Assembly (NCBI GenBank): GCA_951406725.2 | Contig: OX597823.1 | Coordinates: 59,830,001 to 59,894,000 of the forward strand | From: Octopus vulgaris | Taxonomy: Eukaryota | Length of the DNA: 64,000 bases | Direction: 5' to 3' | Shown here: positions 1 through 64,000 of the stretch, piece after piece | Layout: each line of letters starts with the position of its first letter | Numbering within the stretch: the stretch's first letter is position 1 | Translations under genes and position numbers: made by a program | Notes under the pieces: model-generated | Database searches by the model: none | What the model was told of the DNA's origin: nothing | What the model saw: only the letters and a program-made list of their open reading frames with translations

Positions 1-39
1 AAAGGATCTGTAAAAACTCTTTCCAGTTTTATAAAAATT

Positions 40-455
40 CCGTTAACTCTAAGCATTTTAAACTCTTCAGCATTTTAAACAGCCATACCCAGCTTTTTAC
101 ACCTACCATAAAATGTCATCCTAAAAATATACAATCACATCATCAAAATTTTAAAGCTACAAGATAATGCATGATTAATTCAAAACAATGTGGACAAAGA
201 AGCATTATGTTTGATAGAATAAGCTCATCAAAATAGGATTAAGGCTTCAGCGTTTAAATGGTCAAAATTTCTACCTGTTTTATGTTCAAGCAAGTGAGAT
301 CTGACCTCTCATACCTACCCTACAAAATTGTTCTCCAAATAAACAATCATATCATGAAAGTTTTGAAGCTATGAAGTAATGAATGATTAGTTCTAAACGA
401 TGTGAATAAATAACCATTACATGTCTAAAGAGTAACCTGAATGTTAAAGGATTAG
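40..455. mobile_element. Two adjacent degenerate copies of a TTAA-type (piggyBac-like) MITE
   Basis: ~42-222 and ~238-455 share 'acctacc..aaaat..caatcacatcat..aagcta..taatg.atgatta'. Ends resemble ttaaccctttagcatt / aatgttaaagggatta. Confidence 0.55.
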
Positions 456-733
456 GATGGTCAAATGTCCAGTCCTTAAAGCACCAGATAGATTGTCTTG
501 AAGTAATCATGCCAGTCCTTTGCACTCAGAGTCTAAATTAGATTAAAAAGCAAGAGGCCTACAGCAAGAGGCCTCATTCAGAGGTGAAACATATCACTGT
601 AAAACGTTAGATTATTCAACTTAATTAAATTAGAAATTCCCTTAGAGTTTAGTTGTAAGACCTATTCACTACCATCTGATAAGAAGCATATTCATACTTA
701 CTAAACACTCATATGTAGTCCTCAACATTGTCA

Positions 734-839
<106 letters not shown>

Positions 840-864
840 AAATAACAACAATAATAATAATAAT

Positions 865-1020
865 CCTTTCAACTAAAAGCACAAGGCCTGAAATTTTGGG
901 GGAGAGGACTGGTTGATTACATTGGCCCCAGTATTTCACTTGAACTTAATTTACCAACCCCGAAAGAATAAAAGGCAAAGTCAACCTCAATGGCATTAGA
1001 ACTTAGAATGTAGCAACAGG
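865..1020 (-). mobile_element. tRNA-derived SINE, family B (central 'gttgactttgcctttcatcctttcggggtcgataaaataagtaccag' domain, Meta-domain-like)
   Basis: Same family recurs at ~1880-2030(+), 2885-3070(-), 9925-10140(+), 18155-18365(-), 31465-31670(-), 34327-34540(-), 34650-34870(+), 37838-38285(- x2), 38700-38915(-), 52245-52465(-), 52765-53210 and 54000-54390(-). Confidence 0.8.
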
Positions 1021-1341
1021 TGAGCATCATAGCCATGTGTTGAGAAAAATTCTTTGGGGTTTGAATAATTCACCTCTGGAAACATGAGTGATTTGCTCTT
1101 CATCCTTAACCAACCCTTATTCAGGGACCTTTTGAGTAGGATGGGCTACTTGACCTAAAACAAATTCTAACTGGGCCCCCACCTGCAAAGTCATGTCCTG
1201 TTTATCTTGATATGTCATGCACATACGGTTGTGGTGCATGTGTTTGGTGTATTCTTATCAGACAGGTGGTCATAATGGATATATTGGCTTCGTATATTTT
1301 ACCCTAGTGCAACTTTGATGGCATGCACTGCTCTCTCACTC
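1021..1341 (+). mobile_element. 3' end of R4/Dong-like non-LTR retrotransposon with (TAA)n tail
   Basis: Begins with codons for HVLRKIL (compare LLGTAHILRKVL at RLE C-termini), then a long 3' UTR running into (AAT)n at 1342-1445. Confidence 0.5.
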
Positions 1342-1360
1342 AATAATAATAATAATAGTG

Positions 1361-1425
<65 letters not shown>

Positions 1426-1443
1426 GATAATAATACTAATAAT

Positions 1444-1476
<33 letters not shown>

Positions 1477-1500
1477 AAAACAAGTATAGTATTTAATGCT

Positions 1501-1601
1501 TTATAGGACATACATTTGTTTCATTAAAATGCCAAACTAATTACATAACAGTTGTTGGAACATTGAGTAATATTGCACTTCACCTCATCAGTATCCTGCA
1601 A
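1501..1601 (-). ncRNA. Type I hammerhead ribozyme with long stem II
   Basis: Minus strand: ttgcaggata CTGATGA ggtgaagtgc...gcattttaat GAAAC aaat GTA tgtcctataa. Stem I aggata/tgtcct, stem II gaagtgc/gcatttt, core intact, GUA cleavage triplet. Confidence 0.7.
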
Positions 1602-2163
1602 TATATATATATATATGCTAAAGAGCAGCCCATAACTATGCAGAGTATGGACATCAGTGTGTGAAGTATTTTAAAAATACCAGTTACCCCAATGTACATT
1701 GCTACATAGAAACTAATAAACTACTAAACATAGGATGTACCAGGACAAGCAAAAGAAGCGATATTAAAGTACATTAACTGAAATACAACTGGTAAAATTC
1801 AGTGCAGCAACTTCCCTAAATGACACATGGAAAAAATATCTATCTAAGTTGTAACATATATAGTAGTATTTCTCCCAATTTTACATTCTGAATTCAAATG
1901 CTACTAGGGTTGGCTTTACCTTTCATTCTTTTGGAATCAATAAGATAAGTACTAGATGAGCACTAGGATTGATGTCATTGACTTACCCACTTTCCAGAAA
2001 TCGCTGTCCTAATGCCAACATTTAAAATCAATGTGTTGTTAGAATACAGTCCAAGGAAGTTTATCAAGTTGAGGAGCGTTGTAGGTGCATGCAAAGAAAG
2101 AAAATGAACTCTATAAGTCTTATAATATGGACTGCAAATAAAAAGTTTTAACAAGTATAGGCA

Positions 2164-3352
2164 CAGGTAATGTCTGCTTCTTGTTGAAGTTATATATTTG
2201 TTCTCTTTGCTTGTTCCATATTCATCTCAGACAGGAAGCTTGTTTATATTGAAAGTAGTGAAGGTAACCAAAAGGAGAAATTGCACTAGACATCAACTAA
2301 GGTCACTTTCACGTGATGCCTAGTTGAATTTCCCACTCTATGTTATCTGCTCTGTCACTGGAGCCACTATGAGTCCACAGATAGGTGTGTTGGTGCCACA
2401 TTGAATCACTTTCTGAGAGGACACTATCGAATATTGTACTAAGTAGCTTGCTTATGGACATCACTGGTTCTGGGTTTAGTCCCACTGCGTGGCATCTATG
2501 GGCAAGTGTCTTCTACTATAACCTCGGGCTGACCAAAGCCTTGTGAGTGGATTTGATAGATGGAAACTGAAAGAAGCCCGTCGTATATATGTATATATAT
2601 ATATATGTGTGTGTATGTGTGTGTATGTGTTTGTCCCCCTAGCATTGCTTGACAACCGATGCTGGTGTGTTTATGTTACCATCACTTAGAGGCTCGGCAA
2701 AAAGAGACCGATAGAATAGGTACTGGGCTTACAAAGAAGAAGTCCCAGGGTCGATTTGCTCGACTAAAGGTAGTGCTCCTGCATGGCTGAAGTCAAATGA
2801 CTGAAACAAGTAAAAGAGTAGGTAGGATATTTTGTTATTGAACAAACTAGGCTTTGTTCAATAATGAAAGGTGTACTACTTCATAATGGTTTCAAATTTT
2901 GGCATAAAGTGAATTAAATCAACCCCATTGCTCAGCCAGTACTTATTTTATCAACCCTGAAAAGATGAAAGGCAAAGTCGGCCCCAGTAACATTTAAAGC
3001 CAGAACAAAAAGACAGCCGAAATGCTGCAAAGCCTTTTACCTGGAATGTTAATGATTCTGCCAGCTTACTGATTTAGTACAATATTCCATAGTGTCCTCT
3101 CAGAAAGTGATTCAATGTGGCACCAACACACCTATCTGTGGACTCATAGTGGCTCCAGTGACAGAGCAGATAACATAGAGTGGGAAATTCAACTAGGCAT
3201 CACGTGAAAGTGACCTTAGTTGATGTCTAGTGCAATTTCTCCTTTTGGTTACCTTCACTACTTTCAATATAAACAAGCTTCCTGTCTGAGATGAATATGG
3301 AACAAGCAAAGAGAACAAATATATAACTTCAACAAGAAGCAGACATTACCTG
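2164..3352. repeat. 279-bp inverted repeat (2164-2442 / 3074-3352) with 631-bp spacer
   Basis: Arms are reverse complements; one mismatch seen (2428/3088). Confidence 0.95.
2440..2820 (+). mobile_element. tRNA-derived SINE, family A (octopus OK/OR-like; internal TA/TG microsatellite, 'actgaaacaagtaaaagag' tail)
   Basis: Other copies at 4525-4935(-), 5895-6120(-), 6760-6990(-), 12410-12580(-), 20760-21310(-), 24925-25287(-), 30845-31250(-), 41405-41760(+), 43115-43540(-), 43855-44320(-), 47100-47280(+) and 51829-52240(+). Full copies have A/B-box-like heads. Confidence 0.85.
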
Positions 3353-4124
3353 CTGTAAAGTCAATATTTGGAATTAACGAATCAGTTAGTTGACATTTTT
3401 AATTAAAATTCTCGTGTTCTACTCCAGCACTTTAGTACATTTCATTTAATGTCTTTGTAGACAATATTCTTTGTTTCTTTCTTTTTCTTTTCTCTTTTTG
3501 TACTGTACATATATATTCACTGCCCTTTGTACGGTAAGGTACCTTCCTAGAGAAGTATGTGTGTCTATTTGCCATTATACATAACCATGTATTTTTACAA
3601 TTTCCTGGGAAGTGAGGTTAATCAGTACTTTTGCGTTCACCCATAAACACTTAAATTCAAAGTAAAAATTTTCTTACATTACTACTTTTTAAAAATTGTC
3701 TTTAATCATTTCAGCATACAAGATTAAGACTGTCGTTATATTTTATTTATTTAAAGATATATTTACTATTAATGTTGCTAAGTAATCTTTCATCTCCTCT
3801 GTATGCATTATTGAGGCATTTTGTTATGTTATATCTCAAGGCTTGTCAATGTAATTTTTAATTTCACAAAATTATTAATCTTTTATTTTTATGTATTTGT
3901 CCATTGACTAACCACTTAGAATAGCCATATCAGTATGTAGATTTGTTTATGTCTATTTCTGTATGTCTATTCATATTTCTATATATCAAAGTTCTTTTAA
4001 CATCTGAAGTTTCACGAGCTTTTATTTTTTTAAATAATGTTTCTAACATTGACAATTTGTACATATCTCTATATTCAGGCATTACATTCACACACACACA
4101 TTCATACACACACAGTGTGTGCGC

Positions 4125-4165
<41 letters not shown>

Positions 4166-4168
4166 TGT

Positions 4169-4205
<37 letters not shown>

Positions 4206-4315
4206 CTGGAATATATTTATGCTTCAAAGAAGATTGAGAAGACTACAGTTTCTTAAAGAACACAATGCATTAAAATAAAGAGCATACATTCATCTCTCAA
4301 GGATTAAATCTTTAC

Positions 4316-4349
<34 letters not shown>

Positions 4350-5121
4350 TATCATCGTCACTATCATCATCATTTAATGACTGTTTTCCATGCTGGCATG
4401 GGTTGAACAGTTTGACAGGAACTGGGTCAATCAGAGAGCTGCACCAAGTTCCAATTGTCTGTTTTGGTATGGTTTCTACAGCTGGATGATCTTCCTAGTG
4501 CCAACCAAATTTACTGAGTGTATTACTCTTTTACTTGTTTCAGTCATTTTGACTGCGGCCATGCTGGAGCACCACCTTTAGTCAAGCAAATCGACCCCAG
4601 GACTTATTCTTTGTAAGCCTAGTACATATACTATAGATCTCTTTTGCCGAACCGTTAAGTTATGGAGACATAAACACACCACCATCAGTTGTCAAGCGAT
4701 GTTGGGGGGAAAAAACACAGACACACAAACATATACACACACATACACACACACACATATATACATATATACGATGAGCTTCTTTCAGTTTCTGTCTACC
4801 AAATCCATTCACAAGGTTTTGGTCAGCTTGAGGCTATAGTAGAAGACACTTGCCCAAGGTGCCACGCAGAGGGACTGAACCCAGAACCATGTGGCTGGTA
4901 AGCCAGCTACTTACCACACAGCCACTCCTGTGCCTATATTAGGTGCTTTTTTTATGTGGCACCAGCTTACATAAATATCATTTCACATGTAAGAAGGTAT
5001 AATCAATAGTATACATGAATATTGCAGAATAAGATATAAAAGAGGCAATATCCTCTGAAGAAACAATTGCAGCAATGGAAGAAGTTCAAACTTAATAGAT
5101 TAAAGTACCATACCTACTCAT

Positions 5122-5625
5122 TCATCATCATCATCATCATCATCGTTTAACGTCCGCTTGCCATGCTAGCATGGGTTGGATGAATTTGACTGAGGGCTGG
5201 TGAACCACATGGCTGCACCAGGCTCCAATCTTGATCTGGCTGAGTTTCTACTGCTGGATGCCCTTCCTAACACCAACCCCTCCGAGAGTGTAGTGGGTGC
5301 TTTTTACATGCCACCGGCATGGGGGCCAGTCAGGCAGTACTGGCAATAAACTCGCTCGAATCTTTTTACACAGGTGCCAGTAAGGTGCCTTTTATGTGCC
5401 ACTGGCACGGAAGCCAGTTAGCCACTCTGGCAACGATCACACTCGGATGGTGCTCTAGGCACTCTACTAGCATGGCAGAAGTGCCGGTAAGGTAATGCTG
5501 GTAACAATCACACTCGAATGGTACCATTTATGTGCCAGTGGCACGGAAGCCAGTTAGCCACTCTGTCAACAATCATGCTCATATAGTGCCCTTTGCACCC
5601 TGCTAGCATGGATACCAGTCATCAA
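5122..5625 (-). mobile_element. RTE LINE 3' UTR fragment with (GAT)n tail
   Basis: Matches 27750-28200, which is contiguous with an RTE RT C-terminus. Confidence 0.8.
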
Positions 5626-6275
5626 ATTAAAATAAAAAATACGAGGCATGATGGGAGAAGTAAAAGATACTGAAAGCAGAAGCCTTGAATTATCTAGTTA
5701 TTTACTAATGAATATATTATATTGCTTTTGGCTATAAAACACAACATGTGTAAGAAATATATCCTGTAGCTAATGGTGTGTCTGTTAGCAAACTGGTGGA
5801 GTCTAGTTATAGATTCTACTGCTTAAAAGTAACAAATGAATTCAAAAGTTTTTAGTTTAAAATGTGAGTTACATTTTTAATGAACTATTTAATTCTTTTA
5901 TTCTTTACTTGTTTCGGTCATTTGGTCGTGGCCATGTTGGAGCATCGCCTTGATGAGTTTAAGTCAAACAAAATCGACTCCAAGACTTATTCTTTGTAAG
6001 CCTAGTACTTATTCTATCAGTATCTTTTGCTGAACCACTAAGTTATAAAGACATAAACACACCAATGCCAATTGTCAAGCAGTGATGGGGAACAAACACA
6101 GATGCAAAGTCACATACACACACATATATATATATACATTAATATATATATATATATATGTGTGTGTGTGTATGTGTATATATGTATAACTTTATTATAT
6201 TATATGTATATAACTATATGTATATAACTATATATATATAACATTATTTAACTTTTATATATATATGTGTGTGTG

Positions 6276-6386
<111 letters not shown>

Positions 6387-6389
6387 CAA

Positions 6390-6720
6390 GGTGCATGGCT
6401 CAGTGGTTAGAGTGTTGGGCTCACACAATCATGAGGCATGAGTTCAATTTCTAGACTGGGCTGTGCGTGTTGTGTTCATGAGCAAGACACTTTATTTCAC
6501 ATTGCTCCAATTCACTCAGCTGTTTAAATGTGTTGCGACATCACTGGGGTTAAGCTGTATCAGCCTTCCCCTTGGATTACATCGTTGACATGGAGAGGAG
6601 AGGCTGCTATGCATGGGCAACTGTTGATCTTCCATAAACAACCTTACCCGAACTTGTATCTCGGAGGGGAACTTTCTAGGTGCAATCTCATGGTCATTCA
6701 TGACCAAATGGGTCTTTACC
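6390..6720 (+). mobile_element. tRNA-derived SINE (CORE-like 'tgagcaagacactttatttcac')
   Basis: A-box tggctcagtgg, B-box-like gagttcaatt, followed by the body. Confidence 0.7.
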
Positions 6721-7722
6721 CTATATATAATATATATATGTACACGTTTATATATATTCATTCTTTTACTTGTTTCAGCCACTTGACTGCAGCACTGCCT
6801 TAAAGGGTTTTATTCAAAGAAATCGACCCCAAGACTGATGTCCTTCTTTCAGTTTCCATATACCATATCCGCTCACAAGGCTTTGGTCGGCTCGAGGCGA
6901 TAGTAGAAGACACTTGCTCAAGGTGCTACGCAGTGGGACTGAACCCAGAACCATGTGGTTCCAGATTCAGCAAACTTCTTACTACAGATAACCTAATTTA
7001 TTTGTAGTCATTGAAGTATTTTTTTTCCTTTCTCATACGTGTATACATCACTCCTTTTAAGGAGAGGTCTCTTGATAGGGCAACGTGTGTATCACGTTTT
7101 ATCATCTTTAATCCTGTATTTCAAAAGTTCCCAAGGGAAGTAAAATTTACTCATTAATTATTAGCCCTTTTGCTGTCGCCTACCAATGCTTACATTCGAA
7201 AAATAAATTATCCAACATAAGTACGATTTTTTTTTTAATTATCTTTAATCTTTTCAACATGTAAGTTTAAGTTTGTCGGTGTGTTTTATTCATTTAACGT
7301 TTTATTTATGAAGGAATTTTCTCAGTAGTCTTTCATCTCTTCTGTAACATTCATGCTTTTTGTTATATGATCGAATCTTGTTTACAACGAACGTCTCAAG
7401 ACTTAGTAATAATATTTTTACTCTCAAGAAATTATTAATCTTACAATTTTATATATATGTATATTTTTTCGTCGATTAAGTTCTTACAGTATCCACTTGA
7501 ATATGTGCAATTGTTTGTTGTTATTTTCTTATTTTTTTATGTTTCCACTCCTATTTCAATATTTCAAAGTTTCATTAATACCGAGTGTTTCATGTGCACT
7601 TTGAAGTAATGGTTATAACGTTGCTACTTTGCACGCATCTATATACATACACATCACTGACACATATATTCTCTTTATATATACCTTACATTAACATATA
7701 TTATAGAAGCACAGTGTGGTTC

Positions 7723-7754
<32 letters not shown>

Positions 7755-7882
7755 AGTAAAAATTTAGATTCAGATGAATATGGTACTTAAGTTGAGGCAC
7801 CAGAATTTAGTATGGTATTATCCATACAATTTAAAATAAGGGGATTATAATCAAAATAAGCAACAAGGTAATGCAGAGGTAA

Positions 7883-7969
7883 TACAGTACGAACGTTTCA
7901 TGCGACTCCATTTAATTGAACAATGCAAACATTACATAAATTTAAAATGTAGAGCAATCTTCAGCTGTA
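7883..7969 (-). ncRNA. Type I hammerhead ribozyme
   Basis: Minus strand: tacag CTGAAGA ttgc...gcat GAAAC gttc GTA ctgta. Core intact, 5-bp stem I. Confidence 0.75.
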
Positions 7970-8131
7970 CAAAAACATAGAATCTAATTAAATTTGAAGG
8001 ACGCATTAGTATAATTTTATCCAAAATCTCCAAGAGGATGAGGAGATAGACAAAGAACATATTTTACCAAAAACTTCGCAATTGTAACTCAAATTTAAAT
8101 CCTTCAAATTTAATTAAATTCTATGTTTATG

Positions 8132-8218
8132 TGTAGCTGAAGATTGCTCTACATTTTAAATTGATGTAATGTTTGTATTGTTCAATTAAATGGAGTCGCA
8201 TGAAGCAATCGTACTGCA
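8132..8218 (+). ncRNA. Type I hammerhead, mutated copy (GAAA to GAAG)
   Basis: tgtag CTGAAGA ttgc...gcat GAAGC aatc GTA ctgca. Confidence 0.6.
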
Positions 8219-8249
8219 TTACCTCTGGATATCCTTGTTGCTTATTTTG

Positions 8250-8308
<59 letters not shown>

Positions 8309-8490
8309 ACCGTTGGCCGATTTTTTCCTCTGTCTTCCCTTCTCTGGATCTTTCCTTCTCTTATGTTTCCGACGAAGAGCTCCGCTCGAAACGTTAAACC
8401 CTCCTTCTTGCCTTCTTTCCTGAGCGTCCAATAATACTATATTTGTTCCACGTCGCGTTGTTGTGTTTTTTTGTGTTTTCTTGTTTGGAT

Positions 8491-8495
<5 letters not shown>
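8309..8495 (+). mobile_element. Short PLE-type pLTR element with minimal hammerhead (8365-8399)
   Basis: gttt CCGACGA a gagc tcc gctc GAAAC GTT aaac (U4 to C in this copy). Homologous to 46185-46370; flanked by microsatellites. Confidence 0.7.
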
Positions 8496-8542
<47 letters not shown>

Positions 8543-8756
8543 AATAAATCTCTGAGCGAGATATAAACAGTAATTGCTCTATAACATAAGGGGGATCAGC
8601 CATCTGAATGTGGCTAGGGTCAGGGCGGGGTGGTGGGGGTGTTACTGATGCATTTAGCCCCAGGCGAACATCAACGTCACCAGAAGGGCTGACACCATCT
8701 CGGTGTCCTTGCCAGCCTGCAAAGGGAGATCAGCCTCCCCGAAGATACGGATACTA

Positions 8757-8799
8757 CACACGGACCGGTTTCGAGGTTATTGCCTCTTGTCAACGTATG
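8757..8799 (-). ncRNA. Type I hammerhead ribozyme, U3-A8 core variant
   Basis: Minus strand: catacg TTGACAA gagg caataa cctc GAAAC cg GTC cgtgtg. Confidence 0.8.
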
Positions 8800-9199
8800 G
8801 TAAGCACCGCTCTTCGTTGAGGGACTTCCCCTACAGGCTGGATATATAGGGATTTTCACAGTAACCACAGTCACTGGCGTAGAAAATCCGTTCGAAAACA
8901 ATAATAAATCTCTGAGCGAGATATAAACAGTAACTGCTCTATAACATAAGGGGGATCAGCCATCTGAATGTGGCTAGGGTCAGGGCGGGGTGGTGGGGGT
9001 GTTACTGATGCATTTAGCCCCAGGCGAACATCAACGTCACCAGAAGGGCTGACACCATCTCGGTGTCCTTGCCAGCCTGCAAAGGGAGATCAGCCTCCCC
9101 GACGATAACGGATTTTCTACGCCAGTGGCTGTGGTTACTGTGAAAATCCCTATATATCCAGCCTGTAGGGGAAGTCCCTCAACGAAGAGCGGTGCTTAC

Positions 9200-9242
9200 C
9201 ATACGTTGACAAGAGGCAATAACCTCGAAACCGGTCCGTGTG
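9200..9242 (+). ncRNA. Type I hammerhead ribozyme, U3-A8 core variant (inverted copy)
   Basis: catacg TTGACAA gagg caataa cctc GAAAC cg GTC cgtgtg; predicted cleavage after C9236. Confidence 0.8.
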
Positions 9243-9419
9243 TAGTATCCGTATCTTCGGGGAGGCTGATCTCCCTTTGCAGGCTGGCAAGGACACCGAG
9301 ATGGTGTCAGCCCTTCTGGTGACGTTGATGTTCGCCTGGGGCTAAATGCATCAGTAACACCCCCACCACCCCGCCCTGACCCTAGCCACATTCAGATGGC
9401 TGATCCCCCTTATGTTATA

Positions 9420-9457
<38 letters not shown>

Positions 9458-10766
9458 ATCTAGAAGCATCGATCTTTGAAGCAGCGTAGCAGTATTATTT
9501 ATTGACGAATTCTCATCAAATTCTGCAGTGAGACACCGAAGAAACATGAAAAAAATCGTGGGTCTGGGATCCATCGAAGCTAAATCACGGTTGAGTTAAA
9601 ATAAATAATATAGATACAGAAAGCTGCAATAAGGTAGAGCTGAATAGGAGTGTTAGTTCGAAGTACAAAAACAGTGAATTTCACGTCAAGCTATTTTTCT
9701 CTTTCAGCCCTTCTTATATAACGTTCATTCTCTCACTCTCATGTATAAATTTTCTCACCTATCTCTTACAGCATTATATCTGAGTATTTTATATGCGTAA
9801 ACAAATTGAAACATGAAACAAGGATAGAATAAATCATTTTAGCTCTCATGGCATCTGGAATCAGTAGCTTAATTTCAACGAAGAATTTTGATAACAACAA
9901 TATTTCAATATATGCTCTGTGATGAAGGCAGTCTGCTAACCGAACCATTAGCACGTCGAGTAAAGCACTTAGCAACATTTCGTCTATCGTTACGTTCCGA
10001 GTTCAAATTTTGCCAAGATTAACTTAGCCTTTAATCCTTTTAGAGATGATAAACTAAATACCAGTTGAGTATTGGGATCGATGTAATCGAATTACCTACT
10101 TCCCTGAAAATGCTGGCCTTGTGCAAAAATTTCAAACCAATATATGTTACGCAATGCTTATTACTTATATATTTAGGGCGAACAAAAGTGTTTCAACTAC
10201 TGGCACAAGGCCTGCAATTTTGCGGGAAGAGATAAGTTGATTACTGCTAGTACTTATTTTATCGAACCCGAAAGAATGAAAGGCCAAAACTGACAAATTT
10301 TCACTTGCGTAAACTTAAACAAGATTGTTATAAAGACCTGAAAGTGTCCATTTCTGAATTCTCTCTTGTTTTCATTTGAATTCACTAACCACGTGACCTA
10401 TAATTATCATTATTGCTTTATAGTACTAATGACATACTACGAGATCAATATATTTGTTGGTATTCAGGGGTAAAAAATGCATAATTATGTATGACTAATG
10501 TTTGTTGTTATGCCTCCGAAAATTTGCTTTTATTTTATTTTTCTCTTATGTTACACTGATATTTGTACCAACCATAATTTTTTAATTTTTCCTTAAAGAC
10601 AGTACAGAATACTTTGAGAGATATTTGACAACTATTTCTAGTAGTTCAAGTGATCACATAGAATCCTCTATCTGTAAGCATAACAATAAAAGCGAAAATA
10701 CTCCTCAGCTGAGAGTTCCTTGATGAATTATGTACCAAAGCGAAATCAGTGTGCCTCTACTAACAG

Positions 10767-11250
10767 TAAACTTAAACGTCGCTCTTTTTAAGCCTAGCCA
10801 GGCTCATGGGTCCGGTTTCCTGGTTTCTGTGACGTATGTGTTCCCTCCAGCTGAATGGGACGCCAGTCCATCGCAGCGTTACTCAAGATGGACCACCACC
10901 ACGCCCGGTCTGGGAATCGAAACCGCGATCTGCCAACCGCGAGTCCGCTGCCCTAACCACTGGGTCATTGCGCCTTCACAAAATAAATGCGCCTTTTAAA
11001 GCCTAGCCAAGCTCATGGGCCCGGTTTCCCGGTTTCAGTGGCGTATGTGTTCCCTAGCTGGACGGGACGCTAGTCCATCGCAGCGTTACTCATTTTTACC
11101 AGCTGGACTGGTCTGGACTGGAGTGGACTGGAGCAAGTGAAATGAAGTGTTTTGCTCAAGAACACAACGCGTCGCCCGGTCCAGGAATCGAAACCACAAT
11201 CTTACGATCATGATGCTGAGACCCTAACCACTAAGCCACGCGCCTCCACT
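10767..11250 (-). mobile_element. Dimeric tRNA-SINE (two heads, shared V-SINE-like 'ctgcgatggactggcgtccc' body) with 13-bp TSD
   Basis: TSD cctctactaacag at 10754-10766 and 11251-11263. Monomers ~11250-10985 and ~10980-10767. A related monomer lies at 26710-26945(+). Confidence 0.8.
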
Positions 11251-12595
11251 CCTCTACTAACAGAGCCATCTTAAAGTAGATGCAATGGACGGTGACAGCA
11301 CCAGGATCCAAGAAGAATATATTATTTCATTAGATTTTAGATTTTATTGAAACTCACTTTTCAATGCGAATGAGGAGCTAATAAGGACTTTGGCTACCAC
11401 CTGATAATCAGCATCAAATCTCTCTCCCTTTCTTCTCTCCTCCTCCTCTTCTCTCTCTCTCTCAAATAATAGGCAACCTTATTAAAATGGAAGAATATAC
11501 TGGTCCTAGATAAAATATATCGTATATAAAGATATTGTATACCTAGAACTGGGTGGTCACAGCTAGAACGGATTTGATCATGGGTCTGCTCAGGCAAAGC
11601 TATCTGGTGAAAAACAATAACAACAACAACAATAAAAAAAACAGCTTAGTTAGAAGAGTCTCCTCCATCATCCCACTTTGTATACAGTATTACTTTAAGA
11701 TTTCTAAGATTTGATTAATTAAATATTTAACAAAATAATTTTACGAATATTTTTTTTTCTCTTTCATTGGGTGCATAGATTGTTTTTTTTTTGCTTTTGT
11801 CTTTTTTGTTTTTTGTAAAGTGTGTATGTTTTATTTTTCAATTGATTTGTTGTTTCTAAATTTTACAATCTAACACGACAAACCTTATTGGAAAAATTGT
11901 TCGGATATAAGTAAATAATATCTGAAACAAATTTTTTGACACATTCTATCTCAATGTTTTGTTAAAAAATAAAAATAAAACAAAAACTTCCAATAACTGA
12001 AATTAAAAAAAAAAAAAATATGTATTTTTGTCTAATTTCCTCGTGGCTGGTATATTGTAGAACATAGCTTGAGTGTGATCATCTATAAATCATTTCTAAA
12101 GGCTGCAACAAATAACGTTTTTCTAAAATAAAAGTTACTTTATAATATTGAGTTGTTTATTTCTTAATTCATTCATTTTGCTTCTTGTCACATTGGACAT
12201 GACTTTCTTAAAAGAACAATGTACATATCTTGTTGAATATATATACATACATACACACACACACACATATATATATATGCATATATATACATATATATAC
12301 ACATGTATACATATATACACATATATATATATATATACATGTATGCATGTATGTATGTATATATATACAGATACATAACATTCATATATATATATATATA
12401 TATATATTATTTGTTTCAGTCATTATGCTGTGGCCATGCTTGGGCACCGCTCTGAAAAAAATTCTAGTAGAATGAATCTTCCTCAGTATTTACCATTTTC
12501 TAAATATCCTGGTACTTATTCCATCAATCTCTTTCCCAAACCACTAAATAACGGGGAGATAAACACCCACCAACACACACGCATATATGTGTATG

Positions 12596-12647
<52 letters not shown>

Positions 12648-12653
12648 TATATA

Positions 12654-12694
<41 letters not shown>

Positions 12695-12846
12695 TATATA
12701 CATACACACACACGAACATGTATGCAATAGGTTTACTTAGGTAAATGTGTGTTGCCCATATATATGTGTGTATGTATGTGTGTGTGCGTGCGTGTGTGTG
12801 TGTAAATCTAAGTGTACAGTATTATATATAAATTTAGGCTGAATTT

Positions 12847-12890
12847 AACCAATTAGTTTCACACTATGTAACCCTGTGCTCATCAGAGGT
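12847..12890 (-). ncRNA. Degenerate type I hammerhead
   Basis: Minus strand: acct CTGATGA gcac agggttacata gtgt GAAAC taatt ggtt. Core and stem II intact; stems I and III damaged. Confidence 0.45.
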
Positions 12891-13350
12891 AGCCATTATG
12901 GAATGAAATTTGGTGACTGCTCTCTATCGTTATACGTACACTGCTATGGATGACGTACACATGTAAATAAAAAATAAATTTTCAACAAACGAGGTGAGAA
13001 TATTTTTGTGTATGTCTCACCAAGGGTTTCATAAATTTGTACACAAGAATAAATCCAACTCAGAATTACAATATATAATATACAAAACAATGAACATGAT
13101 AAAGAAATGGAAACATTCCTAGTTTTGAGAGCCCAACATGCTTGTGTCACTTTCCACCTGGTTGTGTATATGTATCTACATGCATACTACCCCCACCACA
13201 TACATATCTACAGTCAGATATAGAGGGTTGTACACACACAAACAAATACACATATATATGTTGTTGACGTCACTAGAATTTTATAAACTTCTGAGAGAAC
13301 ATGATACATGTATATTGTATGTATGAAAATATATGCATAATATACATATT

Positions 13351-13383
<33 letters not shown>

Positions 13384-13435
13384 TTGGATGTATGTATGCA
13401 TATATTCTATATCTATCTATCCATCTGTGTATATA

Positions 13436-13466
<31 letters not shown>

Positions 13467-13557
13467 GAAATAATATTTTATAAGCGATCCCCATGCCTTG
13501 ACTAAGGTAAATAGTCACATACTGAGGCTTATAAGCATGGGGCTCAAACCAACCTCC

Positions 13558-13599
<42 letters not shown>

Positions 13600-13612
13600 C
13601 TCTCTATCTCTC

Positions 13613-13669
<57 letters not shown>

Positions 13670-14115
13670 CTCTGTACCTACCTATCTATCTATTCCACTC
13701 CGGACAAGCTGATCCTGCCTCTTTTTTTCTTCACTGGGCCTTTTCCTCTTTCAGATGAAGAGCCATGCTCGGATCATCACTTCCATTCCAATTTGTCCAT
13801 CTAAAACTTCCGCTGAGCATCAGTTTAATATATTCACTGCGTTCTTCTAATTGACTTTTGTTGTTTCTTCCTGCTTTTTTATTTTTATTTTTTGCCTTAT
13901 GTGTGTGTATGTGTGAAAGAAGGATTGAGCTGAGAGAAAGAGAGAGTATAATAAATAAAAAGATATAAAAAATGGCGTGTATTAGATACAAACAATAAGT
14001 GTTCAGGCCGGACCAAATACCTAGAATCCAATATCGAATGAAGGAATATGGAATCAGTGCAAATAAGAGCTGGTTATGGGGACAACACTCTCCGAACTAA
14101 TTAAAAACTCATACA

Positions 14116-14159
14116 GGTTCTGGTGAGAATCGAACTCATGACCTTCTGCGTGTAAAGCA
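14116..14159 (-). pseudogene. tRNA-Val(TAC) 3'-half fragment
   Basis: Minus strand tgct TTACAC gcagaaggtc atga GTTCGA ttctcaccagaacc matches the anticodon arm, T-arm and acceptor 3' strand of eukaryotic tRNA-Val(TAC); the D-arm is missing. Confidence 0.7.
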
Positions 14160-15671
14160 ACATCAAAAGGATATTTTTGTATGTAGGTATGTATACATGC
14201 AGATTTGTGCGTTTTGTTTTATGTATGTATCCTCATGCATATAGTCCCATATCTAGACATGCTCATATAATACTTCTGAAAAGTTTTAGAGATTTTTGCA
14301 GTTCAAGTGATCGCTTGGATCTGTAGTCTTCAAATCAGCTTTCTCTTTTCTGGTTTTGAGACGCCTAATTTCTCTAGAGTGGCATTTAAGCAGTGCTTTA
14401 CATATCCCAGCGCCGCAATAATTACAGGTATAAACCTGAATTTGTTGTCTGTCCGTCTGTTTGTCTGTATGTATGTAAAATACTGTTCTGACTAAATACA
14501 CATGAAAACAGAAGTCAGAATATCCTAAAATTCCTATTTGTTTTATTTTTATTACAACACTCATGCGTACACATGCATTTACAGTACCACCTCACTTTAC
14601 AGGCACCTGCTTTATAAGACCCCAGATTTACGAGTTTTGTTTTATAACAAATATAAAAGGTTAAACAGCCATTTTGTGCGTGTCGCAATGTCGCAACATG
14701 TAGCAATACTGGTTCTAACATGACTAGACAGCGACGGAGTAAAATGACAGCATAACATTTCATTGCGACCATGGGAAATTATTGCTCTACTTTACGAGTT
14801 TTCGCTTTACCAGCATTCACCAGGAACAAGCTAACTCATATATTGAGGTATTACTGTATACAGCAACAGAAATAGAAATAGAGCTGTATCCTCATCTTAT
14901 AGTGTACGCTCAATAAAATAGTAGTGCAGATTTATATACGCTTACCGATATTAATCTATTTTATGTATATGAATACGCAATGCATTTTACAAATACGAAA
15001 CCATTTGTAAAAGATTACTCACACTCTCCACCCTCTTGTGGTTTTTATTTTAACTACCTGTCTAGTGAAGGTTTAGCCAATATGTAGGATCATTTGAATT
15101 CTGCTCGGTCTCATGAGTGAAATTACTGTATGAACATTCAAGATTTATAACTTTCTTTGACGAATAACCATGAACCAAAAGTTTGGAACATAGGTCTGAA
15201 AATTAGAACTGAGCCATTGGATCAGTTGTTATGTCAGTACATCTCAACATTGTATATGTTTGAATTGAATCGTACTTGAACATAATTTTAATATTCAAAA
15301 AAATGTTCCAATCTTTTAGCCACGACTGTATACATTTGTATAGGATATGACTAAACTGCATCAAACAGTGGGGTCTAGGTACAGAAGCTCCAGAGTTTTG
15401 AGGAGCGTGGGCTGCTTCTTGGACACTATTGTCTAACAGGTCTACTCTAAGCTGAATTAGTAGCATGTCTTAGGTTCCCAGATATAGGCTAACTAGCATG
15501 TGAACCGCTGGAAGTGAAGTAACCTCCTTGTAGGAGTAGGTAACCTTATAAAAACACCTGAAGTACAGTTGGTTTCCGGTCATCTCAACTAATGGTTTTA
15601 TAAGGATTTTATACTGGATTTCGCTGAAAAGTGGGTTCAGAGTTATCCATTCAAAACAAACACACACACAT

Positions 15672-16300
15672 ATCTAATATCTATAAAATTAAAGTTTTCT
15701 GTATGTGTGTGTGTGTACAAAAATTTTATGCACCTCAATAACTTCTATATCTTTCATCCTATTTCTTTAACATTTTAGACACAGCTTCATATCCCAGACC
15801 TGAACATAGGCTACTTAAATTTTTTTAAAATTGATATTGGGGCCTCTAGAGCGACAGAAAACCAATAATAGATTATTCCTATTCATTTGCATTAATCAGC
15901 TGTTCTATAATCTGTAGGGTCTCCCATACATTTTCAATCATTGTGAAAGGATTTTGTCTATTTATTTTCACTGTTCATCAGCGACTGGGAACACTGAACG
16001 CATATATTTCCACAGTTTTCAACCGATTTTCACCAAACTTTACACAAACATTAATCATGTCCGAAGAATGGTCATACACTAAACATTTTCTCCAGAGCTT
16101 CCATGTAAATGGACCTAAATGAACATAGTTGTTTTTTGTATGTAGGTTTATCTATTTATTTCAACTGTCCACCTGCCATGGTGATAAAATTGACTAGGAA
16201 CACTGTACATAATGAATATCCAATACCAAACAATCTTGATCTCCATATTTAAACTGCATTAAACTTTGGCAAATTTACCTTTACCTATTCTGAGTTATTT
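15672..16300 (+). mobile_element. Probable non-autonomous Helitron 5' portion (degenerate)
   Basis: a^TCTAATATCTATAAAA start, (GT)n, and the motif 'caaccgattttcaccaaactttac'. No 3' CTAG hairpin found. Confidence 0.4.
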
Positions 16301-16956
16301 CAAAGGTGATGTTCCCTCCCCTCTCTTCTCTTTGTTGATACCTTAGTTTACATATCAATGCGTTGTTTCACTTTAAGGATGCTTATTTACCCATTCGTTA
16401 TGATATTTCGACTGTTGTCCATTGTTTCAAATATGTTTTAGCATTGTTGTTCTAAACTTTTTTAAACAATCACATATGATTCGTCCCAAAGAATCAACCT
16501 TTAAATGAGAGTTTTGCTTCCACAAGTGAAAGCTATACGTATCTTCTAGAAAGATCCATACCAATTTAATTTTATTCAGCATTCCCTGTTAGTGTATGTA
16601 CAGGCTATGTGGGAAGACAGAATAAAGGTGCTTTTGCTAGCTTATCTCGCTGAAAAAATAGCTTCCTTTGCTGTTTAAAAAATAAACTTGCAGAGGGGAA
16701 GTTTCAACCTCTTCCTTCAGTTCCATTACACCATTTATGTTGAGAAAGTGGTATCGTTGACTTAAAGGTACAAGCCATCCAGCAGGTTCCCATACAATTT
16801 ACATTTACCCAATTTCATGCGTGGAGTATGGTTCAGCTTAAGGCTACAGTAAATTACATTTATACATGGTACCATGTAGTAAGATTTGAACACGTACTTT
16901 CAAGATTGTGAAGCTAACTTGTTATCAACCACGCCTGTGCATACATACATAAAAGC

Positions 16957-17063
<107 letters not shown>

Positions 17064-17573
17064 CATACAAATAAATATATACATACACATATATAGTGTT
17101 TATTTCATGATACAATAAAATAAAGAAACAAAAACTTCCTTTTTTCTATTGTAATGCAACATTTTAAATGAACAATGTAGTTTGATATATACATAAGCAG
17201 TGAGATGGATGATATCAAAGGTAGTCTTTGATGTAAATGTCTATTATTGTCCAAGAGACCTGCTACTTTTTTGTCATATTCGGCAGCAGTTCATGCATTC
17301 AATTGACTTTCTCACTGATGCATTTCTCCTAATTAACATACTGCCAACATGGCTTTTTCCTCTAACACAAAGCCAAAACAATAATTACTTGCCACATCAG
17401 AAGGCAGAAAAGAAAGTTTTGATTCCTAATTACAGATCTATTCAGAGGTTAGTTTCCTTCTCTTTTTTGTGTATTTTGTTCTCATGATTATTTTTTTCAA
17501 GTTTTTTTCTTTTTTAATCCGTCACAAGTTCCCCTCATACACACTGTTTAGATGCAAAACACTGATTGATATA

Positions 17574-17649
<76 letters not shown>

Positions 17650-17687
17650 CATATAATGCACACGCACATATATATATATATGCATAC

Positions 17688-17718
<31 letters not shown>

Positions 17719-17861
17719 AATGTATGTATATATGCATATATATATATATATATAAATGTATGTATATATACATATATATATATATATACATACATATATA
17801 TGCATATATATATATATATACATACATATATATGTATATATATATACATACAGATATATGT

Positions 17862-17916
<55 letters not shown>

Positions 17917-18494
17917 TATAGATAGATAGATAGATATAGATATAGATATATATAATTTGTGCATGCTGGTGTTTTGCATTCTTCATATAATATTTAAAAA
18001 AATAACATAGAAAACCATTTTGAATATGTTTTTTGTTGTTTACATTCTGCTTTCTGATAGGTTTTCAGTCAATGTGAAAATGTATTTTACATTTAATATA
18101 CACTAGATAAATATATTATTTTTCCCTAGAATTAAAAATTGTTTTCAGTTTAATAATAGTGTCTCAAACTTTTGCAGGAGGCTTGTAATTTCAGGGGTAT
18201 TAACCACTTACATCGATCCCCAGTGTTTGACTGGTATTTATATTAACGTTCCCCGGAAGGATGAGAAGCAAAACTGACCTCAGTGAGATTTGAATTCAGA
18301 ACCTGAAGAGCTGAAAGAATTGCCACCAAGTATTATGACCGGCATGCTAATGATTCTGCCATCTGGTTGAACTGTTTATCAGCAAATAAATTGAATACAA
18401 TTTCATCTATTTTATTATCTGATAAATATCTAGGGAAAAGAATATTTATACTGCTTTTATTCTGTTTAGAATCACAAGAGTATTGTCTGAATTT

Positions 18495-18713
18495 AATTCG
18501 AGGGTCCAATGGACCCATACAGTAATTAATGTATGAAGTGAAATTTTCTAGCTTTTATAAACATACAGAAACTTTCCCATTTGACAAATAAAAGAGAGTC
18601 AAGAAAAAATAGGAGTCACGAGAAATCCGCAGAATCAAATAATATAAACAGTGGGAAACAGCAACTGAAAAAACTGAAATGGGTCCATTGGACCCATTGG
18701 TAGACAGAAGGTT
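18495..18713. mobile_element. MITE fragment with subterminal palindromes, ending GGTTAA
   Basis: Palindromes gggtccaatggaccc (~18501) and atgggtccattggacccat (~18679). Confidence 0.45.
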
Positions 18714-18819
18714 AATATATAAAATCTGTACATCACTTCAAACAATATATACATACATAAATACATACATACATACTGGGCAGACAGACGGATGGATGTA
18801 TGTACATTTGTATACACTA

Positions 18820-19336
18820 CTAGCAGTATCGCCCGGCGTTGCTCGGGTTTGTAAGGGAAATAACTATATAAGCATTTTTAGAGAGTTACTTCCTTTATAG
18901 ATGCCAATTCGGGCTTTCTTAGCCATTTCTGTTTTGGTGTCTTCAAGCCATGAAGTCGTTGTTCTAAAAGAACGCTGGTCTCCTTGACAACGCATTACGA
19001 CGTTGATTTCCTTAAACTCCCTTCCCCACAGCTTCACGAGGGAGGGAAGAAGGGGGAGAAGCAAACACAGGTGCAGGTGTTTGAGCGTGGACGCCAACTC
19101 CACCGCCATCGACACACGAAAAATTATGCATTAAAATGGAATAAAAAATGATGTTAAATTATTTTTAAAATCGTAGACTCATCGTAGACGCGCGCTAATA
19201 GCCAGACGGGCTCGATATTAATCACGAATATAAGATACCCGAATTTGGTTAAACTGCACCGCAAAATGTGGGAGGAGTTAGGAATCTAAATCGTAGGAGA
19301 CAGACACTCACACAACTACAGTTTTATATATATAGA
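18820..19336 (-). mobile_element. Non-autonomous Helitron
   Basis: Minus strand starts TC(tatatatataaaactg) and ends cccgagcaacgccggg hairpin + CTAG; inserted between A and T with no TSD. Confidence 0.85.
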
Positions 19337-20259
19337 TATAATGAGCATAACACATTCATCAGTGGGCTACCATTGATTTCATGAAGGCAATACAGCTTAC
19401 AGCAATCTTCTCTGCTTGTCAGTGCAATATTATTACAATCATCCGAGTAGCTGAAAATCAAATGGAAAGTTCAAGATGGTCGTCTTGCATAATCTTGTAA
19501 CAGATGAGAAAACTATAGAAAAAGGAAATCGATCCTATTTCATTTGAAAGAAGAATAAATTCAAGGCCTAGAGAGCATAGCAGTTGAAATATCTTGGTTA
19601 AATTCTCTCTTGTTTTCCTCTCTTAAGTCACGTAAGATTTTAGCATGAAATGGAAACACAAATTATCTAAGCAACTGAATATTGTTTAGTAATACCATGG
19701 TAGACTATGAACGTTCATTCTGTCCACTTAAACTTATTGTCCATATAAAGTCAATGAAAGTGGTTGAAGAAAACATGCCTGCTTAAAGCAACACAGTGTG
19801 CAGCAAAAACACGGAAAAAAAGTGATAGAAAGAAAAACAGCAGAATATGTTGTTAAAATTAAAGGAAGAAAAGGACAAATAAATATGGAACTTTAGAGAA
19901 TGTGTCCTTTAGAGTGATGGTGAATGTTTGAAAAATCAAAGACTTATATAAACAGAGTTAAGATGTGCCTAACTGAAAGAAAGCTAATTTCACACATCTT
20001 TAAAGTTTCTAATGTCTGCTTCAACTTTAAAAATGAAAGTTTTACAAGGTTCTTTCACATAGAGAAATTTGTGCTAACCAACTGGAAAGCACATATTTGT
20101 CAACATTCACTGGCCGATAAAACAGGTATTTATCAAATTCTAATGTTGATAAAATAAAGACCAATCAAGTACTGGAGTTGAATCAATCAAGTACATGGGT
20201 AAAACTCTCACTTTTAGGAAACCACTTTTACAGCCGTTAAAAATGTATCAATATATTTG

Positions 20260-20630
20260 AAGGCAGAAACTGTGCTGAAGCCATAGTATATGAGTATGTG
20301 TAGTCATTGTGGGTCCATATGTGTGCATGTATATCCACATTCTGGATGCTGTGGTAAATGGGAGGGTCACTGCTTTGACAGCCAAACAGAACAAAACCTT
20401 GAAGTATCGGGACCTGGCAGTGAACTATCTCTTCTAGTTTGTGGTGTTAGAGATGTCTGGAGGAGCAGGGTCACTAACAGCGAAGTTCTTGTCATCATTA
20501 GTGACTCACTTTACAGAGGTTGTCAGGTGATGCCTGTGAGGGTGCTTGGCCTTTTCTTACACCTTAGCCTTGCCATCGCTCGGGATAATGCCACAAGCAT
20601 GTTGGCTTACTTCTGTAGTTTTTGTTGAAC
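20260..20630 (+). mobile_element. Decayed CRE-like non-LTR retrotransposon, RLE-domain C-terminus
   Basis: Broken frames give TAKQNKTLKYRDLAVNYLF*FVVLEMSGGAG..AKFL and HLSLAIARDNATSML (compare AE..K..KY..L..Y.F.P.A.ET.G / RLS.AI.RGNA). Confidence 0.7.
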
Positions 20631-20961
20631 CTTGCAGTATACAACCAATTGAAGCATTTCGAGCCGCGTTGATGCTTTTTCTTCCTCCGTATTTTTTTGT
20701 CTTTTTTTTTACGTTTCTATAAATTATACAATAAAATTACTAATATACTATATATATATATTCTTTTACTTGTTTCAGCCATTTGACAGTGGCCATGCTG
20801 GAGTACTACCTTTAGTTGAACAAATCGACCCCAGGACTTATTTTTTGTAAGTCTGGTGCCCATCCTATCGGTCTCTTTTGCCAAACCACTAAGTTATAGG
20901 GTTGTAAACACACTAATATCAGCTGTCAAGCGATGATAGGACAAACACAGACACACAAACA

Positions 20962-21008
<47 letters not shown>

Positions 21009-21334
21009 CAAGAACTCCACCATCAATTTAATTTCATTTAAATATTTTTCATCCATTAAAATCGTACATTCGGTTGACTGATCCAAAGAAATTTTGAAGT
21101 TAAATCTTTTACAGATTTCCACTGTTTTTTTATATTTATGATTTCGTATTTTGCACATAGCACGGGCTTCTTTACAGTTTCCATTTACCAAATCCACCCG
21201 CAAGGCTTTGGTTGGCCCGAGGCTACAGTAGAAGACACTTGCCCAAGATGCCACGCATTGTGATTAAACCTGGAACCACGTGGTTGGGAAGCAATCTTCT
21301 TACCACTGCGCATATATACATATATATATATATA

Positions 21335-21979
21335 TATTTGAAGTGTCGGAAACCGGTCCTGCATTATCTGATCCTGGGTTGTCCATTTATCGAATGTTCT
21401 TCCAAGAGGTAAGACAAATTTTTCATGTTTGCTGCACACACGTCTTTGCTAGTATATGCGGAATGAAACTTTACAATAGCATCGTATTTGTATCGATTGC
21501 TTTTTTCCAATAAATATTGGTGCCTTGTTGTACAACTCATCTGTTCTTATATGTATAATTCTACCCTTATGGAGCTTTATTTTACTGGAAAGTAATACAT
21601 TTGTATTGCAATATTATTTTTCATTGAACACTTTTTCACTGTTCTCGTTTTGTTAACGGCTAGGCGTTCAGACGAGTATACTGGCATTGATGTGGCAACA
21701 TTTGAAATATTGTCTAGGTAAATGCAGCTGATGAAGACTGATCAAATTTACGGTGTCAAACGTATTTGAAGAGTCAGAAAACGGTCCTGCGTTATCTGAT
21801 TCTGGGTCGTCCATTTATCGAATGTTCTTCCTAGAGGTAAGACAAATTTTTCATGTTTGTTGCACACACACGTCTTTGCCAGTATATACGCAGTGAAGCT
21901 TCACAATAGCGTCGTATTTGTATGAATTGCTATTTTCCAGTAAATATTGGTGCCTTGTTGTACCACTCATCTGTTTTTC

Positions 21980-21985
<6 letters not shown>
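21335..21985 (+). mobile_element. 1.5-mer of a 428-bp hammerhead-containing unit (PLE pLTR/retrozyme-like)
   Basis: 21335-21557 repeats at 21763-21985 (~90%); (TA)n on both flanks. Confidence 0.8.
21721..21793 (+). ncRNA. Type I hammerhead with extended stem II
   Basis: aatgcag CTGATGA agact...agtca GAAA acg GTC ctgcgtt. The upstream partial copy has an intact GAAACCGGTC at 21349-21358. Confidence 0.7.
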
Positions 21986-22017
<32 letters not shown>

Positions 22018-23101
22018 CAATGTCTGTCTAAGAGAGTATGTATGTGTCGTTTAGTCGTTGTACATCATGTCTTCGTCATCAATAATTAGGTAAGAAACTG
22101 CATTTTCAGGCAAAAATGACTACACAGTATATATGTGTTTCTATATTTTATTATTTTGAACAGTTTTATAATACGTGTGAACAAAGTATATTTATATTGA
22201 AAAACTTTCCTTCGAGGATGCCTGTGCTACTTAAAGCTTTACAAAATCTAAGACAATGTAAATGCTCTAGTTATATCTCTTAAGTAACATTACAATAAAC
22301 CTAATAAAGAATAAAGCAGATAGTTATATAAAACGACATATGTCAGCCTTAAAGCATAAGGATATGTAGCTTTGTCAAATATATATGAAGTATACATTAT
22401 GTGAGGACAAGTGGAAGAAAGTGAGAGAATATCTCACTGAACAAAGTGATCAAGCTTCTTGTGGAATCTAACGTGGCTCTTCTATGATGTTTAATTCACC
22501 AATCTTTTATAACCCGAGGCAAAGCTTCTAGAACTTTTCAAATATAAATTATTTTACTCTTCCAAACTACTAAGACAAAAACGTAGTATTATACTAAATG
22601 CTATTGATAATATATAAAAATGGAAAAGAATAACTCTATGTGCAAAATACGAGATAATAAATATAAAAAAATTGTGGAAATCTGTAAAAGATTTAACTTC
22701 AAAATTTCTTTGGATCTGTCAACAGAATGTACGATTTTAATGGATGAAAAATATTTAGATGAAATTAAATTGCTAGTGGAGTTCTTGTAATCTACCACGG
22801 TATATAATGCACAAGTATAGTGCCTTAGTACATGCATTTTTCAGCAGGAAAAACTGATTAAACATATTTATTAGACATGCCTGTTAAGTCAATACTTTTG
22901 GTGATAAATTCTTGTCTTTTCTTAAGCTGCTTAAATATAGAAAGATGGCGACTGTGAAATAACATCTACCATGAGTGATGTCCGGATTTATAAATATAAA
23001 TGTAACTTGCTGACATAATGTAAATGTGCAGCTAATTGTGAGTGCTGATAATGAGGACTAAATTTGGGCCTAAAACAATTAAGTGAGATAATTGTTTTAA
23101 A

Positions 23102-23102
<1 letters not shown>

Positions 23103-23190
<88 letters not shown>

Positions 23191-23317
23191 AAGAAGAAGA
23201 TGATGAAGAAGAAGAAGGAGGAGGAGGAGGAGGAGGAAGAGAAGAAGAAGAAGAAGAAGAAGAAGAAGAAGAAGAAGAAGAAGAAGAAGAAGAAGAAGAA
23301 GAAGAAGAAGAAGAAGA
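23103..23317. repeat. (TAA)n(GAA)n(GGA)n compound microsatellite
   Basis: Read directly from sequence. Confidence 0.95.
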
Positions 23318-23890
23318 CGGCATGACAATGTGGCAAGAATGATCTGGGAGCTCTGGGGAAACCATGGACAACAAAGAGAAAAGACATGATACAAACAAAC
23401 CCCAGAAGAAGTCACTGAGAATGAAAATTGCAAAATCCTGTGGGATACAATGATTCGGTGTGATCACCTGACCAGACGTCAGAAACTGGACATTGTTGTG
23501 ATGAAGTAAAAAAGAAAGAACACGCATGATAATTGACATAGCATGCCCCAGTGACAACAGGATCAAAGAAGAAGAAAAACTGAACAACTGTGACGACTTG
23601 AAGTGGGAAATATGAAGGCTGTGGTCAATGAGGAGAGTAGACATGATACCAATAGTAATTGGGGCACTTGGAATTATCAGCACTCAACTACCAAGATGGC
23701 TCAAAAAGAGTTGTACATATGCAAAAGTAGAACACCTACAAAAATCAGCATTGCTTGGAACAGCAAGAATTCTTCACAAGGTTCTTGAAGTATGACTAGT
23801 AAACAAGCAAACAAGTGTCACCTTATTCTTTTGGCTGTGGACAGCTGAACTTTCCATCATACCTAGCAAAATAAGCAGTGAATTTTCAAC
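23317..23890 (+). mobile_element. 5'-truncated R4/Dong-like retrotransposon (RLE domain + 3' UTR)
   Basis: Broken frames give RHDNVARMI.WEL..PEEVTENENCKILWD..KLDIVV..IIDIACPSD..LKWEI*RLW..PIVIGALG..LQKSALLGTARILHKVLEV*, followed by a (TAA)n tail. Confidence 0.85.
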
Positions 23891-23914
23891 TAATAATAAT
23901 AATGATGATGATGG

Positions 23915-23946
<32 letters not shown>

Positions 23947-23949
23947 GTA

Positions 23950-24179
23950 ATATCCTATGCAAAATACTTTGTATGTAATCTCAAGTTTTAAAACAAACAC
24001 ATAATTTTCTTATGGTTTCTTAAACATTCTCTCGAACAACACTTTGTACAAAACCAAATATATGGCACCCTAGGCATAACACCAACATGAACTTCCAGCT
24101 TGTTATCTCTAGAAGTCTCTGGGTGAGACTTGGAGCCAACTTGTACAAATGTAAAGCAGAAGTCAAACATAAAATGATG

Positions 24180-24180
<1 letters not shown>
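23950..24180 (+). mobile_element. R4/Dong-like 3' end (second family) with (TAA)n tail
   Basis: ILCKILCM* followed by UTR, embedded in TGA/TAA repeats. Confidence 0.5.
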
Positions 24181-24216
<36 letters not shown>

Positions 24217-25469
24217 TAATAATAATAACAGCAAAGATAATAATAATAGGTGCTTGGAAATTAAATTATGAAGAAAATATGAGAGACATTTGGAACAAAT
24301 TTTGCCTTCAGTTTATTAACAGTTTTAATGGTTTTGAATAGCCAGCAGAGATTGACCAAAATGAAACAGATGACTGTTGATATTGCTAACGGATCACAAC
24401 TTAATATTTCTATGAATGATATAAATAATCTATTTCAGTTGCATATGCAAGACTTCAATGAAATGCATGAATATTACGAAAGTCTAAAGATGTAAAAATA
24501 GGAACTTCTTTTTATTCTTTCACTCTTAAAGAGCTTGATTAAGTTGCTTCAAACATTCACATGGTGATTTATATTTTCAAGTCCCAAGATAGCAATTTCG
24601 AGTGAAGTAGAAAACATACAGTAGATTTCAATAAAACTTACATTTGGTATGATGGAATTTATGCAGAAAAGAAAAAAAACTATTACAAAAGAGAGATACT
24701 GACAGATTTATAAAGAAAAAGAGTGATATGTTTTTCATGTGAAACTAATATGAACAGCAAAACGACATGGAGTGAACAACAAAGAAACACCCCTGTCATT
24801 AGACTAAATAAATAAATGAACTAATGCTACTTTAGTGATTGTTATCTCAGCATAATAATAGCTGATATAAATGTTGGTTGGTTGAATGGTTGGTTGATAC
24901 CTCGAGTCACACTTTACATAATATACTCTTTTACTCTTTTACTTGTTTCAGTCATTTGACTGCGGCCATACTGGAGCACCGCCTTTAGTCAAGCAAACCA
25001 ACCCCAGGACTTAGTCTTTGTAAGCCTAGTACTTATTCTATTGGTCTCTTTTGCCGAACCGCTAAGTTACGGGGATGTAAACACACCAGCATCAGTTGTC
25101 AAGCGATACTGGGGGGACAAACACACACACACACACATATATATATATACATATATACGACAGGCTTCTTTCAGTTTCCATCTACCAAATCCACTCACAA
25201 GGCTTTGGTTGGCCCACACTGTGGGACTGAACCCGGAACCATGTGGCTGGTAAGCAAGCTACTTACCACACAGCCACTCCTGTGCCATATATATAGAGGA
25301 GGAAAACAGTAAAATAGAGATACAGAAGGGAGTAGGATGAGAGGCTATAATTGGAGGCAGGCAATGAGTGAATGAATGAAGTATACATACACACATGCAG
25401 TGAGGGACAAAGAATCAAAATGATAGGGAGAAGGAAGAAAGTGAGTATATGTATGTATGTATGCCTCTT

Positions 25470-26090
25470 CTATAGAATAAAACTTTATATATAAAGAACG
25501 TGAAATACACGAATTGACGAACACGGAAAACAGACAGTCATTCAGAGCCTTCATTCTTCAGTCAGAAACCGATTCATCATGGCAAATTTCGGCTGTTTAA
25601 TTCTGAGATTTGCTCCAAAACGGCCAGCCCCAAGGAAAAGCTAAGCTATGGGCATTAGATTTCCTTGGTAGAAGGAAAGAATGTGACAACAGAGACGAAT
25701 AGGAAAACAAGAGACGAAGATAAAATTGGAAACAGTAACGAATAAAAACAGGAATGACAAGGGGCGTCTTACAACTTTGAGACAAAATGGGACAAAAACA
25801 ATTGATCAGCAAGCGTGGAAAGCGATTACCTTTTCGGTAGAGGTGACACGTGTAGAACAGGCGGCTGTCGCCAATGGAATGGCTTAGTAGTTTGATTATT
25901 ATAGATCTTCCAGTGAGGAGGAAGCCGTTTTCCAACAAAGATACAAGGCTCCATCTTTGGGATGTAGTCAACACAAACAAATTCACATTTGGAACTTGAG
26001 AAAAATCTTGCATATTTTAACTGTTCCACTCACAGACTGAACTTATAATGTACGAATTAGCCAGTCATTTTCTCTTTCTGAAAATCCCAG
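25470..26090 (-). mobile_element. Probable LINE (CR1/L2-like) 3' end and UTR
   Basis: Minus strand LANSYIISSVCEWNS*..VPNVNLF resembles the 'F..R.V..WNSLP' RT-ORF terminus. Confidence 0.35.
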
Positions 26091-27289
26091 TTTACCCAGA
26101 TTCTCCTTTAAGCATTTACTAACAAAACCTAGTGTTCCAATTATTGGTATGAATATGAATTCATACTATAGTCTTGGTGTTTTCTTTCTCAACTATGTAG
26201 TCTTGAGTTCAGTCCCACTCTGTGGCACTTTGGCCAAGTGTCTTCAACTACAGCCATGGACCTGAGTGAATTTGGTAGATGGATGTGTGTGTGTATGTGT
26301 GGATGTGCACATGTGCATGCATGCGTGCATGGGTGTATGCTTGTTTTAATCTGTTCTTGTGTGTAAGAAAGGGAGCAGTAAGCAGTGTTGGTATTTCTCA
26401 ATTTCGTCAATGAATCAGTCGGTCACTTTGTGCCTTTGAAGAAATGATGAATGAGAAATCCCTTATTTGCAAAACAGGTAAACATTAGTATTGCTGGACC
26501 TGGAGAAAGAGGAAGTACCCATGATTTATTCATTATTCAGATCTTCCTCATGTGGTAAGATTGATCCCATTAATGTTCCACTTTAACCTTTGTAAGTCAA
26601 CACCTATGGGAAAGATATGAGCTGTGAGAAAATTCCAGAGGGCTGATGTTCAGAGAAGGAAGGACTGTGTACAGTAATTAGTGTAGGGCCGAGGGGTATG
26701 GCTGTGATTGTGCATGGCTTAGTAGTTAGGATGTTGGACTCATGATTGTAAGATTGTGGTTTTGATTCCTGGACTGGGCAATGTGTTGTGTTCTTGATCA
26801 AAACTCTTCATTTCATAATGCTCCAGTCCACTCAGCTGGCAAAAGTGAGTAATCCTGCAACGGACTGGCGACCCATCCAGGTGGGAAATATATACACCAT
26901 GGAAACCAGGAAACCAGCCCTTATGAGTCGGCATGACTCAAGAAGTTACTTTTTTGATTTTTAAGGGTAGGGCTAGACACAACAAGGGTGATGGGAAGAA
27001 AAGGGACAAGTGAAGGGAGGGTGTCTGAGTCTAGTAGGCATGAATCAAACTGGCTCTAGGGAGCAAAAGTCACTGTAGTAGTAACGGAAAGGATACAGAG
27101 AAGAGACAGCATGCTTGTTGGCTAGAGATTGAAACATGTCTGACTGACATTAGATTAGAATTTATATTAAAAATAGTTTCATGCAATTTACACTTGTTTT
27201 ACCACTTTTTCTTTTTACTGTAGGTTTTTCTCATGCAGACCCATAAAATTTATACCAGTAATATTTTTTTTGCCTTTTACTCTTGGCAA

Positions 27290-27578
27290 CAACATATGAC
27301 AAACAAATGCTTTTATGGAAACTTACCGAAAGTTAGTAAGAAGACCAGGCAATGATGGCTATGACTATCTGGTCACTGCATGAGCCATCCTGAACTAGAA
27401 GCATCCAAATTAGTCTTGTGGAATCCACTTCATGGTGATGTAAGAAGAGGAAGATGCTGTTACACTTACGGCAACAACTTGATTACAGGACCTTGAGGTG
27501 ATGATGTTGGACCAAGTAGTGTGGTGGATAGACTTTGTTGCTGCAACCTGGCTTGGAACCTGGCCATAATAATAATAG
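27290..27578 (+). mobile_element. RTE-clade LINE 3' fragment
   Basis: YGNLPKVSKKTRQ*WL*LSGHCMSHPELEASKLVLWNPLHGDVRRGR..TY; (TAA)n tail. Confidence 0.75.
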
Positions 27579-27734
27579 GCACAAGGCATTAGGAAAGGCA
27601 TCCAGCCATAGAAACCAAGCCAAAACTGATGACCTGAGCCTGGTGCCGTTCTCTGGTTTAACAGCTATGGTCAAACTGGCTAACCCAAGCCAACATGGAA
27701 AAACAGACATTAAATGATGATCATATGATATATC

Positions 27735-28800
27735 GTCATCATCATCATCATTACCATCGTTTAACGTCTGCTTTCCATGCTGGCATGGGTTGGACGATTT
27801 GACTGAGCATGGGCGAACCAGATGGCTGCACCTGGCTCCAATCTGATCTGGCAGAGTTTCTGCAGCTGGATGCCCTTCCTAAAGCCAACCACTCCGAGAG
27901 TGTAGTGGGTGCTTTTACATGCCACCGGCATGAGAGCGAGTCAGGTGGTGCTGGCAATGGCCATGCTCAAATGGTGTTTTCGTTTTGTGCCACCTGCACA
28001 GGAACCAGTCCAGCAGCACTGGCACCAGCCTCGCTTGAATATTTTTCATGTGCCACTAAAGCGACACTGGTAACGATCATACTCACATGGTGCTTTTTAT
28101 GTGCCAACAGCACAGAAGCCAATCAGCTGCTCTGGCAACAATCATGCTTGGATGGTGCTCTTAGTGCTCCACTAGCATGGATGCCAATCATGCGGTGCTG
28201 TCATTGAATTTGATTTCGATTTCGATTTCACTAGCCTCAACAGGTTTCGCAAGCAGAGTCCAGTGAAGGAAAGGTATGCATAAGTGGGTTGGTTACACCC
28301 CTGGCATAGGCCACAGGTTATGGTCTTACTTGGCTTGCCGGGTCTTCTCAAGCACAGCATATTTCCAAAAGTCTCGGTAACTAGCCATTGCCTCGGTGAG
28401 GCCTAATGTTCAAAGGTTGTGCTTCACCACCTCATCCCAGGTCTTCCTGGGTCTACCTCTTCCACAGGTTTCCTCAACTGCTAGGGTGTGGCATTTTTCA
28501 CACAGCTATCCTCATCCATTCTCACCACATGACCATACCAGCACAGTCGTCTCTCTTGCACACCACATCTGATGCTTCTTAGGTATAACTATTCTCTCAA
28601 GGTACTTACACTCTGTCAAGTATGCACACTGACATTACACATCCAGCGGAGCATACTAGCTTCATTCCTTGCAAGTTTACACATGTCCTCAGCAGTCATG
28701 GCTCATATTTCACTGCCATGTAGCATGGCTGTCCGTACACTTGTGTCATACAGCCTACCTTTTACTCTGAGCGAGAGGCCCTTTGTCACCAGCAGAGGTA
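27735..28800 (-). mobile_element. 5'-truncated RTE LINE (RT C-terminus + 3' UTR + (GAT)n)
   Basis: LPLLVTKGLSLRVKGRLYDTSVRTAMLHGSE...RRLCWYGHVVRMDEDS...GRGRPRKTW. UTR-only copies at 4320-4520, 31755-32090, 41170-41380, 45500-45680 and 47570-47900. Confidence 0.9.
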
Positions 28801-28818
28801 GAGGTAAGTGTAGAGGTA

Positions 28819-28860
<42 letters not shown>

Positions 28861-29059
28861 TATAGAGAGAGGATAGATAGATAGATAGATAGATATGTTT
28901 CTTTATTAGCACACAGGGCTGCACACAGATAGAACAAATTACAAGGTAGAGCTTTCTTTTGAAGGGTTAAAAAAAAAAAAGGAAGGGGAGTTTCGATCAA
29001 AAGGGATCGTAAAAGGAGAGAAAGAGGACAAAAGGGGGTTAAAAAAGGGAGAGGAAAAA

Positions 29060-29259
<200 letters not shown>

Positions 29260-32200
29260 ATAAACACTCTATAAGATATATAATACAAACTGTATATATA
29301 TATATACATATATATATATGTTGATGTGCTTGCATGTGTGTGTGTATGTGTGTGTGCTTGTGTGTGTGCATCTATGTATCTATGTTTATACACATACTCA
29401 CATATATTGACAGCCACATTAAAATCTACAAGAAGAATTATTAAGAATTCCATAAATATTTAAATGCCTCATGGAATTAGATTTACTGATATATTTTAGT
29501 TAATCCACTTTAAAAAAAAATCTACAATAATAATAATAATAATAATAATAGTAACAAAATCATGAGCCAAGTTGAAAAAAATGAGGGAATTACTTGAATA
29601 GAATAGATGAAAATTTATTCTCTGATGATAAGACATAAATAACCAGAAAATTTAAATAAATATGTTTGAACGGAAAAAAAGACCAATCAAAATTTAAAAA
29701 TTACAAAAATACAACATATTTACCTATAGTGTGCAGAAAATAAAGGAAGATTGAGAAATGGTAAGAATGATATCTAATTCTGTAATGATGTATGACAATA
29801 AATAAAAGAATATTAACAACACCCTCGGGCTAATTGTAAGTCTTGATAAATAGGCTGGAAAAGTAGCATGGGCATATAACATTGCTTGAAAGAGTGTGAA
29901 AAATATTGTAGTTTGAATTTTGGCCTTAGAATTGTTAAAAAGGAATTCCCTTAAGATGAATGAAATTATGTTTAGAAATTATTTTAGAAGAGAAACTTTT
30001 AGGAAACTCAAGTAATTGGATAGCTTTAATCATGTAAAAAAAAAAAAAAATAGGGGGCTAAATAATCCTCTAACAGTTTGTCTCTGTTTCTTTCACTCTT
30101 TCTCTCTCTCTCTTCTTAATAAATATATGTGTATATGTATGTTCAGGCATGTGTTGTGTATGTAGCCAAGTTTGTATGAGTGTGTTTGCTTGTGTATGCA
30201 TGTGTTTGTGCTTGTGTGTTTGTTTATCAGAATAAATTTTAAAAACCAAGAAAGAAAGAAATGAAGCGAGTTTAAAGAATTTGTTCAACAATTTCGTTTC
30301 CATATTGAATGTTATAACAGTATATTTTATTTGGAGCATTATGAAATAGAGTTAAAAGTGAATGAGAAAGCTTCTGTAATTCTCAATGGAAATACAGAAG
30401 TGTGAAGAAAAACAAAACAAAAAAAAAAAGAAAAAGAAAAACAAATGCTGATTGGTATAGTGAAACCAGTCAATTAGTTTCATGCAACTCATCTATTCTG
30501 TTGTTGACGGTGGAGTTTAATATTTCAATAAAAATGGCCTCTTTAATTTTCAACATTTGCTTTTAAAATAGCAGTTGCTGCTTGTAAACTATGCACCTGC
30601 ATAAAGGAACACATTCATATGAATATCTTGTTGATTAACAAACATCTGGGAAAATGTCATAACCAAATCATTATTACTGCCACTGTCAATACTACAAAAT
30701 GGATGACTGGAAACTTGAAATATGTGACTAATGTTTACTAAACTGTCTAAGTTCACCATCAACAACAGGCAAAATTTGTATGACGGTAACTCGTTAATTT
30801 AATAGTACAAATATGCAAATATTGCAGCACACCCAGCCCTATTTTTACTCTTTTACTCTTTTACTTGCTTCAGTCATTTGACTGCGGCCATGCTGGAGCA
30901 CCGCCTTTAGTCAAGCAAATCGACCCCAGGACATATTCTTTGTAAGCCTAGTACTTATTCTATCAGTCTCTTTTGCTGAACCGCTAAGTTACAGGGACGT
31001 AAACACACTACCATCAGTTGTCAAGCAATGTTGGGTGGGGGGGACAAATACAGACACACAAACATATATACACACATACATATATACATATATACGACAG
31101 GCTTCTTTCAGTTTCCGTCTACCAAATCCACTCACAAGCCTTTGGTTGGCCCAAGGCTATAGTAGAAGACACTTGCCCAAGGTGCCACACAGTGGGACTG
31201 AACCCAGAACTGTGTGGTTGGTAAGCAAGCTACTTACCACACAGCCACTTCTGAACCAATTTACTCATATTTCTTCACAAATTAGAGCTAAAATCAATCT
31301 CCAGTTTTCCATTTCGTTTCTTGATAAAGGAATCTTCAAGCCAAAATGTTGAAATATAAAAGAGTAAACCATTCTCTTTATTTTCAACTTGGAGTTTTAA
31401 TTAAATTTTATATTCAATATAAATACACACACACAAATATATATATATATGTATACATATATATTGATTTCAAAGTTTGGCACAAGACTAGAAATTTCAG
31501 TGGAAGTTAAGTCGATTACATCATCTCAACTGGTAATTATTTCATTGACCCCAAAAAGATGCAAGGCAGAGTCTGCCTCAGCAGAATTTGAACTCAGAAC
31601 ATGAAGACAGACAAAATGCCACAAAGAATTTCACCTGGCATACTAATGATTGTGCCAGCTCATTGCCTTATGCATACATGCATACATACATACACATATA
31701 TTGAATCCATCACCTATTAATTAATATTATCACAAACACACACACACACATACATCATCATCATCATCACTTAATGTCCGCCTTCCTGCACCAGACTTCT
31801 GTGACTGTTTTGGCAGGATTTTTACAGCTGGATGCCCTTCCTAACATCAACCACCCAACAGAGTAGACTTAGTGCTTTTTATGTGGTACAAGCACAGACA
31901 AGATTAGTTTTTGCAAGTTTTTTTTACAGCTGGATGCCCTTCCAAACACAAGCTACTTTACAGTGTGGACTGGGTACTTTTAAGTGGCGCCTACACTGAC
32001 AGGGTCACCAAGTACTTGCAAAACACAAAAAGAATCTCTTTTCAGAGGGGAGGAGGTGATCTTGTATTAGATGATGAAAGGTTATAGTGGGGCAGAGAGA
32101 CAGAAACAGGAGAGACAGAAACATACACATCGCCTGGTCTGAGATTCGAACCCATGATCCCTTGACCGTGAGTCTGCTGCTCTAACCACTAGGCCATGTG

Positions 32201-33422
32201 CCTCCATGTGTGTATATATATATGCATGCATATAAATAAACGTATGTATGTATGTATGTATGTATGTATGTATGTGCTTCATTGAAAATACAACTATGTT
32301 TGTGTTTAGTTTTCACATTAACATTTTTACAAGACTTAACATAAGACCCTTGCAATTTGATTGAAACAATAAAGTACTTAAATTTCTTTTTAACAATGTT
32401 TCCAGGCTATATGAATAGCATCAGGACTTGGAGGGATGTTGGTTTCTGTACAAACTTTTGTTTATACAGATCAGACTTTGTCACCAGTAAGTTGGTGATG
32501 AATGGTTTATTTACCCCCAGCTGGATTTGAACATTAATACAGTAGGGTCATTGAATATACCATTCTTTCCACTTCTTTTGAATGTAATGAAGTTGATAGA
32601 CTTGAGTAATAGTTTAAATGCTTATAGTATGCAATGGAATAAATATTTTCTCGCTGCCTGCAACAACTAAAGGCCAAAGCTAATAATTATTCTATAGATG
32701 TTACTCTAATTGTTGATTGAAGTTTCAAACTAAATAAAACATGGCATCAATATAAAGACTATCACATGTTTCATGAGAATAATTAAATTTAATTCCAAAT
32801 GTTTCCAGATTAGATATAAAGGAGAATATGATTTGGTCATAGTTATTTCTCTTTGGTCAATTCAGTTTAGCAAGCAATGCTTTGTACAGAACTTTGATAC
32901 TTAATATCTTCATCATATTAGCGTCTGTTGCCAAGGTATGTTTGTTGACCATATTCTAACTTCTGGATATTTAAATATTCTTTAATAAGTCTTCAAAGTT
33001 ATATAACTTAGTTGTTGAATATATTTCTCTGAGACATTGATCTTATGGCTTGACAACAGGAGACAAGGAGGGGGAATGTATGGCAATAAACTTGCCTATT
33101 GAATATGTCAAGCACGCAAAAATAAAGAAGGACTTCTCTATGATGGTCATGTCAGAATAGAATTCTGGAATTTGTATTATTGAATATAAAGAGAAATATT
33201 AAAAGAAAGGTTAATTATTGACCTAACATGAAGTCAACTTATGAAATATCTTGATCTAAAATCAAAACTGCATTCATGACAATACAGACTTAATTATCAT
33301 TTAAATTAGGTAAATTTTAATTTTTTAATGAACTATTGATTTTCTAATTATTTTCTACTAGCTGCATGCAATTTCATTTCATTTATATATTTAATACATT
33401 GTATAATTCACAATGCAATACA

Positions 33423-33471
<49 letters not shown>

Positions 33472-36364
33472 TAATGTTTCATATATTATTTATTATAGGT
33501 GTGTGTGCATGTGCATGTGTATAAAGGAAAAAGTGAGCTAACTTTTTATAATTGCACTTAGTCCATTTTATCCTAAATGTTTCTTTTCTTAATGTAATGA
33601 TTTAGCACAAATTATAGAATATGAAGCTGAATGCCTCATGGGATAAATAATTTATAGATGCCATCCACATTAATAGCTGAGTAATTGTTAGCATAATTAA
33701 CATGTCAAAGTAAATGTTTTCAGATGAGGTCATAATAAGACAGAAGTAAGTCTAGGCTTACCTCCCTTACTTGCCAAAATAATGATAAGCAATATTAGTC
33801 ACTGACTAATACTGTTATTATTCCTCACAATATAATTATTTATAGTTAACTAATAAATGAATAACACTGGCTTAGATTTCAATATGTAGCCTTTCCTGTA
33901 CTTTCTTATCTTTGTCAGAACTAATTTTACCCTTCATTCCTTCCATAACCAAATTGTATCTCTCTCTGGCAATGGTTAGCATTGTGTTCATAGTCTTTAC
34001 AGAACCGACAACGAAAATATTATCTCTCACTTTGAAGCGTTTACTTTTTGCAGAACTGATACAAGAAATAAGAACAGAATACTTGACACATAAAACGAAG
34101 AAGGATGCAAGTAATCCACTTAAAAGTGACAACCAATGCAGAATTTGAGGTTATCACTTTTATCATAAGTAGCTGTCATCATGATATAATCTATCTGTGA
34201 TGTGTGATGCCGTAACTAACATTGTATGAATCAAACACTGTGCAGTACAATTCATAAAAAGATTGTAGTGATGAGAAAAATATGAGAAAATACAATGATG
34301 TGGAGAAAACACTCATAGCATAGAATCTTTTCTACTCTAGGCACAAGACCCGAAATTTTTGAGGAGGAGCCCAGTCAATTAGATCGATCCCAGTACACAA
34401 CTAGTACCTAATTTATTAACCTTGAAAGGATGAAAGGCAAAGTCAACCTTGGCGGAATTTGAACTCAGGGTGTAATGATAGACGAAATACTGCTAAGCAT
34501 TCCACCCAGCATGCTTACGTTTCTGCCAGCTCGCTGCCTTACTCATAGCAGAGAATGCTAGAGGAATATTCCTGACAAAACCTTAGTAAAATATAAGCAT
34601 AACAAAGCAACATTATGGTGTCAATGATTTGTGATATTGGGTAGCCACATGGTGGCAAGCTGGCAGAATTTTTACCACACAGGGCAAAATGCATAGCAGC
34701 ATTTCATCTGTCTTTACATTCTGGGTTCAAATTCTGCAGAGGTTGATTTTGCCCTTCATCCTTTTCGGGATCGATAAAGGTAAGTACCAGCTGGGCACTG
34801 GGATTGAGATATAAATGACTTAACCTCTTCCCCCTCAAAATACTGGCCTCGTGCCAAAATTTGAAAGCAATGTTGTGTAGCCACATTTAGCTGCACTGAT
34901 AAAATACTCAAGTATCTACATATCATGTTATGAAGTGTGTTGACATATCAAATTCTCACTGCTTCATCATCATCATCATTTAAAGTCTGCCTTATTCTGT
35001 CTATTATTTGTAGGTGGGCACCATGGTTTAATTCAGTTCACTGACATGATGTTAAGTTTACTAAGTCTGCTATGAGAGTGTGAAGAAGACAACAGGAAAC
35101 TGATAACCTGTTATTAGATTAAAACTCAGATACTCCAAACCTCGATCAGCCTTGTTTTAAATCTGATTCCAATTACATGATTGTTGACACACAGAGTTAT
35201 ACACCTCATATTTAACTCATCCTGTTCAGATACCCACCACTTGGAAGATAATTCAAACAATTAAAAATATGTTTATGGTATAAGAATTTTAATGAAACAG
35301 AAGCCTCTGTTTTGATATCCTACATATTTTCTAGAAATAGCAACCAAATTCTTTCCCCCTAAATCACACCTTGCCACCTTGAATAAGAAAGAACACAGTG
35401 TATATTATAGTCTTATGTATATATAGGTCTATATTTCCTCTGTATAATATAGTCCTATTTATAGGACTATATATCTCTTCATTTATCAGAGCAGGCCTTG
35501 AAAACATTTATTTTCACTGATGAAGTCTAATAAAACTAAAATATGGTCTATAGCTGTCTTTAGCATGAAAGATCACTTTTCTGTGAAATTAATTCTTAAA
35601 TAATAAGTTGTGGCATAGTTGTACACTGGGAAGAATACCTATATGTATCTTGGATTTTTAAACACTATAATATAAAGTTCTGCAAAATCAATAATAAAAC
35701 AAATAAGAATGATTTCATGATATAAGATTTTTATCATAATACAAGTATTTATATTAGTAACCAAATTCTTTCCAAATTTCAAGTCATAAAAATGTTATTC
35801 ATAATTTTAAGCAAAAACACATTCATGTTATTATGCAAGCATATAATTGATAAAATAAGGTAAACAATGGTTTTCAATTAAAATTTAGATTGTGATCCAG
35901 AAATATGAAGAAATGTGAAAATAAATTTCTTTTATGATGCAAATGGAAGTGTAAATAAGAGCCTTTGTTACATTGTCTAAAAGGAAATGAAGGAAAGGTT
36001 AGATACCCTGCATGATTCAAACGAGGCATCAACATTATCTTGAACAGTTGTGATAACATTACACCAAAGTGACTCACCAACTTGCAACTGACCAAATGTG
36101 AAACTTTAATCTGGCAAACAATAAAGAAATTTTGTTTACACTTAGAACTTAATTTAGAAACAGCGACAAAAGTATTTTTTTTTTATAGTTTTATAAATTT
36201 AAAATATAGTTTAGATATTTATTTTAACTTTCTATCCAAAGTACACCAGAAATTTTCGACTTTCAATATGGAATGCAATGCAGATGTTTTATTTGATTCT
36301 TTGCACAGCCTGAAGCCAAAAGCTTCAGAACCTTTGATCAAGAGGTGAATTTTTACACTCTGTG

Positions 36365-36510
36365 GTTGGCAGGAGTGGTAGTGGTGGTAGTGGTGAGAGC
36401 AGCGGTGGGGAGAGCAGTGGTGGTGGCAGTGGCAGTGGCGGTAGCAGTGGTAGCGATGGTAGTGGAGGTTGCTGTGGTGGTGATGAGGATGGTGGTAGTG
36501 GTGGTGGTTG
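36365..36510. repeat. (GGT/GCA/AGT)n low-complexity tract
   Basis: Read directly from sequence. Confidence 0.85.
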
Positions 36511-37279
36511 TTTGTATTTACATGTCTGTGAGATGGCCATTTCTCAGATGCCTTTTATACATACCTGTGTGTCTAGCAGATGCATCATCACCAGACCAGG
36601 TGTGTAAACGTAACAAATACACAAATACCATAAATTTGCAATGTAATTATTACCACCAAAGAACAATAGATGATCTCACTGCAAGTGAAGACTGTGACAT
36701 GAATTCAATCTGTGGACGAAATCATTTTATTTCACTTGCACTGCTTATGATCCTTCACCTATCACAAAACAAAACCAAACCAAAAAAAACGTCATATTTC
36801 TCATTTCCTCTTCCCTACAATATTGGGTCTTTATGCTTTCCTAGTTAAAAAGTAAATGAAAAATATCATAATATAGATTTAGCACGATCCAATTATCAAT
36901 ATATTACATTATTTTGCTGTCACTGAAGCTTATTTATATATGATATGCTTTATTTTTTTTCTTCTCTGAATTAGGGTATATATAGCTAATAACTTCTTAA
37001 TCCCTACTGTAACCATTGTAAATATCATGATAAAACTGGAAAATTACTGATGTTGCCTTCTCTCTGTCTTTCACTCCCCCCCCACACACACACTCGTATG
37101 TATTTATATATGTCACTTAGGCATTGTAATACTAATAACCTGGTGTAGAACTCAATAGATGCATACTTCTCAATAAAGCACTTCATGTAAGAGGGTCTGA
37201 GGAAATTGTAAAGTGTTACTCAGGCAGTCAACTATGAGTCTACAACATCTTAAAATAATAATTACAGTAATAATGATAA

Positions 37280-37835
37280 TGTTTTCTTTATTCACCACTG
37301 AAGGTTTATATAAAAGATTGGAGACATCACTGGACAACACAACACAAAAAGAGTGGGATTTAATTGTGTAAAAAGGTAATGATAAATAAAAATTCTAACA
37401 AATAAATCCTCAAAAGAGGGAGTCTTCCAAGAACTGCTCATGAAAACCCCTCAAAAACTACAATCACTCTCATCTCTGGGGCAAGTACCCACTCCACTTT
37501 GTGGACCTAAAGGTGAATGCTCTAGGCCATTTGTGTTACATTCACCCACCTTTTAACAAAACTGCTAGGAAAGAGCACTTCCCTCTCTACCCGCACTTTC
37601 TTTTGAAAGTGAAACTTGAAAAAATTGATGAGGTCTTGGCTAAAGATGAAAGTGTCTGTCTTCAGCCCTTTCAAACTGGTCCCTCACGCAAAATTTTTCA
37701 CTAAGGCCACTAGACAAAGAAGCACTGCTTGCCCTTCTTGGCCAAAGGAAGGTGGCAGGGCAATCGTCACAATGGACTCCACTGATAGCTGGATCTGTCC
37801 AACACATGACAACAGGTGTTTAACATAAACCCACA
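37280..37835 (-). mobile_element. Tx1/L1-like LINE 3' fragment
   Basis: LWVYVKHLLSCVGQ..LLCLVALVK..FFKFHFQKKVRVERE...FVKRW resembles the Tx1 ORF2 C-terminus; aataaa near the 3' end. Confidence 0.6.
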
Positions 37836-38344
37836 ATGATTTCAAACTTTGGCACAAGGCCAACAATCTTGGGAAAGAGATAAGTCGATATCATCAGCCC
37901 CAGTACTCAACTGGTACTAATTTTATCAACCCCAAAAGAATAAAAGGTAAAGTCCACCTTGGCAGAATTTGAACTCAGAATGTCAAGGACAAAAGGACTA
38001 AGCGTTTTGTTTGGCGTGCTAATGATTCTGTCAGCTTGCCACCTTAATAAAAATAATATTGAAGATGATTTCAAATTTCGGCACAAAGCCAGCAATTTTG
38101 GGGGTACAGAGTAAGTCAATTACATGAACCCCCCAGTGCTCAACTGCTGCTTCTTTCATCGACCCCCAAAAGAATGAAAGGCAAAGTCGACTTCAGTAGA
38201 ATTTGAACACAGAATGTAATGACAGACAAAATGCTGTGAAGCATTTTGCTTGGCATGCTAACAATTCTGCCAGTTTGCCACCTCAACAACAATGGCAACA
38301 TCAACAACAACAACAATAATAATAATAATGATAATTGTTAGCGA

Positions 38345-38620
38345 AATTGGGACAACTTGAATACGAAAGATACCATGAAATTCATAGTAGGTACATTGGG
38401 TATGATAAAACAATATTCAGACAAATACATAACAAAAACACCAGGACTTACAAACACATATAACATACAGAAAATTGCACTTCTGGGCACTGCACACATC
38501 CTACACTTTCAATACAGTAACCATAAGAGCATCACAACAAATCACAGCACATACCCAAGACACACAGAGCTGCGCTTGGTAGTGAAGTGAAAGCATGCTA
38601 TAAAAATAAAACTACTGAAT
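38345..38620 (+). mobile_element. R4/Dong-like 3' end in (TAA)n
   Basis: IVGTLGMIK..TPG..NIQKIALLGTAHIL; flanked by TAA repeats. Confidence 0.8.
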
Positions 38621-38657
38621 AATAATAATGATAATAATAATAATAATAATAATAATG

Positions 38658-38701
<44 letters not shown>

Positions 38702-39454
38702 CCTTTCAACTATAGGCACAAGGCCTTAAATTTGGAGGAGGGGACTTGTTGATTACATTAACCCAAGTGTTTCACTGGTACTTAATTTATTGATCTTGAA
38801 AGGATGAAAAGCAAAGTCAACCTTGGTGGAATTTGAACTCAGAATGTAAAGATGGACGAAATGCCACTAAGCATTTTGCCCAGCATGCAAGCCATTTTGC
38901 CAGCTCACCGCCTTACTAATAATAATAGTAGTAATAGTAGTAGTAGTAGTAGTGGTGGTGGTGGTGGTAGTAGTAGTAGTAGTAGTAATGAAGATGATGA
39001 TGTCTTTAAAGGGGGTTCCTCACACAGTTATTTGCAATATCAAGTCAAGCTCTGTGTGTGTGTGTGTGTGTGTGTGTATGAGTGTATCTAAGCATTGCTA
39101 GATTTTGCTGAACAAGAACTCTATGATTAATAGGAAATAAAACTATAAAGAAGCAACTTGTCGATTTTTCCAAGAAATGGGGGTGTGAGTTATTATTTTT
39201 TTTTTTGTTTGTTTTTGCTTTTTTCTTTTTTTTTTTTGTCTTCTGCTGACAGCAAGTACTTAGGAAGCCCTTATAAGGAACTGAAGTAGTTTTGACATCG
39301 TTTGAGAAGAAAACAGCATTTATGATCATAGCTTGTTGATGACAGGAAAAGAAATTTATCAAAGCAAATTATTGCTTAAAAACAATTCCATGTATGGAGG
39401 TAAGATCTGAAACTACATAGTTCTTCTTCTATAAATAGGTTTCTTTATTTTCTA

Positions 39455-39552
<98 letters not shown>

Positions 39553-40324
39553 TTGTATTTTTGTATTTGTTGTGTGTTTTGTTTTGCTTTTGTAGAGTGA
39601 AATGGAGTGGCATAATGGTTTCAGGCAAATATTCCTATTTCCAGACTATGCCTAAGAATTTCTTTCCTTTAATTTTTTTCCTTTTTTTCTCTTTCTCCCC
39701 CACCCCCACCCTGCTTGCTTCTTCAAATCTGACCAACAAACCAACCAACCGACCACCTACCTACCCCTACTCCCCAACCATTACTACTACTTCTCCTTCT
39801 GATCCTTCTAATGGTCTTATATATATATATATATATTATTTTTTTCCTATTTTTGTTTTGATTAATGTTTTGTTTTGTTTATTCTTTCATCTTCCGATTT
39901 GGACTTGGTAAGAGTATCAGAACGACAGTATTTTTTTTTTTTCTGATGCCAATCTTGGTGTAGTGTCATCACAAAGATCAGTGTTACCGTTGTCATTGCT
40001 GTCGTCAATGTCACCATCATCATCAACATCATTATTAGTATAATTATCATCATCATCATCATTACAATCATTATCTTTGTTATTATCAGCAACAAAACCC
40101 AACCATTATTGTTGTTACTGCTGTGGTCTCATCATCATCATCATCGTCATTATCCTCAACATCATCATCATCATTAGTATAATTATCATCATTATCATCA
40201 TCATCATCATCATTATTGTCTTCTTCAACAACAAAATTAGAAAATAAACTGGCCATTATCGTTATTACAACTGTGATCACATCAACATTATCATCCTCAT
40301 CATCACCATCACCATCATTTTGTT

Positions 40325-40924
40325 GGTCTCTCACTCAACTGTGCCCAACTCAACTCAACACATAATAATCAAGGAGTTTGCAGTGAGGGGAGTCAGGTGA
40401 CCAAATGCTGGGGGTGATGTCATCGCAGAAATTGTCTGACAGCCATGACTAGGTTCTTCTACTTCTGTGGCATGGTACAGAGTCCTGTTGCTAGATATAG
40501 GGTCTACCAGCAATCACCCACTTGACCAAGAACAGCATTACCTTCTCCAGGCACTTGATGTAGGCTGCTTCAGTTTTGAGTGTGAAGCCATGTGGGGAAA
40601 TGAATGGAGGCATAACGTTACCATCACTATTGATCACTCCAAAGACCATGATGTTGACTGGATGCTTGATTTTTATCTTGGTACATGTCCTCAGATTGAC
40701 ACCCAAACACTCTGAAATGTTTGTATTGTAGCTTCCAGTATGAATGCCAAGCAGTACAGCATATCATTTCCAAATTTCTGGCAGAGTGCATTATGTCATG
40801 GTGCTGTTTTTCTTACAGACAGTACCCAACTGACCCTACTATACAGTGTAGTCGACAAAATCTAAAACAAACAATGAACATGTGTGATATTAAATATATA
40901 AAATGGTGACAATTTACCCTTCGC

Positions 40925-40930
<6 letters not shown>
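40325..40930 (-). mobile_element. Tc1/mariner (DD37D maT-type) transposon remnant
   Basis: IMVFGVINSDGNVMPPFISPHGFTLKTEAAYIKCLEKV..GRPYI*QQDS; TIR at ~40905-40930; same family as 57981-58837. Confidence 0.85.
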
Positions 40931-40983
<53 letters not shown>

Positions 40984-41129
40984 AATATATGTATGTATGT
41001 ATATAAGTATGTAGGTAGGTATTTATATATATGTTTATATATATATGTGTGTGTGTGTGTGAGTGTATATATATATATACATATATGTATGTATATAAGT
41101 ATGTAGGTAGGTATTTATATATATATGTT

Positions 41130-41160
<31 letters not shown>

Positions 41161-42288
41161 ATATATATATATCATCTTCATCATCATCATCATTTAACAT
41201 CCGTTTTTCCATGCTGGTATGGGCTGGATGGTTTCACAGAAGTTGATAAGGCTGGGAGCCATACCAGGTGCCTTTGTCTGTTTTGACGTGGTTTCTGCAA
41301 CTGGATGCCTTCATGATGCCAATCATATTACAGAGTGTATCAAATGCTGTTTACGTGGCACCATCACCAGTGCTTTTACATATATATATAAATGTAAATA
41401 AATCACGTGATTCAAGGTTCAGTCCTATTGTGTGGCACCTTTGGTGTCTTTTACTATAGCCTCAGGCCAACCAAAGCCTTGTGAGAGGATTTGGTATGGA
41501 AACTGAAAAGAAGCCTGTCGTATATATATGCGGTGTGTACATGTGTCTGTGTGTGTGTGTGAGTGTATGTGTATAATTGTGTGTCTGTGTTTGTCCCCCC
41601 CGCCATCACTTGACAACCAATGCTGGTGTGTTTACGTCCCCGTAACTTAGCAGTTTGGCAAAAGAGACCAAAAGAATAAGTACTAGGTTTACAAAGACTG
41701 AGTCCTGGGGTCGATTTGCTCGATGGCTGCAGTCAAATGACTGAAACAGATAAAGGAGTAAAATTGTACCTGTATTTATATGCATGTATATGTGTGTATA
41801 TATAATATGTATATATGTGTGTGTGTGTATGTGTGAGTGCATGTCTGTGTGTAATTACAGCTAACTGGCATTTAACTAATAAGCACATTGAATAGAAGAC
41901 CATGTTTCTTCCCATGCAGCAGTGCAGATATCATCTGCTCAGCTATCAGCATGAAGCCTTAGGATGGTTTTAATGTTTTAAATCACCCATTCGCATGCAC
42001 AAACACTCACGCAAGCTAATAATGTACGTTGCACAGATACAGACATACAGAGGCTAATATACATTACACACACACACACACATACATACACTCATTCATA
42101 CATATATACACACACAGATATTTCCTTATTATGTGTGAGTGTGTGTGGTGCATGTGTTCATATGAGTGTGTTCCCACATTGTGTGCATGTATATGTGTGT
42201 ATGTGTGTATACACACACACATAATATATGCACATATAAATACACACACATATATATATATATATATATATCATATATATATATATGC

Positions 42289-42329
<41 letters not shown>

Positions 42330-42437
42330 GTATATATACATATATATGATATATATATATATATATATAAATATATACATATATATACATACAAACATAC
42401 ATATATATACACAAATGAATTGAAAATGGAGATGTGT

Positions 42438-42506
<69 letters not shown>

Positions 42507-42529
42507 TACATATACATACTTCATACATG

Positions 42530-42566
<37 letters not shown>

Positions 42567-43673
42567 GTGTATAAGCTGATTAATGGAAGAAGGGGGAAGG
42601 ATGAAAGAATGAAAAAGAAAAGAAGAGAAATGAAGAAAGAAGGAATGATATTGTCTTGTAATACAACTGAAAGCTTACCAATTCCAAAGCATCAAAGATA
42701 CAAGTATGATTATGGATTTGAAGACTGGGCTTTAGAATGAATTTCAGTAGAACAGTAGAAGGTTGGTTAGCTAGCTGGCTGGCTGGTTGGCTGGTTGGTT
42801 GGTTGGTTGATTGTTTGGTTGGTTGGTGGGTTAGGTGGTGGGTGAGTTTTTAGGTAGATTTTGTTAATATGCATTGCAGGATATTTTGATTTAGTTTGTA
42901 CTAACTGGTTGAATGAAGTAGGACACTAAAACATTGTGTGGATTAGTGAACAACATGCATCATCATCATCCTCCTCATCATTATCATCATTATCAGCATC
43001 ACCATCGTTGTCGTCATCATCATTATCATCATCATCATTTGAACTCAGAACATAAAGACAGATGTAAAGCGTTTTGCCTGGTGTGCTAATGATTCCACCA
43101 GCTTACCATCCTATTTTATTCTTTTACTTGTCTCAGTCATTTGACTGCAGCCGTGCTGGAGCACCACCTTAGTGGACTTGTTTTTTTTTAAGCCTAATAC
43201 ATATTTTATCAGTCTCTTTGGCCAAACCGCTAAGTTATGGAGTCATAAGCACACCAACATCTGCTGTCAAGCGATGATGGTGAGGGCACAACACAAACAT
43301 AAAAATACACACACATAGATATATACATACACATATATATATATGTGTGTGTGTGTATGTGTGTGTGTGTGTACAATGGGCTTCTTTCATTTTCCATCTA
43401 CCAAATCTACTCATAAGGCTTTGGTTGGCCTGAGGCTATAGCAGAAGACACTTGTCCAAAGTGCCACACAGAGGGACTGAACCAGAAACCATATGGTTGA
43501 GAAGCAAGCTTTTTACCACACAACCATGACTGTGCCTATCTTATATGCATATATATATTTTAATTTCCCTTAGGCACAATGATAGTAATAACAAGTTATT
43601 AGAACTCAATATACATAAGCAATAGACAATATTGTTAGACATGTAGAATTTAATATAAATTAGTGAATGACAT

Positions 43674-43819
43674 GAGAACAGGAATTACATAACCATCTTC
43701 AATACCATGCAGCTATTTCTGCTAGTAGATGTTGCACAAGCACTCAGCTCTGACTGCGCTGCTTCTTACAGCAGAAACAGTTGTAAGCCAATGAAGTTGA
43801 TTACATAATTCCTGTTCTC
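43674..43819. repeat. ~146-nt imperfect fold-back (MITE-like hairpin)
   Basis: gagaacaggaatta/taattcctgttctc pair perfectly (14 bp); inner gcagctatttctgct/agcagaaacagttgt. Confidence 0.7.
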
Positions 43820-46126
43820 TTATCTTTCAGTTGAATAATTTAAGCATATATATTTTCTTTTATCTCTTACTTGTTTCAGTCACTAGACCGTGGCCATGCT
43901 GGGGCACTGCTTGGAAGAACTTTTGCTGAATGAATCAACCCCTGTATTTATTTTATTGGTCACTTTTACCAAATGCTAAGTTACAGGGACATAAACACAC
44001 CAACACCAGTTGTCAAGCTGTGGTGGGAGTCAAACACAGACTCAAAAGACACACACATGTATATGTGTGTGTATGTGAGTGTGTATTATATGTATGTATG
44101 TATGTATGTATATATGAATGTATGTATCTATGCATGTAAGTTTGTATGTATGTATCTATACAATGAGCTTCGTTCAGTTTTCGTTTACCACATCCACTCA
44201 CAAGGATTTGGTCAGCCTGAGGCTATGGTAGAAGACACTTGCCCAAGGTACCGTGCAGTGGGACTGAACCCAGAACCATGTGGCTGGGAAACAAACCTCT
44301 TACCCACACAGTTACACAGGTAGGCTTTATTCTGTTAAATTTCTAAACCAGCTATGTTCAATGTTCAATGTCAATCTATCAGTCTAAACAGTCTGTTATT
44401 GACCTCATTCCTCTCTCTCTCTCTCTCTCTTTCTCTCTCGCTCTCTCTCTCTCTATCTATCTATCAATCTATTTATCTATCTTTCTTTCTCTTTCTAACC
44501 ACTTGAAATTTATCTCTTGTCATTTGCTTCTTTTAATGACATTTAATTTCGATTTCAAACTCTGTCATCCTGCCTCCTATTTTCACTCCACCATCCTTTC
44601 CGATGCATTAGCCACCCATTAGCCACATCTCTCTCTCTCACTTTGGCAATATTGCCATCTTCTTAATTCTTAATTAGGTTAACTAAATTACAGACTTGAT
44701 CTACCAATTTTAAAAGATCCATCTAATGTCAACTGGGTTTTGCATATGGTGAATGTATAGCATCTTCGCCTTTATACATATGCACACATACACACACACA
44801 TACACACACACATGCATGTACGCACATACACACACACACGCAAACCCCCACACAAACACATACGCACAATCACACATAGACATACACACACTCAAACACA
44901 TATACATATGAATATATTGCATACATATATATATATACACATATATACACATACTTGCATACATATATATATACACATACTTGCATACATACATATGTAC
45001 AAATAGATGCAAACGAGCATAAGTATATACAAATACAAAGACATATGTATATACTTGCAAACAAACACCTATAATTATACCACTCTATTATGTTATTATA
45101 CAACCTCAATGAAAGCTTTAAACAATTGACACCTCTCATCTGTGGCATCTTATTCATCTACTCGGGCTTTAACAAACTACAACAATAACGCAAACTATCT
45201 GTCCCTACTTGGTTACCTACATTGCAAGAAATGGCAGTCAAATGTTTCTAAGTTCATACCCTAATCAATAATAAATGAGATGGTCATGGCTGCAATGCTT
45301 TCTGATTACAGATTGGATTAATTAAAGTTGATCTAGATCTAAAAAAAAAGACACTAAAACATCAATGCAGGACTTCTATATGCTACTTGGTAAAAATAGC
45401 TACCAAATCCCTCTTAAATCACATGCTAGATCTTTAAATAAAAGGCAGGACACATGGGAATGCATTCTCATCATCATCATTATTATCCTTCACCTCTTCA
45501 TCATCATCGTCATTTAATGTCCATTTTCCATGCTGGTAAGGCCATGGGCCACACCAAGTTCCTCGTCTGTTTTGGCTTGGTTTCTGCAGTTTGATGCCCT
45601 TTCAAATACCAACCACTTTACAGAGTGTACAAAGTGATTTTTACATAGTATCATCATCGTTTAACATCCGCTTTCCATATATATATATATGTAAAAGAAG
45701 AAAAGAACTTCTTAGGGGTAATGGGTAAAAAATGTATAAATGTATATATACATAGATGTATATGTGAATGTGCATACATATTACTGTATTCTCGTATACA
45801 CATATATGTGCATATAGATAAATGTGTGCGTGTGGATGTATGTATATGTGTAAGTATATGTGAGTGTCTCTGTGTATATATATGGACATACGGATGCATA
45901 TATATATATGTGTGTATTCTTTTTTTAATAATTTTGATATATATTTAAAATAATATAAATTAATTAATCTTATGTATTGGCTTAAGTTTTTCATTGTATG
46001 ATTTGCCTAATAGTGGTTTTATCCCTAATTTAATATAATATAATATTTTATTATAAAATTGGATTCAATCCTAAATCTGATTTTTCCCTGTAAGTTTGGA
46101 TTTATTCCCTAATATTTTATTAAATA

Positions 46127-46167
<41 letters not shown>

Positions 46168-46184
46168 GTGTATATATGTGACTG

Positions 46185-46370
46185 CATGTGTATCATTGGC
46201 AATTTTCTTTCTCGTCTTCCCTTCCTTGGACCTTTCCTTTTTCTATGTTTCTGATGAAGAGCTCCACTCGAAATGTTAAATCCTCCTTCTTTCTTTCCTT
46301 TCATGAGTGTCCAATAACACTATACTTGTTCCACGTCCTCGCGTTGTTGTGTTTTCATGTTTGGATTAAC
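46185..46370 (+). mobile_element. Short pLTR element with minimal hammerhead (46247-46281)
   Basis: gttt CTGATGA a gag ctcca ctc GAAA TGTT aaat; homologous to 8309-8495. Confidence 0.7.
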
Positions 46371-46667
46371 TATATATGCATATATATATATATGTGTACT
46401 TGCATATATACAAATTTTCTTAACTTCATTTATACCGTATAAACATATATTACATTCTTACCTTATTTATATCTAATTTTCCTCTGTCATCTCTATTTAA
46501 TTCATTCATTTATTACCTTAATTCTATTTACCTACTCTAACTTATCTCCAATCAACTTGCAAGCCCCTTGCCCGAACATATAAAAATACAATTCATAAAC
46601 AGTATCATTCAGTCTGCTATAATGAATCCATAAATACGTATAAAACGTCCAAGGGTATATTTTTTTC

Positions 46668-46750
46668 TCCTCAGAAGATATTATGCCCAGGTCATATAAT
46701 TTGATACTTATTTAATATTTACTGAGTATTAATTGAAACAGCTGTAAGGG
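46668..46750 (+). ncRNA. Degenerate type I hammerhead (U4 to A)
   Basis: tcct CAGAAGA ...branched stem II... GAAAC agct GTA aggg; palindromic stem III ACAGCTGT. Confidence 0.55.
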
Positions 46751-46846
46751 ACGGTGATTAATTTGCTGTTAATGATAAACAATTATTAACTACCTAATCT
46801 CCATTTTCTTTCTCTTCTTTTATATGAATATAAACTATATGTTTTT

Positions 46847-46905
<59 letters not shown>

Positions 46906-48220
46906 AATAGATGTCTTATAAAACTAATCTGCACATATAAAAACAGCCATACCAACATTCCAACATACTTCCATCATCAGCTGCCCCACAGATATCACTA
47001 TGGTTTTGACACCTGGGCAGTATCATTCAATCCAGCAGTGTCAGCATAAACTTCTTACCACAGAACCATGCCTATGCCTATATATATATCTATGCATGTG
47101 TGTCTTTGTGTTTGTGTTTGTCCTCCCAAAATCACTTGACAACCAGCAAAAGAGACTGATGGAATGAGTGCTAAGCTTAAAAGAAAAATAAGTCCTGGGG
47201 TTGATTTGTTCAACTAAAACCCTTCAAGGTGGTGCTCTAGCATGGCCACAATCAAATGACTGAATCAAGTAAAAGAATGTGTGTGTGTGCATGTATGTAA
47301 AAGTGTAGTGTAAATAAGGATTCAGAGAATCACGTGACTGTCACAGTAAACTTCCTGTTTGGAGTTGGCTAACAGTCTACACAGCAATCAGTTACAGTGT
47401 AGTGTAATATAATACAAACCATTGTCATCATCATCATCATCATCATTCTCATCATCACCATCATCATCATCATTTTCATCATCATCATCATCATAATCAT
47501 CATCATAATCATCATATCATCATCGTCATTATCATTATCATTATCAGCATTATCATCATCATTATCATTATCATCATTTAGCGTCCGTTTTCCATGCTGG
47601 TATGGGTTGGACAGTTTAATAGGAGCTGTCCAGCCAGCAATCTGCACCAGACTCCAACTGTCTGTTGTAGTACAGTTTCTACTGCTGGATACCTTTCCTA
47701 ATGCCACCCACTCTACAGAGTGTACCAGGTGCATTTTTGAGTGACAAAGCATCATTGCTAATGCATGGCACCAGCACAGATGCATTATATGCAGCATCAG
47801 TACTGGTAACATTTTATGTGAAACCGGCATGGGCATTTTTTATGTGATACCACAACCACATGTGCTTTTTTTTTTTACATGGAACCAGGCCCTGTGAGCT
47901 TGCAAGATGTCCATGCATTTAAAAACCTAGGAAATTCGAATCACGGATGTAATCATAATGTTCTGGTAATCCGATGAGTTAGCATTCTTTGTTAGCATAA
48001 ATTTGTGAAATTACAAGTGTATTAGATAATGCTGCATATATATATATTGATACATAAATGTACGATCAATTTTGCATGCTGAAATTAATATGACTATGTA
48101 AAGAAAGATACACAACAGCAGTAAGCATATGGAAGCCATATGGAATAATAAATCTATCTTCACCTGTCACACCTCCTGACTTTAGGTTTTATATACATGC
48201 ATACATACATATATATACAT

Positions 48221-48284
<64 letters not shown>

Positions 48285-48610
48285 GTATAAAACACAAGAT
48301 GCATATATATGTATAATTTATCGTATTATATAAGCAAAGAAAAAGAAAAAGTAAACAAGAAGTAAAAAAAAAAAAGGGACAAAGTAAAATTCGAAACTGA
48401 CTCCAGAAGTGAACTTATAAGGAATTTATATCCTGTCTGTGCTACATCATATTAATAAATTAAAAAGAAAAAGAAAAAAGAAAATCAAAAAAAGAAATTC
48501 AAAATTTCTTCTAAGATTATAAAATTTACTCACACATAACCACACACACACACATAAAAAAAACTTTAAAAATAAACTCTATATATGTACATATGCATAC
48601 ACATACACAA

Positions 48611-48651
<41 letters not shown>

Positions 48652-48838
48652 CATACATACACACGTACACACACACATACGCACACATATATATGTATAT
48701 AGACATATATACACATGTACATATAAGGAATATGAACGGCAAAATCAAAAACAAATGATAGCCAAATAAAGAAACACAGAAATATAGATGTAAGTTCATG
48801 CCTACAGAATATTCCATTTATTTTTATTATTTTATTTC

Positions 48839-48878
<40 letters not shown>

Positions 48879-49175
48879 TATATAATGTTTTTATTTACAT
48901 TTATTTATCTATTTATTTATTTATTTATTTATTTATTTGCTTTTTTCTATGATTCCATTACCAATGAATAAAGAGGAAACATGTCAAAAAAATGTTCGCA
49001 TTTGTGTGTCAATACTGCAAGTAAATCTGATAGGCGATCTCTTCTGACTGACTCAGCAAAAACTTGCAAAGAAGTGAACCTCTGTTGACTTGTTTTTATA
49101 TTTTATATGCATTTTTTTTAGGTTTATATTAATTGATATATATATATATATATACACACAGACATATATATATAT

Positions 49176-49243
<68 letters not shown>

Positions 49244-49763
49244 GTATGTATCACTCTATATGAGAATAACACAGACTTTACGCATGACTGCTTACAAGAC
49301 ACCACACAAATCATCATTTTCCTAAAATTGATAATTACACAGTGTTTTGGTGTCTGAGCATATATATATATATATATATATAGATAGATAGATATAGATA
49401 TACATACATATATATATATATATACATACATATATATGTATACATATGCATGCATATGTATGTATGTGTATGTGTGTGTGTGTGCATATGCACAGACGCA
49501 CACTCATTGATGTAAGTGTGTGTGTGTATATATTATTTACATATTTTTTTTTATTCAAATATTTTGTTCAGTGATGATAAACAATAGAAAGAGAGAACTG
49601 TTACTGGAGCATCCAACCAGCAGTCATATGTGAGTTCACGCCTCACCTACGAATGCTGAAATATTTTCTGTTTATCAATGCAATTTAAGGTTTAAATACC
49701 ACATATATCATATGTATTTATATCTATACACACTCTCTATTTTGCTATCTCTTTCTCTCTCTG

Positions 49764-49800
<37 letters not shown>

Positions 49801-50014
49801 GCACAATCATTAGTATATAAACACACACCTATATGCATAAATTTATAAAATGTATACATATATATATATATATATATATATGAATATACATATATTTATA
49901 TATATATATATATATATGAATATACATATATTTATATATATATATATGAATATACATATATTTATATATATATATGAATATACATATATTTATATATATA
50001 TATATGTATATGCA

Positions 50015-50052
<38 letters not shown>

Positions 50053-50075
50053 TATACATATATTTATATATATGC

Positions 50076-50138
<63 letters not shown>

Positions 50139-51193
50139 ACACATATATACATATATATATATGTACACATACTTATATGTATATGTTAGTGTGTATACAT
50201 ATATATAGAGATAGATAGATAGATCATATATATATATATATGTATGTATGTGTGTGTGTATGCATATATACAGATATATATATATATATTGTTTGATAGA
50301 TAATGTCATGCATAGATAAATAGATTGATAGATAGAGCTGTGTACATATATTTGCATCTTTAATATGTATAATAATAGGCGACATATAAAAACATACAAA
50401 GATCACATATATTTTTTTAAATTACCAGAGAAAATTGATTGAGATATTGATTTCTAATTACTAATGGGTACAGACCCAATATAAGCAAGCTATAAGATAA
50501 AGAGAATCAAAATCATTGTTTAAAATTATCTTAAACATTCAGAGTGTTGTAACTGCTAAAAACAGCATCATTATTCAAAATTGCCTGTCTGCTAATCATA
50601 CTGATCAAAAACTATCAGATGAACTGGAACATATGTCTGCAAAGTTACAGGACATAAAAAAAAATATACAGGCAAAAAATAGAAGAAAAAAAAAGACAAG
50701 GACATACCAAAAACTTCAGAATGATTTGGGTTGAAAAATAGCTAAAAACTGTCGGTAAGTTTTAGATAATCATCTGTAAAATATAATGATAAATGTGATA
50801 TTTAAGCTATAATAAGGACAAAAAAAAAGTCATCAAAAACAAAAAAAAAATAATGGAAATAAATATTTGTCTCTTGATGAAGTTTTATAAGACTGAAAAT
50901 TGTCCTTCTTTTAGAGCACTGCTACATTACCTGCTTTTTATTTTTACTATTATATCTGGCCTTGTACCAAAATTGGAAACCATGAATGCTATTATATTCT
51001 TTGGCTTCTGTTAGGACTGATGCTGTTATGTACTTCCACAAGTCATTTTTAACTAAATTCACTAAAAGGATGTTACCATCATTGCTAAACATTTAGTTAC
51101 TGAAAGCTGATGTTACTGAACGCCTAGAGATGATGAGATTACTGTCAGATTACTAGAGATGATCAGAAGTTACTGTCTTCATAGGAATGCCTA

Positions 51194-51420
51194 TTAACCC
51201 TTTCGTTACCAACCCAGCTGAAACCGGCTCTGGCTCTGAGTACAAATGTCTTGTTTTCATAAGTTCTGAATTAAAATTTTCTGCCAAACCTTGGTCACAA
51301 TGTATGTTCCTAACACTAGCTTAATGATAACGAAGTTATTTTACTAAATTCTTTGTTATATTTAAAATTTATTGAAAGAAACACAGCATCTCAAAATAAA
51401 TACAGTAACGAAAGGGTTAA
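51194..51420. mobile_element. piggyBac-like MITE with TTAA TSD
   Basis: TTAA CCCTTTCGTTAC ... GTAACGAAAGGG TTAA. Relatives at ~53700-53970, 54502-54700 and 63280-63446. Confidence 0.85.
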
Positions 51421-52828
51421 GGTATTCACTCCATCAGTCCCAGCCCTCTGGAGATAAACAGTGTCTGTACCTTAGTTCCACACTCAAAACACATAAAACC
51501 AAATATCTCTGAGATAAAAAGACTAAAAGTTGCAGGATATCTGGAAATGGAAATTTTTGAGTCTCTTGCAAATACTACGGCACCTCTAATGTCAGCTGAC
51601 TGAGAACAATACCTCCTTATGTGAGACGCATCATCATCACTTTCCACAAGCCAAACTCTGGATATGCTTCATCCATTTTCCAATGATCTTCCTCAGAAAT
51701 TTCTCAAAATTTCAGTACTTAATTAGTTTTAAGCAGTCTATGAATTTGTTGTTTCCCCTTGGAAAGGTTCATTGGCCACAGATTCCATTGTGGAAAAATT
51801 GGGAAAAAATAGTCAAAAAGAAACATAAGGAGTGGCTGTGTGGTAAGTAGCTTGCTTACCAACCACATGGTTCCAGGTTCATTCTCACTGCATGGCACCT
51901 TGGGCAAGTGTCTTCTACTATTGCCTTGGGCCAACCAAAGCCTTGTGAGTGAATTTGGTAGACAGAAACTGAAAGAAGCCCGTCGTATATATGTATATTT
52001 ATATATATGTATAAGTGTATATGTTTATGTGTCTGTGTTTGCCCCCCTCCCCCAACATTGCTTAAGAACTGATGGTGGTATGTTTATGTCCCCATAATTT
52101 AATGGTTCAGCAAAAGGTACTGATAGAATAAGTACTAGGCTTCCGAAGAATAAGTCTTGGGGTCGATTTGCTCGACTAAAGGCAGTGCTCCAGCATGGCC
52201 ACAGTCAAATGACTGAAACAAGTAAAAAAGTAAAGAGTAAGATGATGGTTTCAGATTTTGGCACATGGCTAGCAATTTCGAGGACAAGGGTTCATCAATT
52301 ATATCAACCCCAGTTTACTTATTTTGGTACTTATTTTATCGACCCTGAAAGGATGATAGGTAATGTTGAGTTCACTGGAATTTGAACTCAGAACATAAAT
52401 ATGGACAAACTATTGCTAATCATTGTGCCCAACATGCTAACAATTCTGCTAACTCACTGCCTTTTGAAAACCTAGGGTAATGCTATTAGCGAACAAACTT
52501 TTGTAAATAGCCTAATTTTGCACTTGCTACCTATCTTTATTCAGAATGGTTGATCTATTTTCATTTTTACTGGGTCCAAACACGGGGATTTGTCAATTCC
52601 ATCTATGTTGAGAATTCAGTGTTAGATAATGCTAGATTATAAGGTATGTGTGGTATTAAGAATTAAGATTCATATAAACCTGAGCAGTTGACTAAAATAT
52701 ATATTTTTTTTGTTATTAACCTTATTTTTAAAGATGCAACATTTCCTAATATTTATACAATGAGCAAGCAGAGTTGTTAGCACATCAAGTAAAAATGCTG
52801 AGCAGCATTTCATCCATCTATATTTTCT

Positions 52829-53060
52829 TATTTCTTTATTGCCCACAATGGGCTAAACATAGAAGGGACAAACAGGGACAGACAAAGAGATTAAGTCGAT
52901 TACAGTGTGTTACTAGTATTTATTTTATCGACCCCGAAAGGATGAAAGGTAAAGTTGACCTCGGCAGAATTTGAACTCAGAATGTAAAGACAGATGAAAT
53001 AACGCTAAGCATTTCCCCCCAGCATGCTAACGTTTCTGCCAGCTTGCTGACTTTATTTAT
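52829..53060 (-). mobile_element. Family B SINE nested in an opposite-orientation family B SINE, 17-bp TSD
   Basis: TSD atccatctatattttct at 52812-52828 and 53061-53077. Confidence 0.8.
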
Positions 53061-55588
53061 ATCCATCTATATTTTCTGGGTTCAAATTCCACCGAGGTCA
53101 ACTTTGCCTTTTATCCTTTTGGGGGTCAACAAAACAAGTGTCAGTTGAGCATTGGGTTTGATTTACCCCCATCCCTCAAAATTGCCGGTCTTGTGCCAAA
53201 ATTTGAAATTAATATTTATGTCTACACTGCTCCCTTTGATTTAATTTCAGAGTGTTATTTGATAATTATGAATTCCCTAGAATGATTTTGGACTCAAACT
53301 AAGAACTATTATTTTAAAATATAGTACTGTCAGTGACCAGGTATGTAAGAGTTTCTGTATCATCAGTTTAGGAACACGTGTTCCAAGTTCAAATACAATC
53401 AAGTACGATGTACATTTCTTGGAATAAAGATGCCTGATGCCAATTGGAGATCAAAACTGATCAACACATAATGTTGCTGTAAACATTAAAAAGAAAAGCG
53501 TTTCATCTCTAAAGATGAGATTAATAGTCCGAAAAATTATAATCATATCAAAACAACTCATCTTAGACTTTTAGATATTTGACCAAAATGTGTTTTGGAA
53601 TCAACAGTCTTAGACTTTGATGGCTGAAAACATTAATCTTATGTGAACACAAAAGTGGTGATAAGCTTCTAATGAAACAAGTCTAGTAAAGCAAGATTTT
53701 AACCCTTTACTCACCAACCTATCTGAGACAACTTCTTGTTTTATGATGTGTTAACCTCTAATTTTTAAGTGTTCACATTAAGTTTAAATTAAAAACCATC
53801 CATCATAACTGTACAAAATAACCTTCCGTTGAATTATGTTCCAAATACTAGCTTTATAAGGAAAAAAATTAATTATTTTTTGAAACTCCTTTGAAACTCT
53901 TGTCTGATTTCAAAACTAATTGAAGAACAAGGACAAGTTGTATACTGGAAATTTTGGTTTTGAAAGAGTAGAAAGAAGTTTGATAATCAGTTGAATTATT
54001 TCTTTTCTACTCTAGGTAAAGACCCAAAATTTTGGCAGGAGGAGAGGGGCCAATCGATTAGATTGACCCCAGTATGCAGCTGGTACTTAAATAATCGACC
54101 TCGAAAGGATGAAAGGTAAAGTCAGCCTCAGCAGAATTTGAACTCAAAATGTAAAGATAGACGAAATACCTTTACTATCCACAAGTGGCTAAACACAGAG
54201 GGGACAAACAAGGACAGACAAATGAATTAAGTCGATTACATCGACCCCAGTGCATAACTGGTACTTAATTTATCGATCCCGAAAGGATGAAAGGTAAAGT
54301 CAACCTCGAAGAATTTGAACTCAGAATGTAAAGACAGACGAAATACCACTAAGCATTTCACCCAGCATGCTAATATTTCTGCCAGCTTGACACCAATTCA
54401 GTTGAACTATTTCACTTGCTTTACTCTGCTCATTTGCATAGTCCACAAGTCAGGAAGCGATGGGTCACTTATTGACCAGTTGATATACTCAGCATATATT
54501 TTAACCCATGTGTTACCATATTTCTGTTGAAATACAATGACTTATATTTTGAAAATAATGAGAAATTTAGTAAAATAACTTTGTCATTTTTAAGCTGATG
54601 TTTGGGACATAACATAACATGAAATTCTCATGAAAGCTTTAATTTAGATAATTTCAAAATGGAGCAGTTTCAGGCAGGTTGGTATTGAAAGTGCTAATTT
54701 GTAACCATAGAAACAAAAATGTTCATTAGTTACTGAGAAACATGTTAAGAGTTACAAGATATTGTGGAGATATTTCTTCCAAACTAACTGGCTTCATTGC
54801 AAATTTCTCGTCTTGACCAACTTCTTTCTCTAATGAAAGTGTAATGGACAAACAGAGAAGAATGTTGGTGATCACTCAGCTAGCTAGAAATACTAAGTAA
54901 CTTACACTCAAATCAAATATGAGTGTATAGAAAGAGAGACATATTGAATATGGTTGTCCAAGATAGACTGTCATCAGAATAAGGATAGACGGTTATGGCT
55001 GGAACACTTTTGATTCTGTGTCTGCTTGATCTCCAGAACTCATTTAAAATGAAATAACAATGGTGACACAAAATATAAATATAATGTCATACTTACCATA
55101 TATTTAAAAACATTCTATTCTAATTTTATGTTAGAGCAAGCCAATAAAACATATATAAGATATATATATATATGTAGATATATAGACGCCAAATCGCCAT
55201 TGCAACAAAGAATGTCTTGATCATTTTTATATTTTGGCGTTTTTGCTGAGATTTTTTTTTCTTGAGAACATATTCTTTGTGGTAATGGCGATATGACATC
55301 TATGTTTAGCATATAAGGTGTCCACTTAAGTGGTCATTCCTCTTAATTTTGTACATATATATATATATATGTATATAAGTATGTATATATATATATATAT
55401 ATGTATATAAGTATGTATATATGTATATATATGTATATACATATATATATGTACATATATATATATATATATATGTATATAGAAATTCAGGGTGAGTACT
55501 TGATAATTATAAGCACCTGTGTATACCGTTTGGTGGTGTAGGTGGTGGAGTAAATTGATCAAAATAAAAACATGATGCGAAGGATTCA

Positions 55589-55666
55589 GCGGTACATATG
55601 TTTCGGGCCTTTATTAGACAGATTTATAACAATGCATAATGTATGTCTGTGGCCTTCTTCAGCCGC
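55589..55666 (-). ncRNA. Type I hammerhead ribozyme
   Basis: Minus strand: gcgg CTGAAGA aggcc...ggccc GAAAC atat GTA ccgc; palindromic stem III ACATATGT. Confidence 0.75.
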
Positions 55667-57275
55667 GCACAACAGCTTCCACAAGGACATGTGTTACATC
55701 AAAAATTCTTGGTTGGGGATGCAAATCCTCTCATTTGCGTACGACATAATGCGGCAGCAGCATAGAATTGAAGTGTCCATCTCTTTCTTCTCTCAATGTA
55801 GAATGAGGAAAATTGAATGTTGAAGTAATGTAAATAAATAAATACATATATAGACGTGAAGATGGAGGGGCGAGAATTCAGGACGAGGGATAAGAAATGT
55901 ATAAAAAGTGTAAGTATAGAAAAATATAAAAATGTAGAGCATAAAGATATAAAGAGATATAAGGAGATGTAAAGGGGTTATAAAGAATATAAAGAAATAT
56001 AAAGAAATATAAATAAATGTAAAGGCATAAGGTTATAAAGTAAAAATAGAAATAGAAAAAAAAGTAAAAAAAACATGATAAAAATGTAAAAAAAATATAA
56101 AGATAAGGGATCTATAGAGGTTACGGACCAAACATGGTGGTCAGGAGATTGATAAAATTTAGTTGTAGAAGTGTTAATAAATCAACAGTTTCGTCTGGGG
56201 ACCTAATGTGTTGTAAATCAGAGCTGTTGAGCGTTTAATCTGGTTCTTTGAATTAATTGGTCTTCTAGTACATACATATCATCATGGATACATACACCCA
56301 TATACACGCGTACATATACGCCTCCAAGCCTATAAGCATACACACGCACTCGCGTGTAAACATGTACATAAACACACACACACCCACACGCACGCGCGTA
56401 CACATACATACATACAACAGAATATCCGCATGTATACACGGACACTATACGTGTACACACCCATATGTACATACGTGCGCCCATCCCTACATACACACAC
56501 GCATATGCCCACGCTTCCAGGTTTAGATATAAGATATTAAAGGATGTATATAAGAACGTATGTAAAGAATCACGCACTCATGTCTATACGCGCACGCACA
56601 CACGGCTGTGTGTCCGTATGTGCGTGCACATATACCCCTACATACACACACAGAGACATACGTGCATATGGGTATAGCTATAAGATATTAAAAGATGTAT
56701 GCAAATAGGTGTAAACATATGAAAATAAGAAAACATGTAAAAAAAGGAAATACGGGTATGTACATCCAGACGTAGATGTCTACTCATACATATGTACATA
56801 TATGTGTGTGTATATGTATGTATGCGTATACATACGTACACGGACGCTCGTATAATCAAAAAGTGGATCCATAGGTAAGTAAATAAACATATATAGAGAT
56901 GTAAAGCGATAAGTTAGGGGTAAGAATGAGGGTAAGGGTAAAAATTAGAAATAAAAGTAAGAAATACAGTATAAAATAAGAAATACAATGTAATAGTTAG
57001 AAATGAAATATAAAAATATAAAAATTATAAAAATTATAAGAGTTAAGGTAAGGGATGAAAATAAAAATGAGAATAAATGGAAGTAGAATAAAAGTAAAAA
57101 TAAAAGTAAAAATAAAAATAAAAATAAAATAAAATAAGATAAAAATATAATTTGGTAAAGTTTAACATGAGGTGAAGGTGGTTGAAAGTTAGAGGTGTGT
57201 GTTAAATGTGCCCACGTAGGGGCGGGCGGGGGGAATGTATATATACATATATATATATGTATATATATACATATA

Positions 57276-57317
<42 letters not shown>

Positions 57318-57323
57318 TATGTA

Positions 57324-57414
<91 letters not shown>

Positions 57415-57416
<2 letters not shown>

Positions 57417-57540
57417 GTATATTGGCCTGCTCGCTTAGCCAACGGGGTGGTGTCATTCAAAGGCTAAAACAATGCGAACGCATCGTGACCAGCGATGTGT
57501 AACAACATCTGATGGTCTGGTGGGTCACGTGATCACGTGA
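57415..57540 (+). mobile_element. SINE 3' fragment ending in tcacgtga repeats
   Basis: GC-richer block between TA tracts, ending gtcacgtgatcacgtga. Confidence 0.4.
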
Positions 57541-57791
57541 TATATATATATATATATATATCTCAACTAACATTTGTCTTCTATATGCGTCAAAATACGT
57601 ATTGAATGATACAAATTAGATGATTTTTTTAAAATGTAGAATTGCTGTTAGAACAGGAGAAATATTGGGTAATTCTAATAATGGAAATTTTGCATTTAAA
57701 AAGAAAATCATCTAATTTGTTTCGTGCAATATATACAGGGTATGGTGAAATTAGAAATATAAAATGGTGACAATTTAACCCATGTATCCTG

Positions 57792-57968
57792 TCACAAGCC
57801 ACTACACATTCATTATTTTTTCTCCTTGTTTCTTTCTGTGTTCCTTTCTGTGGAAGAGCATAGGCTCGAAACGTTAAAGACTTTTTCACTTCCCGAGCAT
57901 TATACAAATATATCTGTTTGTTGTCTACACCACCTGTCTTCATCTTTTGTTTTTTTGTGAATTCTCCC
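57792..57968 (+). mobile_element. Short pLTR element with hammerhead-like motif (57844-57879; A6 to U)
   Basis: cttt CTGTGGA a gagc atag gctc GAAAC GTT aaag; same design as 8365 and 46247. Confidence 0.6.
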
Positions 57969-57980
57969 TATATAAATATA

Positions 57981-58837
57981 CAGGGTGCAGTGAATAAAAT
58001 GTCATCTAAATTATGCAAAAAGGAAAATAACACTGACATCTCATTTTAATGCATATATTTACCAAAATTACATAAAAATATCTTGAAATACTAAAAAGAA
58101 AATTTGTTCAATAAAGTCACCATTGGCTTCATCCATGGCTTCCAGACAATTTTGGAACCCCCCGCAAAACTTCGAGATGATCTCCTTGTTTAAGTTGGTG
58201 AATACTGCCATAATCCTTGCCTTCGGTTCATTTTTGGTGTTAAAAGGAGTTTTGTTGGTCTCTTGCTCAACTGCACCCCATATATAATAATCAAAAGGGT
58301 GGCAGCCTAGTGGGTGAGGTAGCCAAATGTTAGGGCTGATGTGGTCACAGAAATTATCTGACAGCCATGACTGGGTTCTCCTGCTTGTGTGTCATGATGC
58401 AGAGTGTTGTTGCTAGACATAGGGTCTTCCAGTAGCCACCCTTTTGACCCAGGGCAGTACTTGATGTAGGCCTCCGTGTTGAGTGTGAGGCCATGTGGGA
58501 AGATGAATGGAGGCATAACATTGCCATCACTAGTGATCACTCCAATGACAATGGTATTGAGTGGATATTTGATTTTTATCATTCTTAGTACATGTCCTCA
58601 GATTGACACCCAAACACTCTGAAATGTTCGTAGTGGAGCTTCCAGTATGAATGCTAAACAATATAGCCTGTCGTTTCCAAATTTCTGGCAGAGTGAATGG
58701 TGTCATGGTGGTGTTTTGCTCACAGACAGTGCCCAACTGACCCCACTATACCATGTAGTCAACAAAATCAAAAACAAAAATTGTGAATGTGCAAAATTAA
58801 AAATATAATATGGAAACAATTTATCCATCGTATCTTG
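57981..58837 (-). mobile_element. Internally deleted Tc1/mariner DD37D (maT-type) element with both TIRs and TA TSDs
   Basis: TA|cagggtgcagtgaataaaatg ... caatttatccatcgtatcttg|TA. Transposase pieces GVITSDGNVMPPFIFPHGLTLNTEAYIK and W..D..PFDYYIWGAVEQETNKTP. A mini-copy lies at 57736-57791. Confidence 0.85.
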
Positions 58838-58846
58838 TATATATTT

Positions 58847-58877
<31 letters not shown>

Positions 58878-59010
58878 CATACAAACATATATATATATAT
58901 ATATTTAAAAAACATAAATTCAAAGAAGAAGCACACTCTCAGAAGTAGAGCAGTCTATATTTATTACTGGTGAAGGCCAGTTTATGGGATTACCCTGGGT
59001 ATCTCCCATC

Positions 59011-59045
<35 letters not shown>

Positions 59046-59269
59046 TGTATGTATGTATGTATGTATGTATATGTGTGTGTATGTATATGTGCATCTGTAT
59101 GTGTGTATATGTTTGTGTGTCTGTGTTTGTCCCTACAGTATAATATTGTATAATACTGTCCCATCTCAAATCTTATACATTTAATTTATCTACCCCTTTT
59201 TTTCCAAGAAACCACCCATCTTCTGCTCTCCAATCCACACATCATATTCAAAATACTCTTTATGATCTA

Positions 59270-59795
59270 AAATCCAAGATAATCGTCCTCAACTGCCATC
59301 ATTACTACCTTCACACACACAACCAACACACACACAACCAACACACACACACACACATAAGTGTGTGTGTGTGTGTATGTGACTACAACCAACATTATCT
59401 TCATCATCATCAAAAGCATTATCATGACCATGATCATCATCATCATCATCATCACCATAATCCTCAACACTGTCGTCGTCGTCATCATCATCATCCTCAT
59501 AAACATCACTATTACCACAACTTGCAATATCACTACAACTAACATCAGCAGTGGAAACCACACTATCAATACGAACACCATCATCATCTTCATCATCGTC
59601 ATCATTGTTGTCTTCATCATCATTGTTGCTGTCGTTGTCATTGTCGTAGTCATCCTCATCATCATCACCACCACTACAATGAACGCCATCGATCACCATC
59701 ACCCTCATCACCACCCATCTTCACCACCACCACCACTACCACTACTAACCTCATCGTTCTCTTCTATCAATATCACTACACAATCAACATTATTC
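59270..59795. repeat. (CAT/CAC)n low-complexity tract
   Basis: Read directly; similar tracts at 39960-40320 and 47420-47580. Confidence 0.85.
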
Positions 59796-59914
59796 CTATA
59801 GTTTCGAAATTTTTGAAAAAATAACAATATCACCTAGACTCACACACACACACACACACACGTAATATACAAATAAATATATATATACATACACATATAT
59901 ATGTGTGTATATAT

Positions 59915-59965
<51 letters not shown>

Positions 59966-60222
59966 CGTATATATATGTGTGTGTGTGTGTGAGAGAGTAC
60001 ACATATGTATGTATGTATATATGTGTCCAATGCCAATATGTTGTTTTCATTCATTTCATTTCGTATGGCTGTGTCAGCTCAAAGCCACATTCAAAAGGAA
60101 GAAAAATCTGCAAAAATTCAATTAATATTTATTATTTTATATTCAAAAACATTGAAATAACAATCTTCCAATAAAAAGCGACAGACTTTCTTTTGTTTAC
60201 ATTAAAACAATATATATATATG

Positions 60223-60270
<48 letters not shown>

Positions 60271-60545
60271 CATATAAATACACACACACACACACATATA
60301 TATAGATAGATAGATATTGATATATACATATGTATGTATATATATATATATATTTATGTATGTACATGTATACAAATATATTTATGTATATATGGTCACA
60401 TATATACACACATACATATATATGCACACACACTCCACCCACACACACAATCTAATGTGAGCATCTTCTTCTCTCATAATATCTGTATGTATGTGTGTGA
60501 GTATGATATATACCTTATCTATCTATATATCTATCTATCTACACT

Positions 60546-60585
<40 letters not shown>

Positions 60586-62099
60586 CATATATATGTATAC
60601 TTATATATTTATACATACACACACATACTCATATATATGTGTGTATATATAGCATAACACAGACACATATGTGACATTTATGTCTAATGCGTATGCATAT
60701 ACATATGTTTATAGACAGACTGACAGGCAGGCAGGCAAGCAAGTAGACGGACATAAAACAGACGGACAGAAAAACAGACAGAGAGATAGCTAGATGGAGA
60801 GATATGCATATATTTTGTGGTGTTACGTACTTACATCTATGACCTAAAATGTTAGATTGTACTCCATGCAAGTATCACTCAGCTATAGAAAAAAAAACTG
60901 AAGACATAATTTATTATATGCACAGCATTTATAGTATTCTTAAGACAATTGGCTGAGAAACTTATAGTTAAAAGACCAATGTGGTGGGTGGATATCTGGA
61001 AGATGAAGCATGATGAAGTCTTATTAGAAACAGATTGGATGTAGAGAAACAGATGGTATTAGCACACTTACAGTGGTTATCATAGCAAAATACATTTGAT
61101 GAATGAGATATGCAAAGTGATCAAACTTGGAACTTTGTAGGTGTAAAGTGAACATCTTAAGCACAGGATCGTGTTACATACATATATAAACATGTGAACA
61201 TGTGTTTACGTATGTATATATATATGTTTGTATGTAAGTTTTATGTACATTGTAATTAGGTTTCATTTCTTGACGTCTTGTCAATAGAGAAAGAGCTGGT
61301 TTCTTACCTAGGTCTAAGACTCCTTTTACAGGATAGCTTTGCATGCTTGTATTCATGTGTGCGAGTATTTGGAATCAGTGCATATGCAGAGCTGTATGTT
61401 TTGTTTTATGTATGTATTCTCGTACACATAGTTACATAACTCGACATGTGCATGTGTACATCTACGTTAAATTTTGAGGCTTGTATCTTCAATCATCTAA
61501 ACAGCTTTTGCATTTCTGGTTTTGAGAACTATGATTTCTCAAGATATGCATGTATGCAGACATGTATTTATATATGCATGTATGTATGTACGGACGGACA
61601 GACAGATGGATGGATACATGGATGCATGTATTTATGTATGCTTCTATGTAAATAAATCTTATGTTACATTTTGTGTGTGTGTTTAGAAAAAACGAAGTTG
61701 TTAGAATTTTGGATAATAATTTTGTGCTTTCACCTTTTCCTCAGAGATTCGTTATGAATAATTTGTTTACAAAAAATTCATACCTTCTATATACATGTGA
61801 AGTAGTTGAAAAATCTGGGAATAGAATGTATTTGTTATTTTGAATCTATATGTGTGTAAATATATGTGTGTAAGTATATGTGTGTGTGTGTATGTATTTG
61901 TGTGTAAGTATATGTATGTGGCAAATATCTGGAGGCTTAGTTAGAGAAATAAAGGAAACAAGAAAAAGTTAGAAAGGAAGGGAGGAAAGAAAGAAAGAAA
62001 AAAGATAAAAGAAAGAAGACGAAAGAAAGACATCAGGATCTTTTCCTGAAATGGTTGAAATTGCATTGCACTTTTCTTCATGCCTGGTACTAGAGGGGA

Positions 62100-63130
62100 A
62101 TACCTTTAAGTTTGATGGTAAAACATGTCAATAAATAAAAGGCACAGCTATGGGGACTAAATCTGCACCCTCATATGCTAACCTGGTTGTGGGGTTTTTA
62201 AGAGGAAAAACTATATGAGGAAATAAAGAAAACTTTCAAGCAATATGCCATTGAAAAGTGAAAATGCTTCTTCAATAATAACAAATATACTTAACAAATA
62301 AACAGATACACACCAGTATTTGAACTTCTACTCTTGTCATCCTTCACACATTAAATGGAACATTCTATACAGTATGGCATGACATATTTGTGCAGTAGTA
62401 CTTGATCCAAAACTGCATTTAAATTCAACTCAATAAAATCAAAGGCTTCCTAAAAAATAGAGTTATCTCTGACATTTAATGATGAAATTATATAGGTGAT
62501 GAAACTGGACATCATACAACTGAGGACACCTTAGAAAAACATTAAAGAAAATACTATCCTATTTATCAATACAAATAATCAAAGTGTAACCAACATATTT
62601 GTCGCTGTAAAGTAAACCTACCAAAATTCTTAGAAAGCCCTTAACTGAAAAGTCTGGTTGTTGAAAACCTTATATGAAACAGTAAATGTCAACCAAAAAT
62701 TTGCAAGGGCAAAATTTACACCAGAGGATTATTCAGAATTCTCCAGGAAGGACTGCAGAAATAATAGATGTAAAATATGTAACAGAACCAACAACAATTT
62801 TAAAAATTTGGACACTGGTTCCCATATAAAATTTACAATTGGTTTTTCCAAGTAAATGTAGATATGAACTGCAAGACACAGAATCTCATCTACTGCATAA
62901 CGTATCCCAAATGCAAAGAAAATTATTTTGGTGAAATCAACAATTCCTGTTGCCAACATGCAACAAAATACAGACAATACATCAGACAAAACGATTCCAC
63001 TAAGTGAGCATCTGGAAGTATGTGGAAACAGTAGATTTAAGATCTTTCTCTCCTACAAATGCTCAAGGGATGACCCAAAGTACTGGAAGGCAATACAACT
63101 ACATACCAAAAAGATTTTTTTCTAAATTAC
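62100..63130 (+). pseudogene. Decayed Penelope-like element ORF: RT + GIY-YIG endonuclease
   Basis: FKFDGKTCQ*IKGTAMGTKSAPSYANLVVGF (RT); K*TDTHQYLNFYSCHPSHIKWNILYS (thumb); CRNNRCKIC; MNCKTQNLIYCITYPKCKENYFGE (GIY-YIG); IPLSEHLEVCG. Several stops and frameshifts. Confidence 0.9.
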
Positions 63131-64000
63131 ATATATGAAGAAAAGAAAAAAATATATATATATATTTATGAACACATTAGAAATTCGTATTTAAAAAATT
63201 AGTATCCCATATGAACCAGATCAGATTGCCACTGGATAGTATTAATAATGTACTCATTACTGTTACTAATATAACTGGAAAATGTCTTGTTTTCAGAGTT
63301 TTTAATTAAAATTTTCTGCCAAACTTTAGTCACAATTTATGTTCCCGACACTAGCTTAATGATTTTTCTAAATTCTTTGTTATGTTTAAAATTAATTGAA
63401 AGAAACACAAAGCATCTCAGAATAAATATGGTAACAAAAGGGTTAAACAGCCAACACACAACTCACATATACACTTAATACACATGCACACACATTTATA
63501 TCCCTTCCCAAACTATTTAATAGGTTCTATTTTCTACAGTGAGATAACATGACACCTGACAAAAACTGCAATGCCTAATAAAAGAAAACTGACTTCTTGA
63601 ACTATCCTTAGTTTCAACCATTTCAGAAAAAGTAAAATTCTGTACAACCTGGTAGCATGACAACTGACCAAAAATACAATGCAATTTCAACCATCTCAGA
63701 AAAGACCCCTTTCTCTCTTTCATTCTTTTATCTTTCTTTTTTCCTTTTTTTTCCTCTCTAACCAATCCTCCAAAATCAACATGCATATTTAGATTCAAAA
63801 TAACAGAGAACATTCTCTTCCTAATCCATCTTCAAATTTTTTCAACAAACTCGCATATTTATATAAAAGGTACAAATTACCTGTAAGTAAATCATTCATG
63901 AAGAATCTCTAAAAGACCGATGAAGACTAAATGAATAATTATCCAAAATTTTATCTATCTTCTTTCTCTTACTATATAAAATCTGTACACCACTTCAAAC

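Follow-up and report, generated by a model that had tools for sequence, protein, structure and literature searches.

The 360-nt repeat described here is probably a non-autonomous retrozyme whose insertion into (TA)n tracts relies on the reverse transcriptase (RT) and GIY-YIG nuclease of Neptune-like Penelope-like elements (PLEs) acting in trans, an interpretation drawn from genome sequence to which we assign a probability of about 0.8. The family appears to be a new and young addition to the animal non-LTR retrozymes, a kind of element that has already been described, and it would provide unusually direct genomic evidence, at the level of integration, for the mobilisation of retrozymes by PLEs. 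In the available text of PMC7229834 and of Li et al. 2026, such mobilisation is a proposal without integration-level evidence. Literature searches found neither the 360-nt family (the supplements of retrozyme papers may list cephalopod examples) nor unit-PLE chimeras of the kind presented below, and the repeat may be catalogued in Repbase or Dfam under another name. The value of the family lies in the mechanistic record left by its insertions.

In the copy located in the window (the whole stretch of 64,000 nucleotides of Octopus vulgaris DNA that was analysed), the unit at 8539-8898 repeats with a period of exactly 360 bp (8539 to 8899). The tandem part at 8899-9102 comprises 204 bp and has one mismatch (8574 T / 8934 C), and the inverted copy of 313 bp also has one mismatch; re-measurement thus confirmed this arrangement as the earlier note had given it, together with the (TA)n tracts on both flanks (table 1). 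Read in the sense of the ribozyme strand, the insertion consists of two arms that are joined 5′-to-5′, of which the minus arm spans roughly 1.6 units, its end lying 42 nt inside a further unit, and the plus arm of 313 nt ends at unit position 360. The unit had also been called GC-rich and free of any meaningful ORF, and both descriptions hold: its GC content is 50% against 33.8% in the window, all six frames of the unit concatemer contain a stop codon on each lap, and the longest ATG frame of the concatemer, on the strand opposite to the ribozyme, encodes 70 aa. The window copy contains one ribozyme per strand because the 204-bp partial copy ends before the ribozyme, which points to a young daughter insertion that could not have released a monomer.

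Table 1. Features of the window copy and of its target flanks.
Feature	Position	Strand	Remark
(TA)22 tract, left target flank	8495-8538	.	
42-nt 'tail', unit positions 1-42 in RNA sense; main-arm 3′ end, downstream initiation site	8538-8579	-	family-wide 3′ ends at 38-46
One full 360-nt unit, RNA sense (ribozyme strand)	8580-8939	-	
Type I hammerhead, U3:A8 core; predicted cut between 8763 and 8762	8757-8799	-	
Upstream unit of the main arm, 5′-truncated; stops before ribozyme	8940-9102	-	
5′-to-5′ junction of arms, 6-7-nt common word ACGGAT	9103-9113	.	
Inverted arm, unit positions 48-360, untailed 3′ end	9107-9419	+	
Second hammerhead copy, inverted arm; predicted cut between 9236 and 9237	9200-9242	+	
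(TA)n tract, right target flank	9416-9453	.	

Several further features surround the insertion. The stretch at 8310-8494 is the 3′ end of a different repeat, which carries a minimal hammerhead-like motif (CCGACGAAGAGCTCCGCTCGAAACGTT) and ends in the (TA)n that also served as target for the unit; related sequence is found flanking L044/L131, next to an RT and GIY-YIG fragment of a third PLE family. At 7846-8255 there is an inverted repeat with 156-bp arms that are 92% complementary, which adjoins a (TA)n tract and is probably another inverted insertion. If the locus were read through, its transcript (8580-9419) would fold into a double-stranded stem of 313 bp, on which RNA editing or small-RNA pathways would be likely to act.

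The possibility that the unit is single-copy, which the earlier note had named as a ground for refutation, is contradicted by the search of the genome (2.8 Gb, 227 contigs), where a 27-nt marker word has 959 exact matches, the U3:A8 core pattern 125 and the C3:G8 core patterns 98. Reversed control patterns of the marker and the cores had no match, and the same anatomy recurs with different breakpoints at dozens of loci on many contigs; the structure in the window is therefore neither due to chance nor, as had been considered, an assembly artefact. Four lineages were found. Lineage U is that of the window copy; lineage C has a C3:G8 core, 89-91% identity to U and near-identical copies on different contigs; lineage D shows about 82% identity and has U3·G8 or U3:A8 cores. 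The older sister family T (2501 search candidates) has 57-60% identity, a length of 352-358 nt, a colinear order, head-to-tail wrapping and the canonical core. Lineages U and T retain common length, order, ribozyme and 3′ tail, of which the tail is the best-kept part, with 19 of 20 positions identical in a 20-column scan against 57% overall. The earlier description of a young, dispersed, non-coding hammerhead unit is supported.

The hammerhead consists of stem I CAUACG/CGUGUG, the core UUGACAA, stem II GAGG/CCUC, GAAA and the palindromic ACCGGU, and the cut is predicted after C. The earlier claim that a type I hammerhead lies inside the unit stood, as its pairs covary, with one correction: both window copies have the core UUGACAA, with U3:A8 in place of the canonical C3:G8, and Rfam at the gathering threshold gave no match anywhere in the window. 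The pairs are intact in 96.5% of cells among 22 copies, compared with 24-51% in slid controls, and compensatory (double) changes occur at 6 of the 18 pairs, including the 3:8 pair (UA 9, CG 8, UG 4). The 22 related copies of this set were selected with the ribozyme pattern, and the shuffle counts, in which two of five measures were not exceeded (78 and 410 of 500), are therefore not probabilities. Taken together, the predicted type I hammerhead is real but non-canonical, its U3:A8 covarying with the C3:G8 and U3·G8 of sister subfamilies. U3-A8 is a known natural hammerhead variant of Schistosoma PLEs (PMC4209133), and the octopus family would offer a natural C3:G8 / U3·G8 / U3:A8 series for studying the chemistry of the hammerhead core.

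The ribozyme strand of the unit (8539-8898, minus) folds well, with z = -4.2 relative to shuffles, and when the unit is folded as a circle z is -5.5 for the ribozyme strand and -1.2 for the other one. Folded by itself, the 56-nt ribozyme is no more stable than shuffles (z -1.1), and the active structure is not the one of lowest energy, which would be expected of a short palindromic stem III; hammerheads with such a stem act as dimers (PMC4209133). In the part of Li et al. 2026 available, 8 of 9 predicted retrozyme dimers did not cleave. An apparent hammerhead, read by eye, is also present in the terminal repeat of one of the PLE families discussed below (PLE-A, L150-L159), with a swapped G3:C8 core (GUGAACA) and a 7-bp stem I.

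The way in which the unit is inserted follows that of PLEs. The signature of the latter is a partial tandem, a 5′ inverted copy and one tailed end (Craig et al. 2021; PMC3846280), where the tail represents the spacing of two internal sites at which the RT starts (Frangieh et al. 2024, PMC11167929) and both target strands are cut and extended (PMC11167929). The unit shows a partial tandem, a 5′ inversion, a tail at one end and a microsatellite target. The first set of insertions was obtained from 99 loci by removing 15 loci that repeated an insertion already present and 4 that were segmental duplicates, and its 80 members comprise 40 simple inverted, 34 single-arm and 6 complex insertions. Their 3′ ends are bimodal, at positions 353-360 or 38-46, as was also seen in the later sets, and thus there are two fixed internal 3′ ends about 42 nt apart. 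One tailed arm is paired with one untailed arm in 36 of 40 simple inverted insertions of the first set, in all 11 of those among 18 C3:G8 loci (chimera L120 excluded) and in 20 of 21 among 36 loci picked by the marker word alone, overall in 67 of 72, where independent choice would give about half. The junctions between arms range from 13-nt overlaps to 30-nt gaps. Flanking direct repeats of 8-14 nt, a length that includes overlap with the end letters of the element, accompany 16 of 30 non-TA insertions, compared with 30 of 870 mismatched flank pairs, and 50 of the 80 insertions touch (TA)5 or longer tracts. The PLE-type insertion architecture that had been proposed from the window copy alone is, with the tail rule and the (TA)n targets, upheld across the family.

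The same anatomy makes it very improbable that the unit is mobilised by LINE twin priming or has spread as a DNA satellite or MITE. Superficially, the inverted ends are MITE-like, and L1 twin priming also yields inversions with microhomology; in twin priming, however, the position of one arm's inner end follows from the outer end of the opposite arm, whereas the inner breakpoints observed here are random. Furthermore, there is no poly(A) or repeat tail, the two fixed internal 3′ ends are distributed with one type per arm, and the fusions that were found are fusions with PLEs.

Only two of the 135 unit insertions (80 + 19 + 36) form chimeras with PLEs, located at G000 C2 ~59.070-59.073 Mb and C4 ~97.902-97.913 Mb, and no further unit-PLE chimera was found in 30 family-T loci or 70 tail-selected loci. 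In L209, which lies wholly inside (TA)n, a C3:G8 unit arm is joined 5′-to-5′ to a PLE-B arm that runs from mid-RT to the tailed end; the junction contains interleaved unit/PLE/unit/PLE pieces with 1-4-nt overlaps, and the two arms share 97.9% and 98.9% identity with their respective closest relatives. In L130, the 5′ end of the unit continues into 451 nt of the PLE-A RT; the opposite arm consists of PLE-A sequence through to its 3′ end and was later interrupted by an insert of about 6.6 kb. These two chimeric insertions lend direct support to the earlier suggestion of mobilisation by PLE RT/GIY-YIG, and a chimera whose arms derive from different RNAs is informative about the origin of PLE inversions. 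Against a single event, the unit arm of L209 ends at position 134, off the usual end rule, and L130 lacks a tail at either outer end, shows an odd inverted duplication on its right side and has no readable target duplication. As both loci break the usual end rule, it is possible that each represents two separate events with a deletion. PLE pieces near L044, L224/L256, L246, L281, L284, L297, L298 and L310 were rejected as chimeras, being set apart by (TA)n or flank, and are read as independent insertions at the same targets.

Both partners are young PLEs that appear Neptune-like by motif. We use this term because the ORFs of PLE-A and PLE-B have a cysteine finger (CX2-5CXXC) before the C-terminal GIY-YIG, following the available definition of Craig et al.; this finger also occurs in Nematis. 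For PLE-A, 27 matches with 78-100% amino-acid identity are listed, and the other 88 of 115 scored matches form a group at 63-64% that includes PLE-B and has open frames of up to 1312 aa. The GIY-YIG of PLE-A passes the Pfam cut-off, and PLE-B has no Pfam match. The unit has a tail of 42 nt, compared with 57 nt for PLE-B and about 62 nt for PLE-A, and homology of the unit tail with the PLE tails, plausible by eye, was rejected as not significant (p 0.06-0.96). Since the tails differ in length and are not significantly alike in sequence, the main driver may be some further PLE, neither PLE-A nor PLE-B, and these differences also weigh against reading the chimeras as single events. With candidate partners that have open ORFs (PLE-B, 1312 aa) and two RT start sites predicted within a few bases, the question of retrozyme mobilisation becomes amenable to a direct in vitro test.

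An insertion anatomy identical to that of PLEs could also arise if the unit were the pLTR of an autonomous PLE not found here, of which all copies would be 5′-truncated ends. There is a precedent in Xenopus, where 24 of 57 retrozyme families resemble known elements, nearly all of them PLE ends (Li et al. 2026, as far as available), and the loci inspected are a minority of the 959 marker matches. We nevertheless consider this explanation improbable. What sits upstream of the unit is the previous unit, for up to 5.6 laps; free 5′ ends share no outside sequence (0 of 27 shared-flank pairs join two of the 37 free 5′ ends); and the 72 distinct tail matches from 70 further loci are followed by flank, unit or family T only, with no shared ORF-like sequence after the tail. 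No unit-like terminal repeat was found in 20 loci of the two young families PLE-A and PLE-B; their terminal repeats are unrelated to the unit, which was therefore rejected as the terminal repeat of either. An RT and GIY-YIG ORF bounded by the repeat was not encountered at the loci examined, so the unit is at none of them the terminal repeat of a coding PLE, the form of refutation that the earlier note had raised. Finally, family T has the same closed unit of 352-358 nt at 57-60% identity and also wraps head to tail.

Which form of RNA would serve as the template for a retrozyme of this kind can be approached from the ends and lengths of the arms. There is no excess of 5′ ends at the ribozyme cut (7 of 122 against 5.2 expected, 1 of 45 against 1.1, and 4 of 35 against 2.8); the longest arm comprises 2024 nt, or 5.6 units, and 19 of the 132 arms of the first set cross the cut site at least twice. 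A cleaved linear monomer was therefore rejected as the template. An apparent peak of 5′ ends at unit positions 1-3 is likely an alignment-boundary artefact, judging from L006, the one locus inspected by eye. Divergence between units is 1.5% within an arm, 1.8% between arms and 4.1% between loci, the marks of a subfamily are common within a locus, and no array exceeds 7 ribozyme matches among the 98 C3:G8 or the first 100 U3:A8 matches; the common marks and the lack of listed large arrays favour repeated passage through a unit-length form, of the kind that rolling-circle copying involves. On the other hand, the multi-unit arms L132, L133, L134 and L135 have variants common to only some of their units, which counts against a pure monomer circle, as it does not predict them. 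In L134 (G000 C3 ~51.540-51.542 Mb), five tandem units have three linked variable sites with a period of three units, a pattern that could stem from a multimeric circle, from a mixed linear multimer or from gene conversion, and possibly reflects reverse transcription around a trimeric circle. We incline towards a circle as the template and give an uncleaved multimer a nearly even chance.

Going further, the unit could be a PLE-mobilised repeat that moves only as uncleaved linear multimers from source arrays, with a ribozyme that is weak or serves another purpose and with no circle. The Anolis PLE uses mainly uncleaved RNA as its substrate, and mutation of its ribozyme leaves insertion normal (PMC11167929, available text); variants common to subsets of units would fit a mixed multimer template, and U3·G8 subfamilies have spread. 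We regard this as possible but on the whole doubtful, considering that, with median arms of 210-503 nt, linear descent alone would shorten arrays in each round, that arms of 3-5.6 units recur although the matches inspected hold no array above the size given, and that 40% divergence has left the unit length and the ribozyme pairing intact. Alternatively, and tentatively, with somewhat less than even odds, the family may be a viroid-like circular RNA lineage of about 360 nt in which about 40% of the sequence has been replaced and length, ribozyme and a tail 'packaging signal' have been kept. Such a lineage would parasitise dimeric Neptune PLE complexes, would be copied by rolling-circle reverse transcription from two fixed sites (once perhaps on a three-unit circle, L134) and could share an integration event with PLE mRNA. 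If true, this would be the first direct record of the integration step of a retrozyme, and it would speak against an origin of PLE inversions by fold-back self-priming. Contigs from four runs of presumed kind, which belong to four studies and two organism codes, span 29-30 of 30 unit bins, and two of them bridge the head-to-tail joint, which is also present in genomic DNA, strand and level being unreadable. The contig of run X13, whose RNA status is a guess, has C, the canonical letter, at hammerhead position 3 over window 8656-8898.

For PLE-driven retrozyme insertion, which we prefer, the following sequence of steps may be proposed. A multi-unit locus would be transcribed, and tandem hammerheads, probably acting as dimers because stem III is weak and palindromic, would excise monomers that a host ligase may circularise, as in other retrozymes. 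The PLE protein would then bind the conserved tail region and nick both AT-rich strands about 8-14 nt apart, and cDNA synthesis would start on each strand at one of two fixed internal sites that are separated by 42 nt; of this step the ends and duplications are observed. The RT would copy a circle or an uncleaved multimer over as many as 5.6 units, with no halt at the ribozyme site. Lastly, the two cDNA 5′ ends, whose junctions are observed, would be joined by microhomology.

The unit shares its features with several known systems. As in non-LTR retrozymes, a tandem unit of 150-450 nt contains a type I hammerhead (360-nt period, arms to 2024 nt), there is neither protein nor LTR architecture (closed frames, ends inside the unit), and dispersed copies (959 matches) have target duplications of more than 4 bp (16/30 against 30/870). 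The closest in size among the animal non-LTR retrozymes in the available part of Cervera & de la Peña 2020 (PMC7229834) is the 350-390-nt family of Mytilus galloprovincialis. Similar to the mussel-type retrozymes of that source, the octopus family has a non-coding tandem unit of a few hundred nucleotides that coexists with PLEs, a type I hammerhead with a weak palindromic stem III and a strongly folded ribozyme strand, and its target duplications exceed 4 bp as in animal retrozymes (PMC7229834). It differs from them in its U3:A8 and U3·G8 cores, its dispersed insertions of 1-6 units and its inverted arms, the word 'inverted' being absent from the main text of PMC7229834; its GC content of 50% lies at the upper edge of the <45-50% given there. 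Circles and cleavage are known by experiment in the available text of PMC7229834 and PLE mobilisation is only proposed, whereas in the present family the genomic copies support PLE mobilisation, and cleavage and circles are predicted.

With the vertebrate non-LTR retrozymes (Li, Clavereau & Pollet 2026, bioRxiv 10.64898/2026.07.22.740005, in the part available) the family has in common the non-autonomous use of PLE enzymes. The evidence there is co-occurrence and pLTR similarity, whereas here no similar pLTR was found and the evidence consists of insertion scars and chimeras. A ribozyme in each of two consecutive units, by which Li et al. 2026 define 'active', is present in the family (19/132 arms) and absent from the window copy. 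Like the EN+ PLEs (Poseidon_Ac, PMC11167929; Neptune/Naiad, Craig et al. 2021, as available), the unit has partial tandems, a 5′ inverted copy, an optional one-end tail from two internal RT starts, and AT-rich or microsatellite targets; unlike them, it is a closed repeating unit that has no ORF and a tail not recognisably related to those of PLE-A and PLE-B. The minimal hammerheads of the Schistosoma PLE Cercyon (Cervera & de la Peña 2014, PMC4209133, as available) show the same covariation of the U3-A8 core, whereas here a full-size ribozyme lies in a non-coding unit and C3:G8, U3·G8 and U3:A8 all occur in one lineage.

Some observations concern the PLE partners themselves. PLE-B (L160-L167) is present in many near-identical copies with an open frame of 1310-1312 aa that contains a long asparagine-rich insert; it has a minimal hammerhead-like motif, its 57-nt tail overlaps the ORF start, and in its own inverted insertions, too, a tailed arm is paired with an untailed one. 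In L130, the last 28 nt of the unit and about 130 nt of flank are duplicated (8630-8911) as a near-perfect inverted repeat around (TA)n, and positions 1-6040 contain tandem copies of a zinc-knuckle-ORF element, part of which interrupts the PLE-A arm.

What the first reader, a model, noticed from the sequence alone, without database searches (positions are those of the whole stretch)
9200..9242. Hammerhead with a U3-A8 covariation (UUGACAA core) that standard CUGANGA searches miss
Seen: catacg-UUGACAA-gagg(caauaa)ccuc-GAAAC-cg-GUC-cgugug in both copies (also 8757-8799, minus). Known: C3-G8 is a tertiary Watson-Crick pair, and U3-A8 is a tolerated natural variant. The palindromic stem III (ACCGGU) is typical of PLE HHRs that act as dimers. 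Inference: the double change preserves the pair, which argues for selection on catalysis rather than decay.
Basis: partly seen in the sequence, partly recalled or inferred. Interest (0 to 1): 0.8.

Follow-up and report, generated by a model that had tools for sequence, protein, structure and literature searches.

The report
Retrozyme hammerhead with swapped core pair
A short repeated DNA element in an animal genome carries a hammerhead-shaped RNA, predicted to cut itself, in which the usual C-G core pair is replaced by U-A; that swap is already published, but sister copies here carry C-G or a mismatched C-A, and the mismatched form still spread, so self-cutting by a copy's own core is likely helpful but not required for jumping.

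Summary
Observation confirmed: a type I hammerhead with a U3-A8 core lies at 9200-9242 (+) and 8757-8799 (-). It sits in a 360-nt tandem repeat with Penelope-type insertion marks: 5' truncation, inversion, a 41-nt optional tail and (TA)n targets. That makes it a non-LTR retrozyme. U3-A8 is published as a natural variant (PMC3088659; about 1,300 hits in PMC4209133). It is common in this genome (1,398 matches in Penelope 3' ends), and this scan noted it before on other DNA (e1-9568374).

Fixation (88 of 89 copies) shows only common descent. Better evidence comes from sister subfamilies. Of 368 matches, up to 234 are U3-A8 and 103 have G8 (all 100 listed are C3-G8). Another 31 are C3·A8, and 27 of those form one young clade at 19 loci. 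So the pair is usually kept, but a mismatch lineage still spread.

The window's two copies lie on opposite strands, come from one insertion and cannot dimerise in cis. Cleavage, expression and the mobilising partner are not shown. Verdict: new member of a known kind, modest interest.

The parts
9200..9242 (+). Type I hammerhead: stem I, core UUGACAA (U3-A8), 4-bp stem II with loop CAAUAA, GAA, palindromic stem III ACCGGU, predicted cut after C9236
9184..9259 (+). Extended stem I rod with the internal loop next to the 6-bp helix (UUACC...GUA, as in the Rfam HH9 consensus); predicted to contact loop II
   Evidence: the contact itself is inferred
8757..8799 (-). Second, identical hammerhead copy; predicted cut after the base at 8763
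8539..8898 (-). Full 360-nt repeat unit (monomer positions 1-360), the 3' end of the minus arm
8539..8579 (-). 41-nt optional tail (monomer 320-360), present on this arm and absent from the plus arm
   Evidence: tail described in PMC8557442 and PMC11167929
8899..9113 (-). 5'-truncated tandem unit (monomer 147-360) without a hammerhead
9107..9419 (+). Inverted unit (monomer 7-319) that holds the hammerhead of the finding
9151..9157 (+). TATA-like TATATAT about 50 nt before the core; an AT-rich stretch lies at the same place in the sister family; promoter role untested
8495..8538 (.). (TA)n run at the left end, likely the target site
9420..9453 (.). (TA)n run at the right end, likely the target site

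Best explanation
This is a type I hammerhead with a U3-A8 core pair inside a 360-nt tandem, non-coding repeat (a non-LTR retrozyme) that is likely copied into (TA)n runs by the proteins of a Penelope-like retrotransposon and is predicted to cut after C9236 when two copies pair through the palindrome ACCGGU. Shown: the motif, the repeat unit, the insertion anatomy, and three 3/8 states in sister subfamilies. Inferred steps: (1) source loci with tandem units are transcribed. (2) Two hammerheads swap strands through stem III and cut, which may give circles. (3) A Penelope-type RT/GIY-YIG protein nicks AT-rich DNA and starts copying at one of two sites 41 nt apart, giving truncated, tandem and inverted copies. 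(4) Source lineages mostly keep a Watson-Crick 3-8 pair (U-A or C-G), but cutting by a copy's own core is not strictly needed, since a C3·A8 lineage spread. U3-A8 here is inherited from the family's source, not a change at this locus. This locus is likely a dead-end copy: it has one ribozyme per strand and a long inverted repeat.
For: Motif, fold and HH9 match. 218 genomic copies within 3 mismatches of the 40-nt motif; the 40 candidates scored of 1,974 gave near-full-length matches at 95-100%. Among 87 arrays from 120 loci, 43 are inverted. Of 129 3' ends, 47 lie at monomer 319 and 47 at 359-360, and 88 run into a (TA)-type repeat. This matches the published Penelope tail and inversion pattern (PMC8557442, PMC11167929). 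On 35 distinct hammerheads of this and the sister family, 95.4% of cells pair, 36 cells change on both sides (shuffles 13.1, 0 of 500 reach it), and slid controls give 23-56%. In the sister family the palindrome itself covaries: of 100 rows listed (of 399), 26 ACUGCAGU, 19 ACUCGAGU and 16 ACCCGGGU, counted by hand. 3/8 states. Active Penelope-type elements (RT + GIY-YIG, many 781-codon open frames) exist in this genome.
Against: No cleavage was tested. In one mutational scan all single and double changes at the 3/8 positions except the G-C swap gave low activity (PMC9901934, passage), so U-A depends on context. No autonomous partner sharing the monomer or its tail was found among 36 GIY-YIG loci; Penelope fragments beside family copies were separate insertions where I looked. 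0 of 135 5' ends fall at monomer 135-139, so there is no pile-up at the cut site; about 2 would be expected from an even spread, so this only says that cut linear RNAs are not the main template. Only 16 of 87 arrays hold two same-strand ribozymes. The covariation cells reflect few independent events among related copies, and loci were picked for an intact motif.
Confidence: 0.75

Rival explanations
1. The ribozyme is a passenger: U3-A8 and C3·A8 forms cut poorly or not at all, the element spreads on uncut tandem RNA, and the paired states mostly reflect a few source elements and old constraint.
For: A C3·A8 clade spread to 19 loci, one with three tandem copies. In vitro, hammerhead mutants did not change insertion by an Anolis Penelope element, and no RNA-seq ends were seen at the cut site (PMC11167929 section 3). 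No pile-up of 5' ends at the cut site. The 3/8 changes are only a few events on the tree.
Against: Stems I and II, the GAAA strand, GUC and the palindrome are kept across subfamilies 4-18% apart and in the more distant sister family, with changes on both sides of pairs. No U3·G8 lineage appears: 0 of 100 G8 rows listed and 1 of 100 in the sister family.
Confidence: 0.15
2. The unit is the terminal repeat (pLTR) of an autonomous Penelope-like element not yet found, and the window holds only short 5'-truncated copies of it.
For: The insertion anatomy is fully Penelope-like. A 2026 preprint derives animal retrozymes from Penelope pLTRs (10.64898/2026.07.22.740005, abstract and passages). Only 150 of 6,136 GIY-YIG candidates were scored and 36 loci were checked.
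Against: Upstream of a unit lies another unit, up to five hammerheads in a row on one strand (listing). A protein search of 145 loci of the two families found Penelope fragments near 8 records, and the two I read base by base (L182, L183) were cut off from the units by (TA)n runs and unrelated DNA. The active element I read carries a different, minimal hammerhead.
Confidence: 0.08
3. The motif is a decayed or chance look-alike, with U3 and A8 as two unrelated decay mutations at this locus.
For: C7-G8 is a CpG, so G8-to-A decay is easy; scattered C3·A8 copies occur in the older sister family (9 of 100 listed).
Against: 88 of 89 exact-flank copies share U3-A8; it also marks the oldest subfamilies; chance expectation is 0.
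Confidence: 0.02

Closest known systems
Metazoan non-LTR retrozymes with canonical type I hammerheads (Cervera and de la Pena 2020, PMC7229834; I read passages and section 14)
   Same: Tandem non-coding unit of 350-390 nt as in mussel; type I hammerhead with 6-bp helix I, 4-bp helix II and a short palindromic helix III; highly self-paired monomer (z -4.3); lives beside autonomous Penelope elements.
   Different: U3-A8 core (a find for 'U3-A8', 'C3U' and 'covariation' gave 0 hits in that paper's main text; supplements not read). Arrays are short, dispersed and often inverted, with a Penelope tail. Circular RNA is not shown here.
U3-A8 hammerheads of Schistosoma mansoni Cercyon Penelope elements (Cervera and de la Pena 2014, PMC4209133; I read parts 1-2 of 4) and natural U3-A8 variants (Perreault et al. 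2011, PMC3088659; section 8)
   Same: Same covariation at the tertiary pair; same link to Penelope elements; palindromic stem III read as a sign of dimers.
   Different: Those are minimal hammerheads in pLTRs (long helix II, short helix I). This one is canonical, with an extended stem I, and lies in a non-coding tandem unit; C3-G8 and C3·A8 sisters of the same family are at hand.
Poseidon element PAc of Anolis (Frangieh et al. 2024, PMC11167929; I read the abstract and section 3) and Penelope insertion anatomy (Craig et al. 2021, PMC8557442; passages)
   Same: Two 3' ends a tail apart, AT-rich targets, tandem and inverted 5'-truncated copies; in PAc, insertion did not need hammerhead cleavage in vitro.
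   Different: PAc encodes its own protein and its hammerhead overlaps the start codon; this unit encodes nothing and its partner is unknown.
Rfam RF02275 Hammerhead_HH9
   Same: Aligns over all 77 model positions, including UUACC...GUA in stem I and a CAA-rich loop II.
   Different: 26.9 bits against a cut-off of 52; no loop on stem III; U3-A8 in place of C3-G8.

Membership tests
Type I hammerhead ribozyme | Core CUGANGA / GAAA / NUH with a Watson-Crick 3-8 pair | tested here: met
   UUGACAA, GAAA, GUC; U3-A8 is a published paired variant
Type I hammerhead ribozyme | Three helices with stem I open; G10.1-C11.1; A15.1-U16.1 | tested here: met
   stem III is stable only as an intermolecular duplex (-8.3 kcal/mol)
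Type I hammerhead ribozyme | Loop I / loop II tertiary contact | tested here: inconclusive
   The nucleotides match the HH9 consensus; the contact cannot be computed here
Type I hammerhead ribozyme | Self-cleavage after C17 | not testable with these tools
   Needs an in vitro assay
Non-LTR retrozyme | Non-coding tandem unit of about 170-400 nt, each with a type I hammerhead | tested here: met
   358-360-nt unit; no open frame of 150 codons or more at this locus; 16 of 87 arrays hold two or more same-strand ribozymes, but the window's own array does not
Non-LTR retrozyme | Expression as abundant circular RNA | not testable with these tools
   Only assembled contigs of runs were served; they cannot show ends, strand or circles
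Penelope-mobilised element | 5' truncation, inverted 5' copy, optional 30-40-nt tail, AT-rich or microsatellite target | tested here: met
   43 of 87 arrays inverted; 3' ends split 47 / 47 of 129 between two sites 41 nt apart; 88 of 129 run into (TA)n
Penelope-mobilised element | Identified autonomous partner sharing the 3' end | tested here: inconclusive
   None among 36 GIY-YIG loci; the search covered a small part of the candidates
Autonomous Penelope-like element | RT + GIY-YIG reading frame between pLTRs | tested here: not met
   No such frame at the locus
Minimal pLTR hammerhead (min-HHR) | Long helix II, short helix I, extra base before stem II | tested here: not met
   Helix II has 4 bp, helix I has 6 bp plus an extension, no extra base

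The most novel reading that the evidence does not exclude
This family records a full switch of the hammerhead's tertiary pair inside one genome, U3-A8 to C3·A8 to C3-G8. The mismatched step was not a dead copy but a lineage that kept spreading, because its crippled ribozyme is cut in trans by intact sister RNAs that pair with it through the shared ACCGGU palindrome: a ribozyme 'cheater' that lets a catalytic pair cross a fitness valley.
Probability: 0.2. Interest if true: 0.65.

Novelty: new member of a known kind. Interest (0 to 1): 0.33.

Why it matters
The U3-A8 swap itself is known, so the flagged feature is ordinary. Two smaller points have value. First, the family offers three natural states of the 3-8 pair (U-A, C·A, C-G) in backgrounds 4-13% apart, a ready set for asking whether retrozyme spread needs cleavage and whether dimeric hammerheads can rescue each other in trans. 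Second, the 41-nt tail and inversion pattern give insertion-level support to the idea that animal retrozymes are moved by Penelope proteins, which the 2026 preprint argues from distribution and phylogeny. Surveys that require CUGANGA would miss roughly seven in ten matches of this family (103 of 368 have G8).

Tried and rejected
Expression: no RNA holder listed. Contigs of guessed-RNA runs cover parts of the unit but cannot show ends, strand or level; one contig ends 4 nt from the predicted cut, next to a variable position, and I take nothing from it.

Autonomous partner: no DNA match of the monomer to 36 GIY-YIG loci, and the best local score of its 3' 80 nt was within the shuffled range. Six regions with Penelope fragments near copies were fetched; the two read base by base were separate insertions, the other four were only compared by BLAST. 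The high-depth loose end behind the tail led to a second retrozyme-like family, not to a coding element.

Direction of change: the best rooted tree nests the C3 group inside U3-A8 lineages, but the tree with U3-A8 as one clade is not rejected (p-AU 0.18), and the outgroup branch is long. My first test of C3-G8 as one clade (p 0.017) was flawed, because a decayed C3·U8 copy was left outside the group. Redone with that copy inside and one likely mosaic row removed, p is 0.32, and p is 0.44 for C3·A8 as one clade. So stepping stone and CpG-derived offshoot both stand.

Two slips: one search used a misregistered structure string and is replaced; the hand-built monomer energies used a wrong outer helix and are not used.

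'Rfam misses it because of U3-A8': rejected by the C3-G8 control.

Papers not held and not read: Przybilski and Hammann 2007, Lunse et al. 2017, Nelson and Uhlenbeck 2008. Measured rates for U3-A8 and C3·A8 are therefore second-hand. No supplements were read; they may list U3-A8 retrozymes. Paper searches. None showed a paper on a propagated C3·A8 hammerhead lineage, but no search was aimed at that alone.

Full report
Observation. On the plus strand, stem I is 9200-9205 with 9237-9242, the core 9206-9212 reads U3 U4 G5 A6 C7 A8 A9, stem II is 9213-9216 with 9223-9226, then come GAA, the palindrome ACCGGU (9230-9235) and C17 at 9236. The same motif lies at 8757-8799 on the minus strand; shuffles give none. 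The region folds better than 199 of 200 shuffles, and Rfam's HH9 hammerhead aligns end to end at E 2.3e-5, below its cut-off. Rfam gave no hammerhead on larger stretches, nor on 5 of 5 loci with canonical C3-G8 sister copies, so the miss is not due to U3-A8.

The element. The hammerhead lies in a 360-nt unit. The window holds one full unit (8539-8898) and a truncated one (8899-9113) on the minus strand, then an inverted unit (9107-9419), all between (TA)n runs. The genome is 2.8 Gb and holds 218 matches within 3 mismatches of the 40-nt motif. I analysed 87 distinct arrays from 120 fetched loci, which were picked for an intact motif or a near-full match. Of these, 43 are inverted. Of 129 3' ends, 47 lie at monomer position 319 and 47 at 359-360, and 88 run into a (TA)-type repeat. 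This is the published Penelope pattern: 5' truncation, an inverted 5' copy and an optional 30-40-nt tail (PMC8557442, passages), which in Anolis marks two start sites of reverse transcription (PMC11167929, section 3). Unit size, lack of coding and the canonical hammerhead match animal non-LTR retrozymes (PMC7229834, passages and section 14; PMC4209133, parts 1-2). A 2026 preprint derives these from Penelope terminal repeats (10.64898/2026.07.22.740005, part 1 of 5 and passages).

This locus. The two hammerheads face opposite ways and are arms of one insertion; the arms differ at one position over 313 nt. A read-through RNA is predicted to pair each hammerhead with its antisense copy. An RNA starting at the internal TATA-like site is predicted to form stems I and II. 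No strand carries two ribozymes, so this locus cannot form a cis dimer or release a circle. Only 16 of 87 arrays carry two on one strand.

Is U3-A8 fixed, and does that show selection? With flanks held exact, 88 of 89 copies are U3-A8 and one is C3·A8. That shows descent from one source. A looser pattern finds 368 relatives: 101 U3-A8 with another base at 7, 103 with G8, of which all 100 listed are C3-G8, 31 C3·A8, and 133 by subtraction, mostly the window's U3-C7-A8 type. Subfamily majorities differ by 1-18%. For trees I masked positions 3, 7 and 8, removed loop II, and dropped 21 of 126 units that were too truncated. A well-supported branch (100/98) separates C3 from U3 units. Within C3, 23 C3·A8 units form a supported clade (96/89) that is 0.9% from its own majority, against 3.3-3.6% for the oldest U3-A8 subfamilies. 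In one search, 27 matches of this clade lie at 19 loci, one with three tandem copies, and none of the 100 listed G8 rows shares their loop. So this is a lineage that spread, not scattered decay. Both letters at 9206 and at 9211 also appear in contigs of public runs under three organism codes.

Order of events. A second family shares the tail and the fold and is mostly C3-G8: 88 of 100 rows listed of 399, with 9 C3·A8, 1 U3·G8, 2 others and no U3-A8, counted by hand. Rooted on it, the best tree nests the C3 group inside U3-A8 lineages, which would mean a switch to U-A and a later return to C-G (70 rows, at most 7 per subfamily). The alternative is not rejected (p-AU 0.18). With 21 more C3-G8 units (6 dropped as truncated) the base of the C3 group is unresolved. 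Neither C3-G8 nor C3·A8 as one side of a branch is rejected (p 0.32 and 0.44). C3·A8 may thus be a stepping stone or an offshoot made by CpG decay in a source copy; it shares both A8 and the CAA start of loop II with the U3-A8 lineages, and both sites are CpG in most C3-G8 forms.

Evidence for constraint on the fold. On 35 distinct hammerheads from both families, 95.4% of cells pair and 36 cells change on both sides, above all 500 shuffles and all slid controls; the 3-8 pair is C-G 14, U-A 12, other 9, with mismatches over-sampled by my choice of rows. These cells reflect few events. The clearest sign is the sister family's stem III, where three different perfect palindromes make up 61 of 100 listed rows. 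That fits selection for intermolecular pairing. ACCGGU pairs with itself at -8.3 kcal/mol.

What is known about activity. Natural U3-A8 covariation was reported in 2011, citing earlier proof of activity in vitro (PMC3088659, section 8), and about 1,300 U3-A8 hits were reported in Schistosoma. In a full pairwise scan of another hammerhead, only the G-C swap rescued this pair and all other single and double changes had low activity (PMC9901934, passages). That makes C3·A8 likely crippled and leaves U-A dependent on context. In the Anolis element, hammerhead mutants did not alter insertion in vitro. Here 0 of 135 5' ends fall at the cut site, which fits uncut or circular templates.

Partner. The genome has active Penelope-type elements with RT and GIY-YIG domains. 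Their 3' ends carry a different, minimal hammerhead that is also U3-A8 with a palindrome, with 1,398 matches. So U3-A8 is common in this genome. I found no sequence shared with the monomer, and the partner is not identified.

Verdict. A real hammerhead and a new member of a known kind. The flagged swap is published and was noted by this scan on other DNA (e1-9568374). The boldest reading left open is that this lineage is cut in trans by intact sisters; that a strand-swapped dimer takes its core from one RNA and its cut site from the other follows from the dimer model drawn in PMC4209133 and is my inference for mixed pairs. Interest 0.33.

Noticed in passing
L121-L145; window tail 8899-8937: A second, older retrozyme-like family shares the 3' tail and the fold. 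It is mostly C3-G8 and has three different 8-nt stem III palindromes (399 matches).
   Followed up: partly
L176-L181 (for example L177:120-3784): Active Penelope-type element with two reading frames (466 and 765 residues; RT and GIY-YIG in the second, no Pfam match for the first) and a minimal U3-A8 hammerhead near its 3' end.
   Followed up: partly
L183:5136-5165: Another Penelope 3' end with a U3-A8 minimal hammerhead that has the same ACCGGU palindrome as the retrozyme (seen); a candidate for cross-pairing or for the partner family.
   Followed up: no
L182:1711-1891 and 2524-2704: A 181-bp, 98% identical direct duplication flanks one array, unusually long for a target duplication.
   Followed up: no
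L060: One insertion carries C3-G8 on one arm and C3·A8 on the other, with different loop II sequences; likely a mosaic of two templates or later conversion.
   Followed up: partly
monomer positions 80-110 (window about 9180-9210): 23 of 135 5' ends fall here against 2 in positions 40-79, about 25-55 nt after a TATA-like box. This may be a transcription start, a hairpin stall, or my choice of loci with an intact motif.
   Followed up: partly
window 2164-2442 and 3074-3352: A perfect 279-nt inverted repeat around 631 nt that hold other repeats; unexplained.
   Followed up: no
window 62084-62406: Remnant of a Penelope-type reverse transcriptase (tblastn E about 5e-7).
   Followed up: no
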